From: Deltaproteobacteria bacterium
GTDB taxonomy: Bacteria > Myxococcota > Kuafuiibacteriia > Kuafuiibacteriales > Kuafuiibacteriaceae
NCBI GenBank assembly: GCA_040218735.1
Contig: JAVJQW010000054.1
Location: 1-16,586, forward strand
Direction of reading: 5' to 3'
DNA: 16,586 nt
In this document: positions 1 through 16,586 of the stretch, piece after piece
Numbering within the stretch: the first letter of the stretch is position 1
Layout of the letters: each line of letters opens with the position of its first letter
Notes under the pieces: generated by a model
Database searches by the model: none
What the model was told of the DNA's origin: nothing
What the model saw: only the letters and a program-made list of their open reading frames with translations
Program-made: the position numbers and the translations under genes

Positions 1-83
1 CGGGCACCCGCCGCGCCGCGCGCACCACGGCGACGCGCCGGCACGCCTGGTCCTCGGTCAGCCCGAGCCCCTCGACGCAGAAC
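1..83 (+). repeat. Terminal direct repeat of the window, matching 16504-16586
   Basis: 82/83 identical. The only difference is C26 vs T16529 (GTG/GTA, both Val, on the minus strand). Confidence 0.98.
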
Positions 84-253
84 CGAAACAGCGAGCTGAA
101 GCCGCGCTCGACGTAGAGCTTGCGCCGCTCGATCTCCGCCATGAACCGGAGCGCCTCGATACCGCTCTTCAGCTCCGCGCGAAGCGCTTCGCGAAGTCCG
201 CTCAGGAGATCGTTCTGGGTCATGCAAGACAGGTTGCAAGCGTTCGGGCTCAT
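1..253 (-). CDS. HNH-domain repeat-family (DUF222-like) protein, N-terminal part; runs off the window start
   Basis: Manual translation from ATG 253 (alternative ATG 223): MSPNACNLSCMTQNDLLSGLREALRAELKSGIEALRFMAEIERRKLYVERGFSSLFRFCVEGLGLTEDQACRRVAVVRAARRVP. It overlaps, in frame, the start of the 15764-16586 HNH ORF. Not listed in the ORF track because the stop lies outside the window. Confidence 0.85.
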   Translation of the reverse strand, partial: MSPNACNLSCMTQNDLLSGLREALRAELKSGIEALRFMAEIERRKLYVERGFSSLFRFCVEGLGLTEDQACRRVAVVRAARRVP

Positions 254-829
254 GCATCGAAGGTATCATCGAGCCCCCGAAACGCGATTCGGCGCGGCTC
301 GAGGATGGCGGTCCGAGACGTGCGAGGACGCACGCCATGGACCGTCAGCGTCCGGCGATGAGTCCAAGCTCGAAAACTTCGAAACGGACTGCGTTCGTCG
401 AGGCGATGGCCCGGACAGGGCCTTTGATTTCGTCAACCCCTATGAGAGAAAAAGAACACTCCTCTGCAACTCAACTTGCGCGACCGGCGATCCCCCGCTA
501 ACCCGCCGGCGAACCTCACCGGTCCATCGCAGCCCTCGACCGCCGCCGGCGCAATCATCCGACGCGCAATCCATGGGTCTCGTGAAACGCGTCGAAGGCG
601 GGCGTTGGTCACTCGCGTGCGAGGCCTTGAAGATCCATCAGGGGGATGGCCGCGCCGCGAGCGCTACATCGGGATCGATGCGAGCGCCGCCGACCAGCGA
701 GCGGAGCCGACCGCGGTCCCCCTGCCAACATGGAGCGCGGACTGCGCGGGCCGGCGGGGCACTGCCGTGTCGGGCGATGGTTCCAAGGTGCGTCGGGCGC
801 GTCATTCCCCGCCTACGGCGTTTCCAGGT

Positions 830-857
830 GGCCAGATCCGCAAAGTCAACGGCACTG
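830..857 (-). repeat. Terminal inverted repeat, IS4-like
   Basis: Minus strand reads CAGTGCCGTTGACTTTGCGGATCTGGCC versus CAATGCCGTTAACTAAGCGGATCTGGCC at 15563-15590 (+): 24/28 identical, inner 12 bp exact. Confidence 0.8.
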
Positions 858-860
858 CGG

Positions 861-1844
861 CTAATCCTCGGTGACGCGCAGGGCGGTGCGGTTCAGCACG
901 ACCAGGATGTTCCGCCCCGTCACGTGGATCGCGTCGAAGCCCTTCAGCATCGCGAACCGGCCCGGGTCGGTAAAGAACATCAGCTCCTCAGCGACGCGCT
1001 CCCGCTCGTACGCCGCGGCGCGCTCCGGCTGGCCCTTCAGGCCGAGCAACTTCACTTGCTTCGCCGTCTGGTCGCGGTGCTCCGCGCCGAGTCGATCCAT
1101 CTCCGCGTTGAGCTCCACGTCGTTTGCGACCTTCGCGCCGCGCTTGAGCGTCATCTCGGCGACCGAGCCGGTCGAGCCCGCATGGTGCGCCGCGAGGTCC
1201 GCGCGCGATGCGAGCGCGACGTAGATCCCGTTCCCGCACGAGCCGCTCCCCGCGAAGTACGCGCCGGACCGCAGCTGATCCACGAACGAAGTGTCCGTCA
1301 CCCCGCGCATCAGCTTCTGCTCGCCGAGCGCCGCGAAGCTCTCGAGCGCCTCCGCGCTCACCACGTGCGGCGCACCCGCGAAGCCGATCTCCCGCGCGAG
1401 GTCCGAGAGGAACCGATCCTCACCCTCCGACGGCGGAGCGAAGATCCGATCCGGGTCGCCCTCCTTCGAGAGCCACCCCTGCACCGTCCGCGACCGCGAG
1501 AACACGGTGAGCGGCGACTTCGTGATCTCGTGGTTCTCCAAGAGCTCCGGCCGCTGGCGAGGCGTCGTCTTCGGGAACTCCACCGCCGGCGCCTGCACTT
1601 CGGCGGTCAGCGCCCGGAGCACGTCGGACGACGTCACCGTCGGGACGAAGCCGTCCGCCTCGAAGAACGCGCGTAGCCGCGCGCCGGCGACCTGCGCCGT
1701 CGCGCTCCCGTGCGCGAGCGCGTCCAACAGACCGTCGAGCTGAACGGACCCCGAAGCGTCGCCGAGGTTCGCCATGAACGACTCGACCGCCTGGCGCTGG
1801 GCATAGATCGGAGGGGTGCTCACCGCCCCGGATGGTGCGGCCAT
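861..1844 (-). CDS. Hypothetical protein with a putative C-terminal ADP-ribosyltransferase (PARP/ART-like) fold
   Basis: 327-aa ORF 27 bp after the kinase stop. Ordered motifs LMRGV, YFAGSGSCGNGIYVA, GFDAIHV and LVVLNRTAL resemble the ART/PARP-like core strands. The CDS is solid; the fold call is inference. Confidence 0.6.
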   Translation of the reverse strand: MAAPSGAVSTPPIYAQRQAVESFMANLGDASGSVQLDGLLDALAHGSATAQVAGARLRAFFEADGFVPTVTSSDVLRALTAEVQAPAVEFPKTTPRQRPELLENHEITKSPLTVFSRSRTVQGWLSKEGDPDRIFAPPSEGEDRFLSDLAREIGFAGAPHVVSAEALESFAALGEQKLMRGVTDTSFVDQLRSGAYFAGSGSCGNGIYVALASRADLAAHHAGSTGSVAEMTLKRGAKVANDVELNAEMDRLGAEHRDQTAKQVKLLGLKGQPERAAAYERERVAEELMFFTDPGRFAMLKGFDAIHVTGRNILVVLNRTALRVTED

Positions 1845-1871
1845 CGCCTACAGATTGGGAAGCCTTCGTCG

Positions 1872-3563
1872 TCAGCGTTTCTTCATGAACAGCCGGAGCA
1901 CGCTGATCTTCTTCAGCCGCGGCCGCAGCATCGCGTAGGCCCCGACCCACGACACGACCATCCCGCCGACCACCGCGCCGAACACGCCGACGATCGGGAT
2001 GCCGAAGATCTTCCAGTCGAGCTGCGCCAGCCCGATGAACGATCCGATGATGAACGACCCGCCGAGGATCGCACCCGACACGGTCGTCGCCGCGGTGAGC
2101 AGCGACGTGTTCAAACGCTCGAGCTGCTGCCCGCTGACGCTCACCCCGAGTCGCCCCGACGACACGTCCGAGAGAATCTGCGACACCTGCAGCGGGAGGT
2201 CCTCCGACATCCCCTGGAACTGGAGGAGCGCGCGGTAGAGGCCCCCCTCCACCTGCTGCGGACCGATGCGATCCACGAGCAGCTTCTCCGCGTAGGGGCG
2301 CGCGACTTCCGCCACGTCGATCTCCGGATCGAGCTCGCGGACGATGCCCTCGATCGTCGCGCCCGCGCGACCGAGCATCGTGTACTCGGTCGGGATCCGC
2401 AGCCGGTGTTTCATGCCGAGCGCGAGGATCTGTTGGGTGAGGAGCGTCGAGTCGATGTCGCTGATGCTCCGGTTCAAGTAGCGCTGGAGCACCAGCTCCG
2501 TGTCGCGTTTCACCTCCGCGAGGTCGACGCGTTCGTCCGGCTGCCCGAGGCGGTAGAGGGTGCGGGAGATCGTGTCGGCGTCGCGGACGGCGACCGCCAG
2601 CGCGATCACCACGATGGTCTCCTTCATCTGCGGCGACAGGCGCCCGAGGAGACCGAAGTCGAGGATCGCGTACCGCCCGTCGTCGAGCAGCATCAGGTTC
2701 CCGGGGTGCGGGTCCGCGTGGAAGACGCCGTCGATGAAGACCTCGTCGAACGCCTCCGCGATGATGCGCGCGGCGATCGACTTCTTGTCGACGTCGTCGG
2801 GGAGCCGCGAGAACGGGACACCCTCCAGGTACTCCATCGTGAGCACCGTCGGCGAGGACAGCTCGGTGAACACCGCGGGGATCGCGATGTCCTTCCGCTC
2901 GGCGTGGAGCTTCGCGAACTCCATCGCGTTGCCGGCCTCGTGGCGGAAGTTGAGCTCCTCGGTGAGCGCCTTGTCGAACTCGCGTACGATCCCGACCGGC
3001 TCGGCGAGCTGCGACTCCTCGATGACGGCGTCGAGCAGGCGGGCGACGCGGTACAGGATGTCGACGTCGCTCTGCACCTCGGCCGCGATGCCCGGCCGCT
3101 GCACCTTGATGACGACGCTGTCGCCGCTGGTCGTCACGCCCCGGTGCACCTGCGCGATGGACGCCGTCGCGAGCGGCACGGGATCGATCGACGAGAACAG
3201 CACGTAGGGATCGCGACCGAGGCCTTCGCGGATCGCCTCTTCGATCTTCTCGAACGGCAGCGGCTCGCAGTCGTCCTGCAGGTTCTTGAGCTCTTCGACG
3301 TACTCGCGCGAGACGAGGTCGGGGCGCGAGGAGAGCACCTGCCCGAACTTGATGAACGTGGGGCCCAGCTCCTCGAGCATCAGCCGGAAGCGCCGGGGGG
3401 CGGAGCCGCTCTGTTTTTCGTCCTCGTTGGGTTCGAAGTCCGTGGTCGACAGCTCGTCCGGCAGGTCCGGCGACTTCTTCACGAACTCGTCGTAGCCGTA
3501 CTTGCCGATGACGCCGGAGATCCGGCGCAGGCGCTTCAGGTCCTGGGCGGCGGCGCGCAGCAC
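1872..3563 (-). CDS. AarF/ABC1/UbiB family atypical kinase with C-terminal membrane helices
   Basis: LGPTFIKFGQ (KxGQ), ATASIAQVH (A-rich loop), VIKVQRP, HADPHPGN and DFG motifs; two hydrophobic segments at the C-terminus. Confidence 0.95.
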   Translation of the reverse strand: MLRAAAQDLKRLRRISGVIGKYGYDEFVKKSPDLPDELSTTDFEPNEDEKQSGSAPRRFRLMLEELGPTFIKFGQVLSSRPDLVSREYVEELKNLQDDCEPLPFEKIEEAIREGLGRDPYVLFSSIDPVPLATASIAQVHRGVTTSGDSVVIKVQRPGIAAEVQSDVDILYRVARLLDAVIEESQLAEPVGIVREFDKALTEELNFRHEAGNAMEFAKLHAERKDIAIPAVFTELSSPTVLTMEYLEGVPFSRLPDDVDKKSIAARIIAEAFDEVFIDGVFHADPHPGNLMLLDDGRYAILDFGLLGRLSPQMKETIVVIALAVAVRDADTISRTLYRLGQPDERVDLAEVKRDTELVLQRYLNRSISDIDSTLLTQQILALGMKHRLRIPTEYTMLGRAGATIEGIVRELDPEIDVAEVARPYAEKLLVDRIGPQQVEGGLYRALLQFQGMSEDLPLQVSQILSDVSSGRLGVSVSGQQLERLNTSLLTAATTVSGAILGGSFIIGSFIGLAQLDWKIFGIPIVGVFGAVVGGMVVSWVGAYAMLRPRLKKISVLRLFMKKR

Positions 3564-3609
3564 GACCCGGCAATCCTAGCTGGCTCGCCCCGACTTCGCG
3601 ACTTCGGGC

Positions 3610-4794
3610 TCACATCTCGGTGCGGAACGGAGCGAGGAGCGCGCCCAGCGCCCTGCGCCACCACGCCTCCCGCCACCCCTGTAGCGAGCGCTCCGTGCTG
3701 CGGTCGAGGTCCGCCATGAAGTGGTCGCCGAGCAGCTCCACCAGCCGCGGCGAGGAGAGGACGGCGGAGACCTCGTCGTCCTTGCGGAGCGACCGCTGAT
3801 TCATGTTCGCGGACCCGACACACGCGAGGTCGTCGTCCACGATGAGCACCTTCGCGTGCATCATCGTCGGGTCGTACTCGTGGATTCGGACGCCGGCCTC
3901 CAGCAGCGCCCCCATCGTGCGCTCGCTCGCGAGGCGGACCGCGGTCTGGTCGATGTGCTCGCCCGGGAGGAGGATCCGCACGTCGGCGCCGTCCATCGCG
4001 AGGCGGCAGAGCTGCTCGACCGTCTTGTCGTCGGGGACGAAGTACGGCGTCGCCGCCCAGACGCGTCGTTTCGCGAGCGCGAGGAGCGTCCGGAACATCG
4101 AAGCCGTCTCGCTCCAGCCGATCGACGCGGTGCTACGGACGATCAGGACGCGTTCGTCGGAGCCGGGTATCGGATCGCACGGCCGGGCGTCGTCCCAGCG
4201 CGCGGGGAGGTCCGCGGTCATCTCGATCCAGTTGCCGGCGAAGGCCCCCCACAGGTTTCGCACGGCCGGGCCGCGGATCTCGAGGTGGGTGTCGCGCCAC
4301 TCGTCGGGCGACCGGGCGTCGCCGGTCCACTCCTCGGCGATCCCCACGCCACCCGTGAAGCCGACGTCGTGGTCGACGATCAGGAGCTTGCGGTGGGTGC
4401 GATGACTGGTGCGCCACACGCGCCAGGTCGCCTTCGGTCGGAACCAGCGCACGTCGGCGCCCGCGTCTTCGAGGAGCGCCACGAGCGCGTCGGACATATC
4501 GGACGCGCCGACGGCGTCGAGCACGACCATCACGTCGACCCCACGCCGCGCCGCGTCGGCGAGCGCGTTTGCGAAGCGCTCGGCGATCTCACCCTGCCAG
4601 TAGACGAACGTGACGAACGCGATCGAAGTCTCGGCGGCTTCGATCGCCGCCAACATCGCGGGGAAGATCTCGACACCGTTCTTCAGGACCCGGACGTCGT
4701 TGCCGCCGAGGAACCGCGCGCCGAGCACCTGCTCGAGCGCGCGTTCTCGGTGGCGACGGGTGTCGTCGACGTCGGGGAAGCGTAGCGCGACCAA
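3610..4794 (-). CDS. cls: Phospholipase D family cardiolipin synthase (ClsB-like, no N-terminal membrane anchor)
   Basis: Two HKD motifs: HRKLLIVD..GFTGGVGI and HAKVLIVD..VGSANM; also WRDTHL and ATPYFVP. The start codon (TTG 4794) is uncertain. Confidence 0.9.
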   Translation of the reverse strand: MVALRFPDVDDTRRHRERALEQVLGARFLGGNDVRVLKNGVEIFPAMLAAIEAAETSIAFVTFVYWQGEIAERFANALADAARRGVDVMVVLDAVGASDMSDALVALLEDAGADVRWFRPKATWRVWRTSHRTHRKLLIVDHDVGFTGGVGIAEEWTGDARSPDEWRDTHLEIRGPAVRNLWGAFAGNWIEMTADLPARWDDARPCDPIPGSDERVLIVRSTASIGWSETASMFRTLLALAKRRVWAATPYFVPDDKTVEQLCRLAMDGADVRILLPGEHIDQTAVRLASERTMGALLEAGVRIHEYDPTMMHAKVLIVDDDLACVGSANMNQRSLRKDDEVSAVLSSPRLVELLGDHFMADLDRSTERSLQGWREAWWRRALGALLAPFRTEM

Positions 4795-4801
4795 CGGAAC
4801 C

Positions 4802-5011
4802 CTACGCCGTCGCCTTGAACGTTCCGTCCGGGTTGCGCGCCTGGTTCTGCGCCTGCTTCGACTTCACGTTCGGGTTCCGGAAGTACGCCCAGACGCCGAC
4901 GGCGACCGCGGCCGCGCCGGTCAGCGCACCGGCGATGGTCCGCTGCGAGGCGCTCGTGCTCTGCACGGCTTCGAAGATACGGGTGGAGAGGGTCGGCTTT
5001 TTGTTGAACAT
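4802..5011 (-). CDS. Small (69-aa) basic protein with one hydrophobic segment
   Basis: MFNKKPTLSTRIFEAVQSTSASQRTIAGALTGAAAVAVGVWAYFRNPNVKSKQAQNQARNPDGTFKATA. ATG 5011 is preferred over the ORF-track start at 5110 because it follows the sigma54 motif. Ends 7 bp before cls. Confidence 0.7.
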   Translation of the reverse strand: MFNKKPTLSTRIFEAVQSTSASQRTIAGALTGAAAVAVGVWAYFRNPNVKSKQAQNQARNPDGTFKATA

Positions 5012-5024
5012 GACCCGAAACCAA

Positions 5025-5040
5025 AGCAGGCGGCGTGCCA
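5025..5040 (-). promoter_or_regulatory. Sigma54 (-24/-12) promoter
   Basis: Minus strand TGGCACGCCGCCTGCT versus consensus TGGCACRNNNNTTGCW: one mismatch and exact GG-N10-GC spacing. It is intergenic and points at ATG 5011. Confidence 0.7.
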
Positions 5041-5174
5041 GCGGCGGCGCCCGGGTTCGCACGGGCTCTGACGGCGCGCCTGGCCACGGGTGCGCGCGCG
5101 GGCGTGACACAACTCCACGGTCGCCATCGAATTCGAGTGCGAACGCCGCCGCAATTGCACTAGCCTCGCGGGTC

Positions 5175-6476
5175 TTGGCCTCGGACTACCAGCACGCCAC
5201 CGCCACCCTCGACAACGGCCTCACCGTCGTCACCATCGCGATGCCACACCTGCACAGCGCGACCGTGTCGCTGTTCGCGCGCGTCGGGAGCCGCCACGAG
5301 CCAGGACCCGACAACGGGCTGTCGCACTTCCTCGAACACATGTTCTTCCGCGGCTGCGCCGGGTTCGAGGACAGCACCGCGCTCAACACGGCGATCGAAG
5401 ATCTCGGCGGCTACCTCGACGGGTTCACGACGCGCGACTACTCCGGTTACCAGACGACGATTCACCCGGACCACGTGGACCGCGCGACCGAGATCCTCGG
5501 CGCGATGTTCACGACGCCGACGTTCGAGCAGATCGACGTCGAGCGCGGCATCATCCTCGAGGAGATGCTCGACGCGCTCGACGACAAGGGGCGTGAGATC
5601 GACATCGACGTCCTCGCCCACCGCACCGCCTTCCCTACGCACGGGCTCGCCCAGCCGATCGACGGGATGCAGGACAACGTGAAGCGCTTCTCGGTCGACG
5701 ATCTCCGCCGGCACATGAAGCGCTTCTACGGCGCGAAGAACTTGGTGCTCTGCTTCGCGGGGCGCATCGATCCGCGGAAGTGCCGCGCCGTCGCGAAGCG
5801 CGCGTTCGGCGCGATGCCCGCGGGTAAGAAGGTGAGCGACGGGCGGCGGCCCAAGCTCCCGAACGACGGCACGCACCTCGCCTTCACCCCCTACGCCGAC
5901 GCACAGACCCGCGTTCGCCTGTCGTTCCACACCGTGAGCGACACCCACGCGGACCACGCGGCGCTGGTCGTGTTGCGCCGGATCTTCGACGGCGGCCTGT
6001 CGGCGCGCCTGCAGGTCGAGCTCGTCGAAAAGCGCGGCGTCGTCTACGAGATCAGCGCCGACGTGGAGTCGTACGCGGACTGCGGGCTCTTCGACTTCGA
6101 GCTCGCCGTCGCCAACGACAAACTCGCGTACGCGATCGACGAGCTGATGAAGGTCATCCACGACGTCGTGCACACCGGCGTCGACGCCGAAGAGCTCGAA
6201 CGCGTGAAGCTCCGAGCGCGTTGCAGTGTGGAGTTCGGCCTCGACTCCGCCTCCGAGATGACCCAGTGGTTCGGCGTGAACCGCCTCTTCTCCGAGCCGA
6301 AGTCTCCCGAGGAGCGCCTCGCGGAGCTCGAAGCCGTCACCCTCGACGACGTGCGACGCGTCGCGAAGAAGTACCTGCGCGGCAAACGCCTCACGGCCGC
6401 CGCGGTCGGCGGCGTGAAGGGCAAGCGCCTCGACAAGGCCCGCCAGACCTTCGCGAAGGCCGCAACCGCTCTGTAG
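5175..6476 (+). CDS. M16 (pitrilysin/insulinase) family zinc peptidase
   Basis: Inverted zinc motif HFLEH in VGSRHE..NGLSHFLEHMFF, downstream ERGIILEE, and C-terminal GGLSARL..VEKRGVVY. Start trimmed to TTG 5175 just before TLDNGLTV; the exact start is uncertain. Confidence 0.92.
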   Translation: MASDYQHATATLDNGLTVVTIAMPHLHSATVSLFARVGSRHEPGPDNGLSHFLEHMFFRGCAGFEDSTALNTAIEDLGGYLDGFTTRDYSGYQTTIHPDHVDRATEILGAMFTTPTFEQIDVERGIILEEMLDALDDKGREIDIDVLAHRTAFPTHGLAQPIDGMQDNVKRFSVDDLRRHMKRFYGAKNLVLCFAGRIDPRKCRAVAKRAFGAMPAGKKVSDGRRPKLPNDGTHLAFTPYADAQTRVRLSFHTVSDTHADHAALVVLRRIFDGGLSARLQVELVEKRGVVYEISADVESYADCGLFDFELAVANDKLAYAIDELMKVIHDVVHTGVDAEELERVKLRARCSVEFGLDSASEMTQWFGVNRLFSEPKSPEERLAELEAVTLDDVRRVAKKYLRGKRLTAAAVGGVKGKRLDKARQTFAKAATAL

Positions 6477-6505
6477 TCGTGATCTGCCGGCGCGGCGGAG
6501 CCTGA

Positions 6506-7312
6506 TCAGCGTCCGGTGACGTTGCGGACTTCTTGGAGGAGCTCTTCGCCCGTCAACTGCGTGTCGCGCGACGGGGTGCCGTGGGGGGCCTCGAACACGA
6601 CGTGCATGTCCGAGCGGCGCACGATCAGATCGATGCCGCGCGCCTCCGAGAACGGGCTGGTGTCGAACACCCGCGTACGCGGGGTCGATTCGCCGTCGCC
6701 GACGCAGAGCCCCTTGTCGCTCCCGTACCCGTTGAACGCCTGACGGCACTGCACGGCAGTCCCATCCTGGTTCGTCGTCGTGTGCTCGAGCACCCAGATG
6801 ATCTGAGCCCCCGCTGCGAGTATGTCTTCTTCAACCGCGGCCACCGACCTGGCGTGCCTCACACAGTCTGGTCACCACGCGTCCAGGGAGACGAACAGCA
6901 ACGCGTCCACGTCCCCCCAGGTGCCGTCCGAGTTGCAGAAGACGTCGTGCAGGTCGAGGACCGTCGAGACGTCGTTCCCGTCGATCGCCTGCGGCCAGGC
7001 GTACGGGAAGAGCGGCTGGTTGAGGGCCATCGGCTCGGCCGGGTTGGCCGGGTACTCGCAGTTCGCGACGCCCGCGTCCCGGAAGCCGCCGTCGCGCGGT
7101 GCGCCGCCACCGTCGCGCGGTGCGCCGCCGCCGTCGCGCGGTGCGCCGCCGCCGTCGCGGATGACGCCGTTGCCGGCGTCGCGGATGACGTTCTCACCGG
7201 CGTCGCGCGGCCCGGTGATGTCGTCGTCGGTGCGATCGGTGCCGCCGGAGCATGCGATCAGGCTCAGCGTCAGCGGTGCGAGACACGCACGGGAGAAGGC
7301 GACTGGCCTCAC
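6506..7312 (-). CDS. Selenocysteine-containing thioredoxin-fold (TlpA/AhpC-TSA-like) lipoprotein, ~268 aa, in-frame UGA at 6872-6874
   Basis: ORFs 6872-7432 and 6506-6862 are in the same frame, joined by TGG TGA CCA GAC TGT. Read through, this gives LLFVSLDAW-U-PDC-VRHARSVAAVEEDILAAGAQIIWVL (strand, UxxC, helix, strand). GTG 7312 starts a signal peptide with lipobox LIA-C (Cys21). Confidence 0.85.
6833..6868 (-). promoter_or_regulatory. Bacterial SECIS-like hairpin
   Basis: mRNA after the UGA folds as GACUGU-GUGA-GGC-A-CGCC-[AGGUC]-GGUG-GCC-GCGGUU. The apical loop begins 21 nt after the UGA and contains GGU, as in the E. coli fdhF SECIS loop. Confidence 0.75.
7074..7210 (-). repeat. Coding tandem repeats (21-bp x3 plus 24-bp variants) encoding an RDGG/RDAG linker
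   Basis: Unit ccgccgtcgcgcggtgcgccg at 7086, 7107 (one mismatch) and 7128. Protein: PRDAGENVIRDAGNGVIRDGGGAPRDGGGAPRDGGGAPRDGGFRDAG. Confidence 0.9.
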
Positions 7313-7346
7313 GCTGCGTATCCAACCACGGATAGGCCTCGCGCGA

Positions 7347-7856
7347 CTACTCCCCCGGTTGTCCGACGCGGACGAGGAGCTCCTCGATCGCGGGCGAGCC
7401 GGGGATGGTCGGATCTTCGGGGCCGACCTCACCCGCGGCGTCGTAGGCCTGGTGGAACAGGTGCGGCGTCGCGGCGGTGCCGAAGTCGGTCGACGGTTCG
7501 AGCGCGTAGAGCAACGGCGCGTGGTCGGCGAAGTAGACTTTCAAATAGTCCTCCTCCCGGATCACCACCGGACGGTCCACGAGCTTGGACACGTCGCGCG
7601 CGTCGCGCAGGCCGGACGCCATGGTCGTCGAGCCGCCGAGATCGATCGCCTCCGACGACGTGAGTCGAAGCACCTTCCGCGGACGCACCCCGCCCACGAA
7701 CAGCTCGACACACTCGACCTCGCGCAGCGCGTAGCGGTGAAGCAACGCGCCGCGCCGGCCGCCGTTCAGCTCGCGCACCTCGATCTTGCCTTCGCCGAGG
7801 AACACGAGGGACCTCCTGAAACGAACCGAAATGTCCAAGACACGTGCTGCGCTCAC
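7347..7856 (-). CDS. Hypothetical protein (~169 aa)
   Basis: GTG 7856 has AAGGAG 8 nt upstream. The ORF fills the gap upstream of the selenoprotein gene on the same strand and has a protein-like composition. No recognised motif. Confidence 0.6.
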   Translation of the reverse strand: MSAARVLDISVRFRRSLVFLGEGKIEVRELNGGRRGALLHRYALREVECVELFVGGVRPRKVLRLTSSEAIDLGGSTTMASGLRDARDVSKLVDRPVVIREEDYLKVYFADHAPLLYALEPSTDFGTAATPHLFHQAYDAAGEVGPEDPTIPGSPAIEELLVRVGQPGE

Positions 7857-7949
7857 GGTGCCGACTCCTTCGCTCCCCCGCCCCATTGTACGAGTGACGC
7901 GAGCACCCTGTTTCATTCGAACCGACCGTTACGATCATCGTCCGTGATC

Positions 7950-8001
7950 CGTCGGCGCAGGGGCACTCATGCGCGCCGCACGAGTGCGCGCCGCGCCGAC
8001 G
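7950..8001 (-). terminator. Long intergenic stem-loop after the ATPase pair (no U-tract)
   Basis: Outer arms cgtcggcgc (7950-7958) / gcgccgacg (7993-8001). Inner stem 7963-7987 pairs fully, with one G-U, only on the minus-strand transcript. Confidence 0.5.
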
Positions 8002-8029
8002 CGGGTTCGACCCGATGCCCTACGGGGAT

Positions 8030-9142
8030 TCAGCGGAGGATGTGGCCGGAGAGGATGTCGAGCGCCGGGAGGTCCTCGACGACCTCGTCGAGCAACGGCA
8101 ACGCGGTCGCCCCGCGCCCGCCGTCCTGCATCCCTTCCTTCTCGAGGTCCGCGAACAACGCGCGGTCCGAGACGATGCGCTGCTCCTCGAGCTTCGCGAA
8201 CGGCGTGAGCTTCGCGAGCGCGTCGGCGAGATCACCGGACGCGGTGATGTCCTGCGGGGACTCCGTCGCCTGGTCCGAAGCGTAGCTCCGGTTCAGGATG
8301 AAACCTTCCGACACGAGCCCGAGATCCTTGATGCGGCCCTTGAAGTACTTCGCCTCGGTGAGCGCGGCTTCGTCGGGCGACGCGATGACGATGAACGCGG
8401 CCTGGTCGGAGCGCAGGAGCTTCCGCACGCCCGACGCGTGGATGCGCATCTTCTGGAACAGCTTGCCGAACGCACCGAGGAAGTTCTGCAGCTCCTCCGC
8501 GAAGCTCTCGCCGAACGTCTTGGAGATCGCCGTGTTCACGACTTTCGACGCCGCGCGGATCATCGCGCCCGCGCGTTTCTCGGGATCGGGCGCGAAGATC
8601 GACAGCGTGCGTTCGTCGAGGAAACGCGCGAGGCGACGGGGTGCGTCGAGGAAGTCGAGCGCGTTCCGCGACGGCGGCGTGTCGAGGATGATCAGGTCGT
8701 ACGTCCCCGACTCGTTGAAGTTGTAGAGCGCCTCCGCCGCCGTGTACTCCTGCAGGCCGGTGATGACGTTCATCAGCGCTTGGTAGAGGCGCGTCGAACG
8801 GATCTTCGCGGCGTCCTCCTTCGAGGGCGCGAAGCGATCCACCACGCTCTCCAGCACGACCTGCGGATCGAGCATCCACGCGTGCAGCTCGCCGCCTTCC
8901 GGTACGTCGATCGATGCGTTGGCGAGAAGCGACGGATCGATCCGCACGGGCTCCTTGCCGGTCGGCGGGATCCCCAGCGCCTGCGCGAGGCGTCGCGCGG
9001 GATCGATCGTCAGCACCAGCGCGCGCCGTCCGGCCTTCGCGGCGGAGAGCGCGAGCGCAGCCGAGGTGGTGGTCTTGCCGACGCCGCCGGCGCCGCAGCA
9101 CACGATGATGCGCTTGTTGCGGACCAGCTCGTCGAGGTTCAC
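8030..9142 (-). CDS. ArsA/GET3-like (SIMIBI) ATPase, second subunit
   Basis: CCGAGGVGKTT Walker A, TIDPARRLAQALG switch I, YDLIILDTPP switch II. The GTG start overlaps the upstream TGA (GTGA at 9139-9142). Confidence 0.93.
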   Translation of the reverse strand: MNLDELVRNKRIIVCCGAGGVGKTTTSAALALSAAKAGRRALVLTIDPARRLAQALGIPPTGKEPVRIDPSLLANASIDVPEGGELHAWMLDPQVVLESVVDRFAPSKEDAAKIRSTRLYQALMNVITGLQEYTAAEALYNFNESGTYDLIILDTPPSRNALDFLDAPRRLARFLDERTLSIFAPDPEKRAGAMIRAASKVVNTAISKTFGESFAEELQNFLGAFGKLFQKMRIHASGVRKLLRSDQAAFIVIASPDEAALTEAKYFKGRIKDLGLVSEGFILNRSYASDQATESPQDITASGDLADALAKLTPFAKLEEQRIVSDRALFADLEKEGMQDGGRGATALPLLDEVVEDLPALDILSGHILR

Positions 9143-10077
9143 GGGGTGGCCCCCTGGATCTTCACCTCGTCGAGGAAGGTGGCGACCTCGCGCATGACGT
9201 CGCCGTGCGCGGTCTTGTCGGACTTCGGGATGGTGACCTTCGCGGCGGTCGCGGGGACTTCGGCTTCGAACTGTGCCTGCGCACCGAGCGCGCGCTCCAG
9301 TCGCCGGAACTCACGCGCGCCGAGGAGGAGCGAAGCCTCGCGTCCCTTCAGGTGATCGCGGAGCGCGTCCCGCTCGCCGTCCGTGAACGGGTTGTCGGGC
9401 ATCGCGTTGAGGATCATCGCGCGAACGCGGATGTCGAGCTTCTCGAGGCCGCGCGCGAGCTCGAGGGACTCGGTGACCGGCATCCCCTCCGGGAGCGTGA
9501 CGAGGACGGCGCAGCCGCGGGCGTCGTCGGTCATGGCGTCGAGGCCCTCCTGGATCGCCTGACCGATCAGCCCGGACGGGACCACGGAGAGGACGGTCTT
9601 CGGGAGCGACGCGAGGCCGAGCGCGTGGCCGGTCGCGGGGAGGTCGAGGATGATGTGGTCGAAACGCTTCGACCTCAGGAGCGTGACGAGGTGGTACAGC
9701 GTCCCGATCTCCGGGAACGCCGGGGCCGCCATCAGGAAACGGTTGAGCGCGGCGGACCGCATCGCCGCGTTCACGACCATCCCGACCTTGAGCGCGGCGG
9801 TCAGGAACAGCCGGTGCCCGGCGGACGGGGTGATCCGCACGCCGTAGAGGCGCTTTTCGAATTCGACGGGATCCTCGCCCTTCACGTCCGGGTGCCCGAA
9901 CAGGCCGAGGAGCTGCGACTTGGTGCTGGTGTCCGAGGTGACCTCGGCGATCAGGACGCGTTTGCCGGCGGTGTGGGCCGAGCGCGCGAGGGCGGCGGCC
10001 ACCGTGGTCTTCCCCACGCCGCCCTTCCCCGTGACGAGGACGAGCTCCTTGGCCCAGAGTGCTTCGTCGGCGCTCAT
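9139..10077 (-). CDS. ArsA/GET3-like (SIMIBI) ATPase, first subunit
   Basis: VTGKGGVGKTT, FDHIILDLPATGH, LVTLPEGMPVTE. ATG 10077 has GGAGG 10 nt upstream. Confidence 0.92.
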   Translation of the reverse strand: MSADEALWAKELVLVTGKGGVGKTTVAAALARSAHTAGKRVLIAEVTSDTSTKSQLLGLFGHPDVKGEDPVEFEKRLYGVRITPSAGHRLFLTAALKVGMVVNAAMRSAALNRFLMAAPAFPEIGTLYHLVTLLRSKRFDHIILDLPATGHALGLASLPKTVLSVVPSGLIGQAIQEGLDAMTDDARGCAVLVTLPEGMPVTESLELARGLEKLDIRVRAMILNAMPDNPFTDGERDALRDHLKGREASLLLGAREFRRLERALGAQAQFEAEVPATAAKVTIPKSDKTAHGDVMREVATFLDEVKIQGATP

Positions 10078-10188
10078 CCCGGCAACGCCTCCGTGTCGCA
10101 CGGTTTCACGTCCGTCACAACGATCGAGCGCCCGCGGGTCTGCCGCGGTTGACCCGCGACCTCGATTGCCCCGACAAGGGGCCCGCCG

Positions 10189-10479
10189 ATGTACACGGAG
10201 TCCGGCAATCGGCTGCGGCGGATCGCGTCGCGCCTGCTCGCGAAGGACACGGTGTTCGAGATCGTGCAGGGCGGGCTCCGCGTCACGCTCGAGGCGCGCC
10301 GCGCCGTGGATCGCAACGTGGGACGGGTGCTCGCGGGGCTGAACGTCCCGTCCAACCAGGAGGTGGAGCTGCTCGTCGAGGAGGTTCGCGCGCTCGACCG
10401 CGAGCTGTCGCAGCTGTCGGTCCGCATCGAGCGCCTGGCCGAAGAGGCCGAAAACGGGCCGCGCGCGAACGGGCGTTGA
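10189..10479 (+). CDS. Small coiled-coil protein, phasin/PHA-granule-associated-like
   Basis: 96 aa. RVLAGLNVPSNQEVELL followed by leucine heptads resembles the L..LN.PS..(D/E)V..L motif of PhaI/PhaF-type phasins and the PhaE C-terminus. AAGGGG lies upstream. Confidence 0.65.
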   Translation: MYTESGNRLRRIASRLLAKDTVFEIVQGGLRVTLEARRAVDRNVGRVLAGLNVPSNQEVELLVEEVRALDRELSQLSVRIERLAEEAENGPRANGR

Positions 10480-10577
10480 CCCTCCCTTGGAAAGTCTCCA
10501 CCATTGCCGCCACTTAGGGCCCAGTGCTATGACCCCGAAACGAAGGCGCGCCTCGGTGCGCGGCTAGGTCCGTTCTC

Positions 10578-11983
<1,406 letters not shown>

Positions 11984-11987
<4 letters not shown>

Positions 11988-12667
11988 TCGACGAAGCGCG
12001 CCTGCAGCAGGTCGCGCTGCTCCACGAAGACGACGACATCGCGGTGCTCGTGAAGCCGCCGGGCCTCGCCGTGCACGGCGGCGCGGGGGAGAAGAAGACG
12101 TTGCTCGATGTGTTGGGGGCGGCGGATCCCGCGACGTCGTGGACGCTCGTACACCGGCTCGACAAGGCGACGAGCGGAGTGATGGTGGTGGCCAAGTCGG
12201 CGGCAGTGGCGTCCTCGCTCGCGGCGCAGTGGGATTCCACTCAAAAGAACTACGTGGCGTTGGCGTTCGGACATATGTCCGCGACGACCATCACCCGTCC
12301 GATCGTCGACAAACACGGCAACAAGCAGAGCGCGGTGACGCAGGTGACTTCGGCGCAGCCGTTGGCGTCGACGACGTTGCTGAACATCACGCTGCACACG
12401 GGTCGAAAGCACCAGATTCGGCGGCACCTCGCGGACGCGGGGTACCCGATCGCGATGGACGACAAGTACGGGGACTTTCGGCGAAACAAGGCGTTCGTGC
12501 GTGCGCTGAGAGAACACGGTGCGCCGCGTCCGAAGCACCTGTTCCTCGCCGCGGTGCGTCTGGTGCTCGCGGACGGTCGTGCGTTCGATGCACCACTTTT
12601 CGACGTTTGGCGCGCGGTGCTCGAAGCGGAGGGCAGCGCGGTCGACGAACTCGCGTTCCTTACGTAG
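11984..12667 (+). CDS. RluA-family RNA pseudouridine synthase (no S4 domain)
   Basis: KPPGLAVH, catalytic HRLDKATSG, TGRKHQIRRHL, YPIAMDDKYG. GTGA overlap with the upstream gene. Confidence 0.93.
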
Positions 12668-12686
12668 GATGCGACGGACCTACGGG

Positions 12687-15401
12687 ATGCTCTGTCGTGA
12701 GTGCGGAACCCCGAATCGTTCGGGCGCACGCCGATGCGTGCGATGTATGGCCGTCCTCATCGACGAGGTCGACACACGCCACGATCCGAACCGGTACCGG
12801 CGCCCCGCGCCGCAGGCGCCGTCGACGCAGATGCCCGACGAGGCGCCTTCACTTGTGGAAGAGGACGACACGATCCTCGGGATGCCGATCCCCGACACCG
12901 TCGCGGACACGTCGGCGCGCGGGATCGACGAGATCGACTTCGACAACGAGGGGCACACCGCGCACAGCCTCGACGCCGACACGGACGAGGACATGTACGC
13001 GGACGAGACGATCGTCGCGGAGGTGCAGTCGAAGCGTCCGGCGCCCGCCGGGCGCACGGCACGCGCGGAGCCGTGGGAGGACGTCGCCGAGGCGGCGCGC
13101 GGACCGGCGGGTCGTCGGTTCGTGGACGACCAGCCGACGAACGTCCCGCTGACGCGGCCCAAGCCGAAGTCGCGGGCGCAGACCGACGCGGCGCTGAGCG
13201 AGTTGAAGTCGTGGGCGGAGAATCGCCAGCGGTCGCGCTCGACGAACACCGGGCGGGCCGCGGCGCCGCGCGACAAGACGGCGGGGATGGCGTTGCCGTC
13301 GTTCCCGACGCCGAAGCCGTCCGGCCGTCTGCGTCCGAAGCCGTCGAAGTCGGAGCCGGTGATGGAGCTCGAGGTCGAGGACCGGCCGACGGTGCCGATC
13401 CTCGACGAGGAGACGGGGGACTTCGTCGTGGAAGCGTCGACGGGGGACCTCGGCGAGATCTCGACGCTCGGCGTCGGACACGCGGGCGGCGACGCACGGC
13501 ACCGCGCGCCCACGCGCGTCCCGGTCGACGACGCGACGCCCGTCGCGGGCTCGCAGGTCCCGGCGCGTCGGCCCTCCCCCCGCCGCGCGAAGCCGGAGAC
13601 TGGCCAGCGCCCGATCTCGCCGCCCAGCGCGTCGATGCGGCCGGCGGCAGACGAGGCGGTGCGTTCGGTGGACCACGCACGGCGCGCCGAGGCGGGGCGG
13701 GCGGAGGCCAGCCAGCGCCCGATCTCGCCGCCGAGCGCGTCGATGCGGCAGGCCGCGGAACGCGGACCACGTTCGGTCGACCCCGGCGACGCCAAGCGCG
13801 CCGAGGCGGGCCGCGCGAACGAACGCGCGGAGGCGGGCCGCGCGAACGAGCGCGCGGAGGCGGGTCGCACGAACCAGCGCTCGGAGGCGGGTCGCGGTGA
13901 GCTTCGTCGCGGCGCCGAGCACGGCGATCCCCAGCGCGCGGATCCTCATCGCGGCGCGGATCGCGCCGAGGCTCCTCGCGGCGCGAAGTCGCGGGGCGCC
14001 GCCGCGCGTGACGCCGATCAGGTCGCGCCCACGCGCCCGACGCCGGTGGGGAGCGCGGCGGCCGCGGCGGATCCTTCGGTGCGCGCCTACAAGAAGTCGC
14101 AGCCCGACCCCGTCTCGGACCTCGTCCTCACCACGCCCGGCGGCGGGACGCCGGCGCTGCGGCCGCAGAAGATCGTCCCGAACCCGCCGCCGCCGCGTGC
14201 GCCGCGCGGGGTCACGCGTTCGATCGCGAGCGACGCTCTGTCGCCGGTGGTGCCGACCGACCTCGACGACGCCGAGCCGTCCGGTGAGTCCACGCGGCTC
14301 GGCAACCTCGCGGACCCGTCGGCGGATCTGTTGATGGCGATGCCGGTGCATCACGATCGTCCGGCCGACGACGAGGGGCCCTCCGAGACGATCGCGGCGC
14401 CCGGTCAGCTCGCGGGCGCTGCGCCGCGGAGCTTGTCCGGGCTGGTGAAGGATCTCGACGCCGGCCCGTCGGAGCCGATGTCACCGCCCCCGATCCTCTC
14501 CACCGCGAGCGAGGTGCGCCGCGGCCTCGCCGAACACCTCGGCGGAGAGAAAGACTCGCGAACGGCGGATCAGCGACGGCTCCGCAACGCGCGGAGCGAG
14601 ACGACGGACCCGGAGATGTCGGACGTCGCCGGCCCGGATACGGGCGGACGCGAGGACACCAAGCGCCTCGGCAAGGAGGTCGTGCAGGCGGTGTTTGCGC
14701 AGGAGGAGACCGCCGGCCTCCTCGACGCGTTGGAGCCGGGGCCCGACACCGCGCCGGTGCTCGACGATCCGTCCGCGGACGTCTTCCGCCCCACGCCGCT
14801 GCAGCTCGATCCCTCGGCGCCCACGGGTGCGTCGCCGAGCCCGACGGGGTTCGACGCGGGCGCGCCGACGGGTGACCAGCTGATGCCGTTGGGCGTCGAC
14901 GTCTCGTTCGACGCGATCCCCGCGACGACCGACGCGTCCGATTCGCGCCGTCGTCTCGCGGTCGGGGTTCGTCGCTTCGGTGCCGTCCTGATCGACGCGA
15001 CGATCCTCGTCGCGCTGATCGCCGTGCCTGCGCTGTTCGGCGTCTTCTCGGAGGCGATCCCCAACGCGTCGTTGGTCGAGCCCGACGACGTCGCGGCGCT
15101 CCTCGTCGACGGCCACCTCACGTTGCCGTTGGTGTTCGGCGTCGTGCTGTACCTCGTCTACTCGGTCCTCGCGCACACGTTCGGCGGCCGCACCCTCGGC
15201 AAGCTCGCGCTGGGGCTCGAGCTCGTGAACACCAAGACAGGCGACCGCGTCACGCCGCTGCGCGCGATTCTCCGCGCGGTGTTCGGTTTGGTCGGGCTCC
15301 TCGCCGGGGGGATCGGATACTTCTGGCTGCTCTTGGATCGGCGCGGGCGAACGCTGCACGATCACCTCGCCCGCACCACCGTCGTCCTCGCCGAGCGGTG
15401 A
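12687..15401 (+). CDS. Zinc-ribbon + long low-complexity linker + RDD-family membrane domain protein (~904 aa)
   Basis: N-terminal CRECG..RRCVRC. C-terminal RRFGAVLID, GRTLGKLALGL and RTLHDHLARTTVV with hydrophobic helices. Start ATG 12687 or 12669; the ORF-track start at 12519 overlaps the RluA-family gene. Confidence 0.88.
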   Translation: MLCRECGTPNRSGARRCVRCMAVLIDEVDTRHDPNRYRRPAPQAPSTQMPDEAPSLVEEDDTILGMPIPDTVADTSARGIDEIDFDNEGHTAHSLDADTDEDMYADETIVAEVQSKRPAPAGRTARAEPWEDVAEAARGPAGRRFVDDQPTNVPLTRPKPKSRAQTDAALSELKSWAENRQRSRSTNTGRAAAPRDKTAGMALPSFPTPKPSGRLRPKPSKSEPVMELEVEDRPTVPILDEETGDFVVEASTGDLGEISTLGVGHAGGDARHRAPTRVPVDDATPVAGSQVPARRPSPRRAKPETGQRPISPPSASMRPAADEAVRSVDHARRAEAGRAEASQRPISPPSASMRQAAERGPRSVDPGDAKRAEAGRANERAEAGRANERAEAGRTNQRSEAGRGELRRGAEHGDPQRADPHRGADRAEAPRGAKSRGAAARDADQVAPTRPTPVGSAAAAADPSVRAYKKSQPDPVSDLVLTTPGGGTPALRPQKIVPNPPPPRAPRGVTRSIASDALSPVVPTDLDDAEPSGESTRLGNLADPSADLLMAMPVHHDRPADDEGPSETIAAPGQLAGAAPRSLSGLVKDLDAGPSEPMSPPPILSTASEVRRGLAEHLGGEKDSRTADQRRLRNARSETTDPEMSDVAGPDTGGREDTKRLGKEVVQAVFAQEETAGLLDALEPGPDTAPVLDDPSADVFRPTPLQLDPSAPTGASPSPTGFDAGAPTGDQLMPLGVDVSFDAIPATTDASDSRRRLAVGVRRFGAVLIDATILVALIAVPALFGVFSEAIPNASLVEPDDVAALLVDGHLTLPLVFGVVLYLVYSVLAHTFGGRTLGKLALGLELVNTKTGDRVTPLRAILRAVFGLVGLLAGGIGYFWLLLDRRGRTLHDHLARTTVVLAER
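13603..13901 (+). repeat. Coding repeats in the RDD protein linker
   Basis: QRPISPPSASMR twice (13603 and 13711, 108 bp apart). 27-bp RAEAGRANE-type unit at 13797, 13824, 13851 and 13878. Confidence 0.9.
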
Positions 15402-15404
15402 CGC

Positions 15405-15556
15405 TAGGCTGAGGCCCGGCGCGGCGGGTCGGAAGACTGTGCCCAGGTCACTCGCGAAGCGAGGGACCGTTACGGCCTTAGGCTGAGGCCCGGCGCGGAG
15501 CGGCGGGTCGGAAGACTGTGCCCAGGTCACTCGCGAAGCGAGGGACCGTTATGGCG
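15405..15556. repeat. Two tandem ~74-78 bp REP-like hairpin repeats
   Basis: 15405-15478 and 15479-15556 are near identical (5-bp insertion in copy 2, small differences at the tail). Each contains ggtc-a-ctcgc-GAA-gcgag-g-gacc (15446-15468 and 15525-15547). Confidence 0.92.
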
Positions 15557-15562
15557 TAGAAG

Positions 15563-15590
15563 CAATGCCGTTAACTAAGCGGATCTGGCC
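15563..15590 (+). repeat. Terminal inverted repeat, IS4-like
   Basis: CAATGCCGTTAACTAAGCGGATCTGGCC; inverted partner at 830-857. Confidence 0.8.
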
Positions 15591-15763
15591 TGGCTCGAGC
15601 TCCCATCAGGCGGCGCGGGGCGCCTCGACGTAGGGCAGCGCGCCGGCGCCGAGGAGCGACTCGTCCCTCGGCCGCCGTTTCGCGGGGCTGGTGAAGGAGG
15701 GGGTCCGCGGGCCGCAGTGCTCCGAAGGAGGGCCGCACTCTCGAAAACTGGCTGGTATCGCTC

Positions 15764-16586
15764 TCACGAACTGCCCTCCGCGCGTGCCGGTGGCGTCGGA
15801 TGCGGTTCACGCCGAGGACGCTCGGAACACGCGCCTTGCCTGGGCAGGGTAGAGCGGCGCTCGTGGATCCTCCGATCGACGAGGGCGTGACCCAACACCT
15901 CCCGCGCCGCGTGAAGGTTGTGCGCGCGACACAGTAATCGCAGCTCGCCGACCACGCTCTTGGCGCCCAACGCACGTCCGCCGACATGATCGAATTCGAG
16001 GTTCGACCGTTCGCTGCATCGCCGTCCGTCCGGGCTCACGTACGTGCACTGCGCGCCGTCGCGCTCGACCACTGCACGCCGCGTTGCCGCCGGGACGTAC
16101 GCTGCGCCCGCCGGCGCATCCTCGGCGGGTTTCGATCGCGGACGACTCGTCTTTCCGTTCTTCCGCTTCTCGAGCTTCTCCACGTAGAGCGCGAGCGCCG
16201 CTTCGAAGATCTCCCCGATGTCCGTCCCAGGCGGGGTGAGCTCCTTGGCTCGATCCAAGAGCGCCTTCGCTTCGGCGCTCCCGTCGAAGCGAAAAGCGAA
16301 CGTCTCCGCGGTCGCCGCCTCGACGCGATCGTCACTGCTCTTCGCGCCTGGGAATTCGGTAGCGATCAGCATCTCGACCTCGGCCTTGGACTTGTTCCGC
16401 GCCTGCTCGACGAGGCTGTGGGCGTTGTCGTCGTTCATGAACTTGGAGAGCTTCGCGACGCCCGTCATGTGCAGCTCGCCGGTCGCGATCATCTGGAAGA
16501 CCTCGGGCACCCGCCGCGCCGCGCGCACTACGGCGACGCGCCGGCACGCCTGGTCCTCGGTCAGCCCGAGCCCCTCGACGCAGAAC
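15764..16586 (-). CDS. HNH endonuclease-domain repeat-family (DUF222-like) protein, 5'-truncated by the window end
   Basis: RRAVVERDGAQCTYVSPDGRRC..LEFDHV..LRLLCRAHN. The frame stays open to the window end (FCVEGLGLTEDQACRRVAVV), so GTG 16528 is not the true start. Confidence 0.9.
   Translation of the reverse strand, partial: FCVEGLGLTEDQACRRVAVVRAARRVPEVFQMIATGELHMTGVAKLSKFMNDDNAHSLVEQARNKSKAEVEMLIATEFPGAKSSDDRVEAATAETFAFRFDGSAEAKALLDRAKELTPPGTDIGEIFEAALALYVEKLEKRKNGKTSRPRSKPAEDAPAGAAYVPAATRRAVVERDGAQCTYVSPDGRRCSERSNLEFDHVGGRALGAKSVVGELRLLCRAHNLHAAREVLGHALVDRRIHERRSTLPRQGACSERPRREPHPTPPARAEGSS

Follow-up and report, generated by a model that had tools for sequence, protein, structure and literature searches.

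The window, i.e. the whole 16.6-kb (16,586-nucleotide) stretch of DNA analysed here, has a G+C content of 69% and carries on its minus strand a putative selenoprotein gene of 268 codons (6506..7312), counting a proposed selenocysteine (Sec) at position 147. The gene begins with GTG at 7312-7310, which fits the N-termini of the homologues P0003-P0005 (beginning MRP(V/L)..FS), and ends with TGA at 6508-6506; translation of the minus strand shows exactly one internal stop in this frame, TGA at 6874-6872, codon 147. In this frame GC3 stays high across the TGA, at 0.92 upstream and 0.85 downstream. Standard ORF calling yields two ORFs, 6872-7432 and 6506-6862, which the first-pass annotation of this DNA had taken for a single reading frame with a TGA in place of the first Cys of a W-C-x-x-C motif; the translation indeed reads D-A-W-U-P-D-C. 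A global reassignment of TGA can be set aside: four of the five Pfam-supported neighbouring genes end on TGA as an ordinary stop, so the code is the standard one.

The product begins like a lipoprotein. Residues 1-20 and a lipid-modified Cys21 (7250..7312, minus strand) form a predicted signal peptide, MRPVAFSRACLAPLTLSLIA followed by C21, and the LIA-C junction noticed in the first pass matches a PROSITE-type lipobox pattern, [LVI][ASTVI][GAS]-C, which we coded ourselves. The pattern is passed by 14 of the 20 family genes, the window gene included, and the remaining six carry a near-match, a hydrophobic stretch ending in A/G-C. There follows a low-complexity linker rich in Gly, Asp and Arg (7061..7249, minus strand), in which a 21-nt unit encoding GGGAPRD is repeated in tandem 3.6 times at 7085-7159 and a 24-nt repeat lies at 7149-7207, and its length and composition vary in every homologue. 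We envisage that the product would be exported and lipid-modified at Cys21, and that the flexible repeat linker would hold it at a membrane, on the periplasmic or the outer side. To our knowledge, few exported selenoproteins with lipoprotein signals have been described. SaoX is one (preprint 10.1101/2022.07.06.499078).

The remainder, from Cys85 to Arg268 (6509..7060, minus strand), is predicted to form a thioredoxin-fold domain of AhpC-TSA/Redoxin-like type. AlphaFold2 modelled the read-through domain with a mean pLDDT of 93 and a pTM of 0.91, placing (in domain numbering) a strand at 57-64, then U67, and a helix at 68-78 directly after it. The best Foldseek matches were the thiol-disulfide oxidoreductase 4nmu and ResA (2f9s and 1st9), with E-values from 7e-8 to 2e-6, a probability of 1.00, TM-scores by target of 0.71-0.81 and an identity to solved structures of ~14%, whilst peroxiredoxins occupied most ranks from 13 on, many at E ~1e-5. 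Only this fold search was informative for the PDB, where the best sequence-profile match had an E-value of 0.17. In Pfam, the window protein stays below the gathering scores of both AhpC-TSA (PF00578, 12.8 versus 26.6 bits) and Redoxin (PF08534, 12.4 versus 26 bits); among the 21 members of the clade to which it belongs, 19 match AhpC-TSA and 18 match Redoxin at E <= 1, the best at 4.4e-5. NCBIfam gave no meaningful match for the four members searched, and the ESM Atlas groups P0002, a close homologue, with Myxococcota AhpC/TSA clusters. The globular part would thus belong to the ResA/TlpA/peroxiredoxin (AhpC-TSA/Redoxin) superfamily.

A library of 1.84 billion proteins was searched for relatives, and 153 family matches were classified. 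As many as 89 of these are N-terminal pieces that break off directly ahead of the Sec column (75 with 'PAW' as their last residues), and a further 21 are C-terminal pieces that begin after it, their starts scattered over profile positions 78 to 132. Halves thus make up 110 of the 153 relatives, and the member in Plesiocystis pacifica SIR-1 (L013) is likewise annotated in truncated form, as a hypothetical protein of 171 aa that stops at the TGA, just as the first-pass annotation had expected of standard pipelines. The other 43 relatives read through the Sec column, 42 with Cys and one, P0060, with Trp. Among the classified proteins, 41 of the 153 (e.g. P0031, P0080, P0104) form what we call the sister family, Cys lipoproteins with the motif W-C-P-x-C-P-x-Y.

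The TGA at 6872..6874 (minus strand), the proposed Sec147 and first residue of a U-P-D-C redox motif, recurs at the homologous codon in every one of 19 related loci, all from other genomes, and the terminal stops of those loci vary (16 TGA, 3 TAG). Judging from this comparison, the conservation at codon 147 lies far beyond chance. A sequencing error, which had been named as a possible refutation, can be dismissed, since all 19 other genomes share the TGA. Invariant residues stand on both sides of the UGA column: after it, the proline is kept in 20 of the 21 clade members, whilst Cys150 (6863..6865, minus strand), the proposed resolving residue of the UxxC, is present in all 21 and in each of the 41 sister proteins, and His153 (6854..6856, minus strand), six residues after Sec, is specific to the clade (21/21), the sister family having Tyr in 32 of 41. 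P0002 carries Cys at the UGA column and is 44-49% identical on either side, over 95% of the domain; a homologue of exactly this kind had been suggested as a check on the selenoprotein proposal.

Could the TGA nevertheless be a true stop, making the locus a pseudogene, a sequencing error or a source of two products, i.e. a lipoprotein of 146 aa and a cytoplasmic ORF of 118 aa? The two called ORFs and the equally split public annotation of relatives speak for it. However, the 19 other genomes show purifying conservation on both sides of their TGA; the motif P-x-C-x-x-H-A, which follows the TGA and precedes every codon at which translation could restart, is kept in 20 of 20 TGA-bearing genes, contradicting the notion that the homologues are consistently two genes; and the N-terminal piece would stop in the middle of the thioredoxin fold, just before the active-site helix. 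Moreover, the Cys-form homologue P0002 is a single protein, and the C-terminal fragments in the library have no common start. The comparative data thus already contradict a true stop, and we find it hardly credible.

Downstream of the UGA lies a SECIS-like hairpin (GGC-A-CGCC / AGGUC / GGUG-GCC; 6839..6858, or 6836-6861 in its extended form, minus strand), which begins 11 nt past the UGA and presents its AGGUC loop (6850-6846) 21 nt past it, as the first pass had stated, with a local MFE of -11.0 kcal/mol. The bSECIS model (PMC13188914, Fig 2A legend) calls for 3-9 nt in the loop with a G within its first two positions, for 4 bp or more in the upper stem, for a UGA-to-loop distance of 16-37 nt and for an MFE of at most -7.5 kcal/mol, and the window hairpin agrees with all four published criteria (PMC13188914). 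Across the family, 17 of 20 genes pass strictly and all 20 pass without the 4-bp contiguous-stem rule, against a background at other in-frame sites of 12% and 21%, respectively (n=3420), although these genes are homologous and the 20/20 does not amount to 20 independent trials. Within the window gene itself, 22-29% of the other in-frame positions pass the same test, and the hairpin alone is not more than chance in so G+C-rich a gene. Nor is its energy exceptional: 464 of 1000 synonymous recodings (46%) fold as well, the family mean z is -0.97 versus synonymous recodings, and the fold of the 81-nt region has a z of -0.35 versus dinucleotide shuffles. Folding energy is consequently not used here as evidence. 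The hairpin is kept in three different registers, with U-A/C-G exchanges between the loci L011 and L017; because these registers coexist, RNAalifold on the 20 aligned post-UGA segments did not recover it, returning a different, weak consensus (-2.7 kcal/mol), and each sequence was scored individually. Rfam at gathering thresholds gave 0 matches in the window. We propose that the ribosome would read UGA147 as selenocysteine, the hairpin presumably serving to recruit SelB and its Sec-tRNA(Sec).

Alternatively, UGA147 might be read through by near-cognate decoding as Trp, Cys or Arg. UGA followed by C is the leakiest context in E. coli, and a C follows the UGA in 19 of the 20 genes; one library protein, P0060, even has Trp at the column. 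Yet the N-terminus of P0060 is unrelated read-through sequence, which suggests the product of a gene caller using a table in which TGA is Trp. All 42 Cys-bearing relatives, on the other hand, have their Cys within a CxxC redox motif, the classic Sec/Cys pair, and all 20 genes have a SECIS-type hairpin suitably spaced from the UGA. The carriers also include a species listed with machinery for Sec: P. pacifica SIR-1 is given as SelD+, SelA+ and SelB+, with six known selenoproteins (Peng 2016 supplements). Myxococcus xanthus, too, is listed as Sec-competent. Near-cognate decoding is thus, in our view, very unlikely. Taken together, the TGA kept across genomes, the homologue with Cys, the predicted fold, the lipobox, the hairpin and the phylogeny described below support the selenoprotein interpretation first proposed, and we are confident that the locus forms a single selenoprotein gene, whose product is an exported, lipid-anchored thioredoxin-fold domain with Sec147 as its nucleophile. 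Here we infer, rather than observe, the actual insertion of Sec, the disulfides, the membrane topology, the substrate and the redox partner.

The genomic surroundings were also surveyed. In the window and the flanks of the 19 loci, we saw none of selA, selB, selC or selD: selA, selB and selD are not represented among the Pfam domains of the 21 window ORFs, and ARAGORN found 0 tRNA genes, hence no tRNA-Sec, in the 16.6-kb window and those flanks. The Secmarker supplements contain no myxobacterial names, and BSepDB Table S1, considered as evidence of Sec use, was rejected as only a list of analysed genomes. A tblastn search of 19 window ORFs against the loci returned, apart from antisense artefacts, only a single weak match to M16 (L005), whilst clustering the 917 flanking ORFs against one another gave no neighbour family shared by more than 3 of 20 loci, so the genomic context gives no functional clue.

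As far as observed, the clade is seen only in Myxococcota-type genomes, some of which hold two copies (L003/L008 and L011/L016). In the tree, the Sec clade (support 100) is nested within the Cys-containing lipoprotein family, and P0002, the one Cys form among the 21 full clade genes, is itself nested inside the Sec clade (SH-aLRT 95). In the library examined, the clade is almost entirely Sec-dependent. The topology shows that Cys gave way to Sec once, and that Sec later reverted to Cys once, within a single lipoprotein family. The clade would have arisen once, from W-C-P-x-C-P Cys lipoproteins of the same bacteria, gaining on its branch Sec, the His six residues later and a second pair of cysteines, and losing the cis-proline, which is now Arg-Gly.

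The four further cysteines listed in the first-pass annotation (ANCEY, VFCN, VQCR and GLCV) all exist in the family rows that cover them, the first in 16 of 16 and the other three in 21 of 21. Cys85 (7058..7060), in all 16 covered clade rows (five rows start later) and in 40 of 41 sister rows, and Cys126 (6935-6937), in every clade member (21) and every sister row (41), are common to both families and probably form a structural disulfide. Cys189 (6746-6748) and Cys203 (6704-6706), a pair spanning 6704..6748, are each present in all 21 clade members, whilst 30 of the 41 sister proteins have Ala at the first of these columns and 33 have Arg at the second; this clade-specific pair is a probable second disulfide. 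All four lie on the minus strand, and we infer both pairings.

The absence of the cis-proline, suspected from the motif ARGIDLIV, also holds in the clade alignment. Arg225-Gly226 (6635..6640, minus strand) occupies the place of the relatives' cis-proline (F/Y-P, as in F-P-T/S), before the third core strand, and the model strand at 146-152 (domain numbering) follows directly. All 21 clade members have Arg or Lys and then Gly, the latter in a column where 33 of the 41 sister proteins have Pro; the Arg/Lys stands one alignment column before that Pro. Thioredoxins and cytochrome-maturation proteins carry this cis-proline (PMC2757866), and its loss is a departure from ResA/TlpA-type proteins that makes the chemistry less certain.

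What might such a site do? Going by the model, the activity is most likely an extracytoplasmic thiol-disulfide (selenol-disulfide) oxidoreduction, in which Sec147, at the N-terminus of the active-site helix, would attack as the nucleophile and Cys150 would resolve the resulting selenenyl-sulfide. A selenoprotein with another chemistry, e.g. a selenium-dependent peroxidase resembling peroxiredoxins or glutathione peroxidases, or a protein handling sulfenates or selenium, with the Arg activating the selenolate or the peroxide, is possible and deserves consideration, though we think it less likely. The invariant Arg/Lys and Gly would suit it, as would the peroxiredoxins that fill most of the lower Foldseek ranks and an ESM Atlas structural neighbour, a Myxococcota cluster with a di-haem cytochrome c peroxidase domain, which is a lead only. 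Peroxiredoxins share the fold superfamily and have an Arg at the cis-proline position, to which the Arg/Lys of the clade, at or next to that position, may correspond. However, the best structural matches are of ResA type, the Arg is one alignment column away from the Pro position, and the peroxiredoxin motif P-x-x-x-T-x-x-C(U) is missing: Sec is preceded by F-V-S-(I/L)-P-A-W, which lacks Thr at position -3 and Pro at position -7. The reactive residue is moreover the first, and not the second, of its xxx-C/U pair, with Trp before it as in the W-C-x-x-C of ResA/TlpA, and selenoprotein family listings catalogue Sec-peroxiredoxins as TxxU and not UxxC. More speculatively still, and we think it unlikely, the clade could represent a hitherto undescribed family of aerobic myxobacteria, lipoproteins exposed at the surface or in the periplasm that depend on Sec almost obligately and have a hybrid site, uniting a ResA-like W-U-x-x-C with a peroxiredoxin-like Arg in place of the cis-proline. 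Were this so, it would carry out a selenium-dependent extracytoplasmic reaction known from neither parent family, such as the detoxification of peroxide, sulfenate or reactive electrophiles at the cell surface.

Whichever chemistry the oxidoreductase follows, the clade appears to be a genuine, largely unannotated selenoprotein subfamily and a variant of the known thioredoxin-fold UxxC kind; no other kind is as common among bacterial selenoproteins, so the class itself is familiar. The earlier suggestion of a possibly undescribed subfamily still stands, with no NCBIfam match and no listed selenoprotein family shown to contain the clade. In the collections searched it occurs only as halves or as 'hypothetical protein', cultured P. 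pacifica SIR-1 included, and our full-text search, which covered few subscription journals, found no paper describing it. Corrected annotation would add one selenoprotein, and two in some genomes, to myxobacterial selenoproteomes. As Sec was gained and Pro lost on the same branch, the clade also offers a natural experiment on the role of the cis-proline loop.

Compared with known systems, the protein is most reminiscent of the cytochrome-maturation oxidoreductases of ResA/TlpA/CcmG type, which are membrane-tethered and extracytoplasmic, as predicted here. It shares with ResA/TlpA a Trp directly before the first redox residue and the x-x-C spacing after it, and probably with ResA a conserved ionisable residue six positions past the first redox residue, here His, whose ResA equivalent would be Glu80 by the spacing of C74/C77/E80 (numbered as in the PDB titles). 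The differences are considerable: Sec in place of Cys, a lipid anchor instead of a transmembrane helix, only ~14% identity, Arg-Gly for the cis-proline, two extra cysteine pairs in the clade, and no cytochrome-maturation genes near the clade loci. With the listed PF00578/PF08534/cd02966 selenoprotein families, the clade has in common the UxxC motif, the Pfam superfamily, a predicted redox function and truncation in databases; however, its window member falls below the Pfam cut-offs and has no NCBIfam match, and the clade is seen only in Myxococcota-type genomes, has a lipoprotein signal and lacks the cis-proline. It may nonetheless belong to one of those families. A further relative is the sister family, whose domain is homologous (hmmsearch E from 1e-13 to 1e-22, profile positions 3-165) and which shares lipobox-type N-termini, low-complexity linkers, the first cysteine pair and the same bacterial groups. 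It usually has a C-terminal extension of ~110-150 residues, sometimes with Big_2 domains; a suspected likeness of this extension to a pre-peptidase C-terminal domain was set aside, there being no such Pfam match. Sister proteins differ from the clade in having Cys where it has Sec and Tyr where it has His at +6, in mostly retaining the cis-proline (33/41), and in doing without the second cysteine pair.

Re-translation of the minus-strand gene gives a single reading frame from a GTG at 7312 to a terminal TGA at 6508-6506, broken by one internal stop: a TGA at codon 147 (6874-6872, minus strand), in the context D-A-W-(TGA)-P-D-C. The first-pass annotation had proposed that this frame encodes a hidden lipoprotein selenoprotein, with a UxxC active site (Sec147, Cys150) in a thioredoxin fold. 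Its coordinates and residue numbers all proved right, as did the four further cysteines that it named and its remark that the late ARGIDLIV stretch has no cis-proline. GC3 in this frame is 0.92 upstream of the TGA and 0.85 downstream, and the genetic code is standard, since TGA is the usual stop in four of five Pfam-supported neighbour genes. The protein begins with a lipobox, MRPVAFSRACLAPLTLSLIA followed by CSGG, with Cys21 as the lipid site; this pattern is passed by 14 of the 20 Sec genes considered here (this one and 19 related loci), with a near-match in the remaining six. After the lipobox comes a Gly/Asp/Arg-rich linker with 21-nt tandem repeats (7085-7159, minus strand, 3.6 copies). 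Within the linker (7085-7207), the 21-nt unit encodes GGGAPRD and a 24-nt repeat is also present; the arrangement differs in P0003, a 97%-identical homologue, which suggests that the linker varies in length among close strains.

A word-indexed protein search returned four relatives. One of them, P0002 (full-length, 247 aa, from a Myxococcota MAG), reads P-A-W-C-P-D-C and is thus a homologue with Cys aligned to the UGA, as the first-pass annotation had suggested looking for; the remaining three cover the N-terminal part and end right after ...DAW or ...PEW. We also scanned for loci in one genome per species, using search patterns from the N-terminal half that are hence blind to the TGA. All 19 loci found have a TGA at the homologous codon and a frame that runs on past it, to a terminal TGA in 16 and a TAG in three. 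Among the carriers are the cultured Plesiocystis pacifica SIR-1 (L013) and Nannocystaceae ST9 (L007), as well as a Sandaracinaceae MAG (L005) and a Polyangia MAG (L004), and three genomes hold two TGA-containing paralogues each (L003/L008, on one 6.9-Mb contig; L011/L016, on one 9.4-Mb chromosome; L018/L019, in one MAG). Past the TGA, the alignment of the 20 Sec genes and P0002 retains Pro at +1 (20/21), Cys at +3 (21/21) and His at +6 (21/21), all of which precede any possible restart codon. The conserved TGA, the Cys homologue and the conservation past the TGA support the selenoprotein interpretation; judged from sequence, the locus is a genuine selenoprotein gene. For six loci (L009, L014, L015, L017, L018 and L019), the MAG is labelled Rickettsiales, Alphaproteobacteria or Enterobacteriaceae. 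These labels are probably wrong, as the genes fall among Myxococcota copies and 'MYXO' occurs in two of the isolate names.

How such genes fare in databases can be seen by searching a profile against 1.84 billion cluster representatives, 346 of which matched at E <= 0.001; we classified 153 sequences, namely the best 150 of these matches and the three fragments from the word-indexed search. Of the 153, 89 are N-terminal fragments that break off immediately ahead of the Sec column (the alignment position of UGA147), 75 of them in 'PAW', and a further 21 are C-terminal fragments. In the remaining 43 the protein continues across the column, which is Cys in 42 and Trp in one. The latter, P0060 (P-A-W-W-S-A-C), has an N-terminus of unrelated read-through sequence, and is probably the product of gene calling with TGA read as Trp, not a real Trp variant. 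Among the 42 Cys proteins listed, only P0002 falls in the close clade, and the remaining 41 make up a sister family characterised by W-C-P-x-C-P-x-Y. The prediction that standard pipelines would split the gene is borne out by ORF calling in the window, which yields 6872-7432 and 6506-6862, by the library fragments, and by the P. pacifica copy, recorded as a 171-aa 'hypothetical protein PPSIR1_24219' that ends at the TGA. The sister family (P0031, P0053, P0067, P0078, P0080, P0089, P0104, P0114 and others; n=41) consists of Cys-type lipoproteins that keep the cis-proline and carry a C-terminal extension of ~110-150 residues without a Pfam match; some have Big_2 domains, and in P0053 the whole unit is present as two tandem copies.

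A maximum-likelihood tree was built from 62 domains, comprising the 20 Sec genes, P0002 and the 41 sister proteins with all rows kept (quick IQ-TREE search, SH-aLRT the sole support measure). It places the Sec genes and P0002 in one clade within the Cys family (support 100, stem 1.78 changes per site), with P0002 inside it next to L004 and L005 (support 95). The simplest reading is that Cys changed to Sec once and that P0002 later reverted. Three further changes map to the stem: His at +6, where the sister family has Tyr (32/41); a second cysteine pair, at columns that are Ala (30/41) and Arg (33/41) in the sister family; and Arg-Gly (Arg/Lys 21/21, Gly 21/21) as opposed to F/Y-Pro (Pro 33/41). 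Thioredoxins and cytochrome-maturation proteins retain the cis-proline (PMC2757866). Peroxiredoxins have an Arg at the cis-proline position, and it makes their peroxidatic Cys more acidic by lowering its pKa (PMC2757866). The exchange of cis-proline for Arg-Gly, taken with the peroxiredoxin Arg, leads to two functional readings, an oxidoreductase and a peroxidase-like enzyme.

The AlphaFold2 model built with the 21-sequence alignment (mean pLDDT 93, pTM 0.91) has strand 57-64 leading to U67 (Sec147, in domain numbering), directly ahead of helix 68-78; the attacking residue of a thioredoxin fold classically sits just before this helix. Foldseek against the PDB places a Bacillus thiol-disulfide oxidoreductase (4nmu) and B. 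subtilis ResA at the top (E 7e-8 to 2e-6, identity ~14%), with peroxiredoxins from rank 13. At E <= 1, Pfam AhpC-TSA matches 19/21 clade members and Redoxin 18/21 (best 4.4e-5), and in the ESM Atlas P0002 is grouped with Myxococcota AhpC/TSA clusters. Its Atlas neighbours also include phage (Uroviricota) AhpC/TSA clusters and one Myxococcota cluster whose 609-aa proteins combine a di-haem cytochrome c peroxidase (CCP_MauG) domain with what seems to be a similar Trx-like domain. The W-U-x-x-C motif and the ResA-type best structural matches lead us to favour a ResA-like thiol-disulfide oxidoreductase; a peroxidase-like activity, hinted at by the Arg in the cis-proline region, is conceivable and in our estimation rather unlikely. 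In the proposed mechanism, which the comparative evidence supports for this first step, the adjacent hairpin would direct Sec insertion at UGA147. The product, going by its lipobox, would be exported and lipidated at Cys21. Fold and motif suggest that the Sec147 selenolate would then attack a substrate disulfide or an oxidised sulfur/oxygen species, that Cys150 would resolve the intermediate to give a Se-S bond, and that some partner would recycle this form.

Gene context gives no functional clue, as no neighbouring family recurs in more than three of the 20 loci. None of five neighbours in the window is kept beside the family at other loci: a PLD-like phospholipase (3610-4794, minus), an M16 peptidase whose gene converges on that of the selenoprotein (4815-6476, plus), an ArsA/ParA-type ATPase (9139-10101, minus), an FHA-sigma54 activator (10578-11987, plus) and a protein of 960 aa whose C-terminal part is an RDD domain (12519-15401, plus). 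Upstream of the selenoprotein gene, on the same strand, an ORF of 189 codons (7347-7916, minus) stops 35 nt short of the GTG; Pfam does not match it, and nothing comparable adjoins the gene in the other loci.

The hairpin itself, GGC-A-CGCC / AGGUC / GGUG-GCC (6858-6839, minus strand), has the AGGUC loop that the first-pass annotation described, beginning 21 nt past the UGA. The bSECIS model calls for an upper stem of 4 bp or more capped by a loop of 3-9 nt, a G within the first two loop positions, a UGA-loop distance of 16-37 nt and an MFE <= -7.5 kcal/mol (PMC13188914). When 29 nt, starting 10 nt past the UGA, were folded for each gene, the window hairpin agreed with all four bSECIS criteria and 17/20 genes passed strictly, counts that are not independent as the genes are related; the other three fail the contiguous-stem rule only, through a one-base bulge. 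Elsewhere in these genes, 12% of 3420 in-frame positions pass strictly and 21% laxly. In 20/20 genes the loop G is present, the loop lies 20-22 nt from the UGA, and the MFE falls between -8.0 and -13.5 kcal/mol. The hairpin occurs in three registers: with a bulged A in the 5' arm, with a bulged U in the 3' arm, or as a perfect 7-8-bp stem (L011, L016, L017 and L019, with a U-A vs C-G exchange between L011 and L017). Its energy is unexceptional for G+C-rich coding sequence when set against synonymous recodings (mean z -0.97), as is the fold of an 81-nt segment against dinucleotide shuffles (z = -0.35); RNAalifold did not recover the hairpin, and Rfam has no match to it. The hairpin is consistent with a SECIS and stops short of proof, because its energy is ordinary, RNAalifold and Rfam are silent, and the genes are related. 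No Sec machinery was found within the window or the 19 locus flanks. P. pacifica SIR-1 is listed as SelD+, SelA+ and SelB+ (Peng et al. 2016, supplementary table 2, PMC5029168), with six known selenoproteins (table 3 of the same paper), and Myxococcus, Anaeromyxobacter, Stigmatella and Haliangium are likewise positive (Peng et al. 2016, PMC5029168).

Taken together, the value of the case lies in a sound annotation correction and a neat evolutionary example; it offers no new principle. Two prokaryotic catalogues hold many Trx-fold UxxC families (Table 1 of PMC9312934; Table 1 of PMC13188914, with 119 families and subfamilies), and the clade falls in their superfamily and is of their kind. Perhaps it is already covered by one of the catalogued families, such as 'Prx-like thiol:disulfide oxidoreductase' (PF00578), 'Redoxin family protein' (PF08534) or 'Thiol-disulfide isomerase-like' (cd02966) (PMC9312934, PMC13188914). 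However, the window protein scores below the Pfam cut-offs for both AhpC-TSA and Redoxin, NCBIfam has no model for the clade protein, neither protein library searched holds a full-length Sec-form record, and a full-text literature search found no description of the clade. Going by the family names, it is not among deep-Sep's nine new families. An exported selenoprotein with a lipoprotein signal has a precedent in SaoX (preprint 10.1101/2022.07.06.499078). Alongside these known systems, the clade is a myxobacterial, lipid-anchored and nearly always Sec-bearing branch of the ResA/peroxiredoxin group, one that lost its cis-proline.

Follow-up and report, generated by a model that had tools for sequence, protein, structure and literature searches.

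The window, by which we mean the whole stretch of DNA analysed here (16,586 nt), is the entire contig C32 of G000, an 11.6-Mb genome assembly in 70 contigs with a completeness of 96.5% and a contamination of 4.7%. Its two ends hold parts of two separate copies of a repeated element that carries an HNH gene, copy A on the left and copy B on the right. The termini of these copies read CAATGCCG... at 15563 and ...CGGCACTG at 857, and positions 830-863 pair with 15557-15590 as a 34-nt inverted repeat (82% complementary). The inverted ends facing the flanking genes, noticed in the preliminary description, are thus real. The features of both copies are as follows.

1..857, plus strand: copy A, right-hand 857 bp in element orientation (BLAST to the full copy on contig C33 covers reference positions 943-1792)
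1..253, minus strand: copy A, first 84 codons of the HNH gene (ATG at 253-251; the frame runs off the contig start)
254..836, minus strand: copy A, leader of about 580 bp upstream of the HNH gene, non-coding, varying at about the neutral rate
837..857, minus strand: copy A, right terminal inverted repeat, inward CAGTGCCGTTGACTTTGCGGA (inverted-repeat and motif scan)
858..867, no strand: copy A, 10-bp target-site duplication CGGCTAATCC (the same 10-mer precedes the left terminus at C45:145812)
15553..15562, no strand: copy B, target decamer GGCGTAGAAG beside the left terminus (TAG at the fixed offset of the family)
15563..15583, plus strand: copy B, left terminal inverted repeat CAATGCCGTTAACTAAGCGGA (inverted-repeat and motif scan)
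15563..16586, plus strand: copy B, left-hand 1,024 bp (last 141 bp identical to C67:1-141)
15764..16586, minus strand: copy B, codons 58-330 and stop of the HNH gene (stop at 15764-15766)

The coding part of copy A (C32:2-253) shares 93% identity with residues 1-84 of the HNH protein, and bases 861-863 (CTA) within its duplication are the stop codon of a host ORF on the minus strand (861-1844). The gene of copy B forms an unbroken 330-aa frame together with C67, where the right end of this copy is degenerate and has no matching duplication; no partner for the decamer GGCGTAGAAG was present among the left-by-right terminus pairs.

The start and the end of the window overlap by 83 bp with one mismatch (99% identity), and the preliminary description had joined them into a unit of 1,798 bp. 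The first 141 bases of C32 are identical to the final 141 bases of C64, and its final 141 bases are identical to C67:1-141, which is the sole graph link in both directions. Since these ends match C64 and C67 exactly, and the contig ends of G000 have 60 exact 141-base links of this kind, the ends of C32 represent a break of the assembly graph within repeats and not a circle. The true left end of copy A is C45:145812, as indicated by the 10/10 duplication CGGCTAATCC and by the gene order in a congener. With the contig broken in a repeat, the joined unit is a chimera of two copies which does not exist physically and is still a fair picture of the family.

We used the internal copy at C33:76228-78022 as the reference unit, and its length of 1,795 bp agrees with the expected size of about 1.8 kb. 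BLAST with this unit revealed 62 chained fragments in the 11.6-Mb genome, 85-93% alike; either window end used as a query gives dozens of matches in the same identity range, many of which lie at contig ends. The homology of other copies to the reference starts at position 1-2 and stops at ~1797, that is, it ends at the inverted ends. A motif scan of G000 for the terminus of ~21 bp found at both element ends (5'-CAATGCCGTTSACTTAGCGGA) identified 46 termini (23 left and 23 right, two of them doubtful), and both this number and that of the fragments are far above chance. All 44 credible termini continue into the left-type or the right-type interior of the HNH element, so the ends do not come from a separate MITE. 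Between the ends, the unit contains a leader of ~600 bp, the 330-aa gene and a trailer of ~200 bp. Relative to the left-to-right orientation, the gene lies on the opposite strand, and it is the only conserved one in the unit. Six copies contained on single contigs are uninterrupted over residues 1-330, and four of the 49 protein matches in G000 include a stop.

A deletion derivative without the gene, with reference position 332 joined to 1153, is present at two loci with different flanks (contigs C5 and C57), which points to movement without the gene in cis. Joins along the assembly graph were set aside as a source of full copies because the duplications of such linked end pairs are identical at merely 3-5 of 10 positions; either these links are wrong or the copies have recombined. 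In one further copy (C17:431562-431985 with C8:1704-2571), ~2.3 kb of other DNA seems to interrupt the cassette (reference ~421 and ~417-526).

A sequence logo of the 14 nt flanking the 46 ends shows YTAG at -7 to -4 followed by three mostly G/C bases, and the base preceding AATGCCG is nearly always C. This flank suggests a palindromic 10-bp target, GGS-YTAG-SCC. Target-site duplications of 10 bp were found for the copy on C29 (CTATTAGCCC left and right, 10/10 by eye), the C33 copy (GCGTTAGCGG and GCGCTAGCGG, 9/10), the left end on C45 paired with C32:857 (CGGCTAATCC, 10/10) and the ends on C53 and C58 (10/10). On average, the 529 left-by-right pairs are identical at 4.25/10 positions, and no more than four pairs reach at least 9/10. 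At 13 of the 46 ends, the target TAG or TAA is the in-frame stop codon of a long host frame with high GC3 running toward the element; with the TAG shifted by 1-2 bases, the same pattern occurs at three further ends. At two sites (L001:496-498 with 2300-2302, and 861-863 of the window), the stop codons of convergent host genes had overlapped (CTAG or CTAA) and were separated by the 10-bp duplication, so that both genes remained unbroken with a stop codon each.

A repeat of ~64 nt, present in the window at 15413-15476 and 15492-15555 and with 17 BLAST matches in the genome, can fold into hairpins (-28.8 kcal/mol). It ends with ...TTATGGC(C/G)TAG, which offers a target for the cassette, and its copies adjoin several cassette ends (on C4, C14, C46 and C5, and at the left terminus in the window).

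A congeneric genome, G001 (75% complete), revealed empty sites. The orthologues of the genes flanking the C33 copy are convergent in G001 and ~10 bp apart. The last gene of C45 and the window ORF 861-1844 have orthologues in G001 with 90% (amino acid) and 79% identity, respectively, and these two genes abut there (stops TGA|TCA), whereas in G000 they are kept apart by the cassette flanked by CGGCTAATCC. This synteny and the duplication therefore anchor copy A on C45. Both tested loci (C33 and C45/C32) are empty in G001, and the cassette rose to tens of copies after the lineage had split from this congener.

For other populations, we compared contigs from four public runs of four studies with the C33 copy. 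Flank contigs in two runs (X1 and X2) continue into the ends of the C33 element, and those of X2 differ at 9 and 13 of ~530 bases and thus derive from another strain. No empty C33 allele was found in these four runs, in which the joints skipping the element had sides of 22-24 letters (below 30) and lay away from the element ends. The cassette is fixed at C33, the single locus examined in other strains. We infer that the burst is old, because the copies differ by at least 7%, their ends decay neutrally, and the C33 insertion is shared by a second strain that comes from another study.

The ends of the cassette identify its relatives. IS4 of E. coli K-12 has the ends TAATGCCGATCAGTTAAGGA and TAATGCCAGTCAGTTAAGCA with a 12-bp duplication, so the IS4 terminus given in the preliminary description was correct. 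By eye, the cassette terminus is like that of E. coli IS4 at 14 of 20 positions. According to Table 1 of PMC2266710, members of the IS4 subgroup are 1400-1650 bp long, have ends of the type -AATR--------WTW---- and produce direct repeats of 10-13 bp. The cassette consensus CAATGCCGTTCACTTAGCGG, with AATG at positions 2-5 and TTA at 14-16, fits this tabulated end consensus, and its 10-bp duplication falls within the tabulated range.

We then searched 401 genomes of the phylum with the terminus pattern, allowing at most two mismatches and using the reversed pattern as a control. Matches were found in 14 genomes including G000; the control gave single matches only, in five genomes. IS4-like elements of 1.43-1.45 kb, complete or partial, are present in five of the genomes (G135, G166, G347, G043 and G112) and contain ORFs of 450-457 aa with the Nterm_IS4 and DDE_Tnp_1 domains, a score of 250 bits against NF033592 (cut-off 115) and 37% identity to E. 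coli InsG over 424 residues. Thus, IS4 transposase genes with matching ends do occur elsewhere in the phylum, for example in G135, G166 and G347. The termini of these elements differ from the 21-bp cassette terminus at 0-2 of the first 20 bases, and their flanks (...CTAGgcg|CAATGCCG) represent the target of the cassette at the same offset. No nucleotide likeness between the cassette and these cognate elements was detected beyond the terminal ~20 bp. A transposase relic within the cassette was considered and rejected, as tblastn of four cognate transposases on the unit gave a best E value of 0.56.

Gene-less elements with cassette-type ends were also revealed, including G248 MITEs of 190 and 812 bp and a G342 MITE of 235 bp with YTAG-centred duplications (8-9/10), as well as a MITE of 437 bp in a Myxococcales MAG (L065) with a duplication of 5/10. 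The genome of G248 (4.0 Mb) has 50 matches to the IS4-type terminus, which include the 812-bp MITE at L055:1500-2311 and the 190-bp MITE at L061:1332-1521; the G248 loci inspected showed no transposase. A scan of a collection of genome contigs with the exact 21-mer gave four matches, by our estimate about the number expected by chance, with L065 as the only real element.

The absence of a DDE ORF from the unit, stated in the preliminary description, was borne out. In the whole of G000, PF01609 detects only one IS701-family and one IS1182-family gene, both with other ends, and no IS4 transposase was found there with InsG, NF033592 or the four cognate transposases (best tblastn E value 0.36). 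The motif scan also found no G000 contig end where the terminus is followed by a foreign interior. Since neither the unit nor the assembly contains an ORF with DDE or IS4 N-terminal domains, the cassette is a derivative of an IS and not an IS itself. The smallest contig kept in the bin is 2.3 kb, so a collapsed IS of 1.45 kb could have dropped out of it. As the 96.5%-complete assembly has no partner transposase, mobilisation in trans by a cognate IS4 transposase is proposed by analogy with related elements.

The sole gene was expected to encode an HNH protein of about 330 aa, and this is supported by a PHROG HNH match (E = 8e-5) and by an HNH-like predicted fold. Pfam gave no match for the protein of the element at E<=0.1, neither HNH nor DUF222, and in NCBIfam it has a weak match to the IscB HNH model over the HNH part only (NF040563, E = 0.0024, 17 bits against a cut-off of 175). 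A full-library search returned 15,540 representative clusters at E<=0.001. Among 36 aligned relatives, Pfam recognizes HNH in 27, DUF222 in eight (best E 4e-5) and RuvA_C in six. Residues D233, C237, C247 and H257 are invariant in these relatives, with C276, H279 and N280 nearly so, and the Asn preceding RLRC in the family consensus is replaced by Glu in the protein of the element.

The AF2 model of this protein has a pLDDT of 90.5. Its residues ~215-290 align to HNH folds with middling scores (Z 6.1-6.8), the best alignment being that to the GVE2 HNH (Z 6.8, rmsd 3.1, 75 residues aligned) followed by the IscB HNH domain and EcoKMcrA (Z 6.6), and residues 27-136 align, also with middling scores (Z 5.6-6.7), to the DNA-binding domains of ParB, KorB and Spo0J. 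Based on this model, the protein is predicted to consist of a helical ParB/KorB-like N-terminal domain and a C-terminal HNH nuclease domain, in which the beta-beta-alpha-metal fold, the catalytic His and the zinc ligands of an HNH endonuclease can be recognized. Foldseek against the PDB returned nothing at E<=0.001, the family profile had no match among PDB sequences, and PADLOC gave no match for the protein.

Two further candidates within the unit were rejected. A second ORF in the 600-bp leader is not supported, as the leader shows no codon periodicity (variability by phase 0.091/0.091/0.105) and its long frames differ between copies. As for a structured RNA, Rfam revealed nothing relevant in either the leader or the trailer, and the Alifold z-scores were no better than those of the ORF control; with column shuffles, the ranges for the leader (-3.1 to +0.9) and the ORF (-2.5 to +2.4) overlap.

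The gene has been conserved among the copies. Variability at its three codon positions is 0.044/0.039/0.112, compared to 0.09-0.10 in the non-coding parts, and singleton variants show a weaker bias of the same kind (0.33 and 0.37 per site at positions 1 and 2, 0.61 at position 3 and 0.62-0.72 in non-coding DNA). Pairwise NG86 estimates (244 pairs) gave dN 0.054, dS 0.313 and dN/dS 0.17-0.18, with a 95th percentile of 0.30; the closest pair of HNH copies has a dS of 0.12. A dN/dS of about 0.18 thus shows purifying selection on the HNH gene in more than 20 copies. As to a relaxed constraint in truncated copies, the last 70 codons have a nonsynonymous to synonymous ratio of 1.70 in seven truncated copies versus 1.11 in 18 others, a small difference in what is the least conserved region, with copies cut by contig ends blurring the two classes. 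In contrast to the protein, the 21-bp inverted ends vary at 0.095-0.106 per site, decayed ends being under-sampled in this figure, and have decayed at the neutral rate. Since the ends decay like neutral DNA while the protein is kept, selection has not been for transposability.

With IS-type ends, a target duplication, a passenger gene and no transposase, the element has the composition of a mobile insertion cassette. We consider it likely, with a probability of roughly 0.8, that the window ends in two copies of a non-autonomous cassette of the IS4 subgroup which is moved in trans and carries the HNH gene as cargo. The boundaries of the copies, their duplications, the cognate elements and the empty sites all support the earlier proposal of a non-autonomous IS4-type element with a nuclease gene, the movement in trans being its conjectural part. 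Such a cassette would have kept only the ~21-bp terminal inverted repeats of the IS and would be moved by a DDE transposase of the same IS4 lineage supplied in trans. It inserted at the palindromic GGS-YTAG-SCC, often on convergent host stop codons, and left the genes intact. The partner transposase gene, with CAATGCCGTT...-type ends, may since have been lost or left unassembled or unbinned. The HNH gene would be cargo in transposition, yet kept functional by selection in many resident copies. Since a passive passenger should decay, this conservation of the cargo is the sole feature left unexplained by a plain passenger reading.

Relatives of the HNH gene in other genomes bear on the role of its product. 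A search of the 401 genomes gave close homologues (E<=1e-35) in G000 and G001 alone, and near the G001 homologue (49% identity) there is no IS4-type end in the ~900 bp upstream, with the downstream side cut by the contig end. Another genome, G003, contains about five copies of a unit with a 386-aa HNH gene (L016, L020, L023, L027 and L030), which are 97-99% identical over ~1.55 kb, have ragged left borders and show no inverted ends; this unit looks like a recent spread by some other route. In G036, an HNH unit of ~1.65 kb has 55 DNA matches with consistent left and right borders (L083-L112; for example, L029:613-2274). Its HNH gene is of a distant subfamily (35-40% identity), and the unit is arranged like the cassette, with leader, ORF and trailer. 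The termini of this unit are TCATCATTCATCACATCT... and ...CTTGTGGCCAATCATGA (in short form TCATCATT... and ...AATCATGA), with an inverted match of 12/19 by eye, and they sit between the halves of GGGGAGAGGG/CCCTCTCCCC palindromes. The preliminary description had offered IS4 ends as an explanation for the spread of the HNH family. As the multi-copy units of G003 and G036 are without such ends, this explanation holds for the expansion in G000 only.

It is possible, though we think it rather improbable, that the HNH protein is needed for the spread or persistence of the cassette, with the ParB-like domain binding the element or its target and the nuclease cutting empty YTAG sites (GGCCTAGGCC-type) or the donor, so that the protein would either cooperate with the transposase or promote a homing-like copying. 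The strong purifying selection on the ORF in more than 20 copies, visible in singleton variants too, is in line with such a role, as are the lack of an IS4 transposase in the G000 search and the discrete multi-copy units, bounded by other ends, that related HNH genes form in G036 and G003. However, DDE IS4 elements and gene-less MITEs have exactly the same ends, target and 10-bp duplication, a gene-less derivative occupies two loci, the leader revealed neither a conserved RNA nor an extra motif, and the neutral decay of the ends beside a conserved ORF argues against selection for transposition competence. With the same low probability, the nuclease may act as a partner of the cassette that preserves or spreads itself. 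It might, for instance, cut YTAG sites that are unoccupied, or alleles free of the cassette, whose repair would copy the cassette in. If true, this would explain both the selection on more than 20 copies long after the ends began to decay and the multi-copy units of distant relatives with quite different ends elsewhere.

Considerably less probable is the proposal that the HNH protein itself is the transposase of an autonomous element and that the likeness of the ends to IS4 is convergent. The protein is indeed the product of the only gene of the unit, which is conserved, and G000 has no IS4-type DDE gene, but the 21-bp terminus, the target and the duplication length are common to real IS4-family elements of the phylum, and the homologues in G001, G003 and G036 are without these ends. 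Moreover, no HNH enzyme is known to catalyse strand transfer. Finally, despite the 83-bp overlap at 99% identity, we practically dismiss that the window is a small circle, that both of its ends are one copy, or that the inverted ends are an adjoining separate MITE, given the mismatch in the overlap, the exact 141-bp matches of C64 and C67, the duplication and synteny that pair the 857 end with C45, the 44 of 44 credible termini adjoining the cassette interior and the lack of any short MITE with these ends in G000.

The preferred reading, a trans-mobilised cassette of the IS4 subgroup, can be compared with known systems. MIC231 elements, reportedly described by Chen and colleagues in 1999 and by De Palmenaer and colleagues in 2004, are mobile insertion cassettes of Bacillus cereus derived from IS231 of the IS4 family. 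Both they and the present cassette have IS4-family ends, passenger gene(s), no transposase, a duplication of about one helical turn and presumed movement in trans. MIC231 belongs to the IS231 subgroup with CAT ends, whereas the cassette belongs to IS4 proper with CAATGCCG ends. The cassette also differs in its phylum, its HNH nuclease cargo, its tens of diverged copies, the purifying selection on the cargo, the decay of its ends and the absence of the cognate transposase from G000. Besides the IS231 subgroup in Bacillus, mobile insertion cassettes would thereby also be represented in the IS4 subgroup, namely in a myxobacterial lineage. With E. coli IS4 (insG), the cassette shares the terminus (TAATGCCGATCAGTTAAGGA versus CAATGCCGTTCACTTAGCGGA), a duplication in the 10-13-bp range and a strong target preference; it is longer (1.8 kb versus 1.4-1.65 kb) and has no transposase gene. 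The MITEs of G248, G342 and L065 have the same ends and YTAG-centred 10-bp duplication and are likewise non-autonomous. They are 190-812 bp long with no HNH or transposase homologue by tblastn, in contrast to the cassette with its conserved 330-aa gene.

Actinobacteria have HNH proteins of the DUF222/HNH '13E12-repeat' type (DUF222 being PF02720). Like the protein of the cassette, they have a helical N-terminal domain and a C-terminal zinc-bound HNH domain and form multi-copy families. The protein of the element differs in having no Pfam match at E<=0.1 and an identified vehicle of mobility, the IS4 ends. With the cassette, a concrete vehicle is at hand for one large expansion within a DUF222-like HNH gene family that has otherwise been unexplained. 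The preliminary description had also suggested an analogy to TnpB/IscB. The cassette and these genes of IS200/IS605 elements have in common a nuclease gene within a transposon and a weak likeness of the HNH domain to that of IscB (fold Z 6.6). This analogy is not supported, since the cassette has no RuvC domain, no Rfam match and no conserved or guide-RNA-like RNA structure, and it has other ends and another transposition chemistry. A literature search for HNH genes within transposase-less elements with inverted ends found nothing relevant.

Owing to its CTAG-centred target, this IS lineage inserts at the stop codons of convergent genes and leaves the genes unbroken. A selfish passenger would not be expected to stay conserved beside decaying ends, and this contrast recommends the protein for biochemical study. 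Elsewhere in the window, short tandem repeats with periods of 21 and 27 are present at 7085-7168 and 13795-13896 within long open frames, and are unrelated to the cassette.
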